From Dehalococcoidia bacterium (lineage in GTDB: Bacteria; Chloroflexota; Dehalococcoidia; Lucifugimonadales; UBA3495), in NCBI GenBank assembly GCA_963664725.1, contig OY761558.1, forward strand, positions 1,498,224-1,562,223: a DNA stretch of 64,000 nt, given 5' to 3'. Under the pieces are notes generated by a model. That model saw only the letters and a list, made by a program, of their open reading frames with translations. It was not told the DNA's origin and did not search any database. Numbering within the stretch: the stretch's first letter is position 1; every line of letters starts with the position of its first letter. Of the stretch, positions 1 through 64,000 are shown piece after piece. The translations under genes were made by a program, and so were the position numbers.

Positions 1-3
1 TGT

Positions 4-230
4 GCGCTGGGCAGTTAGCCCCCTTCAGTAGCGGCCCCAAATTGGGCCACCCACGTTTAACGTGTTTCGGTATTCCAGGTTTAACCCCTGGTCTCTTTGT
101 GCCGGTGTGCAGCCACGTCTGCGCGTGATTTTGTCTCACGCCGCAGCGTCGGCTGGACCGTCGGCTGTGCCCCAAATCGGCCAGCAAGGACGGCAGCGTC
201 CCGGAACACCTTAGACCGGGGAAACTGGTC
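4..230 (+). ncRNA. putative structured leader RNA, copy 1 (5' part probably outside the window)
   Basis: 4-114 matches 719-829 at 104/111 nt; serial short hairpins; stem 91-106/176-191 encloses a long hairpin; ends before RBS AAGGAG of ORF 261. Confidence 0.55.
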
Positions 231-260
231 CAACAACATTATTTTAAAGGAGAAAACTTT

Positions 261-548
261 ATGCTAAAGACGAGACCGAAGTATCGTTCACAAGGTCCCG
301 GTCAACCCCCGCAGCGGGTGGTCTGGGCCCGACGAGCGCCAGCCTACTGCATTCTCTGCGGACATGGGGTTACCCGGTATGCCCCGCAGCGCCCCATGTG
401 CATAGACTGCTGGAGCGGTGAGTATGAACACCAACCCATCCGAGACTTCAGGGACATCCCGATGCAGTTCTGCCACCGGTGCGGTGAGAGGGCGCAGGTT
501 TCTTACGGCGCCCCGGTGTGCTTGGCCTGTGATGACCGGTTTGCCTAA
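261..548 (+). CDS. small double zinc-ribbon protein (4x CxxC)
   Basis: AAGGAG RBS; CILC..CIDC and CHRC..CLAC form an internal duplication. Confidence 0.75.
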   Translation: MLKTRPKYRSQGPGQPPQRVVWARRAPAYCILCGHGVTRYAPQRPMCIDCWSGEYEHQPIRDFRDIPMQFCHRCGERAQVSYGAPVCLACDDRFA

Positions 549-662
549 CTCGCCGCATAGGCCTGCCGAGGTCGGGAATTCCCTGATTTTCCTGAGGCAA
601 TATGACAGTTGACTAACCGTTTTTTCTTGACCTGAAGAGTCCACCGTAAAGGTGTGTCATGA

Positions 663-964
663 ATTCAGCGACTCTAGCGAGGACGTGAAGTCGCCTCTTT
701 CGATTTAGCGCCAACAGAGCGCTGGGCATTTAGCCCCCTTCAGTAGCGGCCCCAAAGTGGGCCACCCACGTTTAACGTGTTTCGGTATCCATGGTTTAAC
801 CCCTGGTCCCCTTGTGCCGGTGTGCAGCCGCACTCGCCTGCCCGCGTCCGTGCCACCGCGTGGCGCGACGCGGTAAGTGGCCCCCTGGTTTCGCAGGTCG
901 CCGGTACAAAGGGACCCTTACGGACCCGCCCTGATGACTGTGAACACCCCAGGCGACGCTGAAT
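663..964 (+). ncRNA. putative structured leader RNA, copy 2
   Basis: Shared 111-bp core 719-829; 17-bp stem 806-822/899-915 with two G-U pairs; closing stems 663-670/957-964 and 691-696/951-956 next to RBS 968-973. Confidence 0.6.
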
Positions 965-979
965 CTGAAGGAGCAATAA

Positions 980-2320
980 TTGGAAAATCTGCAATCTCAA
1001 CAGGAGTTCGAGTCCCGCCAGAAGGAGGTGCTCGGGAATGACCTGAAGTTGTTCCTGCTGTACAACACCGCGCGGCAATACCGCATACTCCGCCAACTGG
1101 TCATTGAGGAAAATCCGAGCGGGACCGAAGGTGGCTGGATTACCGCGACAGTGGTCAGGGGCTTGCTGCGAAGAATTGCTGTGAACGAGCCCGTGGTACG
1201 GGAGGTCCAGAATTTCCTGGGCCAGCCCGAAGACCCCACCCTGTCCGAAATCACTGGAGCCTCCCTTTTGTCCAGCTCACTGGCCGGCCCCATAAACCGT
1301 CTGCTGGTCGCCAGGGTTTCCGACGTGCTGGACAAGGAAGAGGACTTTGCTTGCCAGTTGCTGGCCTTCCTCCAGCTGGACCTTGCCATTCTCCCCTCCC
1401 AGCTTGTTGAAGACTTCGGCCACCTCCGCTTGGCGGACCTTCGGGAACAGCTGGACTCAATCCCGATGGACCTGAGGCTGCTGGAGCGGGCGCCGGTTTA
1501 CGAGAAGAACCTGAATAACCTGGAAGAGTTGGAGCGTTCCTGCCGGGATCAATTAATTTCCAACTACGAGCCTCTGGTTGACTCCATTGCCCGCCAGCGC
1601 TGGGCTGGCCTGAATTCCATCCCGGTACCCGAGCGGGAGAGTCCGATCACCCTTGACGACCTGGTACAGCAGGGCCAGATTGCCCTCATAAATTCCATAG
1701 AGGGATTCAAAATCAGGCGCGTTATTCTTGACAGCAGCCGTGCAGTAAAGAACGGCGGGAGTGTCGTCAGTTTTGCATCCTACGCCCGGCCCGCTATCGA
1801 GCACGAAATCTCTGACTTCATCCGGCGCAACCTGCACGCCGTAGCAATCCCTAAGGAAATTGCCAGGGAACGCCGCCGGATGGCGCAGGTCGAAGCCCAA
1901 CTGCGCAGTGAGTTGCGGAAATACGACGTAGAATGGGAGCTTTACGATGCCCTTGGACTTCCCCGGGAGAAATACGACAGCCTCAGGAATCCCTTCTTGC
2001 CGGCCAAAGGCCTGCGCGACCCTGTCGGCAGCCCCGACAGCGATCTCACCCTGGCCGACACCATTTCCGACCCGTCCGTCGGCCCTGAAGAGTTAGTTTG
2101 CTCCAAACTAATGGTCGAAAAGATGCTCCAGGCCCTGCAAACCCTCCCCGAACGGGATCGCCGCGTTCTGGAACTCCGCTTCGGCCTGGGCCGCGACCGC
2201 GAACTGACCTTTGATGAACTGGGCCGTGAACTCGGCATCTCCCGCCAGGCCGTCCACAAGACCGTGGGCCGGGCCCTGAAAAAGCTGCGCGACCCCGCCC
2301 TGGGCCTGGTCGAAGGCTGA
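980..2320 (+). CDS. divergent sigma-70 family RNA polymerase sigma factor with long N-terminal extension
   Basis: Region 2 (DDLVQQGQIALINSIEGF..SFASYA), region 3.2 (TLADTISD), region 4 HTH (LPERDRRVLELRFGL..LTFDELGRELGISR..ALKKLR); TTG start after AAGGAG. Confidence 0.85.
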   Translation: MENLQSQQEFESRQKEVLGNDLKLFLLYNTARQYRILRQLVIEENPSGTEGGWITATVVRGLLRRIAVNEPVVREVQNFLGQPEDPTLSEITGASLLSSSLAGPINRLLVARVSDVLDKEEDFACQLLAFLQLDLAILPSQLVEDFGHLRLADLREQLDSIPMDLRLLERAPVYEKNLNNLEELERSCRDQLISNYEPLVDSIARQRWAGLNSIPVPERESPITLDDLVQQGQIALINSIEGFKIRRVILDSSRAVKNGGSVVSFASYARPAIEHEISDFIRRNLHAVAIPKEIARERRRMAQVEAQLRSELRKYDVEWELYDALGLPREKYDSLRNPFLPAKGLRDPVGSPDSDLTLADTISDPSVGPEELVCSKLMVEKMLQALQTLPERDRRVLELRFGLGRDRELTFDELGRELGISRQAVHKTVGRALKKLRDPALGLVEG

Positions 2321-2817
2321 TCACGCGCCCCGGCCCGATTCACGAAGCCCCCACCCTGCTGCAAGCGTAATACGCCACAGGGTAGGGGTGCGGGGCCGTG
2401 CGGAGTCAGGTGGCGCGTCGGACCGGCCTGCCGCGGCCACCCTCTGAAATTCCACTGCCCTGTGACGCCTTCCCCTTGCCACGATGCATAACCCCTGCCC
2501 ATCATGACAATACCGGTTGCCAAGAAACGGATCGACTGTTCCAGGCCCCTTGCCCCCTTGACTGCTGAATGTCACAGCCTGTCCTTGGCTGGCCGAAGCA
2601 ACTGGCGAGCGATGCAGTGCAGAGCTACCGTCGCCCTCAGCATGGAAACCGATTGGAACTTTTGAAACAGCTTCAGATTGACGGCCCAAAACGGGCTATT
2701 TGGGGACATTTGGTGGGACATTTTGGGCCACTCCATCCCACTCCCGTATCTGGCGAACGGGCCCTTCCTGGCCCACTTAGGCTCAACTACTCCCATTCTC
2801 CAGATACAAAAACCGGG

Positions 2818-2865
2818 AAAATGGCACAAAATGGCACAAAATGGGACAGAAAAGAAAAAAATCCC
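2818..2865 (+). repeat. AAAATGGCAC 10-bp tandem repeat x3 plus A-tract
   Basis: aaaatggcac aaaatggcac aaaatgggac..aaaaaaatccc; related copies on the minus strand near 16010-16045 and 16788-16837. Confidence 0.8.
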
Positions 2866-2906
2866 TGCCAGGCTTGTGGGTCAGGGCAATCGCATTATGA
2901 TTAGAT

Positions 2907-3018
2907 TGTCATTCTGAACGGAGTGAAGAATCTAGAATCCATCCCACAGGCCGACTTGGGGACCCGTAACCGCGCAGACGTGCAGGATATTAGGCCCTTC
3001 GGCAAGCTCAGGGCGACA
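2907..3018. repeat. TGTCA-type paired palindromic repeat
   Basis: tgtcattctgaacggagtgaagaatcta..cttcggcaagctcagggcgaca; a related pair lies at 32917-33012. Confidence 0.6.
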
Positions 3019-3210
3019 TGATTTATGCTTGGCGGATGTCTGCCACCTGTAGTCTGAATCTAGAACGCGATTGCCCTGGCTTGTGGGTGGGAAGGGGCAA
3101 TCCTGGGCTCCGGCAGTTGACAGATGTGCTCCTTACCCGCCACGTTGTAATATGTCGGTGCCCTGTTACTGGCAGAACATCCTGAATGCAAGCCTGGAGG
3201 ACTCTGAAAT

Positions 3211-4326
3211 ATGGGCGCCTGCCGCTACTGTGGACAGAACGCCGGATTCCTGCGCAAGCAGCACGGAGAGTGCCGCGACCGGCATCGGGCCGGCATCGAG
3301 GAGATGGTGGACCTGGTGGCCCAGTCCGCCGGTGCCGCCACCTTCAACGAAGCGGCCCTCCGCCAGACCCTTAACGCCATCGCCGCCCGGGCCCATGCCG
3401 GCGGCGACGACGTCAACGCCGCCTTGGCCACCGGCTGGACTCGGGGCATCAGCCACGCCATGGCCGACGGCATTATGACCCGCGACGAGGAGACCCGCCT
3501 GCGCGAATTTCGCGACCGTATGGCTCTGGAGGGCAACTCTGAAACCGCCCAGGGCGAGGCCACCCTGGACCGGGCCGCCACCGACCGGCTCACCCTGGAC
3601 GCCCGCCTGGCTGCCCTGGCCACCGACCAGGGAGACGCTCACCTGCAGGACCTTTCCCACAGCCTCCAGGATGCCGGCATTTCCGGGGCAGCGAGTCGCC
3701 AGCTTCTCATCCGCGCCTGGGAGGCGGCCGTGGAAGGCTCCCTGGAGGACGGTGTCTTTACCCTGGACGAGGAGAATGCCCTGGCCCGGTATCTCAACCA
3801 CTTCAACCTGACCAGCGGGGACGTCAACGACAACGGCGCCCACACCAGCCTGGTCCAGGCCGCCGTCATCCGCGACGTGGCCAACGGCATCATCCCCCAG
3901 CGCCAGAACGTCCAGGGCAACCTGCCCTTCAACCTGATGAAGTCCGAGCAGCTTGTCTGGGTGATCGATGGCGTGGACTACCTCGAAACCGTAACCCGTC
4001 GGGAACGGCGGGGCAGTTCCCAAGGCGTCAGCATTCGTGTGGCCCGGGGGCTCTACTACCGGCCCAGCACCTTCCGCAGCCGCGCCGTGGAATGGGAGGA
4101 AACCCAACGGCTGGACAACGGTCTGCTGGGTCTGACTACCAAGCACATCTACTTTGCCGGTTCCAGCAAGCGGTTCCGCGTCCGCTACGACCGCATCGTT
4201 ACCTTCGAGCCCTACAGCGATGGCCTGGGCATAATGCGCGACGCCCAGACCGCCAAGCCCCAGAGCTTTATCACCGGCGACGGTTGGTTCGTCTACAACC
4301 TCGCCACCAATCTGGCCCAGACGTAA
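3211..4326 (+). CDS. hypothetical protein: N-terminal Cys/His zinc motif, two TerB-like repeats, C-terminal beta-rich domain
   Basis: CRYC..H..C..H; ADGIMTRDEE and EDGVFTLDEE repeats; genome-typical codon usage. Confidence 0.75.
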   Translation: MGACRYCGQNAGFLRKQHGECRDRHRAGIEEMVDLVAQSAGAATFNEAALRQTLNAIAARAHAGGDDVNAALATGWTRGISHAMADGIMTRDEETRLREFRDRMALEGNSETAQGEATLDRAATDRLTLDARLAALATDQGDAHLQDLSHSLQDAGISGAASRQLLIRAWEAAVEGSLEDGVFTLDEENALARYLNHFNLTSGDVNDNGAHTSLVQAAVIRDVANGIIPQRQNVQGNLPFNLMKSEQLVWVIDGVDYLETVTRRERRGSSQGVSIRVARGLYYRPSTFRSRAVEWEETQRLDNGLLGLTTKHIYFAGSSKRFRVRYDRIVTFEPYSDGLGIMRDAQTAKPQSFITGDGWFVYNLATNLAQT

Positions 4327-4543
4327 GTGCAAGGAGCCTGTTCGTTGAACCGGCTCCCCAGGCGTCCTATAATCCCCCGCACTGTTGGCGGGGCAAAGTA
4401 ACCAACCAGGTGGCCCGCCCAACCGTCATACCGGCTCTTGCCGGTATCCAGAAGTTGTCAAAACCGGGGCGACCTCTTTCAGAACACTGTCTGAGTCGGT
4501 TCATCACCGGTCCGTGATCATCGCTATCAATCAAGGAGACATC

Positions 4544-5545
4544 ATGCAATTCGGCGTATCTCTTTCCGGCATGGGCCAGCAGCCCATCGAAGCCGACATG
4601 CGGCAGAGCTTCCAGGAAATCGTGGAGTACATCCGCACCGCCCGCCAGTTGGGTTTCGACTTCCTGTACCAGGGGCAGCACTACCTGACTTCCCCCTACC
4701 AGCAGCTACAGACGGTGCCCCTGCTGGCCCGCCTGGCCGCCGAGGCTGAGGGCATGGGCATGGTGGCCACCCTGCTGGTGCCCCTGCACCATCCCGTCGA
4801 CCTGGCGGAGCGGGTAACGACCATGGACATCATCACCAATGGCCGCTTCCACCTGAGCGCCGCCCTGGGTTACCGCGACGAGGAGTACGACGCCTTCGGG
4901 GTCGCCCGCAGCCGCCGCGTGTCCCGCTACCTGGAATGCCTGGACGTGATGCGCCAGTTATGGACCCAGGACGAGGTGACCCACCACGGTGAGCATTTCC
5001 ACCTGGAGGGAGCGCGGATGACCATCCGTCCCATCCAGCAGCCCCATCCGCCCATCTGGGTGGCGGCCAACGGCGACGCCGCCATCAAGCGGGCCGCCCG
5101 CCGTGGCTACACCTGGTACGTCAACCCCCACGCCACCCACACCGCCATCAAGCGGCAGATCGAGCTTTACCACGAAACCGCCGAGGCGGCCGGCTCAAAT
5201 GCACCCAGCGACCTGCCCATCGCCCGTGAGCTATACGTGGGAGAGACCCGGGAACAGGCCTGGGCCGATGCGGCGCCCTTCCTGGGCGGCAAGTACGCCG
5301 CCTACGCCCAGTGGGGCCAGGACAAGGCCATGGACGAGGAGTTCAGCACCGCCTTCACCGAACTGGCCGAAGACCGCTTCATCATCGGCGACCCGGAGGA
5401 CTGCATCGGGGAAATAGAAAAACTGCGCGAACTGGGCATGTCCCACGGCAGCTTCCGCATGATGTGGCCCGGCATGGACCTGCGCCGCGGCCTCCGCAAC
5501 CTGGAACTGTCTGCGGACCGGGTAATGCCCCATTTCCGGGAGTAG
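4544..5545 (+). CDS. LLM class flavin-dependent oxidoreductase
   Basis: HPVDLAERVTTMDIITNGRF..LGYRDEEY; PIQQPHPPIWVA; AAGGAG RBS before ATG 4544. Confidence 0.92.
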   Translation: MQFGVSLSGMGQQPIEADMRQSFQEIVEYIRTARQLGFDFLYQGQHYLTSPYQQLQTVPLLARLAAEAEGMGMVATLLVPLHHPVDLAERVTTMDIITNGRFHLSAALGYRDEEYDAFGVARSRRVSRYLECLDVMRQLWTQDEVTHHGEHFHLEGARMTIRPIQQPHPPIWVAANGDAAIKRAARRGYTWYVNPHATHTAIKRQIELYHETAEAAGSNAPSDLPIARELYVGETREQAWADAAPFLGGKYAAYAQWGQDKAMDEEFSTAFTELAEDRFIIGDPEDCIGEIEKLRELGMSHGSFRMMWPGMDLRRGLRNLELSADRVMPHFRE

Positions 5546-5713
5546 GGAGATGAGGACGGGGTAAGTTCCGTAGTGTAGCTTACTGTCCACAGATCAGAAC
5601 ATGTCCTTACTCAGCGCCAGACCTTATCATCAGGCAGGAAAAGTTTGTCCTGAATCGCAGACGTTCTTGGAGATAAGACCGTATCTGGTCGATGACAGGG
5701 CAGAGGTGTGGGG

Positions 5714-6091
5714 CTAACCTCCGCCCGCTACAATATTCCCCAGGGTTGATGCGAAACGTCCCTTGTTCAGGGTTTGCTGCGCGCCCAGGGCTGCCGCCCG
5801 TTCCATGGACGCCGTGTCCTCGTGGGGACCGAAGGCAACAATGCGTGGGCCACTGCCGGGGCCGGCGGCAACCCGTTCTCCCAGCGAAGTCAGGACGACG
5901 CTCCACGTTTCGGCGTCGCCTTCCAGGTCCACCAGCACCAGTTCCGTTTGATCATCGGCGTAGCAGTCCCAGAAGTCGGCCTCGGTGTGGGCCTGGCGCA
6001 CCGAGTAGCCCAGGGGTTCGGCGACAGTCTCAACCCGGCCCTGGAAGAACAGGTTCTGGCCCAGCAGTATTATCCGGCTTGCGTTGGCCAT
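5714..6091 (-). CDS. receiver-domain-like protein
   Basis: LVLVDL..IVAFGPH..AAALGA pattern; directly downstream of the CinA-like gene. Confidence 0.65.
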   Translation of the reverse strand: MANASRIILLGQNLFFQGRVETVAEPLGYSVRQAHTEADFWDCYADDQTELVLVDLEGDAETWSVVLTSLGERVAAGPGSGPRIVAFGPHEDTASMERAAALGAQQTLNKGRFASTLGNIVAGGG

Positions 6092-6092
6092 A

Positions 6093-6593
6093 TCAACTGC
6101 CCTGGGCTTCTTTAAGCCGTTCGCCCAGCAGGTCGATGGCCGCCTGGGCCGCGGCCCGCTTGTTGCCGTCCCTATCGCTGTCGAACTGGGCATGGATTGC
6201 GACGTCGTTGCCGTTTGCGTCGGCCAGGCCGATGTAGAAGGTGCCGATGGGGAAGGACGAACGCCCCTGGCCCGGGCCGGTAACGCCGGTGGTGGACACG
6301 GCATAGTCGGTGCCGGTCAGTTCCAGGACGCCCCGCGCCATGGCAATGGCCATTTCCTCGCAGACGCTGCCCTTGGTGTCGTAAAGCTCGTCGGACACAC
6401 CCAGAATGCTCTGCTTCAGCCCGCCGGTGTAGGCGATGACGCCCCCGGGGAAGAATTGGGAACTGCCTGGAATGGTTCCCAGCAGGTATCCAATCAGGCC
6501 GGCGGTATCGGCCTCGGCCACTGACACCCGTTTGCCCTGGGCCATCAACATCTCCGCAACTTCGCTAACATCCATAAGGTTCCTCCCGTTCAT
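6093..6593 (-). CDS. CinA/PncC C-terminal domain protein (catalytic Ser replaced)
   Basis: AEADTAG, PGSSQFF, STTGVTGP motifs. Confidence 0.85.
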   Translation of the reverse strand: MNGRNLMDVSEVAEMLMAQGKRVSVAEADTAGLIGYLLGTIPGSSQFFPGGVIAYTGGLKQSILGVSDELYDTKGSVCEEMAIAMARGVLELTGTDYAVSTTGVTGPGQGRSSFPIGTFYIGLADANGNDVAIHAQFDSDRDGNKRAAAQAAIDLLGERLKEAQGS

Positions 6594-6729
6594 GGTACTG
6601 CTGGTCAGCAGTGAGGTCTTGCACCACTGAACATTGGGTCAAGTTAAGGTCTATAGCTGGTATCTTACCACCCTCTCCAACCCCCGGGGAGTGCTCCTCT
6701 CCGCTAGAAGAGGGACACAGACCAAAGCC

Positions 6730-7812
6730 TTAGCGGTCGGCCAGGGCTTTCAGAGCGCTCTCGTCCAGTTCAATGCCCAGCCCTGGTCCCGTGGGCACGG
6801 CCAGGAAGCCGTCCCTGACCTCCAACGGTTCCTTCAGCACCGGAATCTCGTCGCGGATGGTTACGGGTTCGATGTTGTATTCCTGGGCGTAGGGCACGAT
6901 GGGGTAGGCGGCGCAGAAGTGCAGGTGCGCTACGGTGCTTATAGTGGGCTGGGTATTATGTACCGTGATGGGCTTGCCGAAGGTCTCACACAGGGCGGCA
7001 ATTTTCTGGAACTCCGTGAAGCCGGGAGCCTTCACAATATCGGGCTGAATAATGTCCACCCTGCCCTTTAGGATCAGGTCCCGGTACTCGTAACGGGTAT
7101 AGATCATCTCGCCGGAGGCTATGGGGATATCCAGGGCGTCTGCGACGGCGGCCAGGCCCTCCAGGTCATAGTGGGGACGGGGTTCCTCGAAGTGGAACGC
7201 CCCCAGCGACTCCAGGGCCTTCCCAACTTCAATGGCGCGGTGCACCGAGTAGGCCCCGTTCACGTCAATCAGGATGTCTATGTCATCCCCTACCGCCTTA
7301 CGCACCTCGGTGACGGTGGCGATGGTGTGGTCGGCGCTATCGTCCATCGCCCCGGGCACGGCGCTGTGCAGCTTGTAGGCGGTGTAACCCTGCTCGACGA
7401 AAGAAGCCGCGCGTCGAGCCTCCTCCAGCGGCGTCATATCCCGGCGCATAGAACTGGCATACATCCGTATCCTGTTCCGGGCCGCGCCGCCGAGCAGTTG
7501 GGATATGGGCTGCCCAACCGCCTTTCCCTTGATGTCCCAAAGGGCAATGTCAATCCCGGCGATGGCGCACCAGATGGCTCCTCCCATTTCCAGGGCCGAG
7601 CCGGCACGCCGCATGTCGTTGAAGCGCAGGGTGGTTTCGGTGGGGTCCTTGCCCAGCAGGGCCGGCCTCAGCAGTTCATCTATAGTCGCCTTGACGATGC
7701 CGGGCTGCCGCCGGAAGCACTCCCCAATACCAACAATCCCTTCATCGGTATAAACCCGCACGAAGGGGAAGCTGCGATCCAGGATAAGGCATTCTACGTC
7801 GGTGATTTTCAT
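6730..7812 (-). CDS. mandelate racemase/muconate lactonizing enzyme family protein
   Basis: GIDIALWDIKGK, IDVNG, FEEP, ASGE, IIQPD; start placed at MKITDVE. Confidence 0.92.
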   Translation of the reverse strand: MKITDVECLILDRSFPFVRVYTDEGIVGIGECFRRQPGIVKATIDELLRPALLGKDPTETTLRFNDMRRAGSALEMGGAIWCAIAGIDIALWDIKGKAVGQPISQLLGGAARNRIRMYASSMRRDMTPLEEARRAASFVEQGYTAYKLHSAVPGAMDDSADHTIATVTEVRKAVGDDIDILIDVNGAYSVHRAIEVGKALESLGAFHFEEPRPHYDLEGLAAVADALDIPIASGEMIYTRYEYRDLILKGRVDIIQPDIVKAPGFTEFQKIAALCETFGKPITVHNTQPTISTVAHLHFCAAYPIVPYAQEYNIEPVTIRDEIPVLKEPLEVRDGFLAVPTGPGLGIELDESALKALADR

Positions 7813-7847
7813 TTTGCTGGCCCCCTTTTGCCCCGTGGTTTCCTCGT

Positions 7848-8453
7848 TTATCGGGTGGTCTGCCCCGTACTCTGTCTGCGGAACCGGGAGCGGGTGAACC
7901 GGGCAATCAGCACCCCGGCGATCAGGCCGCACAGGTGACCTTCCCATGAAATGTAGGGCGCGGTGGGCACCAGGCCCAGGAAGATACCGGAGCCGAACAC
8001 CAGGATCACCAGCACCGCCACGATGATGGAAAGGAAACTGTGTTCGAACAAACCCCGGGCCACCAGGTAGCCGAAGTAACCGAAGACAAGCCCGCTGGCG
8101 CCGACATGTACCACGTGCTGTACATCGTCCCAGGGCCAGGGGCGCCCCACGCACCAAACGGCCAGCCCGCCGATGAAAATGATAAACAGGGTAACTCCCA
8201 CGAAGTTGGCCTGGCCCCGGGCCGCCACCAGGCCACCCAGGATAAGCAGGGGCAGGGAGTTGGACATCAGGTGGCCGAAACCGCCGTGCAGGAAGGGACT
8301 CAGCGGTATGCCGCGCAGCCCTTCGATAGTGCGGGGTACAAGGCCATACTGATTCAGGCTGTAGCCCATCAAGATGTTGACTACCTGCACCACCCACAGT
8401 ACGGCAATGAAGGCGACCAACAGGGAAAGGCTGGCAAAGCGGTCTCGGGCCAT
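7848..8453 (-). CDS. rhomboid family intramembrane serine protease
   Basis: HGGFGHLMSN, GASG and SWEGHL motifs; multiple TM segments. Confidence 0.93.
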   Translation of the reverse strand: MARDRFASLSLLVAFIAVLWVVQVVNILMGYSLNQYGLVPRTIEGLRGIPLSPFLHGGFGHLMSNSLPLLILGGLVAARGQANFVGVTLFIIFIGGLAVWCVGRPWPWDDVQHVVHVGASGLVFGYFGYLVARGLFEHSFLSIIVAVLVILVFGSGIFLGLVPTAPYISWEGHLCGLIAGVLIARFTRSRFRRQSTGQTTR

Positions 8454-8455
8454 TC

Positions 8456-9220
8456 CTACTCCCCGATTTCTCCGGAATTAAACGCCGGCTTTTGCAGCAG
8501 CAGTAAGAACTCCCGGTTTCCCTTGTCACCCAGTATGGGCGACGGACACATGCCCCGGATGCGCAGTCCCTGGTCAGTCGCCCAGATTACCATTCGCCCC
8601 AGCACGGCGGCGTGCACCTTGGGGTCCCTGACGATGCCGCCCCGTCCCACCTGCTCCCTGGGCGCCTCGAACTGGGGCTTTACCAGGGCAGCAATGTGGC
8701 CTGCCCCCCGCAGGTGTTCCAGGGCCGGCGGAATCACCAGGTTCAGGGAGATAAAGGAAACGTCGATTACCACCAGGTCTACCGGTTCCGGCAAAGCATA
8801 GGGGTGACGGGCGTTAGTCTTTTCCATGGATGTGACCCTGTCGTCCCGGGTCAGCCTGTAGTGCAGTTGGCCATGGCCCACATCCACCGCGTAGACGTGG
8901 CGTGCGCCCCGCTGCAACAGGCAGTCCGTGAAACCGCCGGTGGAAGCCCCCACGTCCAGGGCCTTCTTGCCGTCCACCGCCAGGCCAAAGGCTTCCAGGG
9001 CGCCGGCCAGTTTCAGCCCGCCCCGGCTGACGTAAGGCAGCCGGCCACGCACTTCCAGGGGTACATCGGCCGCCAGGGTAGAACTGGCCTTGGCCACCCT
9101 TCCTGAAGGCGCGAAGACCAGGCCCTCCATTATCAGGACCTGGGCCTGTTCCCGGCTTTCGGCCAATCCCCGCTCGGCCAGCAGCACATCGGCCCGTTTC
9201 TTGCGTACTTTCGTCGTCAT
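8456..9220 (-). CDS. tlyA: TlyA family rRNA methyltransferase
   Basis: S4 domain, YVSRGGLKL, DVGASTGGFTD, KPQFE, GNREFL. Confidence 0.95.
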   Translation of the reverse strand: MTTKVRKKRADVLLAERGLAESREQAQVLIMEGLVFAPSGRVAKASSTLAADVPLEVRGRLPYVSRGGLKLAGALEAFGLAVDGKKALDVGASTGGFTDCLLQRGARHVYAVDVGHGQLHYRLTRDDRVTSMEKTNARHPYALPEPVDLVVIDVSFISLNLVIPPALEHLRGAGHIAALVKPQFEAPREQVGRGGIVRDPKVHAAVLGRMVIWATDQGLRIRGMCPSPILGDKGNREFLLLLQKPAFNSGEIGE

Positions 9221-9300
9221 CTTGCTTTATCTATTCACTGACAGGCACCAACCTTTACCGATGCCATTTGGGGTCATTCGTGTCCGTTCGTGGAATAGTT

Positions 9301-10101
9301 TCACTCCCCCGTGAAGTTGGGAGCACGCTTTTCCAGGAAGGCGCGGTAGCCTTCCTGGTAGTCCCGAGTGTCGAACTGGGCCAGGGGAATGTTGGCTTCC
9401 TCGGGTGTCAGGTTGTCCAGGGCCGGCTTGGCCAACACCTGGTTTAACGTCTTCTTGTTGGCAGCGTGGGACAGGGGCGCCAGGGCGGCGATGTCCCGGG
9501 CAAGCTGGTAAGTAATGTCTTCCAGGTCCTCCGGATTGGTCACCTGGTTAACCAGGCCCATGCGAAGCGCCTCTTCAGCGTCTACCAGGCGGCCGGACAG
9601 CAGGATGAACAGGGCGTTGCCTTTGCCCACCAGGTTAACCAGTCCCCGCATCTCCCGGTGGCCGATGCTAATGCCCAGGCGGGCCGCCGGAATGCCCAGC
9701 CGGCTGCCTTCGGCGGCAATGCGCAGGTCGGTGGCCACCGCCAGTTCGCAGCCACCGCCGGCGGCGAAACCCCTGATCATGGAAATGGTCGGGGTGGTCA
9801 TGGCAGCCAAGGTGTCCAGCAGGCGGTCTACCGCATCGTTGTATACCTTGCCCTTGGCAGAATCGGCTCGGTATTCGTCGAAATCGGCGATGTCGGCGCC
9901 GGCGGAAAAGGCAGTGTCGCCGGCCCCGGTGATTACAACTACTCGAACGTCCCGGTCCCGGTCCAGTTCGTCCAATCGATCTGCCAGTTCGCCCCACATC
10001 TGGTAGTTGATGGCATTCCGCTGGCGGGGCCGGTTGATAGTAAGGGTTACGATGGACAGTTGACGTTCTATCAGAATGTAATCCTGAGCGGTGGTGGCCA
10101 T
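9301..10101 (-). CDS. enoyl-CoA hydratase/isomerase family protein
   Basis: AFSAGADI, GGGCEL, FLEKRAPNFTG. Confidence 0.93.
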   Translation of the reverse strand: MATTAQDYILIERQLSIVTLTINRPRQRNAINYQMWGELADRLDELDRDRDVRVVVITGAGDTAFSAGADIADFDEYRADSAKGKVYNDAVDRLLDTLAAMTTPTISMIRGFAAGGGCELAVATDLRIAAEGSRLGIPAARLGISIGHREMRGLVNLVGKGNALFILLSGRLVDAEEALRMGLVNQVTNPEDLEDITYQLARDIAALAPLSHAANKKTLNQVLAKPALDNLTPEEANIPLAQFDTRDYQEGYRAFLEKRAPNFTGE

Positions 10102-10283
10102 GAGTTCCTCCGGCAGAGGCGGACGCCCTATATCGGTTTTCAAAGGTAGCCTACAGGGAGGCCGGAAAAAGTGTCAACCGAAAAAATTCACTATATGACG
10201 GATTATGTTTACCAATTTTCCGACTCAAAAATAACCTTTTAACTTGATGACTGTATATTTACCAGATTAATGACGAATTCCTT

Positions 10284-10298
10284 ATGAAATTTTCATAT
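10284..10298. promoter_or_regulatory. palindromic operator candidate TATGAAA-T-TTTCATA
   Basis: Perfect inverted repeat in an AT-rich divergent intergenic region. Confidence 0.45.
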
Positions 10299-10476
10299 GC
10301 TATACCTTGTATTATAAATTATGGGTTGTACTATGCCGGGCCTAGCCTATAAGATAGGGGCCAACCCCAACCACAGACGAAATCTCCTCTTGCCGGCAGG
10401 CGTAACCCGTTGCCACGCGGGGTCGGGAGTCGCCGTAATACTGGAATTCAGCCAGACACTGACGGAGCGGTAAATC

Positions 10477-11448
10477 ATGAAAGCAGCCAGAATAGTGGCG
10501 CCGAAGCAGTTTGACTTCGTGGACCTGGATATGCCCCAGGCCGGCGATGGCGAGTGCCTGATCAAGCTGGAACGGGTTTCCGTTTGCGGCAGCGATATCC
10601 GACACGGTTACGGGCCCATTGAGCCCGAAGAACACTACCCAATGATGCCCGGGCGACCCTGCCACGAGCTGGCCGGCGTAATCACCGAAAGCCGCACCGA
10701 CGAATACCACGAGGGGCAGCGCGTGATCGTTATACCAGACCGGGGCACCGGCGGACTGATGGAGTACATAGTCTCCCGTCCGGGCCGCATGATCCTGCTC
10801 CCCGATGAGGGCCCGCTGGACGAGTGGGTGATGTGTCAGCCGCCCGGCACCGTACTTTACTCCTGCAAGCGCATGGACACCCTGCTGCAGAAGAACGTCC
10901 TGGTCCTGGGCCAGGGCAGCATCGGCCTCAGCTTCACCATGCTCACCTCCCGAATGGGCGCCCGCAACGTAATCGCCGTGGATCCCCTGGACTACCGGCT
11001 GGAAAAGTCGGCCCACATGGGCGCGACCCACACCGTCAATCCGGACAATGACAATTTGACGGAGGCCATCCAGGAAATTACCCGGGGCGCTGGCCCTGAC
11101 ATCGTTGTCGAAGCGGCCGGCTATCCGGACACCTTCAACGAGGCTTTCCGGCAGGTGCGCCAGTTTGGCACCGTGATTCTGTTCGGGATACAGAGCGACG
11201 ACTTTGTGCCCCTGGAACACAACCTGTTGATGGAAAAGCAGCCCACCATCTTCCCCACCACCGGCGCCCGCAGCGCCGACCCCATCAGCCAGATCCAGGA
11301 CCTGGTGAGCCTGCGGGAGCGGGGCTGGTGCGAACCCGCTGACCTCATTACCCACCGCCTCCCCTTCTCCGAAGTCCAGCAGGCCTACGACATGTACGAG
11401 CAAAGGCAGGACAACGTGATCAAGGTGGTAATGGACATTAACCAGTAA
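10477..11448 (+). CDS. zinc-binding dehydrogenase (MDR superfamily)
   Basis: VCGSD..HE, LGQGSIG, ITHRLPF. Confidence 0.92.
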   Translation: MKAARIVAPKQFDFVDLDMPQAGDGECLIKLERVSVCGSDIRHGYGPIEPEEHYPMMPGRPCHELAGVITESRTDEYHEGQRVIVIPDRGTGGLMEYIVSRPGRMILLPDEGPLDEWVMCQPPGTVLYSCKRMDTLLQKNVLVLGQGSIGLSFTMLTSRMGARNVIAVDPLDYRLEKSAHMGATHTVNPDNDNLTEAIQEITRGAGPDIVVEAAGYPDTFNEAFRQVRQFGTVILFGIQSDDFVPLEHNLLMEKQPTIFPTTGARSADPISQIQDLVSLRERGWCEPADLITHRLPFSEVQQAYDMYEQRQDNVIKVVMDINQ

Positions 11449-11580
11449 GTCAAGGGAACAATACAGGTTCCCCCGGCGCCGAGAAGGCCGGGGGAATTCT
11501 GTTGTCAGGAGAGACCACATCTGACGGCCGGCCACGACTGAGGAGGTGGAGAAGTGGGGCCAGCAGCCATCAACATACAA

Positions 11581-12453
11581 ATGGTACGCGAAAATCTGGC
11601 GCTGGCCATTGCCTTCTGGGCAGCGGCGCAGAGAGGAGTTATCACCTCAGCCAGCGTACCGGCCAAGTCTGCGTTCAAGTCCATTACCAACGACTTCCTT
11701 GAGGTGGATTCGTCCCTGGAACTGGCCGACAACCGGGATCTGGTGCGGTGCGTAAGCAATTTAATCCGCAGCTCATTCGCTTTCTCCGCCATTCAGACCT
11801 ACCGGTCCCTGGAAACTACCTACCGCGGGTCTCCCCTTCAGGAACCCGATCATAATCTACGGGGAGCCCGTTGCAGCTTCTACGTGCTGAACAAGTCGGT
11901 GGCCCAAAACCTCCTTTCTCCAATTTGGGTGTGCCCACCCGACTATCGTTCCACTTTCGAGGTTCGAGACGTTCCCTTCAGCCTTAACGCCGCCAAACTT
12001 GACGGCAAGGAGGTGTTCTGGGACGACTTCGGCGGTTTGCAAAGTTACCTCTCCCTCCTGGAATACTGCTGCCTTCGTGTTGCTGAAGATACCTCCGAAT
12101 CGGCAAAGGATACCGGGAGCCTGGAGACGGAACCCCAAGCCAGGGAAGCCCCGTCGCGTAACGGCAGGGTTTCCTCCGTCGCCGACGTGATCACCTACAT
12201 ACTTGACCGCTGCCAGGTAGGAGACGAACAAAAGGTTATCGCCAAGGGCATATACCAGGACTACGCCAGTTGGTGCCACCTCCGTGGCGAAGAGCCCCTG
12301 GCCCAGCGCAGCTTTGGCATGCAGTTGACAGCCCAGGGATTTCAGCGCCAGCGGCGCGGCAAGGGTCGCCACTGGTGGATGGGACTGGGACTCCGGCCCC
12401 AGGAACCGCCCTATTCAGGCAACGGCAGCAGTCCCTCACCGCACAGCAGGTAG
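11581..12453 (+). CDS. hypothetical protein with C-terminal primase/D5-like winged-helix DNA-binding domain
   Basis: IYQDYASWC..GEEPLAQRSFGMQL..GF..R..G..WWMGLGL; exact start uncertain (11554 or 11581). Confidence 0.7.
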   Translation: MVRENLALAIAFWAAAQRGVITSASVPAKSAFKSITNDFLEVDSSLELADNRDLVRCVSNLIRSSFAFSAIQTYRSLETTYRGSPLQEPDHNLRGARCSFYVLNKSVAQNLLSPIWVCPPDYRSTFEVRDVPFSLNAAKLDGKEVFWDDFGGLQSYLSLLEYCCLRVAEDTSESAKDTGSLETEPQAREAPSRNGRVSSVADVITYILDRCQVGDEQKVIAKGIYQDYASWCHLRGEEPLAQRSFGMQLTAQGFQRQRRGKGRHWWMGLGLRPQEPPYSGNGSSPSPHSR

Positions 12454-12910
12454 GACCAGGCACGCCAGGGTGGTACCGAATGAACCCCTGGACGACGATG
12501 CCTGTATATCCTTCGCTACTCCCGCAAGGTCGGCCGCCACTTCTCGGCACTCCTCTCTACCTTTCCCATTGGCGGCCGCAATCTTTTCAGAGCCCGAGCA
12601 TTTATGGGCCAGCTAACGGGGTCTCCCCTTTGTCCTACCGGGGCACCATCTAATCTTCAGACCTTTCGAGCCGGGTTTCATGAGCCCCTTTCGACGGGCA
12701 GGTCCGGTTGCTACCCTCTTGAAGTGCTTTCAGATATTCTGCGACTGTAAACAGCCGAGTTTCCAGGCTGTACGGTAGAGCCAATGTACTCTCAATTCCC
12801 GGGACGGCTCGCAGCCATCGGGAGCGGTCTGCCATGTATGACTGAGGCCGGGACTGCCGGTGTGACTATTGCCCATGTGGTACAATACGCCCAATCTGGC
12901 GAGCAAGAAT

Positions 12911-12929
12911 ATATAAAGTTTCTTTATAT
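12911..12929. promoter_or_regulatory. operator palindrome upstream of metF
   Basis: ATATAAAG-TTT-CTTTATAT, downstream of extended -10 TGGTACAAT (12878-12886). Confidence 0.6.
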
Positions 12930-12999
12930 CAAGTGAGTGACCAAAAAGTGCGGCGCCTATCGATACAGTCAGCGCCGGAACCCACGAGGACCTGCCATC

Positions 13000-13881
13000 G
13001 TGAAGATAAAAGAGATACTCCAGCAGAAGCGCACCGTATCCTGTGAGTTCTTCCCGCCCCGGGAAGAGGACGGGATTCCGGCGGTGTTCCGGGCTATTGA
13101 CCGGATTCAGGTATATAAACCCGATTTCATTTCAGTTACCTATGGCGCCGGAGGGTCTACCAGAGACTTCACCGAGCGCATTACCATGCAGGCCAAGCAG
13201 GAGACGGACCTGGAAGTGATGGCCCACCTGACCTGCGTGGCCCAGACCAGGGAAGAAGTGAACGGCGTCCTGGAAAGGCTGGACGAGGCCGGGGTCGAGA
13301 ATGTCATTGCGCTGCGGGGCGACCCGCCCAGGGGGCAGGAGAACTTTGTTCCTGCGGACGGCGGGTTCAGTCATGCCACCGAGTTGATTGACCACATTCG
13401 GGCCAACTTCGACTTCGGGCTGGCCGCAGCCTGCTACCCGGAGGGCCACACTGAGTCTCCCGACCTGGACTTCGACATTGCATATGCCAAGGAGAAGATA
13501 GACCGGGGCGCCGACTTTCTCATCACCCAGCTTTTCTACGACAACCGCTACTTCTTCGATTTTATGGAGCGGGCTCGCCAGGCCGGCATTGACGTGCCCA
13601 TCATCCCTGGCGTTCTGCCCATTCTGAACACGGCCCAGATACGGCGCTTTACTTCCCTGTGCGGCGCGACCATTCCGCCGGAACTGGACAGCAAGCTGGA
13701 ACAGTATGCCGAGGACGACAACGCGGTGCGGGAACTGGGCGTGGAGTACGCATCCCGCCAGGTGGATGAGTTGTGGGAGAACGGGGTTCCCGGCATCCAC
13801 TTCTACGTCCTGAACCGCAGTTATTCCGTGTCCCGGATACTGGCCAACCTGAACCTCCCCGGCCACGTCGTACCCGACTAA
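13000..13881 (+). CDS. metF: 5,10-methylenetetrahydrofolate reductase
   Basis: SCEFFPP, SVTYGAGGS, AHLTC, LRGD, ITQLFY, GIHFY. Confidence 0.96.
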   Translation: MKIKEILQQKRTVSCEFFPPREEDGIPAVFRAIDRIQVYKPDFISVTYGAGGSTRDFTERITMQAKQETDLEVMAHLTCVAQTREEVNGVLERLDEAGVENVIALRGDPPRGQENFVPADGGFSHATELIDHIRANFDFGLAAACYPEGHTESPDLDFDIAYAKEKIDRGADFLITQLFYDNRYFFDFMERARQAGIDVPIIPGVLPILNTAQIRRFTSLCGATIPPELDSKLEQYAEDDNAVRELGVEYASRQVDELWENGVPGIHFYVLNRSYSVSRILANLNLPGHVVPD

Positions 13882-13895
13882 GCCCTTGAATCCAC

Positions 13896-13968
13896 TTGGA
13901 TGGACAGGATATACAGGATGCCTTGATTAGCCGTCAGCACTATCCTGCAAGTCCTGACTATCCATGTT
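13896..13968. repeat. CAGGAT 10-bp-period inverted repeat pair
   Basis: tggatggacaggatatacaggat..atcctgcaagtcctgactatccat; also 22923-22949, 28606-28633, 33935-34031, 41844-41917. Confidence 0.75.
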
Positions 13969-13986
13969 TGAATTGGCCCGGCAGGT

Positions 13987-14367
13987 ATGAGCAACCTGAC
14001 CACCGGCGTTGACATCATCGAGATACCCCGCATCGCCCGGGTGCTGGAGCAGTACGGGCAGCGCTTCCTGCAGCGCATCTTTACCCCTGGGGAGATCGCT
14101 TACTGCCGGGAGAGGCCCCCCAACCTGGCGGCCCGCTTTGCCGCCAAGGAAGCTACCATGAAGGCCCTGGGCACCGGCGTCCGGGGCGTGGCCTGGAAGG
14201 ACATCGAGGTGGTCAGAGCGCCCAGCGGCGCGCCGTCCATCCTATTGCACGGGCGGGCCAAGGCCCGGGCCCAGCGACTGGGCGTCCAGGACATCTCCCT
14301 CAGCCTCTCCCACTCCCGCGAGTATGCAGTAGCCTTCGTGGTGACCCAGTGCCAGCCGCCAACCTGA
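13987..14367 (+). CDS. acpS: holo-ACP synthase
   Basis: GVDIIE, ARFAAKEA, SLSLSH. Confidence 0.96.
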   Translation: MSNLTTGVDIIEIPRIARVLEQYGQRFLQRIFTPGEIAYCRERPPNLAARFAAKEATMKALGTGVRGVAWKDIEVVRAPSGAPSILLHGRAKARAQRLGVQDISLSLSHSREYAVAFVVTQCQPPT

Positions 14368-15950
14368 AGGTGGTCACCGCCGCCCAGATGACCGCCCTGG
14401 AACAGGAGTCGGAGCGGCAGGGCACCAGCACCGATACCCTGATGGAGAACGCCGGCCTGGCCGTGGCCCAGTGGGCCCGTCAACGGCTTGGCGGGGCGGC
14501 CGGCGCCAGGGTGGTCATCCTGGTGGGGCCGGGCAACAACGGCGCCGACGGCCTGGTGGCGGGCCGCCACCTGCGCCGCTGGGGGGCCGAGGTAACCGCC
14601 TGCCTGCTGACCCGTCGTCCCGAGGTCGATCCCAAGCTGGACCTGGCCGGTGAGTACGGGGTGGCCGTGCTGGACCTGGCCGACGGTACGGAGATGGGGC
14701 AGCTTGATGCCCTGCTCGCCCGCAGCCGACTGGTGATCGACTCCGTCCTGGGGACGGGCCGATCGCGCCCTCTACAAGGCGTGGTTCGGGAGGCCCTGCT
14801 GCGGGCAGCCCAGGCGCGGAGGCGAGGCGGGCGACCGGGGCTGCTGGCCCTGGATCTGCCCACCGGCCTGGACTCCGACACCGGCGCGGTGGACGAGGCT
14901 ACTCCCACTATGGATGCCACCCTGGCCCTGGGCTTCCCCAAGGCGGGACTGCTGGCTTTCCCCGGCGCGGAACGGGTGGGTGAACTGGCGACCCTGGGCA
15001 TTGGCCTGCCCGATGGCGTGGGCCAGGACGACGTTCCACTGGAGTTGATGACGCCCGACTGGGTAGCCTCGCAGTTGCCGCCGCGGCCACTGGATTCCCA
15101 CAAGGGCACCTACGGTCACCTGCTGGTGGTGGCAGGGTCGCGCAACTACGTAGGGGCGGCCTGCCTGGTTGCCCGGGCAGCCCACCGGGCCGGGGCCGGA
15201 CTGGTGAGCCTGGCCACGCCGAAGAGCGTCTATCCCATCGTTGCCGCACAGCTTACGGAGACCATCCACCTGCCCCTGCCCGAGGATGCGGAGGGTCGCA
15301 TTCATACCGATGCCGCCCACGTTTTGGCGGAGTTGATGCCCCGCTACGACGCGATGGCCGTGGGCAGCGGCATGGGGCAGTCGGACGGCGTGGCCGACTT
15401 CATCGAGAGCCTGCTGCTGGCGGGCCGTGCCCCCAACCTGCCGGTGCTGGTGGATGCCGACGGACTCAACAGCCTGGCCCGCCTGGGCAGTTGGTGGATG
15501 CAACACTCCGGGTCCCTGGTGCTGACGCCCCACCCGGGGGAAATGGCGACACTGACCGGGCGGCCCACGGCGGAGGTGCAACGGGACCGGGTTGGTACGG
15601 CACGGGAGTGGGCAGGCCGGTGGCAGGCAGTGGTGGCGCTGAAGGGCGCCTTCACCGCCATTGCCGAGCCGGCAGCACCCGCCACGGTCGGAACGGAACG
15701 CGATGGCCTGGTGCGCCTGTCTCCCTTCGTAAACCCCGGGCTGGCCTCGGGGGGCACCGGCGACGTGCTGACGGGAATAGTCGGGAGCCTGCTGGCGCAG
15801 GGAATGGACCCATTCGACGCGGCCAGTTGCGGCGTTTACCTGCACGGGCAGGCGGCGGAATTAGTGACCGCAACCCGGGGCTATACGGGCCTGCTGGCCT
15901 CGGAGGTGGCGGACGCCGTGCCCGGGGCCATTGGTGGCCTGCCAGGTTAG
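14349..15950 (+). CDS. nnr: bifunctional NAD(P)H-hydrate epimerase/dehydratase
   Basis: LMENAG, GPGNNGADG, DLPTG, SHKGTYG, TPHPGE, GGTGDVL. Confidence 0.95.
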   Translation: MPAANLKVVTAAQMTALEQESERQGTSTDTLMENAGLAVAQWARQRLGGAAGARVVILVGPGNNGADGLVAGRHLRRWGAEVTACLLTRRPEVDPKLDLAGEYGVAVLDLADGTEMGQLDALLARSRLVIDSVLGTGRSRPLQGVVREALLRAAQARRRGGRPGLLALDLPTGLDSDTGAVDEATPTMDATLALGFPKAGLLAFPGAERVGELATLGIGLPDGVGQDDVPLELMTPDWVASQLPPRPLDSHKGTYGHLLVVAGSRNYVGAACLVARAAHRAGAGLVSLATPKSVYPIVAAQLTETIHLPLPEDAEGRIHTDAAHVLAELMPRYDAMAVGSGMGQSDGVADFIESLLLAGRAPNLPVLVDADGLNSLARLGSWWMQHSGSLVLTPHPGEMATLTGRPTAEVQRDRVGTAREWAGRWQAVVALKGAFTAIAEPAAPATVGTERDGLVRLSPFVNPGLASGGTGDVLTGIVGSLLAQGMDPFDAASCGVYLHGQAAELVTATRGYTGLLASEVADAVPGAIGGLPG

Positions 15951-16109
15951 TTGGTTTCCAGAACTGCCGGGTGAGATACGTCCGCGACCAGCCGTGGATG
16001 TGAGCAGTTTTTTTATTTTCGTCCCATTTTGGCCCATTTTCTCCTCACCCCGGCCCTTCTGCCGGATAGGCGGGAAGGTTGGGTATCAGATTACGTTGTC
16101 CTCCCGGCG

Positions 16110-16312
16110 GCAGGGAAGACACATTGGTCTGCCCCTACGGTTAAACGCCTGGTCAAGGCGGCCACAAGGGCCGCCCCTACGAAGGGCCTGTCGGGGCCAG
16201 GGCAGACACACAGGTCTGCCCCTACGGTTGCCCCCCGGCAAGGCGGCCACAAGGGCCGCCCCTACGAAGGGCCTGTCGAGGCCAGGGCAGACACACAGAT
16301 CTGCCCCTACGG
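16110..16312 (-). repeat. BIME-like array of alternating GTAG-REP palindromes (A-B-A-B-A)
   Basis: A = GTAGGGGCAGACC..GTCTGCCC, B = GTAGGGGCGGCCCTTGTGGCCGCC; further REPs near 16908, 19607, 38216, 49391, 57489. Confidence 0.85.
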
Positions 16313-16336
16313 TGGGGGTTATGCCATCGTTCGGTT

Positions 16337-16732
16337 TTATGACATGGCGAACCAGCGGGCCCAGAGCAGGGACAGGTCGGGTTTGGGTTTTGGCGGGGGC
16401 AGTTCCCGCATGAGCAGGCGGTCGTATTTGCTTTCCCACGCCCAGGGGAGCAGGGCCAGCAGCATGCGCCGGGGTTCGGGGATGTCGCCCGCTTCCCTGA
16501 CCTTGTCCAGGTAGTTGTGCAGGTGCATCCAGGTGGTGAGGCGGAATCCTTTGTCGGCGATCTTGCGGATTACCTCCAGGGGTTTGGGCGGCTCCTGCCG
16601 GTCGCCTACGGCGCGGGCATAGTCGTTGTAGACCTGTTCGGTGACGCGGCGCATGCGGTAGATGGTAAGTTGGCGGTGGTATTTGCGCTGGAGGGCGCGG
16701 ATTTCTTTTCTGATTTCGCTGAGGGTTCGCAT
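16337..16732 (-). CDS. hypothetical protein (131 aa) flanked by REP and 10-bp repeats
   Basis: AAGGAG RBS before MRTLSEIRK; GC-rich third codon positions. Confidence 0.75.
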   Translation of the reverse strand: MRTLSEIRKEIRALQRKYHRQLTIYRMRRVTEQVYNDYARAVGDRQEPPKPLEVIRKIADKGFRLTTWMHLHNYLDKVREAGDIPEPRRMLLALLPWAWESKYDRLLMRELPPPKPKPDLSLLWARWFAMS

Positions 16733-17090
16733 GGTTGGTTTTCTCCTTTTGTTTATCCACGAAGGGACACGAAGGGGCACGAAGGTGGGATTTTTTGAAA
16801 AGTGTGCCGTTTTGTGCCATTTTGTGCCATTTTTGCCTTTGCCCCGGGGGCCTATCCCTGAGGGCGAAGCGGGGGTTGTGTTTCCGGCAGCGTTGACCTC
16901 CTGGGGCAAGGCGGCCACAAGGGCCGCCCCTACGTTTGATCGCCGGGGCCCGGGCAGGCACAAAGTTCGCCATTACGAAGGGCCGGGCGGGTCACGCCAG
17001 TGTTTCCTGTTTCATGGTTCGTATTTCTATGGTGGAGATGGGTTATGCGGGGTGGCAAGGGGGTGGAGGGGTTTACGAAGATGTGCCAAC

Positions 17091-17540
17091 CTACCGGCTT
17101 TCTGATGCGGCGGCTCGAAAACCGAAGAGGAAGGCAGATGCGATCAATGCAAGCGCGGCCGGGAGGTACATGATTCCGAAGGAAAGGTAGCCGAGGAAGC
17201 AAAACACCAGGAGAGCAAGGGTCAGGCCGGCAATTATCAGGACACGGCCAGCGCTTCTTCCCTTCCACGTCAGCAGGGCGATCAGGGCCAGGCCCGTCAG
17301 GATCACGGGAATAAACAGGGGAAGCAGTACCCATATTCCGTTTACTTCCACGAGGGATGCGGAGTGCCGGACCGTCTCGATCTCGGCTGTTCCGATGACA
17401 TTGCCAAGTTCATCAACTTGAACCGGCGTCGCCGATACGCCCTGGTAAGCATGGGGCCAAAACGCCATCCACAGGAACGCCGCCCAAGCCAGGGCATGAG
17501 CTACTGCCGCCGATATAACCGCAGCGCGACCGATTTCCAC
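17091..17540 (-). CDS. hypothetical membrane protein (about 4 TM)
   Basis: Hydrophobic segments; RBS GGAAGG. Confidence 0.75.
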   Translation of the reverse strand: MEIGRAAVISAAVAHALAWAAFLWMAFWPHAYQGVSATPVQVDELGNVIGTAEIETVRHSASLVEVNGIWVLLPLFIPVILTGLALIALLTWKGRSAGRVLIIAGLTLALLVFCFLGYLSFGIMYLPAALALIASAFLFGFRAAASESR

Positions 17541-17612
17541 GGTACACCTTCCCCTACGCTCGAATCACGTTATACTCATTACAGTCTATCCCACCCAAGG
17601 AGAAAGAATCCC

Positions 17613-18527
17613 TTGCGCATCTGCTCCCTGCTGCCCAGCGCTACCGAGATTGTCTATGCCCTGGGGCTGGGCGACCAGCTAGTTGGGGTTTCGCATACGT
17701 GCGACTATCCCGCCGACGCCCGCACCAAGCCGGTGGTGAGCCGCAGCGTGCGCAGTGTGTCGCACCTGGACAGCCAGGAAATTGACGCCATCATCCGGCA
17801 GGCGCGGGAGAACAACAATCCAGTGCACTGGATTGACGGGGACCTGCTGCGGGAACTCCGACCCGACCTGATCATCACCCAGGAAATCTGCGAGGTGTGC
17901 GCCATTGACCAGAGTTCGGTGTATGCCACCGCCGCCCGCTTCCTGGACTACGAGCCGGAGATTGTCGTTACCCGTCCCGTGGGGCTGGAGGAGATTTATC
18001 GCAATATCCACATCATCGCAGCAGCGGCCGATGTGCCGGAACGGGCGGAGGCACTGGTCTCGCAGCTAAAGGAGCGGGCGCAGCGGGTGATTGACGGCCT
18101 GGGCGAAGTTGCGGAACGGCCCAGGGTTTTCTGCATTGACTGGCTGGAGCCGCTACGCAACACGGGCCAGTGGACGCCGGAGTTGGTGGAACTGGCCGGC
18201 GGAGAAGAGGGTCTGGCGGAGAAGTGGGGCAAGTCCAGGGAAATCGGGTGGGACGAGGTGGCGGCCTACCAGCCCGATTACCTGATGGTGATGCCCTGCG
18301 CTTTCGACATGAGCCGCACGGAGGAGGAGACAAGGCAGACCCTGTATGCTCACCCGATGTGGGAATCGCTGAAGGCGGTGCGGGAGGGCAACGTGTACCT
18401 GTTCGACGGGCTTATTCCCAGCCGTCACGGGCCGAGGGTGATTGATGTGCTGGAAGGACTGGCGGAAGCGATGCACCCGGAGAAGTTCGCGGGTCTGGCG
18501 AGGCCGGGGGTGTTTCGCAAAGGCTGA
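17613..18527 (+). CDS. BtuF-like cobalamin/iron-siderophore substrate-binding protein
   Basis: RICSLLPSATE..GVSHTCDYP..PDLIITQ..CEVCA..SRHGPR; no signal peptide. Confidence 0.88.
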   Translation: MRICSLLPSATEIVYALGLGDQLVGVSHTCDYPADARTKPVVSRSVRSVSHLDSQEIDAIIRQARENNNPVHWIDGDLLRELRPDLIITQEICEVCAIDQSSVYATAARFLDYEPEIVVTRPVGLEEIYRNIHIIAAAADVPERAEALVSQLKERAQRVIDGLGEVAERPRVFCIDWLEPLRNTGQWTPELVELAGGEEGLAEKWGKSREIGWDEVAAYQPDYLMVMPCAFDMSRTEEETRQTLYAHPMWESLKAVREGNVYLFDGLIPSRHGPRVIDVLEGLAEAMHPEKFAGLARPGVFRKG

Positions 18528-18634
18528 GCTGTAGGCATGAGTTGTTTTACTTTTGCGCTGCAATCATGACACGCCATAGTTGAACACATTGCATATATAA
18601 AGTGTCCCATGTACCATGAAGCTACAGACACAGA

Positions 18635-19039
18635 TTGGGAGGAAAGAGAATTCTCGGTTGGCTCACCAATGTCTTTAAGTCAATTGGCGACTCTATCCGT
18701 GAAAATGTCAGTACGATAGGGGGCGCATTCTGCGCTCTATTTGTTTCCTCAATGGTAGTCTGCTTCGCGGTTGCATTCTGGTACGGAGATGACTGGGACT
18801 CGCAGAGGCTGGTGGGGACAGTTGCTGATATTTCAGGGGCATCTTTCGCAATCTCCATCGTTATACTCAGTGTTGGGAGAGTAACTATGGTAATGTCTCG
18901 AATTCTGAGAAGAAAAGAGAAAGAAGAAGGGCGCAAAGAGGCGGAGAGTGAATTTATCGAGGCCGATGCGCAGCGCAAGCCGGGCGAAACGCTGCAACAG
19001 GCGGTTGAGCGACTGAGAAGAGAGAAGGCGGAGAACTGA
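18635..19039 (+). CDS. hypothetical membrane protein, 2 TM plus charged tail
   Basis: AT-richer ORF followed by a terminator. Confidence 0.65.
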   Translation: MGGKRILGWLTNVFKSIGDSIRENVSTIGGAFCALFVSSMVVCFAVAFWYGDDWDSQRLVGTVADISGASFAISIVILSVGRVTMVMSRILRRKEKEEGRKEAESEFIEADAQRKPGETLQQAVERLRREKAEN

Positions 19040-19072
19040 TAGCCTTTCCAAGATGGTTGTTGTTTCCATCGC

Positions 19073-19105
19073 AAACCCCATCTTCAGTAGGATGGGGTTT
19101 TATTT
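19073..19105 (+). terminator. intrinsic terminator
   Basis: aaaccccatc..gatggggtttt hairpin plus T-tract. Confidence 0.75.
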
Positions 19106-19194
19106 GTACACAAGGCTTGAGCCGGCAATTAAGGGGCGGGTCTTATATCTGGAGGGGAAGATTGTATATTCTTCCCAAAGATTAAGGAGAAACT

Positions 19195-19506
19195 ATGCTG
19201 TTTTTTGTTGAGTTGCGGCATGCGCCGGAGCGGTGTCCCGGGGTGGCCACGGATATTCGGGACAGGATGCTGCGCATGGCCCAGACGCGGGAGCAGGTGC
19301 TGGAGTCTCACGGGTGTTCGTGGGTTGGCGGGTGGATAAGTCCTACGCCGCACCTGACCTTCATCACCCTGGACGCGCCGGGGGCGCATGCTGTGGATTC
19401 GGCGATGCGTGACCTGGGACTGGCCACCTGGAATTCCACCACCATACATCCTGTGGTGGACTTTGACGAGGCCATAACTGCCCTGGTCAACCAGCCGCAG
19501 AACTGA
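19195..19506 (+). CDS. small hypothetical protein (DUF3303/GYD-like)
   Basis: AAGGAG RBS; H..E.CP and TTIHPV pattern. Confidence 0.7.
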   Translation: MLFFVELRHAPERCPGVATDIRDRMLRMAQTREQVLESHGCSWVGGWISPTPHLTFITLDAPGAHAVDSAMRDLGLATWNSTTIHPVVDFDEAITALVNQPQN

Positions 19507-19707
19507 AGGGTGTACACGAACAGGCGTGAATGACCACCGTTGGATTAACAGGCGGTGCTCCAGTCCAGGTTGTATTGCCAAGAAAGCATTGCTTGCAGTG
19601 TGGCGAGGGCGGGTTTAAAACCCGCCCCTACGGAGGAACTACCTGAACCGAAATATTTCCTAATGAAATTGAGGGTGACGGTCAGTTCGTGCCGAGTCGT
19701 TAATGGC

Positions 19708-20055
19708 TCAGGTTTGGGCCTGCTTTTTCTTCTCCGGCATGTTGGCGAAGAGGTGGCCGTTGCGGGCGTTTACCTCGAAGGTGAACATCTGGGCGATGGG
19801 CCCGTTGATGCAGTTGCCGGTGAAGAGCTCGAAGCGCCAGCCGTGGGAGGGACACATAAAGCAGGTGTCCTCCAGGTAGACGGTGCCCCAGCTGTGGGGG
19901 CACAGGGAAGAGAGGAGACGCAGCACGCCGTCCTTGCCCTTTGCCAGGTAAAATTCGTAGCCTTCCACCTCAATCTCGGAAGGGAACTTGGTAAAAGAGT
20001 CCTCGGGTCCCAGGTCAACTTCTCTAACGCCGTGGGTAAAGTCCGGGTATACCAT
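19708..20055 (-). CDS. Rieske [2Fe-2S] protein
   Basis: CPH..CPSHGWRF. Confidence 0.9.
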   Translation of the reverse strand: MVYPDFTHGVREVDLGPEDSFTKFPSEIEVEGYEFYLAKGKDGVLRLLSSLCPHSWGTVYLEDTCFMCPSHGWRFELFTGNCINGPIAQMFTFEVNARNGHLFANMPEKKKQAQT

Positions 20056-20286
20056 TGCGGTCCCCTTTATGCGGTTAAGATTGGGGGGAGTATAGCGTTA
20101 AAGGCGGTGGACGGGCAAACGGGGCGGAATTGGCGCCTAAACCTTGACACCCGATGTATATCTATCCCAACATAGTGCCGCGCGCCACAGGAACCCATCC
20201 CCTACGAACCACCGGGTACCCTTGACCGCGTGAAGGTTCCCGTTTTTCCTGTTGTTCTACTTTCAGCCTGAAGAGGCGGTTGGTGC

Positions 20287-21933
20287 ATGGAGATTTTTGA
20301 CGCCCTGTTTGCCATTGGACTGCTGCTGGTTATGGCCAAGCTGCTGGAGGGCCTGTTCAAGCGGTTCGGCATCAGTTCCATATTTGCCTATGCCATCACG
20401 GGGGTAATCCTGGGTCCGGTGACCGGTTTGATCGACCCCGAAAACGATTTCCAGATCCTGCTGAATATAGGCATCTTCATCTTCTTTTTCCTGGTAGGAC
20501 TGGACGAACTGGACATATCGGGATTCCTGCGGGCCATAAGGGGGAAGCTGTTCATCGCGGCGGTGCTGTCCGTGGCTATATCAATGGTGGCATCGCTGGC
20601 GGTTACCACCGACGTTATTTTTGACGTGGGGCTGGGGTTGACCTTCACCGACGCCATGGCAGTGGCAGGGGTGCTGTCCCTGTCCAGTTTGGGCATTGTG
20701 GCCAAGGTGCTGATAGACGAGGACCGGCTGAAGGAACCGGTGGGGATACAGATCTTCACCGCGGTGGTTATAGCCGAGATCCTGGTCCTGTTCATCGTGG
20801 GCTTCGCCATCAGCGAACACCAGGTGCTGCACGGGGATGGCCAGTTCTACGCCATAGCCAACGTGGGAATCCTGCTGGCCCAACTGGCGGGTTTCACCAT
20901 CGTTACCTGGATCGTCTGCAACAAGGTGATTCCGCGGGTGCTGATGCTGTTGCACCGGGTGCTGCAGGTGCCGCAGCTTTCCTACGGGCTGCTGCTGGGC
21001 GGGCTTTTCCTGGTAATTGTGCTGGCGGAAAAGGTGGGACTGCACGGTTCACTGGGGGCGCTGCTGTTCGGGGCGGCCCTGTCGCCGCTGCCTTACCAGC
21101 TACGGCACGATTCGATGCCGGGGATGCGGAGCACGGCGGAGGGGCTGTTCGTGCCCCTGTTCTTCGCGTCGGCAGGACTGAACCTGAACCTGGACTTCAT
21201 AAACCTGCCGCCGGAGACGATTATTGCGCTGATCTTTGTGCCGCTGCTGGGGAAGTTTGCGGGAGCGATCATAAGCGCTTACGTTACGCGGCTGGAGGCG
21301 CCCCTGGCGATAGCTTCGGGGTTGATGGCCAAGGGTGTGGCGGAAATTGCCCTGCTGCTGGTTATGCTGCACGCTAATGTAATTAATGAGGCACTCTTCT
21401 CCCTGCTGGTAGTTATCATGTTCGGGTACATCCTGCTGACGCCCATGGGGATCAGCTTTGCAGTGAGGCGGGCACGCCACCTGGAAGAGGCGAGTGGAGA
21501 AGGCCCACAACTGCATCTGCTGGAACGGTTCGCCCTGGGGGATATCCAGGTAAAGGACGTGCTGGACCAGACCAGGATTTACCCGGAACATACGGTAAGT
21601 GTCAGGAACTTTGTGGACCACTGGACCACGCCGGAACAGCACGATTACGTGGTGGTGGACGAGGGGCACTTTGCCGGGGTAGTGTCGGTTAGCATGCTGC
21701 GCTACCTGCCCCGCGCCCAATGGGGCGAAACCTCGCTGCAGGATGCCCTGCGGCACGGTACGCCGGTGGCGGGGCCCAACGAACTGGTGGAGGACGTGCT
21801 GCAGCTGATGATTGATAACTCGCTGTCGGTGCTGCCGGTAATCAATTCAGACTCCGGGGAGTTCCTGGGATCGATTTCGAGCTACGAAATTTTGGAGATT
21901 GTTCTGCTGAACGCCACCGGCCGGGACATTTAG
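20287..21933 (+). CDS. cation:proton antiporter (CPA2) with C-terminal CBS pair
   Basis: About 12 TM segments, FVPLFFASAG, GKFAG, KGVAEI; C-terminal CBS motifs. Confidence 0.9.
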   Translation: MEIFDALFAIGLLLVMAKLLEGLFKRFGISSIFAYAITGVILGPVTGLIDPENDFQILLNIGIFIFFFLVGLDELDISGFLRAIRGKLFIAAVLSVAISMVASLAVTTDVIFDVGLGLTFTDAMAVAGVLSLSSLGIVAKVLIDEDRLKEPVGIQIFTAVVIAEILVLFIVGFAISEHQVLHGDGQFYAIANVGILLAQLAGFTIVTWIVCNKVIPRVLMLLHRVLQVPQLSYGLLLGGLFLVIVLAEKVGLHGSLGALLFGAALSPLPYQLRHDSMPGMRSTAEGLFVPLFFASAGLNLNLDFINLPPETIIALIFVPLLGKFAGAIISAYVTRLEAPLAIASGLMAKGVAEIALLLVMLHANVINEALFSLLVVIMFGYILLTPMGISFAVRRARHLEEASGEGPQLHLLERFALGDIQVKDVLDQTRIYPEHTVSVRNFVDHWTTPEQHDYVVVDEGHFAGVVSVSMLRYLPRAQWGETSLQDALRHGTPVAGPNELVEDVLQLMIDNSLSVLPVINSDSGEFLGSISSYEILEIVLLNATGRDI

Positions 21934-21989
21934 ACCCGAAAAGCAACAGTCCATTCGACAGTCCATTCGATGGAAAAAGGAGCGCACAG

Positions 21990-22919
21990 ATGCCCATAGA
22001 CCTGAGAGACCTGGTCAAGAACCCGGAAACGACGCCCTTCAGCCGGTTGAAGTACCTGGTGCGGCAATCTGACGAGGACGTTACCAGGTTCATGAACCAG
22101 TTGTTTAACCTGGCGGCCCAGGCCAAGGAGGAGAACGACTGGGGGCCGGTGGAGCAATTTCTGAACCGGTGGGAGGATATTCTTACCGACAGGCTGGACC
22201 TGCCCATTGCCTTTGATTCGGCACCCTGGACGCCCTTCACCAAGTCACTGGCCCAGGCGCGCATAGCCGTTATGACCACGGGCGGGATTCACCTGGCCCA
22301 CCAGGAGGCCTTTGACGTGGACGGCGACCACAGCTACCGGGAGATTCCGCTGGATACGCCCCTGGAAGATTTCCGGGTGGCCCACACCCATTACGACACG
22401 GTGGGCGTGGCCGAGGACGTGGATGCCGTCTTTGCCATCCACCGCCTGCAGGAGCTGGCTGCCGAGGGCATTGTGGGCGAGGCGCAGAGCCCTACCTACA
22501 GCTTTATGGGTTACATCCGCGACGTGGCGGGACTGATGGAAGTCAGCGCGCCGGAGGTGGCCCAGCAGCTAAAGGCCGACGGAGTGGACGGGGTGGTCAT
22601 CGGCACCACTTGACCCCGCTGCCATCAGTCCGGTGGACTGATCGCCCGCGCTATTGAAGCGGCCGGAGTTTCCACGGTGGTGGTGATGGTGGACCGGCAG
22701 AAGGCGGCCACCATGTCGGTGCCCCGAGGCCTGATCCTGCGCTTTCCCTTTGGGCGACCCTTCGGCGCCCCAGGCAGCCCTGAGCAGCAACGGGTGGTGC
22801 TGGAAGACGCCCTGGAAGTGCTGGCCACGGCCACGGAACCGGGGCAGATAGTGGCGTCGCCTTACCGGTGGAGAAGGGAGGATTATGGGGAGATTTTGCG
22901 GGAGAGGCACGGGGAGTGA
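21990..22919 (+). CDS. GrdB/PrdB-family selenoprotein (Sec at TGA 22611-22613)
   Basis: Read-through gives GTT-U-PRCHQSGGLIARAIEAAGVST, in frame with ORF 22677-22919; TTGG, GDHSYREIP, HTHYD, YSFMG motifs; SECIS-like hairpin. Confidence 0.9.
22624..22642 (+). promoter_or_regulatory. SECIS-like hairpin
   Basis: ATCAGTCC-GGT-GGACTGAT, 10 nt after the UGA. Confidence 0.75.
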
Positions 22920-22975
22920 TTTACATGGATGAGCAGGATTTACAGGATTAGTGATTGTTTTAGGGGAGCGTTGGT

Positions 22976-23626
22976 TCAGGATTGATGCTCCCCTTCGGTT
23001 TGAGTTTCCTGGCTTTGGGTTTCCGGAGCGGGCGGCAGCAAGTCTACCACCGCGAAGTCGACGTCGGGGAGGGTTGAGGGGGAGATGCGGTCGCCGCGGT
23101 GGTAGACGGCGTGGTTGGCGTAGCCTTCGGGGCCCGGGCCGGTGAAGGCTTCAATGCAGTCGTCCACCAGGTTCATTATCCAGGTTTCGGGGATGCTGGC
23201 CTGGGCGTAGAGGTAGACTTTGACCTCGCGATCGTAGGCCAGGGTGGAGTCGGAGACTTCGATTACCAAAAGAATGTTCTCGGGGGCAGGCTGATTGGTA
23301 GAGTAGAAGTCCTCCTGGAATCGAAGCAGAGCGACGTCGGGCTCCGGTTCGGAATTGTCGTTCAGCCGAATAGTCCCCTGGGCTCGCACTATGTACCGTC
23401 CGACGTTGCGCTGTCCAAATTGAAAGTTGGATCTATCTACGCCACTGTTATGCAGGGGACCAATAGGAGGCATGGAGACAATGGCTCCTTCTAACAATTC
23501 CACGCGTTCATCCGGGAGTAGAATTCCCACCTCGGCCATACGGTAGTATTCCTCTACCGTGAACTTGCGGGTCTCGCACTCCAGCTTTGGAGCCGGCTGG
23601 GCCGGAGCTTTGGTTGGTGTAGTCAT
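22976..23626 (-). CDS. Uma2 family endonuclease-like protein
   Basis: FTVEEY, RVELLEG, PEPD, LVIEVSDST, YAQASIPETW. Confidence 0.92.
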   Translation of the reverse strand: MTTPTKAPAQPAPKLECETRKFTVEEYYRMAEVGILLPDERVELLEGAIVSMPPIGPLHNSGVDRSNFQFGQRNVGRYIVRAQGTIRLNDNSEPEPDVALLRFQEDFYSTNQPAPENILLVIEVSDSTLAYDREVKVYLYAQASIPETWIMNLVDDCIEAFTGPGPEGYANHAVYHRGDRISPSTLPDVDFAVVDLLPPAPETQSQETQTEGEHQS

Positions 23627-23811
23627 AGCGACACCTTGCCGGGAAAATTAAGACGCCGTAGTAGCAAGAAACGACAATTGGTTTGTGTAATGATAAACTC
23701 TCCCCAGCGCCCATTCAACGGCCGGTTGTCATTCTCCACACCGCCTTCTCCACTTCCACTTTATAATCATTATTAAAATACACCCATTCCCTTTAATTCC
23801 CTGAAAAACTG

Positions 23812-23840
23812 TTGACAGGCACACGGAGTTTGCCTAAAAT
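23812..23840 (+). promoter_or_regulatory. sigma-A type promoter
   Basis: TTGACA-17 nt-TAAAAT preceded by an AT-rich tract. Confidence 0.75.
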
Positions 23841-23910
23841 CCGAGATACTTCATTGGGTAGAAAAGTCACCCGTGAGAAGGGAACAAATATTCTAAGAAG
23901 GAGGCATCGG

Positions 23911-25311
23911 ATGTCAAACAGAGAAGACCTGGCGTTAATGGCTCACCTGATGCGGCGTGCCGGATTCGGCGCCAACCGGGACGAGTTGGAAGCGCTTGTG
24001 GCCAAGGGCTACGACGCGGTTGTGGATGAACTGGTAGATCCCCCCGAAGAGCTCCATGGCGGCAAGGCAGAACTCTTGCTTCGTTATTACCCCGGCTGCC
24101 TGCTTCCCGGCGGCAACCCGGTGATGGGCCAGGCCAACTGGCTCTATAACATGGTCAGCACCGACAAGCCCCTGGAAGAGAAGATGGCCCTTTTCTGGCA
24201 CCATGTGTTCGCCACCGGCAACTCCAAGCTGGATAACTGCGACCAGATGCTGACCCAGATTCAGATGTTCCGCGAGTTGGGTATGGGCAACTACCAGGAA
24301 CTGATCCTTGAGCTGTCGAAGAACCCGGCCATGATTTACTGGCTGGACAACAACGAAAACCACCGCGACGCGGTCAACGAGAACTGGGGCCGTGAGCTGC
24401 TGGAGCTCTTCACCATGGGCGTCAGCAACTACACCGAGGTGGACGTGCGGGAGGCCTCCCGTGCCTTTACCGGCTGGACCATCACCCCCAAGCTGCCCCG
24501 ACAGCCCTATGGCCGCTATCCCTGGCGGTTTGAGTACCGGGAATCGGACCACGACTTTGGCGAGAAGACGTTCCTGGGCCAGACCGGCGACTTCAACGGC
24601 GAAGACATCATCGACATCGTGGTAAAGGAGCCGGCCACCGCCCGCTTCATTTGCCGCCACCTGTACAACTTCTTCGTGGCCGACGAGCCCCAGGTTCCGG
24701 CGTGGACCATTGAGCCGGCCCGGGACGAGGAAGCCCTGGACGCGATGTGCAACGTCTTCGAAGAAAACAACTACGAGATTCGCGAAGTCCTGCGCTTCAT
24801 GCTCAAGTCCGAGTGGTTCAAGGAAGCCCGCTTCCAGAAGATCAAGAGCCCGGCGGAAGTGGTAGCCAGCACCATGAAGATGGTCGGCTCCTACCAGTTC
24901 CCGGATCCCGGCCTTGCCAGGATCTGCCGCGAGCCCGGTTACATGGGTCAGGACATCCTGGATCCCCCCAGCGTGGAAGGCTGGCACACCGGCTCTGAGT
25001 GGATTAACAGCGGCTCCCTGCTGGCCCGCATCAACTTTGTGGCCGACAATGTCAACAAGACCGACCTCCCCGGCATGCAGAGTATCATTGGCCGGATGCA
25101 GGCCGAGAATGTTTCGAGTCCGGATGAACTGCTGGACAGCTGCCTCGAAAGCATGGGCTACCTGGTACTCAGCGAGGAGACCAGGAACGAACTCAGCGCC
25201 CACGCCCAGTCCGGCGGAAACATGGACTGGAGCGACGAGGCCGCGGCCGCCACTCGTATCGCAGAGATGATGGCCCTGATCAGCGCCACCACCGAGTTCC
25301 AATTCGCCTAA
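23911..25311 (+). CDS. DUF1800 family protein
   Basis: AHLMRRAGFG, EKMALFWH, NENWGRELLELFTMG, PPSVEGW. Confidence 0.92.
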   Translation: MSNREDLALMAHLMRRAGFGANRDELEALVAKGYDAVVDELVDPPEELHGGKAELLLRYYPGCLLPGGNPVMGQANWLYNMVSTDKPLEEKMALFWHHVFATGNSKLDNCDQMLTQIQMFRELGMGNYQELILELSKNPAMIYWLDNNENHRDAVNENWGRELLELFTMGVSNYTEVDVREASRAFTGWTITPKLPRQPYGRYPWRFEYRESDHDFGEKTFLGQTGDFNGEDIIDIVVKEPATARFICRHLYNFFVADEPQVPAWTIEPARDEEALDAMCNVFEENNYEIREVLRFMLKSEWFKEARFQKIKSPAEVVASTMKMVGSYQFPDPGLARICREPGYMGQDILDPPSVEGWHTGSEWINSGSLLARINFVADNVNKTDLPGMQSIIGRMQAENVSSPDELLDSCLESMGYLVLSEETRNELSAHAQSGGNMDWSDEAAAATRIAEMMALISATTEFQFA

Positions 25312-25361
25312 TCAGCCCTGAATTCGGTTAATCCGTAAAAGACTGCTATAAGGAGGAAACA

Positions 25362-26492
25362 ATGACCTCAACGAAGAAAGATCCGGTCATCGTCGTATTG
25401 CAGCTCACCGGCGGCAACGACTACATGAACACGGTTATTCCCTACAACGACCCCCTCTATTTTGAGAACCGGCCCAACGTCGGCTACAAGATGGAAGACA
25501 TCATCAAGGTGGACGACAACCTGGGCTTCATGCCGGCCATGGGTCCCATCAAGGAAATGTATGACCAGGGCAAGGTAGCGGTCATCCACGGCATCGGCTA
25601 TCCCGATTCCCCGCGCTCCCACTTCCGCTCCATGGACATCTGGCACACCTGTGAGCCGGACAAGGTCGGGACGGAAGGCTGGGCCGGCCGGGTTGCCCGC
25701 GAGATGGACCCGAACAAGGAAAACGTACTGACCGCCATTAACTTCGGTCACGGCCTGCCCCGGGCCCTGGCAGTACCGGGCGTTCCCGTTGCCGCCATCT
25801 CCGACCTGGGCACCTACGGTCTGCTGACCGGCATCAGCGACCAGGACCAGCGAGCCAAGGCCCTGGACCTGTTCAGCCGGATGTACTCCCCCACCGTGGG
25901 CGGCAGCTTCGTTACCGACTACCTGCGCTCCACCGGCACGGAAGCCATGATCGGCGCCGACATCGTCAAGGTCGCTCCCGAGCGCTACAGTTCCAACGTG
26001 GAGTATCCCAGTTCCGCCATCGCCCAGCACCTGCGCGACATCGCCCAGGTTTACATGGCCGATCTCGGAACCCGGGTGTTCTACACGCAGCACGCCAGCT
26101 TTGACACCCACGCTGGCGAGTACGCCGCTCACCCGGCCCTGTGGAAGGACATCTCCGAGGGCGTGTCCGCTTTCTTCGAGGACCTGAAGGAGCACAACAC
26201 GGGCGAGAACGTCATCATGTACCTGTTCTCCGAGTTCGGTCGCCGCGTCCGTGACAACGGCTCCGGCACCGACCACGGCGCTGCCGGCGTTGCCTTCGCC
26301 ATTGGCGATGGCGTCAAGGGCGGAATGTACGGCGAGTACCCGTCCCGGGAAGCCAAGGACCTGGAGCAGGGCGACCTGGTACCCAACTACGACTTCCGCG
26401 GCGCGTACACCACCATCGTGGAAGACTGGTTCGGCATGGACGCCACGCCCATCGTCAACGGCAACTTCGAGAAGATGGGCTACCTGAAGTAA
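25362..26492 (+). CDS. DUF1501 family protein
   Basis: LTGGND, RSHF, FDTH, SEFGRR, GTDHG, DFR. Confidence 0.92.
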   Translation: MTSTKKDPVIVVLQLTGGNDYMNTVIPYNDPLYFENRPNVGYKMEDIIKVDDNLGFMPAMGPIKEMYDQGKVAVIHGIGYPDSPRSHFRSMDIWHTCEPDKVGTEGWAGRVAREMDPNKENVLTAINFGHGLPRALAVPGVPVAAISDLGTYGLLTGISDQDQRAKALDLFSRMYSPTVGGSFVTDYLRSTGTEAMIGADIVKVAPERYSSNVEYPSSAIAQHLRDIAQVYMADLGTRVFYTQHASFDTHAGEYAAHPALWKDISEGVSAFFEDLKEHNTGENVIMYLFSEFGRRVRDNGSGTDHGAAGVAFAIGDGVKGGMYGEYPSREAKDLEQGDLVPNYDFRGAYTTIVEDWFGMDATPIVNGNFEKMGYLK

Positions 26493-26647
26493 GCGGGCCG
26501 CCTCAACTCGAAACCTGGCGCTCAATCGAGTTGCCCGAACCAAGAGTCGAAGCTAACCGAGATTGAGTTTGGGGCCGGGTGAACTTTCCCAACCGGGGCG
26601 GTTCCCCGGCCCTTTCTGACGAAGACAAAGACTTTAAGGAGGCGAAA

Positions 26648-27679
26648 ATGGCAGAGATTACTGCAGTAGCCGGGCGGGCCTGGGTTTACAGCCACAACAT
26701 AGGCCGCAACGGCGCCGCCGGCATGGGTTTCAGCCAGCCCGTGAGCATCGCCGCCGCCAATGACGGCGTGGTGTATGTGACCAACCGGGCCACCGAGCAG
26801 AATCCGGGCGGCATCCGCGTTACCAAGTTCACCGTTGACCAGGAGTATATCGGCGAGTTCGGTCGCCAGGGCCTGGCTTACGGCGACAACGAACCCAGCA
26901 CTTTCACCTGGATTTCCGGCGTGGCCCTGGACAGCGCCGGCGACGTTTACGTTTCCGACGAGTGGCAGTGCCGCGTGGCCATCTTTGATGCCGACGGCAA
27001 CCCCAAGGGCGGCTTCGGCGTTAAGGGCGAAGGCGAAGGGGAACTGAGCGGTCCCGCCGGCATGGCTTTCGATGCCGACGACAACCTGTGGATCGTCAAC
27101 TCCTTCAACAGCCGCGTACAGAAGTTCAGCAAGGACGGCCAGTACATCAGCGGCTTCGGTTCCAAGGGCAGCGCCGAAGGTCAGTTTGAAATGCCCGACG
27201 GCATCGACATTGACGGCAGCGGCGACCTGTACATAGCGGACTGGGGCAACAACCGGGTGCAGAAGTTCACCCCCGGTGGCACCCACCTGCGCACCTTCTC
27301 CCACCAGGTCAACGGCAAGGACGCCCTGAACCATCCCACCGACGTCTGCGTGGACGGCGACGGCGATGTGTACGTGGCGGACTGGATGAACGACCGCGTG
27401 GTCATCTATGATCCCGAAGGCCTGCCCATCACCTACCTGGAAGGGGATGCGGTGGAAGTTTCCAAGTGGGGCCAGATGGGGCTGGACGCCAACCCGGACA
27501 TGGTAAAGGCCCGCCGCCGGGTTCCCGACATGGTGGAGCAGCAGCGCAAGTTCACCAAGCCCGCCGCGCTCACCTTTGACCGGGAAAACCGTCGTCTGCT
27601 GGTTTGCGACACTGCCCGCAACCGCGTGCAGGTGTACGAGAAGGACGACGATTACATGGACCCGCAGATTAACCTGTAG
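26648..27679 (+). CDS. NHL repeat beta-propeller protein
   Basis: Repeated P.G...D..G..YVAD..N.RVQKF units. Confidence 0.92.
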   Translation: MAEITAVAGRAWVYSHNIGRNGAAGMGFSQPVSIAAANDGVVYVTNRATEQNPGGIRVTKFTVDQEYIGEFGRQGLAYGDNEPSTFTWISGVALDSAGDVYVSDEWQCRVAIFDADGNPKGGFGVKGEGEGELSGPAGMAFDADDNLWIVNSFNSRVQKFSKDGQYISGFGSKGSAEGQFEMPDGIDIDGSGDLYIADWGNNRVQKFTPGGTHLRTFSHQVNGKDALNHPTDVCVDGDGDVYVADWMNDRVVIYDPEGLPITYLEGDAVEVSKWGQMGLDANPDMVKARRRVPDMVEQQRKFTKPAALTFDRENRRLLVCDTARNRVQVYEKDDDYMDPQINL

Positions 27680-27703
27680 GCCCCGTATCGCACCGGCAAG
27701 AGT

Positions 27704-27736
27704 TCAGGGGCGGGAAATATCCCGCCCCTGATTTTA
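27704..27736 (+). terminator. intrinsic terminator
   Basis: tcaggggcggga/tcccgcccctga plus tttt. Confidence 0.8.
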
Positions 27737-27888
27737 TGTTAGTCACGGGAGCGCAGCAGCAGGGCTAAAGCTCGGTGAAGCTAATCATGCTTGTGCTGGC
27801 GTTCAGGGTGAATTTGACCTTTTTCCCTATTTCAACCCCAATAGTAAAGCCATAGGGCAGAATGGCGGAAAGTGGGCCTGTTCGATAT

Positions 27889-28158
27889 TCATACTCTTTG
27901 GGCTGCTCCTTGTCCACCATTTGAAAGTATAATGGCAGGCGTCAGTCCAACCTGGGTGATAAAGTACTCAAAGAAATTTAACCCAGCTGCGCCCGCAGCC
28001 TCATCTGCTTCATCATAGGTCTGGTAAACCCCAAAGAGTTTCGAGTCATCAATCACCACCCACTTCCCCCAATGTTCGCGCTCCAAAGCTTCCTTCAATT
28101 CGTCATAAGCCAGGGCGTTGACAAAGCGCGGGTCGTCATACAGATTTAAGACTTTCAT
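27889..28158 (-). CDS. small hypothetical protein (DUF5678-like)
   Basis: LEREHWGKWVVI..LFGVY.T.DEA; AT-richer. Confidence 0.65.
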   Translation of the reverse strand: MKVLNLYDDPRFVNALAYDELKEALEREHWGKWVVIDDSKLFGVYQTYDEADEAAGAAGLNFFEYFITQVGLTPAIILSNGGQGAAQRV

Positions 28159-28207
28159 GGCTCTCCTGTGCCCTACCTCGTAGCCTGTTCCCAGTCTAAC
28201 ACATGCC

Positions 28208-28561
28208 TTATCTGTTCCGGTCGATGATGGCCCGGCGGTGGGTGCCTTCGCCTATTTTGCGGTCGCCGTCGTAGGCTTCCACGTTGAAGTTGAGGCGGTT
28301 GCGGTTGACCTCGACCAGTTCGGCGTGGGCAATGACGGTGGCGCCGATGTCGGAAGGGGCGAGGTGGCGCACGTTGACCTCAAAGCCCACGGAGGTCTGG
28401 CCTTCCTCCAGGTAGGGGTCCACGGCAGCGATGGCCGCTCGTTCCATCAGGCTGATCATGGATGGGGTGCTGAATTTGTCCACATGGCCGGCCACGTTGT
28501 GCTCGCAGACCAGGGTCTGACGTTCGCCCTTCAGACCCGGGGTTATCTTCTCGCTCACCAT
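28208..28561 (-). CDS. FlK-like thioesterase family protein
   Basis: STPSMISLME, SVGFEVNVRHLAP, GEGTHRR. Confidence 0.88.
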   Translation of the reverse strand: MVSEKITPGLKGERQTLVCEHNVAGHVDKFSTPSMISLMERAAIAAVDPYLEEGQTSVGFEVNVRHLAPSDIGATVIAHAELVEVNRNRLNFNVEAYDGDRKIGEGTHRRAIIDRNR

Positions 28562-28732
28562 TTGAGAGTTGCCTCCTTTATGCCGTCGAATAAAACGTGG
28601 AATGGAACATGGATACACAGGATAGACAGGATGATGGCAAATTACAAACCAATGGGTCCGGGCCTTCAAACCCTTCTTCCTTGAACGGCCACCTTAATTG
28701 ATATATGATTGCGCCGCCGGAGAGAGGGAATA

Positions 28733-29656
28733 ATGCCAAGCAATCGTCATCTTTTGTCAGTAACCGACCTAAACTCACTGGAAACCGGTACCCTGATAGG
28801 GCGCGCCCTGGAAATGAAGGGGGCCGATCAGGGAGGCGCGGCCAGGGCCCTGGAGGGCAAGAGCGTTGCCCTGCTGTTTGAAAAGCCGTCGCTGCGCACC
28901 AAGGTCAGCTTCATGGTGGGCATCCAGGAAATGGGGGGCTATTCGCTGTACCTGGGCCCCGACGAGGTGGGACTGGGAACGCGAGAACCGGTATCGGACG
29001 TGGCGCGGGTGCTGTCCGGCTACGTGGACTGTATAGTGGCCCGGGTCAATTCGCACCACAGCCTGGAGGAACTGGCCGAGTACGGCAGCGTGCCGGTCAT
29101 CAATGCACTGTCCGACTGGGAGCACCCCTGCCAGATAATGGCGGACCTGCTGACGGTGACGGAGCACCAGGGAGAACTGGCGGGACGCAAGCTGGCCTTC
29201 ATCGGCGACGGCAACAACGTGGCCCGCAGCCTGTGCCTGGCACTGCCAGCGGTGGGCATGGATATTGCCATCGCTTCGCCCGCCGGGTATATGCTGGAGC
29301 GGGAGACTCTGCTGAAGGCCAGGGAGATTGGAGGGCGACAAGAAGGAATACAGTCGCTCAGGGACCCGGCGGAGGCGGTGAAGGACGCAGACGTGGTCTA
29401 TACGGATGTGTGGACCAGCATGGGCGACGAGGCGGAACGGTACGCGCGGCTGGAGGCATTCCAGGGCTATACGGTGGACCCGGCACTGGTGCGCCAGGCC
29501 AAGCCCACCGCCAGCTTTATGCACGATATGCCGGCCCACTATGGGGAGGAAGTAACCCCGGGGATGCTGGAACACCCTCAGTCCGTCGCCTACGCCCAGG
29601 CGCATAACCGTAAACACGCCCAGAAAGCAGTGCTAGAGTTTCTGCTTTCCAGTTAG
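28733..29656 (+). CDS. argF: ornithine carbamoyltransferase
   Basis: FEKPSLRT, HPCQ, DVWTSMG; variant HDMP in place of HCLP. Confidence 0.88.
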   Translation: MPSNRHLLSVTDLNSLETGTLIGRALEMKGADQGGAARALEGKSVALLFEKPSLRTKVSFMVGIQEMGGYSLYLGPDEVGLGTREPVSDVARVLSGYVDCIVARVNSHHSLEELAEYGSVPVINALSDWEHPCQIMADLLTVTEHQGELAGRKLAFIGDGNNVARSLCLALPAVGMDIAIASPAGYMLERETLLKAREIGGRQEGIQSLRDPAEAVKDADVVYTDVWTSMGDEAERYARLEAFQGYTVDPALVRQAKPTASFMHDMPAHYGEEVTPGMLEHPQSVAYAQAHNRKHAQKAVLEFLLSS

Positions 29657-29756
29657 TTTATCCACGAATAGACACGACGAAGAACGATAGAAAAATGGTC
29701 TGGCGACCCAGTAATTCTAAGGTCATTTGGCAGAAATATTGAAGGGTTCGGGGCTT

Positions 29757-31214
29757 ATGGTGCAGGAAAGCGATATTACCGACAACTTAAACGAACAGCC
29801 GGAGCAGACGCTGCCCATTGTGGCGGTGGTGGGGCGGCCCAATGTGGGCAAGTCGTCGCTGTTTAACCGGATCCTTTCGCGGCGGCACGCCATTGTTTCG
29901 GACGTGGCGGGGACCACCCGCGACCGGCTGATGTCGGAAGTGGATTGGGACACCTACCGGTTTATCCTGGTGGACACGGGGGGGCTGGAGTCGGACCCGG
30001 AAGGGCATATCCGGGAGATGGTGCAGGAACAGGCGGACATGGCCATGTCCGGCGCCGACGTGATCGTATTTGTTACCGACGGCGCCGACGGGATGACTCC
30101 CACCGACCAGGAGATAGCCGACCGGCTGCGGCGGGCCCGCAAACCGGTGATCCTGGCGGTGAACAAGATAGATAACGACCGCCGGGAAGTGGACGCGTCC
30201 GAGTTCTACCAGATGGGTCTGGAAGAAACGGTGATGATCAGCGCCTACCACAACTACGGCATTTACGACCTGATGGACCGGGTGCTGTTCCACCTGCCCC
30301 CGCCCGCCTACGTGCCACCGCAGGACGAAGACGACGAGTGGGACGAGGAATTCGCCGACGATGATGAAGGCATCGCAGTCAATCCGCCCCTGCCGGCGGC
30401 AGCCTCGGAAATGCGGCTGACGATAGTGGGTCGTACCAACGTGGGCAAGTCCATGCTGCTGAACGCCATCCTGGGACAGGAGCGGTCCATCGTCAGCGAC
30501 GTGGCCGGAACCACCCGGGACGCGCTGGACACCCAGATGATCTACCGGGACCGGCCAGTCACGCTGATCGACACGGCCGGCATCCGGCGGCCAGGGCAGG
30601 TGCAGCCGGGCATAGAAAAGTACAGCGTAATGCGGTCGGTGAACGCCGTCAGCCGCGCCGACATCACCCTGGTAATTACCGACGCGTCGGAACTGGCCAC
30701 CGCCCAGGATGCCCACATCTCGGGGCTGGCGTGGGATTTGTGCAAGGGCATAATCGTGGTGGTCAACAAGTGGGACCTGGTGCCTGAGAACAACCGGTGG
30801 GCGCGGGAAGAAGCCATTGTCCGCATCCAGGACCGGTTTCACTTCATGCCCTACGTACCCATCTGCTTCACGTCGGCGCTGAACCGGCAGGGAATCACCA
30901 CCCTGATGCAAACGGCCATTGATCTGTGGAACGAGCGGATGCGGTGGATACCGGGGCGGGACCTGCAGTATCTGCTGGCGGAAGCCCTGTCGGAACACCA
31001 CCCGCCGCCGGTAAAGGGCAGGGGCATACGACGGGGCGAGTTCCTGCGCATCACCCGGGTGAACCAGGTGGGAGTCAACCCGCCGACCTTCCTGTTTTCG
31101 TGCAACAACCCCAGGCTGGTGCACTTCACCTACCAGCGTTACCTAGAGAACCGGATTCGCGAGCGGTTCCGGTTCGACCACACCCACCTGAAACTGGTGT
31201 TCCGACAACGATGA
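29757..31214 (+). CDS. der: ribosome biogenesis GTPase Der/EngA
   Basis: Two G-domains (GRPNVGKS, GRTNVGKS), acidic linker, YQRYLEN. Confidence 0.97.
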   Translation: MVQESDITDNLNEQPEQTLPIVAVVGRPNVGKSSLFNRILSRRHAIVSDVAGTTRDRLMSEVDWDTYRFILVDTGGLESDPEGHIREMVQEQADMAMSGADVIVFVTDGADGMTPTDQEIADRLRRARKPVILAVNKIDNDRREVDASEFYQMGLEETVMISAYHNYGIYDLMDRVLFHLPPPAYVPPQDEDDEWDEEFADDDEGIAVNPPLPAAASEMRLTIVGRTNVGKSMLLNAILGQERSIVSDVAGTTRDALDTQMIYRDRPVTLIDTAGIRRPGQVQPGIEKYSVMRSVNAVSRADITLVITDASELATAQDAHISGLAWDLCKGIIVVVNKWDLVPENNRWAREEAIVRIQDRFHFMPYVPICFTSALNRQGITTLMQTAIDLWNERMRWIPGRDLQYLLAEALSEHHPPPVKGRGIRRGEFLRITRVNQVGVNPPTFLFSCNNPRLVHFTYQRYLENRIRERFRFDHTHLKLVFRQR

Positions 31215-31951
31215 AGGGCTATTTGACCCCGTCGGCGCTGAGTTCGCTGATAGCCGTACCAGTGCTGGTGGCGGCATCGGTGGCGGCGCTGCTCACCCTG
31301 TCGGAGGCGCCCACCCTGTACCGGTACGCCGCCGTGCTGCCCCTGGCCTACGTGATGGGCGCGCTGCCCTGGGGCTACGTGGTGCTGCTGATGCACCGGG
31401 GCATAGATATACGCGACTACGGCAGCGGGCGGACGGGGGTGTCCAACGCGCTGCGGACGGCCGGTTACAAGCCGGCGGGACTGGTGCTGGTCCTGGACAT
31501 GGTGAAGGGAATTGCCGCGGTGCTGCTGGCCCGCTCCCTGATCGGAGACCCTACGGCGGAAGTGGCGGCCGGACTGATGGCCCTGGTGGGCCACAACTGG
31601 CCGGTGTTCCTGGGTTTCCGGGGCGGCAGGGGCATTGCGCCGGGACTGGGCGGGCTGGCGGTGATGTCGCCCCTTTCCGCCGTCTGCGGAGTGGCAGTTT
31701 TCCTGCCCATCTGCGTCTTCACCCGCTACCTGTCGCTGGGGTCCATGCTGGGGGTGGGGACGGCCTGCCTGGCGCTGCTGGCGCTGATGCTGCTGGGCTT
31801 CAATCCGCTGGGCGGCATATCCAATCTGTATCTAATCTACGGGCTGCTGGGGGGGTCGGTGATAATCTGGCAGCACCGGGACAACATACAACGCCTGCTG
31901 AACGGCACGGAGCGGCGGATAGGCACGCCGGCGGCGCCGGTTGAACAGTAG
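31211..31951 (+). CDS. plsY: glycerol-3-phosphate acyltransferase
   Basis: DIRDYGSG, GHNWPVF..GGRG, HRDNIQRL; follows der. Confidence 0.93.
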   Translation: MKGYLTPSALSSLIAVPVLVAASVAALLTLSEAPTLYRYAAVLPLAYVMGALPWGYVVLLMHRGIDIRDYGSGRTGVSNALRTAGYKPAGLVLVLDMVKGIAAVLLARSLIGDPTAEVAAGLMALVGHNWPVFLGFRGGRGIAPGLGGLAVMSPLSAVCGVAVFLPICVFTRYLSLGSMLGVGTACLALLALMLLGFNPLGGISNLYLIYGLLGGSVIIWQHRDNIQRLLNGTERRIGTPAAPVEQ

Positions 31952-32196
31952 CGGGGTGGTGCCGGGCCCATCTTCCCTTTGTCGTAGCTGACCGCACCTT
32001 ACTGGATTCCGGCTTTCGCCGGTGTTACAGTTGCAACACTTACCGCCAATGATCATCCTGGCCACCGCCGTTTCTTCGGGCGGTTCAGGGCAGACTCCGC
32101 CCTTCGCCTGCGTTGCGCGAGACCTCCAGTAGCTGCACAAGAATAGACCCTCACCTACAGTGGGTGAGGGTTTCGTCAAGGAGACCGGTGTCATTA

Positions 32197-32406
32197 CTAA
32201 GCCCGGTTGAAGTCCTGCCTGCTGATATCCAAGTCCCGTAAGATTCCAGCTAATGTGCCATTGGGCAGGTCCTTGCTGCCCCAGTCCTGTATCGTGGTTC
32301 GTTTGCGGATAGCCGGATTAATCCATATCTTGTGGGAGCCTTTTGCTTCCCGGTCAAACTCACACCCGCACCGGCGCAGCTTCCTAGTTATTTCCGCATA
32401 TGTCAT
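32197..32406 (-). CDS. hicA: HicA family toxin
   Basis: KGSHKIW..DLPNGTLAGILRDL. Confidence 0.88.
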   Translation of the reverse strand: MTYAEITRKLRRCGCEFDREAKGSHKIWINPAIRKRTTIQDWGSKDLPNGTLAGILRDLDISRQDFNRA

Positions 32407-32657
32407 GCAGTGACTAGGATCTGTTCATCATCGACTCGCAAAGCGGTCACCTCGTGTGGTAACTCTTCCCCGTGTTCACGATAAGAATTGATGAACTGCT
32501 GGGCTACGTCCTGGAGGCAGGTTACTGCCTCGTTTTTCGTGGAGCCCCACGCACGACAACCAGGCAGCGCCGGGATTTCAACCATATAGGTCCAGCCGGT
32601 TTCTTCAGCAGGCTTGTGGGTCACATACGGCAATCTATACTGAGCCATATCCATCAC
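32403..32657 (-). CDS. hicB: HicB family antitoxin
   Basis: IPALPGCRAWGST..EA; overlaps hicA by 4 nt. Confidence 0.88.
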   Translation of the reverse strand: MMDMAQYRLPYVTHKPAEETGWTYMVEIPALPGCRAWGSTKNEAVTCLQDVAQQFINSYREHGEELPHEVTALRVDDEQILVTA

Positions 32658-32838
32658 CCCGCTATCTGTACGTCAGTCAATCTGTCTGTCCTCTGTCAGG
32701 GATTATAACACCCTGCTTTACGCCATAATCTCACCATCACCTACAGTGAGGGAGGATACGCGGAGTGTAGAGGGCTCTTGTCCAGTTGCCAATTAAGGAA
32801 GCAAAAGGGTCATCGGCGCGCTACTTTTCGGCCCCATC

Positions 32839-33065
32839 CTAAACCAAAGCCGCAGTGGGATGTACATTTCCATAATGGGCGGGCAGGCATCGGGTCAGAA
32901 TTACCTACTGCCATACTGTCAATCTGAGTGAAGCGACGGATCCAGATTTCTAAAGGTCGGAAAGTTATTTGGCGGCCAGGATTCTAGATCCTTCACTCCG
33001 TTCAGGAAGACAGTCTTCTCCCAGCAGGTCGTTCCTGGGTACATTCCAGCATGGCTTTGGTTTAG
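32839..33065. mobile_element. MITE-like element with 27-bp imperfect terminal inverted repeats
   Basis: CTAAACCAAAGCC..GATGTAC / GTACATT..GGCTTTGGTTTAG (22/27 match); contains a TGTCA repeat pair. Confidence 0.55.
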
Positions 33066-33123
33066 CTTTCCCACGTCAAGGGGAAGGGACTTCTTTTCGG
33101 CCCGATCCCAGCCTTCCAAACGG

Positions 33124-33615
33124 CTAGGGGCGGGATTCGCGGACGCACTGTTCCAGCAGGTCCAGGGCTGCCTGGGCGAAGACCCACATGTTGTCCTCGC
33201 GGTTGTCGTCGCCCGTTTCGACGGTGATTACCTTTTCCACCGGGCCGGAGACGGCGATGCAGGCGTGGCCAGCGGAGTCGCCGTAGCGGTTGCCGGTGGG
33301 GCCGCTGGCGCCGGTTTCGCTGACGGCCCAGGTGGTGCCGAGCTTTTCGCGGATGGTGCGGGCGTTAAGCTGGGCGTAGGGTTCGCTGCTGGACCGGATG
33401 CCCTCCATGGCGGAATCGGGAACGTCAAGCAGGCCATGGTGGGAGGTACGGGTGTAGACCACCGCGCCGCCCACGTAATAGGCGGAAGCCCCGGGCACGG
33501 CCACCAGGGTGGCGGAAATCAGGCCGCCGCAACTGGACTCGGAAACGGAGAGGGATCCACCCGTCTCCTTCAACAAGGCTCCAATGGATTCGGATACGGA
33601 AGTCAGGTCGGGCAT
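33124..33615 (-). CDS. CinA/PncC family protein, second paralog
   Basis: SESSCGG, PGASAYY, ETGASGP. Confidence 0.88.
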   Translation of the reverse strand: MPDLTSVSESIGALLKETGGSLSVSESSCGGLISATLVAVPGASAYYVGGAVVYTRTSHHGLLDVPDSAMEGIRSSSEPYAQLNARTIREKLGTTWAVSETGASGPTGNRYGDSAGHACIAVSGPVEKVITVETGDDNREDNMWVFAQAALDLLEQCVRESRP

Positions 33616-33742
33616 TTTTCAACTCCTTTTGAAACAAAGCCAATGTTGGATGTGTATTTCCACATTGGACAGGCAGGCCTTCGGTCAGGGCGCCTAACGG
33701 CCAAGCTGGTCATTCCTCTGTACTTTCGACCCTGACCCTGAT

Positions 33743-33916
33743 TCAGTCCCTAAAAGTCTTTCTGTACCGAAGCACGAAGATTGTTACCAGGGCCACTACC
33801 AGGATAACAAGGAACACGGCGCCGGATATGCGGCCGGGCGCAAAGGCCTGGACCAGGGCAAAGGCAATAATGAAAAGTAGCGGAATGCCCAGCCAAAGGG
33901 CGTGGTTCCGGTGCAT
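33743..33916 (-). CDS. small 2-TM membrane protein (57 aa), absent from the ORF track
   Basis: MHRNHALWLGIPLLFIIAFALVQAFAPGRISGAVFLVILVVALVTIFVLRYRKTFRD; GAGG RBS. Confidence 0.6.
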   Translation of the reverse strand: MHRNHALWLGIPLLFIIAFALVQAFAPGRISGAVFLVILVVALVTIFVLRYRKTFRD

Positions 33917-34038
33917 CTATCGCCTCAGGTTATTGAACATGGATGGACAGGATATACAGGATCAGGTTAACCCGATGCAAGGGCCTTTGCCTCTTGATCA
34001 GTCAGCCTGTATATCCTTTCAGTCCATGTTCGAATTCA

Positions 34039-35082
34039 TTACCCCAGGGTTGGGTCTAGGATGACCTTGCCCAGGGGTTCGTTGCTGTCTACCAGCTTGT
34101 GGGCTTCGACGGCGTGGGACAGGGGCAGGGTGCGGTCTATCAGCACCTGGAACTCGCCTTTGGCCGTCTGGGCCAGGGATTCCTCCAGTTCGGCGCGGCC
34201 TTCGGCGCCCAGGCCGCTCATCACATGCAGGCGGCGCTGATAGAGTTTCTTCAAGTCGAGAGTTACCATGCCGCCGCCGTGGGCACCCACGGTTGCCAGG
34301 CGGCCACCCCGGGCCATGCTGTTGAATGCGCCGTCCCACTGGGTGGGGTCGCCGATGTTCTCGAAGACGGCGTCCACGCCCCGACCGCCGGTGATGCGCA
34401 TTACCTCGGCTTCCAGGTCGTCGCGCCGGTAGTTGACGCCGTGCTGGGCGCCCAGGTCCAGGCCGACAGCGACGCGCTCGTCGGCCCCGGCGCCGGCGAT
34501 GATGTTGGCGCCGATGGTGCGAGCTACCTGGATGATGCAGCTGCCCAGTCCGCCAGACGCGCCCATTACCAGGGCCCAGTCACCGGCCTGCAGGTTGGTC
34601 AGGCGGGTCTGGGCGATGGCCAGGGGGAAGTGGCGGGCCACTACGGTAGCCTCACCGTAGGACAGGCCGTCGGGGATGGTGACGCAGTTGGATGCCGGAA
34701 CCTTGACGTACTCGGCGTAACCGCCCCACAGGTGAATGCCCAGCATGCGCCGGTTGGCGCACTGGAAGTGGCTACCGGAGTTGCACTGTTCACAGGCGTT
34801 GCAGTGGATGCCCTGGGAGATGGCCACCCGCTCGCCGACGGCAGGGGACGCAACGCCGTCGCCCGCTTCCACCACCTCGCCGGCCGGGTCGTTGCCCAGC
34901 ACCAGGGGCAGGATGGCGCCGTAGCCGCCGCCGTCCTGGCGCACCTGCAGGTCCAGGGTGCGGTTGACCGACACCGAGTGTACCTTGACCAGCACCTCGC
35001 CGGGGCCGGGGGTGGGAGCCTGGGGGTCTTCCCACTGCATCACTTCGGGTTCCCCGAACCGGTGGATGACCATTGCCTTCAT
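34039..35082 (-). CDS. zinc-binding dehydrogenase/quinone oxidoreductase (MDR)
   Basis: Structural Zn motif CNACEQC..C, GGYAEY, GASGGLG, GKVIL. Confidence 0.92.
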   Translation of the reverse strand: MKAMVIHRFGEPEVMQWEDPQAPTPGPGEVLVKVHSVSVNRTLDLQVRQDGGGYGAILPLVLGNDPAGEVVEAGDGVASPAVGERVAISQGIHCNACEQCNSGSHFQCANRRMLGIHLWGGYAEYVKVPASNCVTIPDGLSYGEATVVARHFPLAIAQTRLTNLQAGDWALVMGASGGLGSCIIQVARTIGANIIAGAGADERVAVGLDLGAQHGVNYRRDDLEAEVMRITGGRGVDAVFENIGDPTQWDGAFNSMARGGRLATVGAHGGGMVTLDLKKLYQRRLHVMSGLGAEGRAELEESLAQTAKGEFQVLIDRTLPLSHAVEAHKLVDSNEPLGKVILDPTLG

Positions 35083-35258
35083 TCCAGTCTCCTGCTTTTG
35101 CCGAGTCACGGGTGGCTTGTGTGGCGGGAACCCTTTACCAGAGACTTTCTCAAGGGCAGGAAGGAGCAGCGCAATTGAGAGAGACTCAATGTGGGGATTC
35201 CCGTCACCCCCATCCTAACCTTCCCCCATCAAGGGGGAAGGAACCTTTGTAATGACTT

Positions 35259-37100
35259 CTAGGGGCTGTAGCCGCTGCTGGTGCCGGGTCCCTCGCGTAC
35301 GGGCCTGGGCTCCTCCCAATAACTGGCAGCTGACAATTCCATGTTTTCGAGCATACTCCCCACGTCCTGGTAGGCCTGCAGGTGACCCAGTTGACTGCGG
35401 AGATAGTCGTACTCTTCCAGCAGCACGGTCAGGCGCTGGGGAGCCTCTGACCCGCCGGTGCCGTAGCCGCCATCGTCCAGGCTGGCGAAAATGTCGGCGG
35501 AGAGACCGGTGACTACGCCCAGCCGCAGCATTGGGTCCTGAAGCTGAGTGAACTCCTCTCTCCACGCGCCGGCTACGACGTCGTATTGCTCCCTGGAAAC
35601 ACCGCTGATGGGTTCTACCCACCGGATTTCGACATCACCCAGCCGGGCGGTGGCGGCGTTGCGGGTGGCCACCTGGGGGGTAAGCTGTATCTCGTAAAAG
35701 ACGGTGGTGGCAGTACCGGCGGGAATTTCGGCAAACTCCCTGCGGTTCTGGGTGAAGGTGGCGTCGGGAGTCACGCGGTTCTCATAGCCGACGATGCGCC
35801 AGTGGCTGACCATTTCAGGGTTCCAGGTGATTTGGGCCCGGGCCTGGTCGGCGAAGGGGTTGGTGATGCGGTCCCAGTTGGCCAGGCTGAAGGTGGCCTC
35901 CGCCTGCTGGGGCGTCTCAAAGTAGCGGTACCAGCCGTTGCCGAACTGGGCGATCTGCTCCAGAAGGTGGTCGTTACCGTCGATACCCACGCCGATGGTG
36001 ACGATGCGGATGGGGTTGGTGCGCGAGTACTCGCTGTCCTGGCCCACGTTGTGGAGAATCCCGAAGGGGTCGGTAGCGTTGACGTTGGCCACACCGTCGG
36101 AGAAAAGGATGACGTAGTTGACGGCTTCGGGATTGTCCCTGCGGGCCCCGTCGGCCAGCCACAGGGCCTCGTCCAGGCCGGCCTGAACGTTGGTGGAGCC
36201 GCGGGGCCACAGCCTGGTGATATCCCGATCTCTCCTTGCGTTGCGGGGCGAAGTATGGGACATGACGTAATTTACCCGGTCTTCGAACTTCACCACGGCG
36301 ACGCGGTCTCTGTCTCGCAGGTTGTCGAGGATGGTCTGGGCAGCCCTTTCGGCAATCTGCAGGCGGTTGCCGGTTCTCATGGACCCGGAGGTGTCCAACA
36401 CCAGGGTCACGTTCACAGGCCGGCGCTTCTGGGCGTCTGGAGCCTGGATGCCGACCCGGGCCAGATGCATTCCCTGGGTGTCCGGGTGATGGAAGACCTC
36501 GGTGTGAACGGCAAACTCGTCGGGCCGGCTGGGCCTGGGGTAGTCGTAGTTCAGGGAGTTGATCCACTCCTCGGCGCGCACGTCGGCCGGGTCAATCTGG
36601 TAGCCGTCCTGGGTCTCCTGGAGAGCCCGCTGGAAGGAAGCCCGGTCGGTGTCCAGACTGAAGGTGGAAATCGGGTCCAGATTTGCGCTGACCAGGGGCT
36701 GGGGACCGGTGGTGGCGGTGTCCCTGGGGATGTTCCTGGGAGCAGTTCTGGGGGCCGTGTTGGCGGGCCCGGACTGGTTCGTCTGAGCGCCCTGGGAGGC
36801 GGAAGACGACGGGGCTGACGATTGAGACTGGGCAGCCGGGGCGATGCTTTGCGGCTGGGGAGGCTGGAAGGCTGGTTGTGGCATGGACTCAGCTGCGGGA
36901 GCCGGTTGCATCACGGCAGGGGGAGGTGGTTGAGGTGGTGCCTGCACGGCAACAGGTGCTTCTGCGGCTCCGCCTGCCGAATCCGCAGAAGGCCGTTCGG
37001 ATTCGGCGGACTCGCCGCAGGCCACGCTCAGCAGCAGGAAGGCTATGCCCAGGGTGGCAGCTATACCTTTAACCGACCAGATGCTTATCTTTTGATTCAT
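35259..37100 (-). CDS. YfbK-like vWA domain lipoprotein
   Basis: Lipobox LSVAC, Pro/Ala/Gln linker, STFSLDTD, DTSGSM (MIDAS), SDGVAN, VGYENR. Confidence 0.9.
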   Translation of the reverse strand: MNQKISIWSVKGIAATLGIAFLLLSVACGESAESERPSADSAGGAAEAPVAVQAPPQPPPPAVMQPAPAAESMPQPAFQPPQPQSIAPAAQSQSSAPSSSASQGAQTNQSGPANTAPRTAPRNIPRDTATTGPQPLVSANLDPISTFSLDTDRASFQRALQETQDGYQIDPADVRAEEWINSLNYDYPRPSRPDEFAVHTEVFHHPDTQGMHLARVGIQAPDAQKRRPVNVTLVLDTSGSMRTGNRLQIAERAAQTILDNLRDRDRVAVVKFEDRVNYVMSHTSPRNARRDRDITRLWPRGSTNVQAGLDEALWLADGARRDNPEAVNYVILFSDGVANVNATDPFGILHNVGQDSEYSRTNPIRIVTIGVGIDGNDHLLEQIAQFGNGWYRYFETPQQAEATFSLANWDRITNPFADQARAQITWNPEMVSHWRIVGYENRVTPDATFTQNRREFAEIPAGTATTVFYEIQLTPQVATRNAATARLGDVEIRWVEPISGVSREQYDVVAGAWREEFTQLQDPMLRLGVVTGLSADIFASLDDGGYGTGGSEAPQRLTVLLEEYDYLRSQLGHLQAYQDVGSMLENMELSAASYWEEPRPVREGPGTSSGYSP

Positions 37101-37328
37101 TGCCGGGACCGTACGCTCTACAATGTTCCTCTTCACCTTTTCCTCCTCCTCTTCGCTGCAGGGTCGGTCGATGTTAGCCGTGGACGTTGTTTGATCCGAC
37201 ACTTTTAACTCGAACTAATGCGGTTGACGGAACCGATACCCCAACTATTTCCGGTACAAGTATATTGCCATTGGCGCTGATTGTAGAAGAACCTGGGTGC
37301 CTTCCTGCCATCCTCAAGATCAATGCCT

Positions 37329-37583
37329 TCAGTTGCGGGGTGGCGCGATGGCGGCCACTATCACCGGCATGGCCGCAAAGACGGCGATGGCCCCCAGACG
37401 GGCCAGGGGGCCGCCAAAGACGGTGCTAACCGCCCAGATGGCGCCGAAGGCCACGATACCGATCAGCAGCCCGATGAGAATGACGAGGTTGGGCTGGAGG
37501 TTTTTGCGGATGGCAAGCTGACGGGCGCCGAAATAGCTTCCGGCGAAAATTATGAACAGGACGATGGCGGCCGGAAATATCAA
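37329..37583 (-). CDS. small membrane protein
   Basis: Three hydrophobic segments. Confidence 0.6.
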   Translation of the reverse strand: MIFPAAIVLFIIFAGSYFGARQLAIRKNLQPNLVILIGLLIGIVAFGAIWAVSTVFGGPLARLGAIAVFAAMPVIVAAIAPPRN

Positions 37584-37607
37584 GGCAGTCCCCCAGCATA
37601 TCCGTAC

Positions 37608-38060
37608 TTAGCCATGGTCTTTGAAGCGGACCATGAAGCTGGCCTCGCCCAGGGGCGTGCCGTCCAGCAGGATGGCGGCGACGTGGGTGCCGGCCCGTTG
37701 CACCGGAATGCGGAAGGTCTTGATCCATCGCTGGAACAGGATACCCTCCTCCCAGTCAATGGCCTGGGGAGGCGGCGTGTCCAGGGGGATGCCCGGGGCC
37801 TTGATGGCCACCATCAAGTGGTGGGCGCCCGGGTTGGCCCCGGCGATGCAGAAGGCCAGGTTGACGTCAACCTGGGCCAGAATTGGGGTTTCAGGACCGG
37901 GGGTTTCCGCCGGCGCGGGCAACTCCACCAGGTCGATTACTCCCTTGAAGGTAAGTTCGTCGTCGTTACCGGTTTCAGTATCGTGACAAAACAGGGCGTA
38001 TTTCAGATAGGGTTCGGCTGGGCTGGTGGTCAACCGGAGGGCTCCTTTCAACGGGCGCAC
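37608..38060 (-). CDS. hypothetical beta-rich protein
   Basis: YALFCH..LTFKGVID..LDGTPL pattern; coding-like codon usage. Confidence 0.7.
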   Translation of the reverse strand: MRPLKGALRLTTSPAEPYLKYALFCHDTETGNDDELTFKGVIDLVELPAPAETPGPETPILAQVDVNLAFCIAGANPGAHHLMVAIKAPGIPLDTPPPQAIDWEEGILFQRWIKTFRIPVQRAGTHVAAILLDGTPLGEASFMVRFKDHG

Positions 38061-38190
38061 AAGGGCTGCCCGAAATTGGTTGGATCATTCTAGCACTTTC
38101 GTGGCGGCGTACCCAAGGGTTGGGACGGGTTTCCAATGCCGCACCGGCGTCTGAAGGCTAATGCTGCCCTGGCGATAAGTAGTGCTCCGA

Positions 38191-38268
38191 TTCAGGTGGT
38201 CTTACTTGTGAGACCAGGGCAGACGCACAGGTCTGCCCCTACCGTTCCGATGGTCCATACCACCTGAA
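38191..38268. repeat. REP-containing miniature inverted-repeat element, copy 1
   Basis: TTCAGGTGGT..GTAG-REP..ACCACCTGAA; near-identical to 49367-49443. Confidence 0.75.
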
Positions 38269-38372
38269 ATGCAACCCTGCCCTGGCGGCAGAGGTGGTGG
38301 ATTAGTTGGGGTGGAAGGGGTAGGATGTCGATCAGACAACGGACGGGGACCTCATTTCGAGGCGGCAACGGA

Positions 38373-38765
38373 ATGCAGCAGAGACACATAGGGGATGCGA
38401 TCAACATCGGCTGGCCCGATTTTGGCCGACGGGAACAGGCGTTCACCATCGTTGACCTGGACCAGTTGGGGCAGGTTTTCAGGGCCCGGGTTACGGACGG
38501 GGAGCGTCAGGGCGGATTCCTGGTGATCTACGACTGCCCGGACGTGGTGCTGGAACAACTGGCGGAGCAGGCGACCAACGCGGTGGGGTTCCGGGTAATC
38601 GTGTCCAGCCTGCGGTGCAGCGTGGACGGCGAGGTGCTGCGCAGCTTTGACTACGAGTGGTACCCGACCCCGGAATTTGCGGAGCGGCCCCGGCAACTGG
38701 CGCAGGCTTTGGCCGGCCTGCTGGATGACATGCGGGGCGGGAGCGACTCCCAATCCTCTGAGTGA
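38373..38765 (+). CDS. hypothetical protein
   Basis: Genome-typical codon usage; GAGG upstream. Confidence 0.7.
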   Translation: MQQRHIGDAINIGWPDFGRREQAFTIVDLDQLGQVFRARVTDGERQGGFLVIYDCPDVVLEQLAEQATNAVGFRVIVSSLRCSVDGEVLRSFDYEWYPTPEFAERPRQLAQALAGLLDDMRGGSDSQSSE

Positions 38766-38931
38766 AGCCGGCAGGTTGCCGGTTCACGCCTTCCAGAACC
38801 CCCTTTCCCCCTCCTGCGGGGCAAACTAAGTAGGTCGACCTCCGCCGCAGTCAAAAAGACGGTGCGAAGGGATTGCCCTCCGCACCTGAATGATGTCAGC
38901 CCGGTATCTCGGGCCGCAACGCCAGAATGAC

Positions 38932-40209
38932 TTAATTGTTGTCGGGTTCGGCCGCCCCCGTGGCAGACTCGGATGCCGTCCAGGTTACGTTGTCGCAGTC
39001 CGTGTTGTCGCAAGCGCCTGCCTGGAAGATGTAGGTAGTGCCGGTGGTAATGTCACCCGACTCCGTGAAGTAATAGCTATTGGGGGCATCGTATTCGGTG
39101 CCGTTGGCGCCCCACATCTGGGGAAAGCCAGTGGACGAAATGGTTATTGGCGTGTTCCAGTCGGACATGGGGTCATCGTCCTTGTACCGGACCTGGTAAG
39201 CAGGGATGTCGGAGATGGAATCCCAACTGGCGACGATGCGCGATCCTATTCCTGGCGTGCCGCTGTAATAGGCATACAGGGCAAAGTCCTGGGGAGCGGA
39301 CGGGTTGGAGTAGGTCAGCTTCCCGTTCACCACGCTGATCTTGTTCGAAGTAGTCAGGGTTGCCGTGGCCTCCGCCGGAGTGCTGGGAGGGCTTGGCGGG
39401 TTTTCGCCAAAGCACAGCGTCCGGTCGTACTTTTCGTTGATGGGGTAGAGCCGATAGGTGTACTTGTTGGCGTCGTTGGCGGTATCGTAGGCCGAGACGT
39501 AACGGTCGGTGAAGTAACCCCACAGGCTGAGGGGCCAGAATACGCACATGTCAACGCCGTCGGTTCCCAGGTACTCCCGCATCAGGATGTAGCCCGTCGT
39601 CGCTCCGTTGTCATCGGCCAGGTCCCAGGTGACTCTCACCCTGCCGTGCCTCGCGGTGACCACCTGGAAGTTGGTGGGAGTTGCCAGGTCTTCCACCCCC
39701 ACGTTGTCCGGATCTATAATCGTGATGGGACCCACCTGGGTGGCGGCGCTGAAGGTATAGCCCTCGTCAGGGTCCGGGTCCCGAACGTAGCCCCACCTGG
39801 CGTTTTCATCGCAGGTTACTTCGTCAATATACGAGAAAGTCTGCTCGTTGATGGAGAAGACCTGGAAATACCAGTCGTCGGCCGCTTCCAGTTTCCCGCC
39901 TTTGGCCGTGCTGATGCTGATGGTGCTACCGTCCGGGTACCCGCCGGCTACCACACACTCCCAGTCGTCGGTGGTTCCCCGGCGCTTCTCCATAACGTAC
40001 CCGTCATCGGCATCGTCGTAGTCCCACTCCAGCACACCGACAAAGCCGTCCTCGTCGTTTCCGTTGAACCTGGTGAACTCCAGGTTGGTGGGCGCCGAAG
40101 GGGCGCTCTGGGCGGCGGCAGGCCAGGGCGTCACCATCATGAAGGCCACAAGGGCCGCCAGGACCAGGGTAAGGGCACTAACCCGCCATTTGTTTGTGAT
40201 CGAGTTCAC
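38932..40209 (-). CDS. secreted fibronectin type III-like repeat protein
   Basis: GGAGG RBS, signal peptide ending AAA-Q, APSAPTNL / TPTNFQV / PSAPQDF units with W..YQVRY. Confidence 0.8.
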   Translation of the reverse strand: MNSITNKWRVSALTLVLAALVAFMMVTPWPAAAQSAPSAPTNLEFTRFNGNDEDGFVGVLEWDYDDADDGYVMEKRRGTTDDWECVVAGGYPDGSTISISTAKGGKLEAADDWYFQVFSINEQTFSYIDEVTCDENARWGYVRDPDPDEGYTFSAATQVGPITIIDPDNVGVEDLATPTNFQVVTARHGRVRVTWDLADDNGATTGYILMREYLGTDGVDMCVFWPLSLWGYFTDRYVSAYDTANDANKYTYRLYPINEKYDRTLCFGENPPSPPSTPAEATATLTTSNKISVVNGKLTYSNPSAPQDFALYAYYSGTPGIGSRIVASWDSISDIPAYQVRYKDDDPMSDWNTPITISSTGFPQMWGANGTEYDAPNSYYFTESGDITTGTTYIFQAGACDNTDCDNVTWTASESATGAAEPDNN

Positions 40210-40593
40210 TTCACTACCTCCTCGCGTTTTGTGTCCACGGGTATCTGTCGTGGGCTTTGCCGGCGCTTCCCGGGCAGGCCGGCCGATCAAGACCCCGCAG
40301 ACCCCTGAGGCGTGAGGAAGTATATGAGCTAGTTTATGACAAGTGTTAGAGGAATACGATGTACTTATGGTTGCAAGGTGATACATGCCTGAGGCAAGTA
40401 TCGGGGGCTACCTGCTACGCATGAGATCGGCCCCACTCGCCCCTGGCTCGTTGAAGGCTCCGGAATACAGGAGGGAGTGATTCACCCAGGCCCGATATAC
40501 TCTTGCCCGCATCCATTACACAGATTGGAAGGCGGCAAGCGATTGGCCTTATTTCATTTACAACCCCCCTCCTGTAAGGCATATAATTGACTC

Positions 40594-41832
40594 ATGCCCG
40601 AATTCTTCAATGTCCTTCCACCACAACGGGCTCTGGCTGCCCTGCTAGAAGCGCTGCCATCGCCTGCCCCTGCCAGCGAGAATGTGCCGATGCAGGATGC
40701 TCTTGGACGCATTACCGCTGCAGACCTGGTTTCAGGACAGGACCTGCCCACATTTCCCCGCTCCACGGTTGACGGTTACTCCCTCCGGGCCGCCGACACC
40801 TTCGGCGCCACCGAGGGGTTGCCCGCCTACTTTTCCGTAGTCGGAGAAATCCCCATGGGCAGCGCCGCCAATATATCTGTAGAGCTGGGGGAAGCCGCCG
40901 GCACCTATACCGGAGGCATGCTGGCCAACGGCGCCAACGCCGTTGTTATGGTGGAGAACACCCAGGAAGTCGACGCGAACACCATAGAAGTCGTCCGGCC
41001 TGTGGCTCCGGGCGAGAACGTTGTCCAGCCCGGCGAAGATGTTCATGCGGGAGAAGCCATCCTGCTTCGCGGACACGTGCTGCGGCCACAGGATATCGGT
41101 GGACTTGCCGCGCTGGGAATCACCAGCGTTACGGTGGCCCGTCGCCCCAGAATAGCTGTCCTGTCCATGGGCGACGAAGTGGTGCCGCCGGATAGCGAGC
41201 CATCAGTCGGCCAGATCAGGGACGTTAACAGTTATTCAATAGCCTCCCAGATCCTCCGGGACGGTGGCGAACCCGTTCCGCTCGGCATCGTCTCTGACAA
41301 TTACGAGGAACAGCTTGAAACTGCGCGTTGGAGTCTACAACATTCCGACGCGCTGGTCTTTTCCGCCGGCAGTTCGGTCAGCAGTCGCGACATGACGGCC
41401 GATGTCATCAATGCCCTGGGGGATCCGGGAGTCTTGGTCCACGGCCTGTCCATCCGTCCCGGAAAGCCGGCGATAGTGGGGTTGGTGGATGGAAAGCCTG
41501 CCTTCGGCCTGCCGGGCAACCCCGTTTCGGCCATGATCGTGTTTGACCTGGTGGTGCGGCCCACCCTTTACCACCTGGCCGGCTGCGTCCGCCCTCCCAA
41601 ACCGGCGACTGCCCAGGCTGCCCTGACCCTGGACATCGCCTCGGCGGCGGGCAGGGAGGACTATGTGCCGGTCCGGTTGTCCGGCAACGGCAACGGCGAG
41701 TTGAAAGCGGAGCCCATATTCGGCAAGTCCAACCTGATCTTCACCCTCATCCGCGCCGACGGCCTGGTGCAGGTACCGCTGGACAAGGCGGGGCTGTATG
41801 CGGGGGAGATGGTATCCGTGCGGCTGTTTTGA
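40594..41832 (+). CDS. moeA: molybdopterin molybdotransferase
   Basis: RSTVDGY, GDEV, RPGKP, GLPGNP. Confidence 0.94.
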   Translation: MPEFFNVLPPQRALAALLEALPSPAPASENVPMQDALGRITAADLVSGQDLPTFPRSTVDGYSLRAADTFGATEGLPAYFSVVGEIPMGSAANISVELGEAAGTYTGGMLANGANAVVMVENTQEVDANTIEVVRPVAPGENVVQPGEDVHAGEAILLRGHVLRPQDIGGLAALGITSVTVARRPRIAVLSMGDEVVPPDSEPSVGQIRDVNSYSIASQILRDGGEPVPLGIVSDNYEEQLETARWSLQHSDALVFSAGSSVSSRDMTADVINALGDPGVLVHGLSIRPGKPAIVGLVDGKPAFGLPGNPVSAMIVFDLVVRPTLYHLAGCVRPPKPATAQAALTLDIASAAGREDYVPVRLSGNGNGELKAEPIFGKSNLIFTLIRADGLVQVPLDKAGLYAGEMVSVRLF

Positions 41833-41938
41833 ACCGTGATTGAAACAAGGATATACAGGATGTACAGGATCAGGTTTGTATCTAATCTGAATCCTGAATA
41901 TCCTTTACATCCCTGTTAGGCAGAGGAGCGGCAGAAAT

Positions 41939-42676
41939 ATGACTGTGGACCTGCCTCCAGCCATAATTTTCGATATGGACGACACGATTCTGGCTGACGA
42001 TGCCACGTCCGATATCTGCTGGGAACAGGTGCTTCGCGAGTTTTCTTCTCACATCCCCGGGGTGACAACGCATGACCTTATCCCCGTACTTCGCGATGTC
42101 CGCCGCTGGTACTGGTCCGATCCCGACCGCAACAGGTGGGGGGACCGCAACTTGAGGGAGGCTCGGGTACAGATTCTTTCCCTGGCCCTCAACCGCCACG
42201 GCGTTCGGGACGACGTTCCGACCGGAGATATGGTAGATGTATACATGGAACTCAGGGCTTCAACTGTCCAGTTCAACCCCGGCGCGGAGGATGCCCTGGA
42301 GTCCCTCCGTTCCGCGGGAGTGAAGCTTGGCCTGATTACCAACGGCGATGCCCAGGGCCAGCGGTCCAAGGTAGCAAGGGCAGGTCTGGAACCTTATTTT
42401 GAATCGGTCTTGCTGGCGGGTGAGTTTGGTGTTGCCAAGCCGGATCCCCGGGTATTCCACCACACGCTGGAACAGTTGCAGGCAACCCCCGACCAGGCCT
42501 GGATGGTCGGTGACAACCTGCACGCCGATGTGGGCGGCGCCCAGGCCGTAGGAATTTACGGAGTATGGGTTGACTGGCAGGGTATTGGCTTGCCTGAGGA
42601 CAGTCCGGTTAAGCCGGACCGCATAGTCCGTTCAATTTCGGAATTGGTAAACCAGGGCCGCGCTGCAACGCATTGA
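41939..42676 (+). CDS. HAD family hydrolase, paralog 1
   Basis: FDMDDT, ITNG, KPD, MVGD. Confidence 0.92.
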   Translation: MTVDLPPAIIFDMDDTILADDATSDICWEQVLREFSSHIPGVTTHDLIPVLRDVRRWYWSDPDRNRWGDRNLREARVQILSLALNRHGVRDDVPTGDMVDVYMELRASTVQFNPGAEDALESLRSAGVKLGLITNGDAQGQRSKVARAGLEPYFESVLLAGEFGVAKPDPRVFHHTLEQLQATPDQAWMVGDNLHADVGGAQAVGIYGVWVDWQGIGLPEDSPVKPDRIVRSISELVNQGRAATH

Positions 42677-42736
42677 CCCCCGCGGTCGATGGAAGACCCG
42701 AAGCGGGGCCCGACTATACAAGACTTTGGATAAGAT

Positions 42737-43465
42737 ATGACCACCGAGCTACCCCCGGCCATAATTTTTGACCTGGACGATACTATCCTCTCCGACGACA
42801 GGGCGGCGGAGCGGTGCTTTCGCCAGGTCTGCCATGAAATGTTCCACAGGTTTCAGCCAGTCTCACCCGACGAACTCCTTGCCGACATCACGGAGGTGCG
42901 CCGCTGGTACTGGGCGGACCCGGAGAGGATACGCCGGGGCAGCCTCAACCTGGCGCTGGCCCGCCGTGAACTGCTGTCCATGGCCTTTGAGCGGCACGGG
43001 ATTGAGGACGATGATCTGCTGGAGGAAATGTCGGACGCCTATCAGAAGCTCAAGGCGGCTACCATTGAAATTATACCCGGCGCCCTGGATACGCTGCGGG
43101 CCCTGCGATCGGGCGGCATCAGGCTGGGACTGATTACCAACGGCGATGCGGCCGGCCAGCGGGCCAAGGTGCAGAAGGCAGGGCTGGAACCGCTGTTTGA
43201 CTCCACCCTGGTGGCCGGCGAGTTCGGCGTGGCCAAGCCGGACCCGCAGATATTTCTCCACACCCTGGAACGCCTCCAGGCAGAGGCCCACGAGGCCTGG
43301 ATGGTGGGGGACAACCTGTACGCCGATATCGGCGGGGCGCAGGCCGTGGGCATTAAGGGCGTGTGGGTGGACTGGCGGGGCAACGGCCTGCCGGACAACA
43401 CCCCTGCCGTCCCGTACCGAACCATACAATCCATAGTTGAGTTGAATCCAGCAAACACGGGGTGA
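42737..43465 (+). CDS. HAD family hydrolase, paralog 2
   Basis: FDLDDT, ITNG, KPD, MVGD. Confidence 0.92.
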   Translation: MTTELPPAIIFDLDDTILSDDRAAERCFRQVCHEMFHRFQPVSPDELLADITEVRRWYWADPERIRRGSLNLALARRELLSMAFERHGIEDDDLLEEMSDAYQKLKAATIEIIPGALDTLRALRSGGIRLGLITNGDAAGQRAKVQKAGLEPLFDSTLVAGEFGVAKPDPQIFLHTLERLQAEAHEAWMVGDNLYADIGGAQAVGIKGVWVDWRGNGLPDNTPAVPYRTIQSIVELNPANTG

Positions 43466-45426
43466 ACGTCGTGACCCAATCCCACCATTCCCAGCGACGC
43501 TACTACCTTTCCGATATCCCGCTGGAAGAGGCCCGGGACAGGTTTTGCTCGGCCCTCCTCGAGGCTGGCGCCCAAGAACCAATGCCGGCGGAGATAGCTC
43601 CCCTGGCAAGCGCCCGAGGGCGCATAACGGCAGCCCCCATCTGGGCCGTCGCCTCCTCTCCCCACTACGACGCCGCCGCCATGGACGGCATAGCCGTTCG
43701 CGCCGCCGATACCACCGGCGCCACGGAGACCTCGCCCATTACCCTGGCAGTGGGAGGGCAGGAACCTCAGGCAGTATGGGTGGATACGGGCGACCCAATG
43801 CCTCGGGGCTTCGACGCCGTCATTATGATCGAAAACCTGCACCTGGTGGGCGACGACCACGTCAGCATCATGGCGCCGGTGGCCCCCTGGCAGCACGTGC
43901 GGCCGCTGGGCGAGGACATTGTCGCCACCGAACTGGTGTTGCCCGAAAACCATCGCCTGACCCCGGCCGACCTGGGCGCCTGCGCCGCCGCCGGCCTCAG
44001 GGAGATTCCGGTGCGCCGCCGTCCCTCGGTAGCCATTATCCCCACGGGCAATGAACTGGTGCCGGTGGGCGCGCAACTGGAGCCCGGCGATATAGTGGAG
44101 TTTAACTCCCTGATGCTGTCGGGCTTGATGGAGGAGTGGGGCGCCGCGCCGACGGTTTTGGATCCTGCGCCCGACGTTTTTGTGGCCATCCGCGATGCAG
44201 CCCTGGGGGCCCTGGCCGAGCACGACCTGGTGATTATCAACGCCGGTTCCTCGGCAGGGGCCGAGGATTACACCGCGCTGGTGGTGGAGGAACTGGGCCA
44301 GTTGCTGGTCCACGGCATTGCCGTCCGGCCCGGCCACCCGGTGGTGCTGGGAATTGCGGAGGGCAAGCCCCTGGTGGGGCTCCCCGGCTACCCCGTTTCC
44401 GCCATACTTACCGCGGAACTGCTGCTAAAGCCGTTAATCGAAAGATGGCTGGGGCAGGCGGGCAACAGCCAGCGCCCCACCGTAAGTGCGAACATAACCC
44501 GCAAGGTGGTGTCGCCGTCGGGCGAGGACGAGTTCCTGCGGGTGAAGCTGGGCCGGGTGGGAGAGAAGATGGTAGCTACGCCGGTGCAGCGGGGCGCGGG
44601 GGTCATTATGTCCCTGGTGCGGGCCGACGGCCTGGTGAAGATACCCCGCTTTTCCGAGGGTGTGGATCTGGGCTCGGAAGTGGCTGTGGAGTTGCTGCGT
44701 CCCCTGGTCGAAGTGGAAAACACCATCGTGGCCATAGGCAGCCACGACCTGACCCTGGACCTGATGTCCAGCTTCCTGCGCCGGGTGCCCGGCGGCGTCA
44801 ACCTGTCGTCATCCCACATTGGCTCCCTGGGCGGCCTTATCGCCCTGCGCCGGGGCGAGGCGCATTTGGCCGGTTCCCACCTGCTGGATGAGGTTAACGG
44901 CGAGTACAACCTCTCCTACATTGAGCGGTTCCTGCCAGGCCTGCCGGTAATGCTGGTTAACCTGGTGGGGCGGGTGCAGGGTCTCATCGTCCGGTCGGGC
45001 AACCCCCGGGAAATTGCTTCTCTGCCCGACCTGCTGCGCTCCGACGTTACCTTCATCAACCGCCAGCGGGGCTCCGGTACCCGGGTGCTGCTGGACTACA
45101 AGCTGAAGGAAATGGGCGCATTACCCGAGCAGGTCCACGGTTACGAGCGGGAGGAGTACAGCCACCTGGCCGTGGCGGCGGCGGTCAACGGCGGGGCCGC
45201 CGACGTGGGCCTGGGAATCCTCAGCGCGGCCCGAGCCCTGGACCTGGATTTCATACCACTGCTGAACGAGCAGTACGACCTGGTAATTCCCCGCACCCAC
45301 TACGAGAGCGACCTGTTACAACCGCTGCTGGCCCTGCTGTCCAACGAGGAGTTCCGGCAGGCGGTGAAGGAGTTGGGCGGCTATGACGTAAGCAAGATGG
45401 GAAGGGTGCAGGCGGAGATTGGGTAA
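43462..45426 (+). CDS. moeA: MoeA fused to PBP/LysR-type substrate-binding domain
   Basis: AAMDG, RPGHP, GLPGYP; C-terminal GSHD, GSLGGL, NRQRGSGTR, EQYDL. Confidence 0.93.
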   Translation: MNVVTQSHHSQRRYYLSDIPLEEARDRFCSALLEAGAQEPMPAEIAPLASARGRITAAPIWAVASSPHYDAAAMDGIAVRAADTTGATETSPITLAVGGQEPQAVWVDTGDPMPRGFDAVIMIENLHLVGDDHVSIMAPVAPWQHVRPLGEDIVATELVLPENHRLTPADLGACAAAGLREIPVRRRPSVAIIPTGNELVPVGAQLEPGDIVEFNSLMLSGLMEEWGAAPTVLDPAPDVFVAIRDAALGALAEHDLVIINAGSSAGAEDYTALVVEELGQLLVHGIAVRPGHPVVLGIAEGKPLVGLPGYPVSAILTAELLLKPLIERWLGQAGNSQRPTVSANITRKVVSPSGEDEFLRVKLGRVGEKMVATPVQRGAGVIMSLVRADGLVKIPRFSEGVDLGSEVAVELLRPLVEVENTIVAIGSHDLTLDLMSSFLRRVPGGVNLSSSHIGSLGGLIALRRGEAHLAGSHLLDEVNGEYNLSYIERFLPGLPVMLVNLVGRVQGLIVRSGNPREIASLPDLLRSDVTFINRQRGSGTRVLLDYKLKEMGALPEQVHGYEREEYSHLAVAAAVNGGAADVGLGILSAARALDLDFIPLLNEQYDLVIPRTHYESDLLQPLLALLSNEEFRQAVKELGGYDVSKMGRVQAEIG

Positions 45427-45504
45427 GAAATATGTAAGAATTTGCATGGTAGGCCAGTGTGGTAACATTGGTGCCGTAGCGAGCAGGGACTCGGCAGGTG
45501 TGTA

Positions 45505-46014
45505 ATGCGGAAGAAGCTGACTATTGCCTTGGACTGGGATGTGTATGAAAGGTTGTGCCACGTCGTCGGAGACACGGACGAAGAGCGGTGCACAGAGTTT
45601 ATCCTGCAGTTAGTGGAGGGCAGGGTCTGTTCTCCTTTTACCAATCCTGAAGCCAAACAACCTTACCGGCAACCGCCAGAAGACTCGGAGGCAGCAGCGC
45701 GGGCTTATCTGAAAACACTCTACCAGTCCGGGGACTTGGACTTGGCGCGGAAGAGTAGCGACCCGCCCCAGTGGGTGGAGTTAGCTTATCAGGCCATGTT
45801 GGCCGGAGATGCCTGGGATGGCAGCGCGGTAGCTATACTGGAATTGGGTGGCAGAGAAAGAGCGGAGCATGAACACCGAGAGGCCAAGGCGTTGGCACTG
45901 CTGGAGGCCGTATATTATGCCAAGTCTCGGGATGAGGCCAAATCCGGTGATGCCTTGGCCTGGGTAGAAGGTCTCGCTGCGGATTTGGGAGTCGACGAAA
46001 ATGATGCGTGGTGA
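45505..46014 (+). CDS. putative antitoxin (extended)
   Basis: MRKKLTI.LD.DVY ribbon-helix-helix-like start; overlaps the toxin start. Confidence 0.65.
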   Translation: MRKKLTIALDWDVYERLCHVVGDTDEERCTEFILQLVEGRVCSPFTNPEAKQPYRQPPEDSEAAARAYLKTLYQSGDLDLARKSSDPPQWVELAYQAMLAGDAWDGSAVAILELGGRERAEHEHREAKALALLEAVYYAKSRDEAKSGDALAWVEGLAADLGVDENDAW

Positions 46015-46354
46015 AATCTGGTGGGCCAACTTTGACCCCGCAGTGGGCGGAGAAATCAGGGGACGCCGGCCTGCCATTATCGTCAGCACCAATGTAAACA
46101 TTGACAGTATGAATCGGGTGCAAGTAGTTCCCACCACCAGCAACTTGAGCCGACTGGAAAGCAGCGAAACATTCGTCACATTCAACGGTCGGACTTCTAA
46201 AGCAATGGCCGACCAATTGACCACGCTGAGCAAACATCGGTTTAGCGGGCGCATCGGGGTAATTTCACCGGGAGACATGAGCAAAAACGAAGCCGCCATG
46301 CGTCACCAATTAGTCCTTCCTGAGCGCCGTTCTGAAGCGTCTGCTTCAAAATAG
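46001..46354 (+). CDS. PemK/MazF family toxin
   Basis: RGEIWW..DPAVGGEI..RPAIIVS, VVPTTS, ADQL. Confidence 0.92.
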   Translation: MMRGEIWWANFDPAVGGEIRGRRPAIIVSTNVNIDSMNRVQVVPTTSNLSRLESSETFVTFNGRTSKAMADQLTTLSKHRFSGRIGVISPGDMSKNEAAMRHQLVLPERRSEASASK

Positions 46355-46414
46355 ACTCCAACCGACCCTTTCTGGTCAATCTTGTAACTCCCCAACCCCC
46401 AACAGGAGGTATCC

Positions 46415-47461
46415 ATGCAGAGCAGCGAAATCCGCTTGACCGAGTTGTCCCACTGCGCCGGTTGAGCGGCGAAGATCAGCCTGGAGGACCTGGTACAGGT
46501 CCTGAGCCAATTTCCCCAGCTTTCCCACCCCGACCTGCTGGTCGGCACCGAGACGGGCGACGACGCGGCGGTCTACCGTATTAATGACGAAACCGCCCTG
46601 ATTATGACGGTGGACTTCTTCCCGCCCATTACCGATGACGCCTTTGAGTTTGGGTCCATTGCCGCCGCCAACGCCCTGAGCGATGTCTATGCCATGGGGG
46701 GCAAGCCCCTGGTAGCCCTCAACATCTGCGGCTTCCCTTCCGCCCTGGACAAGTCCATTCTGGGCGAGATCCTGCGGGGGGGCTACGCCAAGACGGCCGA
46801 GGCCGACTGTCTCATCGTAGGGGGCCACACGGTGGACGATCCGGAACCCAAGTACGGCCTTTCCGTTGTAGGTATAGTCGAGCCCGGCAAACAGACTACC
46901 AACGCCGGGGCAAAAGTGGGCGACACACTCATCCTGAGCAAGCCCCTGGGCACCGGCATTATCACCACGGCGTGCAAGCAGGGACGGGTTGATCCGGACA
47001 TTCTCCAGGGGGCGGTGGACACCATGGCCACCCTGAACCGGGGCGCGTCCGAGGCCATGACGAAGGTGGGTGTCCATTCCTGCACCGACATAACCGGTTT
47101 TGGGCTGATGGGGCACCTCAAGTCCATGGTCAAGGGCAGCGGCGTATGCGCGGAGATCAACCTGGGCAGCGTTCCAACCCTGCCGGGGACGTGGGATCTG
47201 CTGGAACAGGGCATTGCCCCCGGCGGCACCAGCCGAAACCGGGACAGCGTGGCCGATACGGTGCGCTGGCACCCAGACCTGTCCGATAACGACCAGTTGC
47301 TGCTGTGCGACGCCCAGACCTCCGGCGGCCTGCTGATGGCTGTGTCCAGCGACAAGGAAGAGCAACTTCTTGCGGAGTTGACGGCTCACGGGACGCCCTG
47401 CGCCACTGTGGTGGGCCGGATTACCGACGGGCCTGCAGGTACGATTGTAGCCAACCCGTAA
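46415..47461 (+). CDS. selD: selenophosphate synthetase, selenoprotein form (Sec17 at TGA 46463-46465)
   Basis: AGGAGG RBS; RLTELSHCAG-U-AAKI..DDAAVY..TVDFF..ANALSD..TDITGFGL..DAQTSGGL. Confidence 0.96.
46485..46503 (+). promoter_or_regulatory. SECIS-like hairpin
   Basis: AGGACCTG-GTA-CAGGTCCT, 19 nt after the UGA. Confidence 0.65.
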
Positions 47462-47578
47462 GGGAACCCGATACCGCTCACATACGGCCATCCACCAGGA
47501 AGGGCATTCGTGGATCCCGGGGCGGGTTGCATCTGAGTGCCTGTCCCCGGTTTGACACCCAAATGGGGGGTGACTAAT

Positions 47579-48256
47579 ATGAGCGTCGGTCCTTCCCGTA
47601 TAACCAGGCAAATTAACAGGTGGTTGAATAAATTGGAACCTCAGTTTGGCTTGAAGCGTCCCGACCAGGTTAAGGAAGCCCCGGACCAGGGAGAGCGTGT
47701 CCCCCCCGGCCAGTTCCTCAGCAAGCGTTTTCCCGTGCTGACCTATGGCTCAAGGCCCGAGGTGGATATCGGCCTTTGGACCTTTCGGGTGTTTGGCGTG
47801 GTAGACAGGGAAGTTACGCTGAACTGGAAGCAGTTTACGGAACTGGACTGGGTAACCCTGACCGCTGACTTCCACTGCGTTACCCAGTGGAGCGCGCTGG
47901 ACCAGACGTGGGAGGGGGTTCGCGCAGCCACGGCGCTGGATCTGGCCGGGGTGCGTCCCCAGGCGAAATTCGTCATGGCCCACTGTCACGGCGGCTACAC
48001 CACCAACCTGCCCCTGGACATGGTGCTGGAAGAGGGGTTCCTGGCCCACCGGCAAAACGGCGCCGAACTGGGCAAGGACCACGGCTGGCCCCTGCGCCTG
48101 ATCGTCCCAAGCCGCTACGCCTGGAAGAGCGCCAAGTGGGTGAACGGGCTGGAACTTATGACCGAGGACTCTCCGGGCTTCTGGGAGCAGCGGGGCTACA
48201 ACAACAACGCCGACCCCTGGAAGGAGGAACGGTTCTGGCCCGAACTGACCCGTTAG
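47579..48256 (+). CDS. sulfite oxidase-like molybdopterin oxidoreductase (YuiH-like)
   Basis: RVPPGQ, DFHCVTQWS, HGWPLRL, WKSAKW, GFWEQRGY. Confidence 0.92.
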   Translation: MSVGPSRITRQINRWLNKLEPQFGLKRPDQVKEAPDQGERVPPGQFLSKRFPVLTYGSRPEVDIGLWTFRVFGVVDREVTLNWKQFTELDWVTLTADFHCVTQWSALDQTWEGVRAATALDLAGVRPQAKFVMAHCHGGYTTNLPLDMVLEEGFLAHRQNGAELGKDHGWPLRLIVPSRYAWKSAKWVNGLELMTEDSPGFWEQRGYNNNADPWKEERFWPELTR

Positions 48257-48528
48257 CAGCTAACTTCCACAGGTTACCGAACTTTGTCTTCCGCCCCGGT
48301 TTTGCCAGCCGGGGCGGTTGTTTTCGCTGGAAAAGTTCCTGGAGGGGGACAGATTAGCCGGGAGCATCAGAAAGTACGACATTCCTCCTTCCAAATGGCT
48401 CTCCGGTATTGGCAAACTGCATAGTGATACATTATCTTGAATAAGTTCCAATCTGCCTCGGAGTGACCCAATGGTGCGCGGAGCACATGGGCAGGGGCAT
48501 CGCTAAATAGAGTGCTGGAGAAATTAGA

Positions 48529-49264
48529 CATGGCAAGCGCTGAAGAGAATCCGGTCCCCCAGTTAGGCGGTCGGAACAACAACACTGTCTTTCGTCGTAT
48601 GGAGCGTCACGTTCAGGGGAAGACCATCAGCGGGCTCATGGAACTTTTCCCCCTGCTGGTTACCATCCTGGTTATTGGAGTGATAATTGGGTATGCCGAC
48701 AATTTCGTCCATCCCCTGATCAGATTTCTCCCCTGGGAGGCTCCCTTAGTCGGTGGGCTGACGTTTACCGGTGTGGGCCTGATTGTCCTGGCCTTACTCT
48801 TTTATCTGACAGGAATGATCACCTCTTCCCGCGCCGGACGGGCGTTCTTCAACATTACCGGCAAGATTCTGAGCAGGACACCCCTGGTGGGAAGCATATA
48901 CGGTTTGACCCAGACCGTGGCGGCGGTAATGTCTTCCCAGTACCGCTTCAGCCGGGTGGTCTTCCTCGAGTGGCCCAGGGACGGAATGATCGCCCTGGGG
49001 TTTGTGACGGGCCGGGTCGTTTCTCCTTCCACCGGTGAATCCCTGGTGATTATCTATATACCAACGGTCCCCAACCCTACCTCCGGCAATATGGCCATTG
49101 TGGTGGAGGACGACGTATTTGAGACTGACCTTTCCGTTGAGGACGCGATGAAGATGGTCTTTTCGGGGGGCATAGTCGTGCCAGACTCCATTGCCTTTGC
49201 CCGCCTGCCCCGGGAACCCGGCATGCATGAGTTCCTGGGCCGGTTCGATTCGGTAGGGAATTAG
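48529..49264 (+). CDS. DUF502 family protein
   Basis: YIPTVPNPTSG, SVEDAMKMVFSGG; start uncertain. Confidence 0.88.
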
Positions 49265-49366
49265 GGTGGTTTTGCCCTGCGTGGCAACCGCCAGATCGGA
49301 GACTAATGTACACCCCGCTCATCCTGCGCCTGTCGAGGGTTGCATCGAGGCGAGGTGGGGTTCCGA

Positions 49367-49443
49367 TTCAGGTGGTTTCACTTGTTTACCAGGGCAGACA
49401 CATAGGTCTGCCCCTACCGTTCCGATTGTCCATACCACCTGAA
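49367..49443. repeat. REP-containing miniature inverted-repeat element, copy 2
   Basis: Near-identical to 38191-38268; nested in another palindromic pair spanning about 49317-49495. Confidence 0.75.
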
Positions 49444-49662
49444 ACGAAACCTTACCTCGAGGCGGGATGGGGTTTGACAAGCTCACCACGAATGCACTCG
49501 CCTACTTTCCATCAAGGCAGCAATACGGCCCATTGACGCGACCGCCGCGACCATAACAGATTGCCCGCCCGGGAAATGGAACGGGGCTGCCATCCTGAAG
49601 GATGACAACCCCCTTTTGACGCTCCTGATTTCCCGACTTTTCGGGCTGCAAGCACCGGGCGG

Positions 49663-49848
49663 TCAGGCCGCCTTGCGCTGGATAGTTTCCACCACCGGCG
49701 CGGCAGTTGCCGGGAGACCGGCCTGCGGCATAGTTTCGGGCAAGTCCCTGGTGAACCCGCACTGGAGGCAGTTCACGTAACGTCCGTACATATCGGAGGC
49801 CAGAGTCAAAGCCCCCTGGCACTTGGGGCATCCCTTGAGTTTAAGCAT
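49663..49848 (-). CDS. small zinc-ribbon protein
   Basis: AAGGAGG RBS; CPKC..CLQCG. Confidence 0.8.
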   Translation of the reverse strand: MLKLKGCPKCQGALTLASDMYGRYVNCLQCGFTRDLPETMPQAGLPATAAPVVETIQRKAA

Positions 49849-49926
49849 CGCGATTCACCTCCTTGTGGCTGCGACGCAATTGCCACCAACCGGGTCATAG
49901 GAAATATTACACGCGAATAATAAAGG

Positions 49927-49955
49927 TTGACACAACCAATGTCAAGCCTTATTAT
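49927..49955 (+). promoter_or_regulatory. promoter with overlapping inverted repeat (HAIR-like geometry)
   Basis: TTGACA-N7-TGTCAA; TTGACA-17 nt-TATTAT. Confidence 0.65.
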
Positions 49956-50046
49956 TGATTCAGCACTTAGTTCCTGTTTTCACAAGGGGCACTCCCGGGA
50001 GGGAAAGGGTATGTACCAGCGATTTCGCATATGGGTCGACTCTGAT

Positions 50047-50547
50047 ATGGCGGAGCAACCGGGTCAGCGGCCCTTCAATGTGCCGCCTTCGCCACCAGAA
50101 TCGGCTAACCTGAAGAGGGCAGAGGCCCCCCAGGTCCCGGAAGCCCAGCGAAACGGACACGAAAGTGTACGGGGAGAACAATTTGAAGCCGGGATGGAGG
50201 GCGTTTACATCATCAGCGTCGCCGCCCGCATCCTGGATATGCACCCCCAGACCCTGCGCAAGTATGAGCGGCTGGGGCTGATAAATCCGGGCCGCACCGT
50301 AGGTATGCTGCGGCTCTATTCCCGGGAAGACATCCGCAAGGTATTCCTTATCCGGCACCTGATGGAAGACCTGGGGCTGAATCTGGCCGGCGTGGAGTTT
50401 GCCCTGAACCTGGTGGAGAACCTGCATGGCTTCAAGCAGTACCTCAAGGCCGTCTCAGAAGGAACGGAGGTGGAACCCGTCATCGAGCCGGCTATGGCCC
50501 AGCTTTTCCGCAACCTGAACCTGCCCGCGGAGGAGAGCCAGGGCTAG
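50047..50547 (+). CDS. hspR: HspR-like MerR family regulator
   Basis: YIISVAARILDMHPQTLRKYERLGLI.P.RT..RLYS..LGLNLAGV; start uncertain. Confidence 0.88.
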   Translation: MAEQPGQRPFNVPPSPPESANLKRAEAPQVPEAQRNGHESVRGEQFEAGMEGVYIISVAARILDMHPQTLRKYERLGLINPGRTVGMLRLYSREDIRKVFLIRHLMEDLGLNLAGVEFALNLVENLHGFKQYLKAVSEGTEVEPVIEPAMAQLFRNLNLPAEESQG

Positions 50548-50587
50548 AGTTTCATCGGAATATTCCAGTCATCAAAGAGGAAACCCT

Positions 50588-51151
50588 ATGACAAACGGTT
50601 ACAACACCGGCGAAGTGCCGGACCCGCAACAGGAGGAGGCCCAGCCGGAGCCCATTGTGGAATTCGACTCCCTTCCCGTAGAGGAGCAGTTGGCAATCCT
50701 GCGGCGGGACCTGGACGAGGCAAGAGACGAACTGGGCCAGACCAGGGAGCAGGTGCAACGGAGCCAGGCCGACCTGGCCAACTACCGCCGGAGAACCGAA
50801 GAAGAACAGGTCGCCGTCCGCCAGGACGCCAACCGGCGCCTGATTATGAACCTGCTGCCGGTAGTGGATGAACTGGAACTGGCCATCAACCACCTGGGCA
50901 ACGGCGATACCGGCGATTCGTGGGTGGAAGGCGTAAAGCTGATACACCGCAAGGCCTACGGCATCCTGGAATCCGAGGGACTGACCCGGATAGAATCGGT
51001 GGGGGTCCAGTTCGACCCTCTGCAGCACGAGGCGGTAGGCGTAGTTGAATCGGAAGAGCAGCCTTCGGGATTCGTGGTAGAAGCCCTTAGAAACGGCTAC
51101 AAGCTGCGCGACAGGGTCATCCAGGCGGCCCAGGTGGTGGTTGCCAGGTAG
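50588..51151 (+). CDS. grpE: nucleotide exchange factor GrpE
   Basis: ADLANYRRR, LLPVVD, FDPLQHEA, GYKLRDRVI. Confidence 0.95.
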   Translation: MTNGYNTGEVPDPQQEEAQPEPIVEFDSLPVEEQLAILRRDLDEARDELGQTREQVQRSQADLANYRRRTEEEQVAVRQDANRRLIMNLLPVVDELELAINHLGNGDTGDSWVEGVKLIHRKAYGILESEGLTRIESVGVQFDPLQHEAVGVVESEEQPSGFVVEALRNGYKLRDRVIQAAQVVVAR

Positions 51152-51235
51152 GCCGGCAGCATCACCCTTGCAATATTAAACTGAAATTATCGGTTATTAT
51201 CAGAAGCATCGAAAAGAAGCGGAGGAGCAAGAAAA

Positions 51236-53128
<1,893 letters not shown>

Positions 53129-53241
53129 AAATTGTTAAAGGATTGCTACGCCGAATCGGTGAATCTGTTATAATGAAAGGGTACAGTAATAGGGTCGCAG
53201 GTTCGGCCACATCTTCCGATTTACGGGTGGGGGTACAACAA

Positions 53242-53526
53242 ATGACTGGACCAGAGAGCGCAGAGCAGGAAGTAATAAACAGCGAAAGCACTTTCTTCGA
53301 AATTGGGGGTGTTCAGCAGAACGTAACGCCGCTCCAGTACCATTACCTGAGCCTGCTGGAGCGTCTGACCGCTCTCAAAAACACCTATCAGACCGACCCG
53401 GACTACGAGGCCTGGATGATGCAGGCCATCAAAAAGTCCGTCTACAGCGCCTTCCGCGACTGCATCGAGTCCAACATGGGCGACGCGGCCAGGGAGATTC
53501 TGGGGCAGGAGCACCAGGTTAACTAA
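53242..53526 (+). CDS. hypothetical protein
   Basis: Coding-like ORF with TATAAT upstream and a terminator downstream. Confidence 0.7.
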   Translation: MTGPESAEQEVINSESTFFEIGGVQQNVTPLQYHYLSLLERLTALKNTYQTDPDYEAWMMQAIKKSVYSAFRDCIESNMGDAAREILGQEHQVN

Positions 53527-53551
53527 CCCTTAAGGGAATTGTTTATGCATT

Positions 53552-53588
53552 ACGGGCCAGCCCAAATGGGCTGGCCCGTCTTCTTTTC
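53552..53588 (+). terminator. intrinsic terminator
   Basis: acgggccagccc/gggctggcccgt plus T-rich tail. Confidence 0.8.
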
Positions 53589-53639
53589 TGCACTGCAACA
53601 GTAATAACCCATTTTAAATGCTGCAAGGGGATTTTCGTT

Positions 53640-54188
53640 CTATCTCTGACCTTGAAATTGCCCGCTATAGGGGTTATTGGGCGGGACGCCGGTGCGTTCC
53701 AGCACCAACTGTGCGATGGGCATGTTCATTTCCAACTCGATGGAAAAGGGCCCTACATTATAGATTTCCAGATAGAGCTGGCCTTGCCATCCGGCCAGGA
53801 CTGTAGGCGCAGTTACATGTACTGCCAAACCTAAACGCGCCAATGAACTGCGACCTTCAATTCGTCCCGCAATGTCTGGCGCAAACCCGATAAACTCCAG
53901 GGTCTTGCCGATGATCAGACGGCCAGGCTCCAGGGTGTAGGGTCTTCCGGCCTCGATTGTCTCCGGGGTCGACAGTTGTTGAATCAATTGCCGGATGCTT
54001 CTGCCAGCCTGGGTCGGGTTAACCTTTATGCCCGCGGTGGGCGCCTGAGGATAGACCAGTAGTTCCGAGTCAAGAAGGAGATCGACTGAGGAACTGCCTA
54101 TGCGGTCGCTGTCCCTGGGAATTTCAGGTTGAAATTGCAGCCGTCCCTGCTCAATTGCGGCCCTTATCTCCAAGTCGGAAAAGATCAT
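53640..54188 (-). CDS. dcd: dCTP deaminase (trimeric dUTPase fold)
   Basis: MIFSD..SSVDL..EGRSSLARLGL.VHVTA..GWQGQLYLE..YSGQFQGQ. Confidence 0.9.
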   Translation of the reverse strand: MIFSDLEIRAAIEQGRLQFQPEIPRDSDRIGSSSVDLLLDSELLVYPQAPTAGIKVNPTQAGRSIRQLIQQLSTPETIEAGRPYTLEPGRLIIGKTLEFIGFAPDIAGRIEGRSSLARLGLAVHVTAPTVLAGWQGQLYLEIYNVGPFSIELEMNMPIAQLVLERTGVPPNNPYSGQFQGQR

Positions 54189-54194
54189 ACCCTG

Positions 54195-54536
54195 TTACCC
54201 AGCTGAGGAGATCACGGCGATTTTTTCCAGGTCCTCTTTTGACGCATAGAATCTGGTTTGCCCGAAATTTGTGGGAGGGAAAGATACCAGGATTTGCCCG
54301 CCCGATTCTCCCAACAATGCCGCCTTAGCCGTCTTTCCGTCGGTATCTACCCAGGATAGGGGAACAAAAGCAGACTGCTGCCTGTCACCTATTTGAAACC
54401 ATACTTCAGCCTCCTGGGGAGTAGGGAAAGGATCGTTCTCTATGGCAATGTAGGCGAGGTCCACCAGTATCGAGTTGGAGAAATGCCTCAAGCCAGACTG
54501 CGTTATCAGTTCCGTTATGCTTTCGTTGAAAGCCAT
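54195..54536 (-). CDS. hypothetical protein, likely co-transcribed with dcd
   Basis: 6-bp gap to dcd; AT-richer codons. Confidence 0.65.
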   Translation of the reverse strand: MAFNESITELITQSGLRHFSNSILVDLAYIAIENDPFPTPQEAEVWFQIGDRQQSAFVPLSWVDTDGKTAKAALLGESGGQILVSFPPTNFGQTRFYASKEDLEKIAVISSAG

Positions 54537-54577
54537 ATAGCACCTGATTTTGTATAAACAATAACAATATTATGTTT

Positions 54578-54606
54578 AAAATGCATTAGTCGCAACAATG
54601 CATTTT
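54578..54606. promoter_or_regulatory. operator-like inverted repeat
   Basis: AAAATGCATT-N9-AATGCATTTT in an AT-rich promoter region. Confidence 0.55.
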
Positions 54607-54707
54607 GAATACTCACACTATACATTAACCGCAAGAGTGGCCGAAACCCCCAACTGTCAGTGCTCGTCTCATAGACTCGCGAAATTTGCGTGTCGAAGGT
54701 ACACACT

Positions 54708-55832
54708 TCACCCCAGCCCGTGCCTCACCAGTACTTCCCGCTTCAGTTCTGCCACGCCGTCTTCCAGGTAGCGTTGGGCTTCCTGGCGATAGTTGGCGGG
54801 AACGTCCGGGGCTACGGTGTCGCGCAGGTTGGGAGTGGGGTACTGGTCGGAGACGGCTTCGGGGATGCGGTCGGGCCATTCGGTGTCCAGCATGACGCCG
54901 TAGGCCAGGGTCCAGCAGCGGGCCACGGCGCCTATGTCGTAACCGCCGCCACCCAGGGCAAGCCAGGGAAGGCCCAGCGTCGCAAATTCCCGGATAATTT
55001 CCACGTAGCCACGGGACGTCAGCTGAAGGTGGGTTATGGGGTCGGAGTGGTAGCTGTCAATGCCCAGCTGGGTTACCAGCACGTCTGGGGCGAAGGCGCG
55101 AATCAGGGGCGGCACCACCTCGCGGAAGGCCCACAGGTACAGGTCGTCACCGGTGTAGGGGAACAGGGGCACGTTGATGGAATAGCCGGTCCCGTCTCCA
55201 GCGCCCGAGTCGGAAACGAAACCCGTGCCGGGGAACAGGTACCGGCCCGACTCGTGGATAGAGATGGTCAAGACCCGATCGTCGTGATAGAAGACGTCCT
55301 GCACCCCGTCGCCGTGGTGGGCGTCCACGTCCACGTAGGCCACGCGCATTCCCCGCTCCAGGAAGTACTTGATGGCAATGGCGGGGTCGTTGAAGATGCA
55401 GAACCCGTAGGCGTGGGTTGGCGCGGCATGGTGCAGGCCGCCGGAAATGGAGAAGGCCACGTCCACCCGCTGTCCCGCCACCAGTTCGGCGGCCACCAGG
55501 GTAGCGCCGGAACTCAGTGTGGCAGCGTCGTACATGCCGGGATAGACGGGGTTGTCACCCAGGGCGCTGAAGCCAAACCGCTCCGGCGGCACGGTGGGCA
55601 GGCCGGCGCTCAGATCCCGGACTGCGGCGATGTACTCGGGGGTGTGGACCCACTCCAGTTCCTCCTCAGTGGCGGAACGGGGATTGATGAGCCGGGACGT
55701 GTCGCCATCGAATGCGCCGTAGGCTGATAGCAGTTCGTGGGTAAGGCGCAGGCGCACGGGACGCATGGGGTGGTCGGAACGCAGAACGTGCTGGGAAAGG
55801 GCGTCATCGTAGACGAAAGCGGCGTTGGGCAT
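54708..55832 (-). CDS. acuC: AcuC/histone deacetylase family protein
   Basis: HPMRP.R, GGLHHA, GFCIFND, DVDAHHGDG, FPGTG, GGGGY. Confidence 0.92.
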   Translation of the reverse strand: MPNAAFVYDDALSQHVLRSDHPMRPVRLRLTHELLSAYGAFDGDTSRLINPRSATEEELEWVHTPEYIAAVRDLSAGLPTVPPERFGFSALGDNPVYPGMYDAATLSSGATLVAAELVAGQRVDVAFSISGGLHHAAPTHAYGFCIFNDPAIAIKYFLERGMRVAYVDVDAHHGDGVQDVFYHDDRVLTISIHESGRYLFPGTGFVSDSGAGDGTGYSINVPLFPYTGDDLYLWAFREVVPPLIRAFAPDVLVTQLGIDSYHSDPITHLQLTSRGYVEIIREFATLGLPWLALGGGGYDIGAVARCWTLAYGVMLDTEWPDRIPEAVSDQYPTPNLRDTVAPDVPANYRQEAQRYLEDGVAELKREVLVRHGLG

Positions 55833-55856
55833 GGGGCACCTCGCAGGAATTCTTGC

Positions 55857-55945
55857 CCACGAATATACACGAACGGGCCCTGATAATGGGCAACTGGCCT
55901 GCCTTCCTGCCGTGTACATTCGGGGCAATTCGTGTATATTCGTGG
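55857..55945. repeat. CACGAA 10-bp-period inverted repeat pair
   Basis: ccacgaatatacacgaa..ttcgtgtatattcgtgg; half copies near 9276, 16757, 29661. Confidence 0.75.
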
Positions 55946-55985
55946 AAAACTTTTCTCAACCTCTTCTTGGGTATCACAGTCTGCC

Positions 55986-57410
55986 ATGACACCACAACTC
56001 GCCACTCGTCTGTTCGGAGAATCCTTCCAGTTCCTGACTCTCGCCAAGCTGGCCGCTGGCATTGCCCTGTTCCTGGCGGTACTGTGGATGCCGCGGCCGG
56101 AAGGTCTGACTCCGGAGGGACAAAAGGCGCTGGCGGTGATGGTCCTGGCGGTGGTCTTCTGGGCTACGGAGGCGCTACCTATCTCGGTAACCGGCCTGCT
56201 GGGCGTGGTGCTGTTGATTGTGCTGGGGGCCGTGCCCGGGGCGGTTGAAGGGCTTTACGGCTTCTCCCAGCCCGTCTCCTACTTCCTGGTCGGCATTCTG
56301 ACCATCGGGCTGGCGGTGCAGCGGTCGGGACTGGCCGAGCGGGTTGCGGTATTCCTCATCAGGGGCGCAGGCGGCAAGCCTGGCCTGCTCTACGTCCAGA
56401 TGCTGTTCTCCTTCGCCCTGCTTACCTTTGCATTGCCTTCGGCCAGCACCCGGGGCGCGATCATGGTGCATATCTATGCCCAGGTGATGGAGCGGTGGGG
56501 CGTCCCCCAGGATCACAAGTACTACCGGGCGCTGATGCTGTCGCTGGGGAGCATGAACCGGCTGGGTTCCACGGCGCTGTTGGCCGGCGGCATAACGCCG
56601 GTGGTAGCTTCGGCCCTGCTGGGCGATTTCTCCTGGTCGGGCTGGTTTATCCTGATGGCCGTGCCCTTTTACGCCAACCTGGCTGTGGGCGGCGTGCTCA
56701 TGTTCCTGCTGTACCGCCAGGGGTTTCGGCTGGACGTCTCGCAGGCCGACGTGCAGCTGGACACGGGCCCGGTGAGGGAAGTGGAGTACCGGGCCGGGAT
56801 CATCGTCCTGGCCACTGCGGCGCTGTGGTTCACCGACTTTGCCCACGGGATGCACCCGGTGGTGCCCGCCCTGATCGCCCTGGTGCTGATACTGCTGCCC
56901 CGGGTGGGCCTGCTGAGCTGGCAGGACTTTGAACGCAACCTGGGATGGGTCAACTTCTTCGTCATTGCCACGTCGCTGTCGCTGGCCCACACCCTGGTGG
57001 TTACCGGGGCCGCCGGGTGGTTTTCCGAGACGCTGGTGGGGGGCGCCACCCAGGTGCAGGACAGCCCCTTGCTGGTGCTGCTGGCCCTTTCCATCTGCGC
57101 CGCCGTGATTCGGTTGATGATGCCCAACATCGCGGGCTACCTGGCCTTTGCGATTCCTGTAGCAATGGCCAGCGGGGAAGCCCTGGGGCTGAATCCGCTG
57201 GTGTGCGGCATGGCCGTGGTGGTGGTGGGCGATTCACTGGTCTACTACAGCGCTGCCGGAACTGCCTCCGTCTTCATCTTCCAGCAGGCCAACATAAAGA
57301 ACCCGGAAATTTTCCGGTGGGCCGTGGTGATGACGGTGGTGGCAATAGCGGTAGTGTTCCTGGTGGCCGTGCCCTACTGGACGATGCTGGGGGAGCCGCT
57401 GACACGGTGA
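55986..57410 (+). CDS. SLC13/DASS family anion transporter
   Basis: WATEALP..VT, SGLAER, PSASTR, many TM segments. Confidence 0.88.
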   Translation: MTPQLATRLFGESFQFLTLAKLAAGIALFLAVLWMPRPEGLTPEGQKALAVMVLAVVFWATEALPISVTGLLGVVLLIVLGAVPGAVEGLYGFSQPVSYFLVGILTIGLAVQRSGLAERVAVFLIRGAGGKPGLLYVQMLFSFALLTFALPSASTRGAIMVHIYAQVMERWGVPQDHKYYRALMLSLGSMNRLGSTALLAGGITPVVASALLGDFSWSGWFILMAVPFYANLAVGGVLMFLLYRQGFRLDVSQADVQLDTGPVREVEYRAGIIVLATAALWFTDFAHGMHPVVPALIALVLILLPRVGLLSWQDFERNLGWVNFFVIATSLSLAHTLVVTGAAGWFSETLVGGATQVQDSPLLVLLALSICAAVIRLMMPNIAGYLAFAIPVAMASGEALGLNPLVCGMAVVVVGDSLVYYSAAGTASVFIFQQANIKNPEIFRWAVVMTVVAIAVVFLVAVPYWTMLGEPLTR

Positions 57411-57558
57411 TGACGTCGGCCCCTCTCACCGTGGCGATTGACGGAATAGGGGGAGCGTTCCGATCCAGACGTTAATGTGGCGTTGGACGGGGCAGAAACA
57501 CAGGTCTGCCCCAACGCCAACATCGAACCGAATCCCCGAAATTGAACGCTGCCAGGAA

Positions 57559-58971
57559 TCAGCCGATCCTGGCGGGCCACACAGGTTCGTGGTAGCCCAG
57601 GGGCACCGACGGACGGGCCCAGTAGGGCGTGCTCTCCGACAACTCCACCGTAGGGGCCAGGTGCTTGAGTGAGCCGCCGGGGACTTCGCTTACGGTGGAC
57701 CAGGCCTCAATCTCCTCGGGCGTCAGGTCGGACGGAATACCGGCCAGTTCATCCTCGGGCACCTGCCCCTGTCCCACCAGCCAGCGGCCCGTCTGGGCCA
57801 GGGAGAGCCGTACCAGCCAGCTTCCGCCCTCGGTGGCGCGTCGGGCCAGGGCGGTGAGCGCGCCGTAGGCCATCAGGTAGCCGGTCAGGTAATCTATCGC
57901 CGACACCGGGTAGAACTGGGGCCCCGGCTCGGCGCCCGGGAACAGTTCACCCTGCCGGTGGGTGATGCCGCTGACGGTCTGGATAACCGTGTCGAAACCC
58001 CGGCGGTCGGACCACGGCCCCACCCGTCCGAAGGCGCACAGGGAAACGTAGATGATGCCGGGGCGGATGGCGGCCAGGTCTTCGGGAGACAGTCCGCGCT
58101 GGGCCAGGGTGTTGGGGCGGTACCCCTGGGAGAATATGTCGGCCTCCCGCACCAGCCCCCGCAGGGTTTCCAGATCCTGACCCTGCCGCAGGTCTAGGTG
58201 AGCGGAAAGCTTGCCGTGGCCGGTGTCGTGTTCCTGGCCCTCGTTGAAGGGCAGGTGGGGGCCGGCAATCTTCATCACGTCGGCCCCGTGCTCGGCCAGG
58301 GTGCGGGCGCAGGTGGGGCCGGCCAGCACCCGGGTCAGGTCCAGCACCCTTATGCCGGACAGGGGACGGTCGCCCTCGGGCAGGGGCTGCGGCGGGGCGT
58401 CGCCGATCTTGTCGATCTCCAGCAGGGGAAGGGAAGCCACCGCCGCCGACTGGGGATGCTGGGCCCATTCCTGCATGGTGCGGACCATACCGCCGGCGCC
58501 CCGGGCGGCGATGATAGCCTCTTCCAGTTCCCGGGCGTCCCACTGGGCCACGGCCTGCCGGACGGCTTCCTTATTTTCCTCCACGCCCAGTACGCTGAGC
58601 GCGGCCTCGCGGTGGTTGGGGAAGTTGCAGTGCAGGTAGCTCCAGCGCTCGTTCTTTGCGGGATAGACCCCCATAACGGCGTTGCGCTCACCCGCCGCCG
58701 GCTGGCCGTTCAGGGTCATGTAGCGGCTGCTGCGCAGGGACGCGGTGGCCCGACGAGCGTTGACCCCCACTTCCTGCCGCTGCCCGGAGCGAAGTTCCCA
58801 CAGGTCGGAGACGGCCAGGCCCACAGCCGCCAGGCTGGCCGCGGCGGCCGAGCCGATGCGGAAGGGCGTGGGCAGGATGGGGTCCACGCCGCCGGAGAAT
58901 TCAATGTCGCCTAACTTTTCCTGGTTCAGGTAGGGGATGGAGTTCAGGGCAAATTCGGTGTAGGTGGTCAT
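57559..58971 (-). CDS. CoA-transferase family III (CaiB/BaiF)
   Basis: PLSGIRVLDLTRVLAGP, GKLS..LDL, RRGFD. Confidence 0.92.
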   Translation of the reverse strand: MTTYTEFALNSIPYLNQEKLGDIEFSGGVDPILPTPFRIGSAAAASLAAVGLAVSDLWELRSGQRQEVGVNARRATASLRSSRYMTLNGQPAAGERNAVMGVYPAKNERWSYLHCNFPNHREAALSVLGVEENKEAVRQAVAQWDARELEEAIIAARGAGGMVRTMQEWAQHPQSAAVASLPLLEIDKIGDAPPQPLPEGDRPLSGIRVLDLTRVLAGPTCARTLAEHGADVMKIAGPHLPFNEGQEHDTGHGKLSAHLDLRQGQDLETLRGLVREADIFSQGYRPNTLAQRGLSPEDLAAIRPGIIYVSLCAFGRVGPWSDRRGFDTVIQTVSGITHRQGELFPGAEPGPQFYPVSAIDYLTGYLMAYGALTALARRATEGGSWLVRLSLAQTGRWLVGQGQVPEDELAGIPSDLTPEEIEAWSTVSEVPGGSLKHLAPTVELSESTPYWARPSVPLGYHEPVWPARIG

Positions 58972-59290
58972 AGGAAGGCTGCTCCTTGGGTGGAGTTGGG
59001 TTACAGGGGTGGGTTTAAGCCAATAATACAGGATGAGACGGGCACAGGATACGGGATTGTCTGGTTGTGGCAGGCTTACGCATGGGTTGGCTTTACCTGG
59101 GAAAATCAGCCACACGGGCTGCCCCTGCGCAGTCTTCGAACCATACCACCTGATTTGGAACGCTTGCGGCGATTGCCCCCGTTTGTGTACATATCTACCA
59201 GTCAACTATAATTGTCCGAACCACCCACGCCGCGGCATTGGGTTTCCCCTGAACAGAATAGAATGGCAGTCGCGGCTTCAGGACTTATTG

Positions 59291-60088
59291 ATGGATTTAA
59301 CATTCGAACGCGGGGATGCCCAGCGTCCCCGGGGCCATGCCCTGGTCTACTTCCGCGTGGACACGGAGCCGGACAAGCTTTACGCCAGCTACATCGTGGT
59401 CCTGCCGGTGAAGGCCGACTTCGGCAAGTACGTGCCGCCCTTCCTGGCGTCGCACCTGGGCAACCTGCCGCTGAACGATTTTTCCGCCTTTGCCATGCCG
59501 CCGGTGCCGGAAGAGATCAGCGGCCACGGGGAGCTGGAGAGGTTGAGCGACCTGCGGGGAGACGACCTGGTATTCGCCTCCAGCATGTTCTCCTTTGACC
59601 TGCCCCGCATGATGGAGGGCATCACTGACGCCGTCCAGTCCTACTCCGATCTGTGCGCCGATTTCTACGACCGGCAGGGCCTGGCCGGCGCCGCGTCCAC
59701 AGAGGTACTTCCCTCGAGTCCAGCCCGGGAGACCGACACGGAGCCCGAGGATAATTCCTATTCGGTCAACGAGGTCCTGCTCGGCCTGATGAGCGAACGG
59801 GACAAGCTGGCCGAGCTTTCCCGCCTGCTGGGCAAGCTGCAGTTCGCCCAGGAGGGCAGCGACGACAGCATGACGGGAGAGGTAACCGAGGAGATTACCG
59901 CCCTGTCCCGCCACCTGCCCGACGAGTTCCAGGTGCTGAATCTGCTGGCCGCCGCCAGGGAGTCCACGGGGCGAGGCTCGCGCCTGGCCCAGCTATACCT
60001 GGACCGCTGCTTCCGCCTGTCCGACGGGGACACGGCCACCGTATATTCCCTGGAAGCGCAGATAGAGGAGTTGAAGGGGGGGAAATAG
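59291..60088 (+). CDS. hypothetical protein
   Basis: Genome-typical codon usage from MDLTFERG. Confidence 0.75.
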   Translation: MDLTFERGDAQRPRGHALVYFRVDTEPDKLYASYIVVLPVKADFGKYVPPFLASHLGNLPLNDFSAFAMPPVPEEISGHGELERLSDLRGDDLVFASSMFSFDLPRMMEGITDAVQSYSDLCADFYDRQGLAGAASTEVLPSSPARETDTEPEDNSYSVNEVLLGLMSERDKLAELSRLLGKLQFAQEGSDDSMTGEVTEEITALSRHLPDEFQVLNLLAAARESTGRGSRLAQLYLDRCFRLSDGDTATVYSLEAQIEELKGGK

Positions 60089-60090
60089 GG

Positions 60091-61401
60091 ATGTTAAAGC
60101 GAATTCATATCAAGGGGTACAAGTCCCTGGAGGATTTGGACGTAACCCTGTCCCCGTTGACGCTCTTATTCGGCCCCAACGCATCGGGAAAGAGTAATTT
60201 CCTGGATGCGTTACAGTTGCTTTCCCGAATGGCGACCAGTAGAACTCTGCGAGAAGCATTTGACCCTCCCTACCGAGGAAAGCCTCTTGAGTCCTTTGCT
60301 ATGGGCGAAGGAGGGATTCCGGGCCTGCTGAAAAGAGAGACTCTGTCCTTTTCCATTGAGGCAGATTTGGAATTGTCTGATGCAGTAGTTTCGACGGTAA
60401 ATCGGGAGATACAGGAAATGCGCCGACCCAGTGGTGACAACCGTAATCAAGAAGGGGGAAATACGCCGGGTAGGGTTCGCGAACGAGCCCTACGTTATAG
60501 GGTCGAAATAGAGATGGTGCCCCAATCAGGGCTCTTGAGAGTAAGCGACGAATACTTAGCCGCATTAAACGCAAGGGGAGAACCTACAGGCAGTCGCAGG
60601 CCATTCCTTGGCCCCGAAGGCGACAAGCTTCGGTTGCGTTTTGAAGGACAGGCTCATCCTACAGACTATGACAAATATTTGGACCATACTGTACTTTCTA
60701 TGCCCCATTATCCACCCCATTACCCGCACTTGACGGCCGCCCGGCGTGAGCTTGAAAGCTGGTTATTCTTCTATTTTGAACCAAGGGAACGTATGCGAGC
60801 GACAGGTCCAGTAAAGGAAGTACGTCACGTAGGGCTGATGGGTGAAGAACTGGCGGCGCACTTGAATACTCTGAAGGCAAACAACCCTCGGCAGTTTGAA
60901 GCCATCGAAAAGGGTCTACACTTACTGCTGCCAAATGCCGAAGGTATTCAGGTAGAAGTTACCAATTTAGGGGAAGTGGAATTGTCCCTGAAAGAAAATA
61001 ACGTCGCAGTGCCTGCAAGGGTGCTGTCTGAGGGAACACTAAGGCTGTTGGGGCTACTGGCCCTGGCCGGTTCCGAAGAACCTCCTTCTTTGGTAGGCTT
61101 TGAAGAGCCAGAGAACGGCGTTCACCCCGCCAAAATAGACCTTATAGCAGAGTTCTTGAGAACGCGGCAAATTCTTGGTTCCACCCAGTACATAGTTACA
61201 ACTCATTCGCCACGATTGCTAGATACAATGTCACCGGAATATCTTTATTCGGCCCACCGCAAGAATCGAATAACACACATAAATCCATTAAGAGAACTGG
61301 ACCCCTTGTGGAAAAGGTTGAGTATCCGGGAATCATTGGAAGATGAGGAGCCGGGGCTCACAATATCCCAAATGATTATCAGGGGCGATTTCGATGGTTG
61401 A
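60091..61401 (+). CDS. ABC-type (AAA_21-like) ATPase
   Basis: GPNASGKS, LSEGT, FEEPENGVHP, TTHSP. Confidence 0.92.
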   Translation: MLKRIHIKGYKSLEDLDVTLSPLTLLFGPNASGKSNFLDALQLLSRMATSRTLREAFDPPYRGKPLESFAMGEGGIPGLLKRETLSFSIEADLELSDAVVSTVNREIQEMRRPSGDNRNQEGGNTPGRVRERALRYRVEIEMVPQSGLLRVSDEYLAALNARGEPTGSRRPFLGPEGDKLRLRFEGQAHPTDYDKYLDHTVLSMPHYPPHYPHLTAARRELESWLFFYFEPRERMRATGPVKEVRHVGLMGEELAAHLNTLKANNPRQFEAIEKGLHLLLPNAEGIQVEVTNLGEVELSLKENNVAVPARVLSEGTLRLLGLLALAGSEEPPSLVGFEEPENGVHPAKIDLIAEFLRTRQILGSTQYIVTTHSPRLLDTMSPEYLYSAHRKNRITHINPLRELDPLWKRLSIRESLEDEEPGLTISQMIIRGDFDG

Positions 61402-61981
61402 GATAGCCCTATTCGGAGAAGATTACGCTCACCGAACGGTGGTTGGAGCATTAACGGAACGAATCGCCAGCGAATTGGGTATAGAAGTTGAGCTCAAGTG
61501 GAAAACCGCAGTAGGTGGGCACGGAAGGATGGTAAGGGAACTCCGCCTATATTTGCGAGAGCTGGAGTTATTGGCCGGTCCATACCCTGAATTGATTGTC
61601 GCAGCGACCGACGCAAATTGCCGTGGGCAAAACGAGCGCCGGATGGATTTTCAAGAACTTAGTAGTCCTCGTCCTCTTGCCTTGGCTATTCCCGACCCCC
61701 ACATTGAACGATGGTTATTGCTGGATGGTTCAGCATTCCGGAACGTATTTGGTAAAGGATGTAACCTGCCTCCATATAAATGTGGGCGAGGAGAATACAA
61801 GGAGCTATTAGCCCGAAACATTAGGGAGGCCGACATAATAACAACCATTGGTGGAATTGAATTCGCTGCTGACCTAATTCGAGCTATGGACATTGAACGG
61901 GCAGCCCGGGCGGATGGTTCTCTAGAACGTTTTGTGTCCGACCTCCGTCAACGTCTCCTCCAGATTCAAGGTGTATCCTGA
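61394..61981 (+). CDS. DUF4276/TOPRIM-like partner protein
   Basis: LFGED..H, ATDAN, IPDPHIERWLL; overlaps the ATPase stop by 8 nt. Confidence 0.75.
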   Translation: MVEIALFGEDYAHRTVVGALTERIASELGIEVELKWKTAVGGHGRMVRELRLYLRELELLAGPYPELIVAATDANCRGQNERRMDFQELSSPRPLALAIPDPHIERWLLLDGSAFRNVFGKGCNLPPYKCGRGEYKELLARNIREADIITTIGGIEFAADLIRAMDIERAARADGSLERFVSDLRQRLLQIQGVS

Positions 61982-62040
61982 TAAAGCATTCAGGTATGTA
62001 TCAGTATTGACTTTGAAGGAGCTGAATTATCCAAACACTA

Positions 62041-62067
62041 ACTCCCCGCCCGTTACGGGCGGGGAGT
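62041..62067. terminator. hairpin between convergent genes
   Basis: actccccgcccg-tta-cgggcggggagt. Confidence 0.75.
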
Positions 62068-62102
62068 AAATCTTGATAACCGAATATTGGCAGTGGGCTG
62101 CC

Positions 62103-62969
62103 CTAGAAGGCGAAGCTGTCCATCAAGTCTTCAACGGAGCGCTGGGGGGCGCGGCCCCTCACTTCCTGCAGGCGCTGTTCGAGCGAAGGCCGTTCTTCAT
62201 CCCGGTAAATCACGCCCATGGGAACACCGCGGCGGTGAATCAGGTCGAAGGCTGCCCCCCGGTCGGAAACATCGTGATCTTCGGGGACGTCATAGATCAG
62301 GGGCTCAATGCCCTTGCGGACGTTGCCCTTCATCAACTCGAAAGTGTCGTTGTAGGTCGTGCAAGGGGACTGGACGTGGATCATAGCAAAGCCTTCGTGA
62401 TCCATGCCCTGGCCAATCAGCTTGGCCAATTCCCTGGGCTGGCCGGAAAAGCCAGACGCTATGAAGGAGGCGCCCAGGGTCAAATACAGTTCCAGGGGAT
62501 CAGCTTCCGCTTCAATCTTTCCGTAGGGGGTAGAACTGGTAACCGTGCCCAACTGGGTTGTGGGTGAACTCTGGCCCTTGGTCAGGCCATAAACCCCGTT
62601 GTCCATCACCACGGCGCAGATGTTGAGGTTGCGGGCGGCCTGGGGACCGATATGCTCCCCGCCAATGCTCAGGAAGTCGCCGTCGCCGGCCACCACAACT
62701 ACGTTCAACTCCGGACGAGCCATCTTCACGCCCATGGCGACTGGCAGCGTCCGGCCATGAATCCCGTGGAATCCGTAAGGCTGCTGGCCTTCCAGCAGGT
62801 GGACCAGGTTGCCGGAGCAACCGATCCCGGCCACCACCACGTTGTTTTCAATGGGCTTGCCGGTCTCTTCCAACCGGTTAATCATGGCCATTTCCAACGA
62901 CCGGCGCACGCCGAAGTCGCCGCAGCCGGGGCACCATTTGAAATCGTATTCGGGATTCTTCTTGCTCAT
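62103..62969 (-). CDS. 2-oxoacid:ferredoxin oxidoreductase beta subunit
   Basis: WCPGCGDF, GIGCS, HGR, GDGD, YGLTKGQSSPT. Confidence 0.96.
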   Translation of the reverse strand: MSKKNPEYDFKWCPGCGDFGVRRSLEMAMINRLEETGKPIENNVVVAGIGCSGNLVHLLEGQQPYGFHGIHGRTLPVAMGVKMARPELNVVVVAGDGDFLSIGGEHIGPQAARNLNICAVVMDNGVYGLTKGQSSPTTQLGTVTSSTPYGKIEAEADPLELYLTLGASFIASGFSGQPRELAKLIGQGMDHEGFAMIHVQSPCTTYNDTFELMKGNVRKGIEPLIYDVPEDHDVSDRGAAFDLIHRRGVPMGVIYRDEERPSLEQRLQEVRGRAPQRSVEDLMDSFAF

Positions 62970-64000
62970 GCTCGAACCATCTCCTTGCGATGGGAATTGT
63001 TCATCTCGGCGATACGCGTAACCAGGTCCCGCACCTTGAAGGGCAGGCCAGTGTACTGGGTGATAGACTCGGCCTTGACACCCTGGGACCGGAGAATGCT
63101 GGAGAACTGCCCCTGGTAGTTAAGCTCGGGTACGATAACCAGTTCTTTCTTCCGGAGTTCATCCAGGAGAGCCGGAGGCAGGGGACTAAGCAGCATGGTG
63201 TAGTACCAACCGATGGGAACGCCCTCCTCGCGCAACTGGTTGTAAGCTTCCTGGGTCGGGCCCTTGGAGCCGCCCCAGGGCATCACCACCACGGGTTCAC
63301 CGGCGTTGTCGGCTTCGTACTCGTTCTCTTCCAGCAACTTGAGCTTGCTGAACCGCCGCTTGGTCATCTGGATGTGACGGCTGGCCAGGTGGGTGGTGTC
63401 ACCCATCTCGTCGTGCTCGCTGCCGTTGGCCACGTAGGCGCCGGGGGCGCCGGGCAGGGGCATGGGGGAAAGTTCGTTGCCCTGGTATCGGTTATAGCCG
63501 TTATTGCCTTCGTAGACCAGCCTGCGTTCCGGCTTGACCTTGGTGAGGTCGGGACGCTCAATGTTCTGCACCCGCTCGGCCAGCGCCATTTCGGTCATCA
63601 GGATGACCGGGCCCTGGTAACGCTCCGCCCAGTTCAGGGCCTTGACCGCGCCATGGAAGCATTCTTCCACCGTGCCGACGGCAATAACCGGCAACTTGAC
63701 GTCGCCGTGGGCCGGGTACATGCAGGCCAGCAGGTCAGACTGCTCCGTCTTGGTGGGCAGTCCGGTAGCGGGGCCACCCCGCTGCACGTCAACCACCACC
63801 AGGGGAATCTCGGCCATCCAGCCCAGGCCCAGACCCTCACTCATCAGCGAGAAGCCAGGACCCGCCGTGGCGGTCATAGCCTTCTTGCCGGCATAGCCGC
63901 CACCCAAAAGGGCGGTAATGGATTCAATCTCGGAGCTTACCTGGTAGGCAAACTTGCCCTCGCCGACCAGGTTGCGTTCCATAAATACCAGAATAGTTGT
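62966..64000 (-). CDS. 2-oxoacid:ferredoxin oxidoreductase alpha subunit (5' truncated by the window)
   Basis: TAGPGFSLMSE, QRGGPATGLPTKTEQSD, PELNYQGQ; frame open to the window edge. Confidence 0.95.
   Translation of the reverse strand, partial: TTILVFMERNLVGEGKFAYQVSSEIESITALLGGGYAGKKAMTATAGPGFSLMSEGLGLGWMAEIPLVVVDVQRGGPATGLPTKTEQSDLLACMYPAHGDVKLPVIAVGTVEECFHGAVKALNWAERYQGPVILMTEMALAERVQNIERPDLTKVKPERRLVYEGNNGYNRYQGNELSPMPLPGAPGAYVANGSEHDEMGDTTHLASRHIQMTKRRFSKLKLLEENEYEADNAGEPVVVMPWGGSKGPTQEAYNQLREEGVPIGWYYTMLLSPLPPALLDELRKKELVIVPELNYQGQFSSILRSQGVKAESITQYTGLPFKVRDLVTRIAEMNNSHRKEMVRA

Follow-up and report, generated by a model that had tools for sequence, protein, structure and literature searches.

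A repeated hairpin-rich element and predicted leader RNA upstream of an accessory sigma-70-family gene in one genus of Dehalococcoidia

A duplicated core at a sigma factor locus

The analyzed window (64,000 nucleotides of contig OY761558.1 from a Dehalococcoidia bacterium) opens with two adjacent plus-strand genes, each of which is preceded by a copy of the same sequence element. The first gene (positions 261 to 548) encodes a 95-amino-acid double zinc-ribbon protein with two CxxC...CxxC patterns, eight invariant Cys/His residues, and a basic N-terminus, in which an RNA-binding domain was not detected. The second (980 to 2320) encodes a 446-amino-acid sigma-70-family protein with a conserved TTG start. 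The two copies of the element's core (4 to 114 and 719 to 829) are identical at 104 of 111 positions without gaps, and all of the hairpins and pairings named in the original prediction, which was made from the sequence alone, are present. The seven differences lie in the H2 loop (14/729), the H3′ loop (42/757), a junction (74/789), the 5′ arm of H5 (76-77/791-792), and the 5′ strand of P6 (94 and 96/809 and 811), the first two being loop positions, as had been claimed.

The element occupies a single locus in this genome. A BLAST search of the core against the genome returned the two copies only; the motif GCGCYGGGC-N5-GCCCC occurs exactly four times in 3.75 Mb, always on the plus strand of this locus (window positions -156, -75, 4, and 719); and the four matches of CM R2 all lie at the sigma/zinc-ribbon locus. 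A scattered repeat (e.g., a REP, a MITE, or an IS end), which had been named as the outcome that would overturn a regulatory reading, is therefore not what we found, since all copies share one strand and one locus. The window truncates the element, with about 235 nt of the leader, comprising two further repeat units and the promoter, lying upstream of position 1.

Outside this genome, we found the element only in five further genomes from the genus, in each case preceding an orthologous sigma-70-family gene. Close orthologs of the sigma factor (58 to 66% identity) occur in only four genomes, all of which carry the leader, and the outgroup genome G014 has a relative with 35% identity, together with a four-hairpin unit of 80 nt in which the stems are altered (e.g., GUGC/GCAC for GCGC/GCGC). 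A GTDB-wide search with an exact pattern yielded 52 stretches, of which 4 were real (G001, G005, G011, and G015) and 48 were chance matches. Seven weak matches of CM R2 in 151 genomes of the family (E values of 0.002 to 0.08) all proved unrelated on inspection, four weak matches of CM R1 in 151 genomes of the order fell in coding-like DNA, and CM R2 had no match at 24 other sigma loci (L020 to L043). Among JGI metagenome contigs, a protein-based scan found no relative and a DNA pattern scan found one unrelated match; viral contigs gave no match. In line with the unknown class originally proposed, no Rfam family matched: there were no hits at the gathering score in the 64-kb window (Rfam 15), and none at an E value of ≤1 in loci L003, L004, L005, and L019. 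At an E value of ≤10, four weak matches were obtained in positions 1 to 3000, none of them on 4 to 114, 719 to 829, 4 to 260, or 668 to 979; two fell within 4 to 964, one inside the zinc-ribbon gene and one across the end of that gene. Among the papers listed on Chloroflexi sigma factors, untranslated regions, and RNA motifs, none describes the element, as judged by title and abstract opening.

In G001, G005, and G015, an ortholog of the zinc-ribbon gene adjoins the sigma gene, so that the two genes are neighbors in four of the five close genomes, and in two relatives the zinc-ribbon gene lies downstream of the sigma gene. No copy of it was found in either G011 or G014, both of which bear the leader. 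The proposal of an element in front of two adjacent genes held, but the element is associated primarily with the sigma gene, the zinc-ribbon gene being an inconstant partner. The pairing of the two genes, and the relocation of the smaller one with a second leader copy, suggests a need for common control of both products.

Modular anatomy of the leader

The 111-base duplicated core forms the last repeat unit (terminal or T unit) of a longer predicted leader RNA rich in hairpins, which is arranged as a promoter, zero to three A units, the T unit, a P6 domain, and a tail of ~63 nt (the distance by which the element ends 5′ of the start codon). This order is common to the present genome (G000) and to G001, G005, G011, and G015, in which an SDR gene is followed by two TTGACA-N17 promoters, a half unit, the A units, the T unit, the P6 domain, the tail, and the TTG start. 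The predicted promoter, TTGACA-N17-TAnnnT, lies upstream of the window and is conserved in all five genomes. Counted from the predicted start site, the leader is ~390 to 590 nt long. The original prediction of a cis-regulatory RNA of about 300 nt therefore stood with respect to a noncoding, structured, plus-strand element in front of a gene, but not with respect to its size, since the element is modular and built with tandem units of ~80 nt.

Both copies lie on the plus strand. Copy 1 begins (4 to 21) with the 3′ arm of H1 (4 to 7), whose 5′ arm falls immediately before the window start, and H2 (GGGC at 9 to 12, loop at 13 to 17, and GCCC at 18 to 21). These are followed by the conserved, single-stranded linker L1 (CCTTCAGTAGC; 22 to 32); by the hairpins H3′ (33 to 48), P-ext/H4′ (49 to 71; ACC-CACG-TTTAA-CGTG-TTTC-GGT), and H5 (75 to 91); and by P6 (92 to 191), of which the 5′ strand (~92 to 107) and the 3′ strand (~176 to 191) enclose a variable GC-rich hairpin domain. 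Copy 2 is preceded by a degenerate half unit (668 to 707), which consists of a GCGACT/AGTCGC hairpin (668 to 694) and an L2-type pyrimidine linker (CTCTTTCGATTTA; 695 to 707). Its T unit comprises H1 (708 to 722), H2 (724 to 736), L1 (737 to 747), H3′ (748 to 763), P-ext/H4′ (764 to 786), and H5 (790 to 806), followed by P6 (807 to 915) with a 5′ strand at 807 to 822, a variable GC-rich domain at 823 to 898, and a 3′ strand at 899 to 915. Within L1, CCTTCAGT (737 to 744) is the proposed anti-Shine-Dalgarno strand, i.e., the 5′ side of helix P7. The 3′ tail (916 to 979) includes the conserved GAACACCCCAGGCGA, the 3′ strand of P7 (TCTGAAGG; 964 to 971), and the Shine-Dalgarno (SD) sequence GAAGGAG (967 to 973).

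The A units are tandem units of 78 to 81 nt with four hairpins, and each consists of two half-modules of ~40 nt in which two short hairpins are followed by a CCCCUUU-type pyrimidine tail. In G005, TRF resolved the array into 3.3 copies with a period of 79 nt, 96% matches, and a subperiod of 39 to 40 nt, and the half-module recurs up to ~8 times; the diverged units of G000 were not detected by TRF. Because the unit spacing is not a multiple of three, the array is noncoding. Small open reading frames in the leader were not conserved, as judged by eye, and ARAGORN found no tRNA genes in L003, which gives no indication of a tRNA-like fold.

Like minisatellites and VNTRs, the A units are arranged head to tail, and their number varies from zero to three between leaders and species; the 96% similarity of the G005 copies suggests a recent expansion. 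Considering also that a dimeric DNA-binding protein could read the perfect palindromes of H1 and H2, and that both strands fold well, the units might have no RNA role of their own, being either a neutral minisatellite formed from part of a functional T leader by slippage or unequal crossover or a set of operator-like inverted repeats at the DNA level. We consider this very improbable: each leader-bearing genome has at least one A-type unit (although none precedes the G000 sigma gene), the unit of G014 keeps the geometry with changed stem sequences, and both the G-U bias and the T/A skew are strand specific. Lying downstream of the conserved promoter, the A units would be transcribed if that promoter is used.

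The composition of the array bears on a second alternative, in which the C/U-rich linkers between hairpins form a split rut site, Rho is loaded on the untranslated leader RNA, and transcription ends ahead of the sigma gene or inside it. In lambda tR1, a hairpin is likewise located between rutA and rutB. The array is pyrimidine rich and A poor (27 to 31% T versus 15 to 20% A), with YC-rich linkers every ~40 nt; the genome carries a rho gene (592.6 bits, above the cutoff); and the leader contains no convincing intrinsic terminator, with five weak terminator-like sites versus 2.2 expected. However, C barely exceeds G (0.27 to 0.30 versus 0.24 to 0.27), and such an attenuator is purely inferential, so we regard it as very unlikely. 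A boxA/nut role was also considered for the L2 linker, which reads CCCUCUUyGUUUAG and is boxA-like, and was rejected: by eye, nothing resembling CUCUUyGUUUAG is present in the 16S leader of the same genome, which spans the ~75 nt that follow the promoter.

In two RNA runs, one 315-nt contig and one 151-nt contig overlap the leader; these contigs are few and come from relatives, and DNA can occur in such libraries. One of the RNA-run contigs has a joint from 1769 to 2486, which could reflect either the merging of the two core copies during assembly or a variant that lacks the zinc-ribbon gene. Stretches of the leader left uncovered by the four sequencing runs that were compared carry no weight as evidence.

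Fold conservation and pairing across the ribosome-binding site

The plus strand of positions 708 to 995 folds with a z-score of -3.52 relative to dinucleotide shuffles, none of 200 being as good, and the whole first leader has a z-score of -4.64 (0 of 100 as good). The minus strand of 708 to 995 likewise folds better than shuffles (-2.99; 1 of 200 as good). The proposal that G-U pairs favor a plus-strand RNA was borne out, with 16 G-U versus 1 A-C combination in 236 paired cells, and the array base skew and the promoter orientation agree with this strand. Both long-range pairings proposed for the 3′ end of the core were recovered, one bulged (91-106/176-191; -14.9 kcal/mol) and one with 16 of 17 positions paired (806-822/899-915; -27.5 kcal/mol). 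The fold also persists past the core, as predicted: P6 occurs in all seven leaders examined (-19.7 to -38.7 kcal/mol), and 90.7% of its cells are paired, many of them as U-G.

Pairing potential is conserved in the element. Standard pairs account for 100% of H1 and 96 to 97% of H2 across units. In the five sigma leaders, 92.4% of 236 cells are paired, versus 29 to 48% when the partners are slid; the corresponding values are 91.5% versus 18 to 45% for seven T cores, with two compensatory pairs in P-ext, and 95.0% versus 31 to 66% for 18 units, with five pairs and 14 cells changed on both sides. None of 500 shuffles reached the covariation score of the 18 units, an alignment that was fitted to the structure and whose units are paralogous rather than independent. 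The score was equaled by 69 of 500 shuffles for the five sigma leaders (107 of 500 for the count of compensatory pairs) and by 70 of 500 for the seven T cores. The covariation is real but statistically thin, because the sequences are few and closely related, and it is weak where it matters most.

In the T unit, the conserved and single-stranded CCUUCAGU (737 to 744) is complementary to ACUGAAGG (964 to 971), which overlies the sigma SD sequence. The element is positioned as an SD-sequestering leader would be, between a predicted promoter and the start codon, and an SD-complementary strand is present in all five sigma leaders. In each of these, P7 is part of the minimum free energy fold, the SD sequence has a probability of being unpaired of ~0, and the best partner of L1 in the whole leader is the SD region, with 0 to 44 of 1000 shuffled L1 sequences pairing as well. 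Seen from the SD side, L1 ranks 0 to 7 of ~470 windows; the SD regions of G000 and G011 have other partners within the leader that are no worse than L1, the best alternative in G000 being the half-unit linker at 695 to 707 (-15.1 kcal/mol). Six of the eight P7 pairs never vary, and its support therefore comes from complementarity and not from covariation. In the zinc-ribbon leader of G001, CUCC in L1 faces GGAG in the SD region in the same register, with C-G in place of U-A. Pairing of L1 with the SD region was not significant in two zinc-ribbon leaders (179 and 424 of 1000 shuffles as good, the latter for L1 of window copy 1 and the SD sequence of the zinc-ribbon gene) or in the outgroup G014 (648 and 758 of 1000). 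In G014, CCCCCUUCA is conserved although L1 does not complement the SD region there, so a different constraint may account for the conservation of L1.

The tandem modules may, for instance, be multivalent sites for a trans-acting protein whose occupancy would set translation or stability of the sigma mRNA by autoregulation or feedback; the candidates are the sigma factor, the basic double zinc-ribbon protein encoded next to it, and some RNA-binding protein of general function. In keeping with this, the H1 and H2 stems are conserved in sequence beyond what pairing alone would require, the CCCCUUU tails are invariant, the loops vary, the module number differs among leaders with the half-module motif repeated as described above, and the zinc-ribbon gene is a frequent neighbor whose product has the basic N-terminus and invariant Cys/His residues noted earlier. 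Yet this gene was not found in the two leader-bearing genomes mentioned, and no RNA-binding domain was detected in its product. We consider such a platform, which is compatible with SD sequestration, unlikely.

Two further pairings were evaluated. The original prediction had described a switch just before the ribosome-binding site, and its pairings exist (663-670/957-964, 8 of 8; 691-696/951-956, 6 of 6; and the local stem 668-673/689-694, 6 of 6), but by eye the outer helix is not kept in the orthologous sigma leaders of G005, G011, G015, and G001, with G005 retaining only a 6-bp remnant. A candidate helix P8, in which the core GUGUUUCGGU pairs with GAACAC in the tail as an alternative to H4′/P-ext, found no support: it beat shuffled cores in G000_z only (5 of 500 as good), and 152 to 369 of 500 shuffles were as good in the other six leaders.

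Because the SD-containing helix closes a multihelix junction, the hairpin loop UUUAA and the bulge UUUC are invariant, and Rfam offers no match, the T-unit junction might be the aptamer of a small-molecule riboswitch with P7 as its expression platform. We find this quite unlikely, as the downstream genes encode a sigma factor and a zinc-ribbon protein rather than metabolic or transport functions, restriction to one genus-level clade would be unusual for a riboswitch, and the diversity is too low to define a pocket. An RNA thermometer, in which P7 and the surrounding fold would melt with temperature and free the SD sequence, is a remote prospect. Such elements are known in the control of heat shock sigma factors, and the leader does have multiple hairpins and an SD sequence held in an 8-bp helix with both U-A and U-G pairs; however, P7 is embedded in a fold of -105 to -130 kcal/mol with a 15-bp GC-rich P6, far above the stability of ROSE or fourU elements, and no ROSE or other thermometer family of Rfam matched.

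Proposed control of sigma synthesis and comparison with known systems

Our preferred reading, to which we give about even credence, is a cis-acting 5′ leader RNA, encoded on the plus strand and confined to one clade, for translational control of the accessory sigma-70-family gene. Transcription would start upstream of the window, at the conserved promoter of the housekeeping type, and the RNA would run through zero to three A units into the T unit, whose pyrimidine tail L1 would pair across the sigma SD sequence as P7 and close a five-way junction of P7, H3′, P-ext/H4′, H5, and P6. The leader thereby probably hides the ribosome-binding site of the sigma gene. With this site occluded in the predicted fold, the default state would be translational repression, and a putative trigger would open or stabilize the fold. 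The A units may supply extra binding sites or competing pairing partners, and a duplicated copy of the leader now also precedes the small zinc-ribbon neighbor of the sigma gene. A bolder version, which we consider unlikely, is a new class of modular riboregulator, in which the array, variable in copy number and composed of two-hairpin modules that each terminate in an anti-SD-like CCCCUUU tail, would act as a multivalent sensor that sets how often the junction closes over the ribosome-binding site, giving graded, feedback-controlled sigma synthesis, either through a trans-acting factor (e.g., the zinc-ribbon protein) or through competing partners for the SD sequence and the 3′ strand of P6.

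How alternative sigma factors are controlled after transcription has been studied extensively in a few model bacteria, but to our knowledge almost nothing is known of such control in the largely uncultured Chloroflexota and Dehalococcoidia. The locus provides a concrete, testable case, with a conserved promoter, a species-variable number of modules, and an 8-bp anti-SD/SD pair, and the association of the zinc-ribbon and sigma genes is a lead to a sigma/partner module. Its restriction to six genomes of one genus and the absence of experimental access reduce its broader significance. We regard the element as new and narrowly distributed but of a known general kind, without a match in Rfam.

ROSE and fourU thermometers are also leaders of several hairpins with a base-paired SD sequence, but the present element greatly exceeds them in length and in stability, and the strand that pairs with its SD sequence is distal rather than part of a local hairpin. 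MIRU/VNTR minisatellites share the head-to-tail intergenic repeats of tens of bases with variable copy number; they occupy many loci per genome, whereas this element is found at a single locus, is tied to one gene family, and retains the four hairpins of each unit through compensatory changes. CsrB/RsmZ-type RNAs similarly contain a short structured module many times per RNA, in species-variable numbers. They are free-standing small RNAs that titrate CsrA/RsmA through GGA motifs in their loops, whereas here the RNA would continue into the mRNA, conservation falls on a pyrimidine tail that follows the hairpin on its 3′ side, and the variable loops (AGUGA, UUUAG, GAAU, ACAU, UUUGU, and others) share no GGA. 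Translational "OFF" riboswitches resemble the leader in that an SD-bearing helix closes a conserved multihelix junction, with conserved stems and mostly variable loops; unlike them, the leader precedes nonmetabolic genes in one genus, has an upstream module array, and has no known ligand. The Escherichia coli rpoS leader is unrelated in sequence and in Rfam, and it differs in that the present leader is made of tandemly repeated hairpin modules, places its occluding strand in a conserved five-way junction ~220 nt upstream, and has no known activating small RNA or Hfq site. Like the rpoS leader, however, it extends over hundreds of nucleotides before an alternative sigma factor gene, and its predicted fold covers the ribosome-binding site with an upstream pyrimidine-rich strand, so that repression would be the default in both.

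Modular anatomy of the leader

The duplication described in the original prediction was reproduced exactly (positions 4-114 and 719-829; 104/111 identity without gaps), and all of the pairings named there are present in this genome (G000). However, upstream sequence (L002/L003) revealed a tandem array, cut by the window, in which the 111-nt core comes last (T unit). The preceding A units (78-81 nt) consist of the hairpins H1 (GCGC-loop-GCGC) and H2 (GGGC-N5-GCCC), a pyrimidine linker L1 (CCCCUUUUAGAU-like), the hairpins H3 (CGUCC/GGACG) and H4 (GGGA/UCCC), and a second pyrimidine linker, L2 (CCCUCUUyGUUUAG-like). The T unit comprises H1, H2, L1 (CCCCUUCAGUAG), H3' (GGCCC/GGGCC), H4' (CACG-UUUAA-CGUG, extended across a UUUC bulge by the 3-bp helix P-ext, ACC/GGU), and H5 (CCAGG/CCUGG). 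It is followed by the 5' strand of the long-range helix P6 (GGUCCCUUUGUGCCGG), which was seen in 7/7 leaders (-19.7 to -38.7 kcal/mol). P6 surrounds a GC-rich domain that varies between leaders (~60-75 nt), and a ~63-nt tail then leads to the start codon. Of the seven differences between the core copies, three are single bases (H2 loop, H3' loop, and a junction), two lie in the 5' arm of H5, and two in a strand of the long-range helix.

The number of A units before the T unit varies. In G000, there are two before the zinc-ribbon gene (261-548, + strand) and none before the sigma-70-family gene (980-2320, + strand), where only a degenerate hairpin plus L2 (668-707) is found. Among the close congeners, each of the two G001 leaders has one, as do the G011 and G015 leaders, and G005 has three. 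The leader of the outgroup in the genus (G014; L019) has one A-like unit and a partial second without a T unit; a direct repeat (GGTAyTGGCTTGTCCCG, twice) lies 3' of its hairpin units, ~150-100 nt before the sigma-like ATG. Tandem Repeats Finder reported a 79-nt period for the G005 array (3.3 copies, 96% matches) and did not detect the more diverged G000 units. A 39-40-nt subperiod was also reported for G005; each unit is therefore composed of two similar half-modules (two hairpins plus a CCCCUUU tail). The array is noncoding, since its unit spacings (78, 79, 80, and 81 nt) are not uniformly multiples of three.

The BLAST check proposed to expose an ordinary dispersed repeat found only two copies of the core in the 3.75-Mb single-contig genome, and the signature GCGCYGGGC-N5-GCCCC occurs exactly four times, always on the plus strand at this locus (-156 and -75, upstream of the window, and 4 and 719). 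The repeat is thus not a dispersed element. T cores are 92% identical within G000 and 88% within G001, closer than the zinc-ribbon-leader cores of these two genomes are to each other (75%), a pattern indicative of either concerted evolution or independent duplication.

Pairing, strand, and transcription

In the seven T cores, 91.5% of 165 cells form standard pairs (18-45% with partners slid by 1-3 columns). Two P-ext pairs, and no others, changed on both sides (G015 and G001, C-G to U-A), and 70/500 shuffles reached the covariation score. Across five sigma leaders (48 pairs including P6 and P7, the L1/Shine-Dalgarno [SD] helix), 92.4% of 236 cells are paired (29-48% when slid); three pairs changed on both sides, with the covariation score reached by 69/500 shuffles and the compensatory-pair count by 107/500. 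A model-fitted set of 18 units gave 95.0% of 259 cells paired (31-66% when slid) and both-side changes at five pairs (14 cells), and its covariation score was reached by 0/500 shuffles, in an alignment that leans towards the model and includes same-genome paralogues. Most of these changes distinguish A-type from T-type H3 stems or occur in the G014 unit. Conserved pairing potential and a few compensatory changes among homologues give the proposed structure good support, short of statistically robust covariation because only six species are represented.

The evidence for the strand is clearer than that from covariation. As originally predicted from G-U pairs, a plus-strand RNA is favoured (16 G-U versus 1 A-C in 236 paired cells), and the array is richer in T (27-31%) than in A (15-20%; genome, 20% each). 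The orientation of the predicted promoter agrees. Folding energy alone leaves the strand unsettled, since both strands outfold shuffled sequences (z = -3.52 for plus and -2.99 for minus).

Two contigs from RNA runs, whose libraries can hold DNA, give a faint indication that the leader is transcribed. A 315-nt metatranscriptomic contig, with 17 differences, spans L003 2191-2501, starting at the 3' end of the zinc-ribbon gene and reaching the second core; a 151-nt contig from another run aligns to L003 1653-1769 and resumes at 2486-2519. The 716 nt skipped match the distance between the core copies within one base, and the skip reflects either a collapse during assembly or a natural variant without the zinc-ribbon gene between the copies.

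Distribution and gene neighbourhood

Among 151 family genomes, sigma orthologues (58-66% identity) are confined to G001, G005, G011, and G015; G014 has a relative at 35% identity, and remaining matches reach at most 31%. The leader was found in exactly the genomes with the orthologue or its G014 relative. An exact DNA pattern searched against 185,579 species representatives recovered the same four congeners only, the other 48 stretches being chance matches. No related sequence was found in JGI metagenome contigs or viral contigs. Covariance models were run for the A unit on 151 family genomes and for the T core on 151 order genomes, with no credible match outside the genus; the A-unit model was also negative at 24 other sigma loci. 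An unrelated ~37-nt tandem repeat (CTCCCGCAAGGGGGAAAGGACTTTGTTCCTCCT, ~3 copies) in another genus of the family (L105; G120:C7, ~410950-411100) surfaced as a weak match of the A-unit model.

The conserved gene order is a short-chain dehydrogenase gene, the leader, and the sigma-70-family gene (434-446 aa), which has a conserved TTG start and the SD sequence GAAGGAG. A predicted promoter (GGGTTGACA-N17-TAnnnT) lies upstream of the array in 5/5 close genomes, matching the sigma-70 consensus at 11/12 positions in G000. Two predicted housekeeping-type promoters upstream of the window, at L003 ~1310-1345 (TTGACA-N17-TATATA) and ~1435-1463 (TTGACA-N17-TATATT), lie about 115-120 nt apart at positions kept in all five.

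The 95-aa product of the gene at 261-548 is a double zinc ribbon with eight invariant Cys/His residues and a basic N terminus, and received no family assignment; it may be a sigma partner, an anti-sigma factor, or an RNA-binding factor. Its orthologues lie at L015:1067-1363, L016:1066-1362, and L017:3280-3576, all on the minus strand. The gene adjoins the sigma gene on the downstream side in G005 and G015, and in G000 and G001 it precedes the sigma gene and has a separate leader copy; the 95-aa query found no orthologue in G011 or G014. Because its position varies or the gene was not found, the leader's primary association is with the sigma gene, and the duplication in the window accompanies relocation of the partner gene. 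Farther downstream, ~1.2 kb within 3071-4422 is conserved in the four congeners and holds long ORFs that overlap on opposite strands (418 aa, minus; 371 aa, plus), neither with a Pfam match.

Candidate control of the sigma gene

The most conserved single-stranded piece of the T unit is L1 (CCUUCAGU, 737-744), the complement of ACUGAAGG; its G000 partner, UCUGAAGG (964-971), overlaps the SD (967-973). Folded from T unit to start codon, 5/5 sigma leaders contain P7 in the minimum-energy structure, with an SD unpaired probability of ~0, and in all five the best leader-wide partner of L1 is the SD region. Equally good pairing was obtained with 0, 4, 5, 22, and 44 of 1,000 shuffled L1 sequences. 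Ranked from the SD side, L1 stands at 0-7 among ~470 windows, with higher-scoring competitors in G000 (the L2 linker, 693-708) and G011. In the G001 zinc-ribbon leader, L1 CUCC faces GGAG of the SD region in the same register (U-A to C-G). P7 would close a five-way junction with H3', P-ext/H4', H5, and P6, and the default fold would hide the ribosome-binding site. Because L1 is predicted to pair over the SD and close this junction, we read the element as a putative translational-control leader.

This reading is weakened by the near invariance of P7, which consequently lacks real covariation, and by nonsignificant L1-SD pairing in the two zinc-ribbon leaders (179 and 424 of 1,000 shuffles equal) and in G014, although CCCCCUUCA is conserved there. 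A possible Rho-dependent attenuator remains a rival to translational control, because the genome encodes Rho. The L1 and L2 tails of the A units look like the anti-SD strand and also like the 5' strand of P6, so that these units could be competing pairing partners or repeated protein sites. The outer helix originally proposed as a switch is present in G000 but was dropped as a conserved feature on the relatives' sequences. A boxA-like reading of L2 and a switch between H4'/P-ext and a tail helix were also tested and dropped.

ARAGORN found no tRNA-like gene, and Rfam searches returned no family match, in agreement with the original failure to recognize a known RNA class; the leader belongs to no described family. 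Comparative sequence data show an element that is real and conserved, yet narrowly distributed. In its working, it would presumably be most like an rpoS leader or a translational OFF riboswitch, from both of which its tandem modular build sets it apart.
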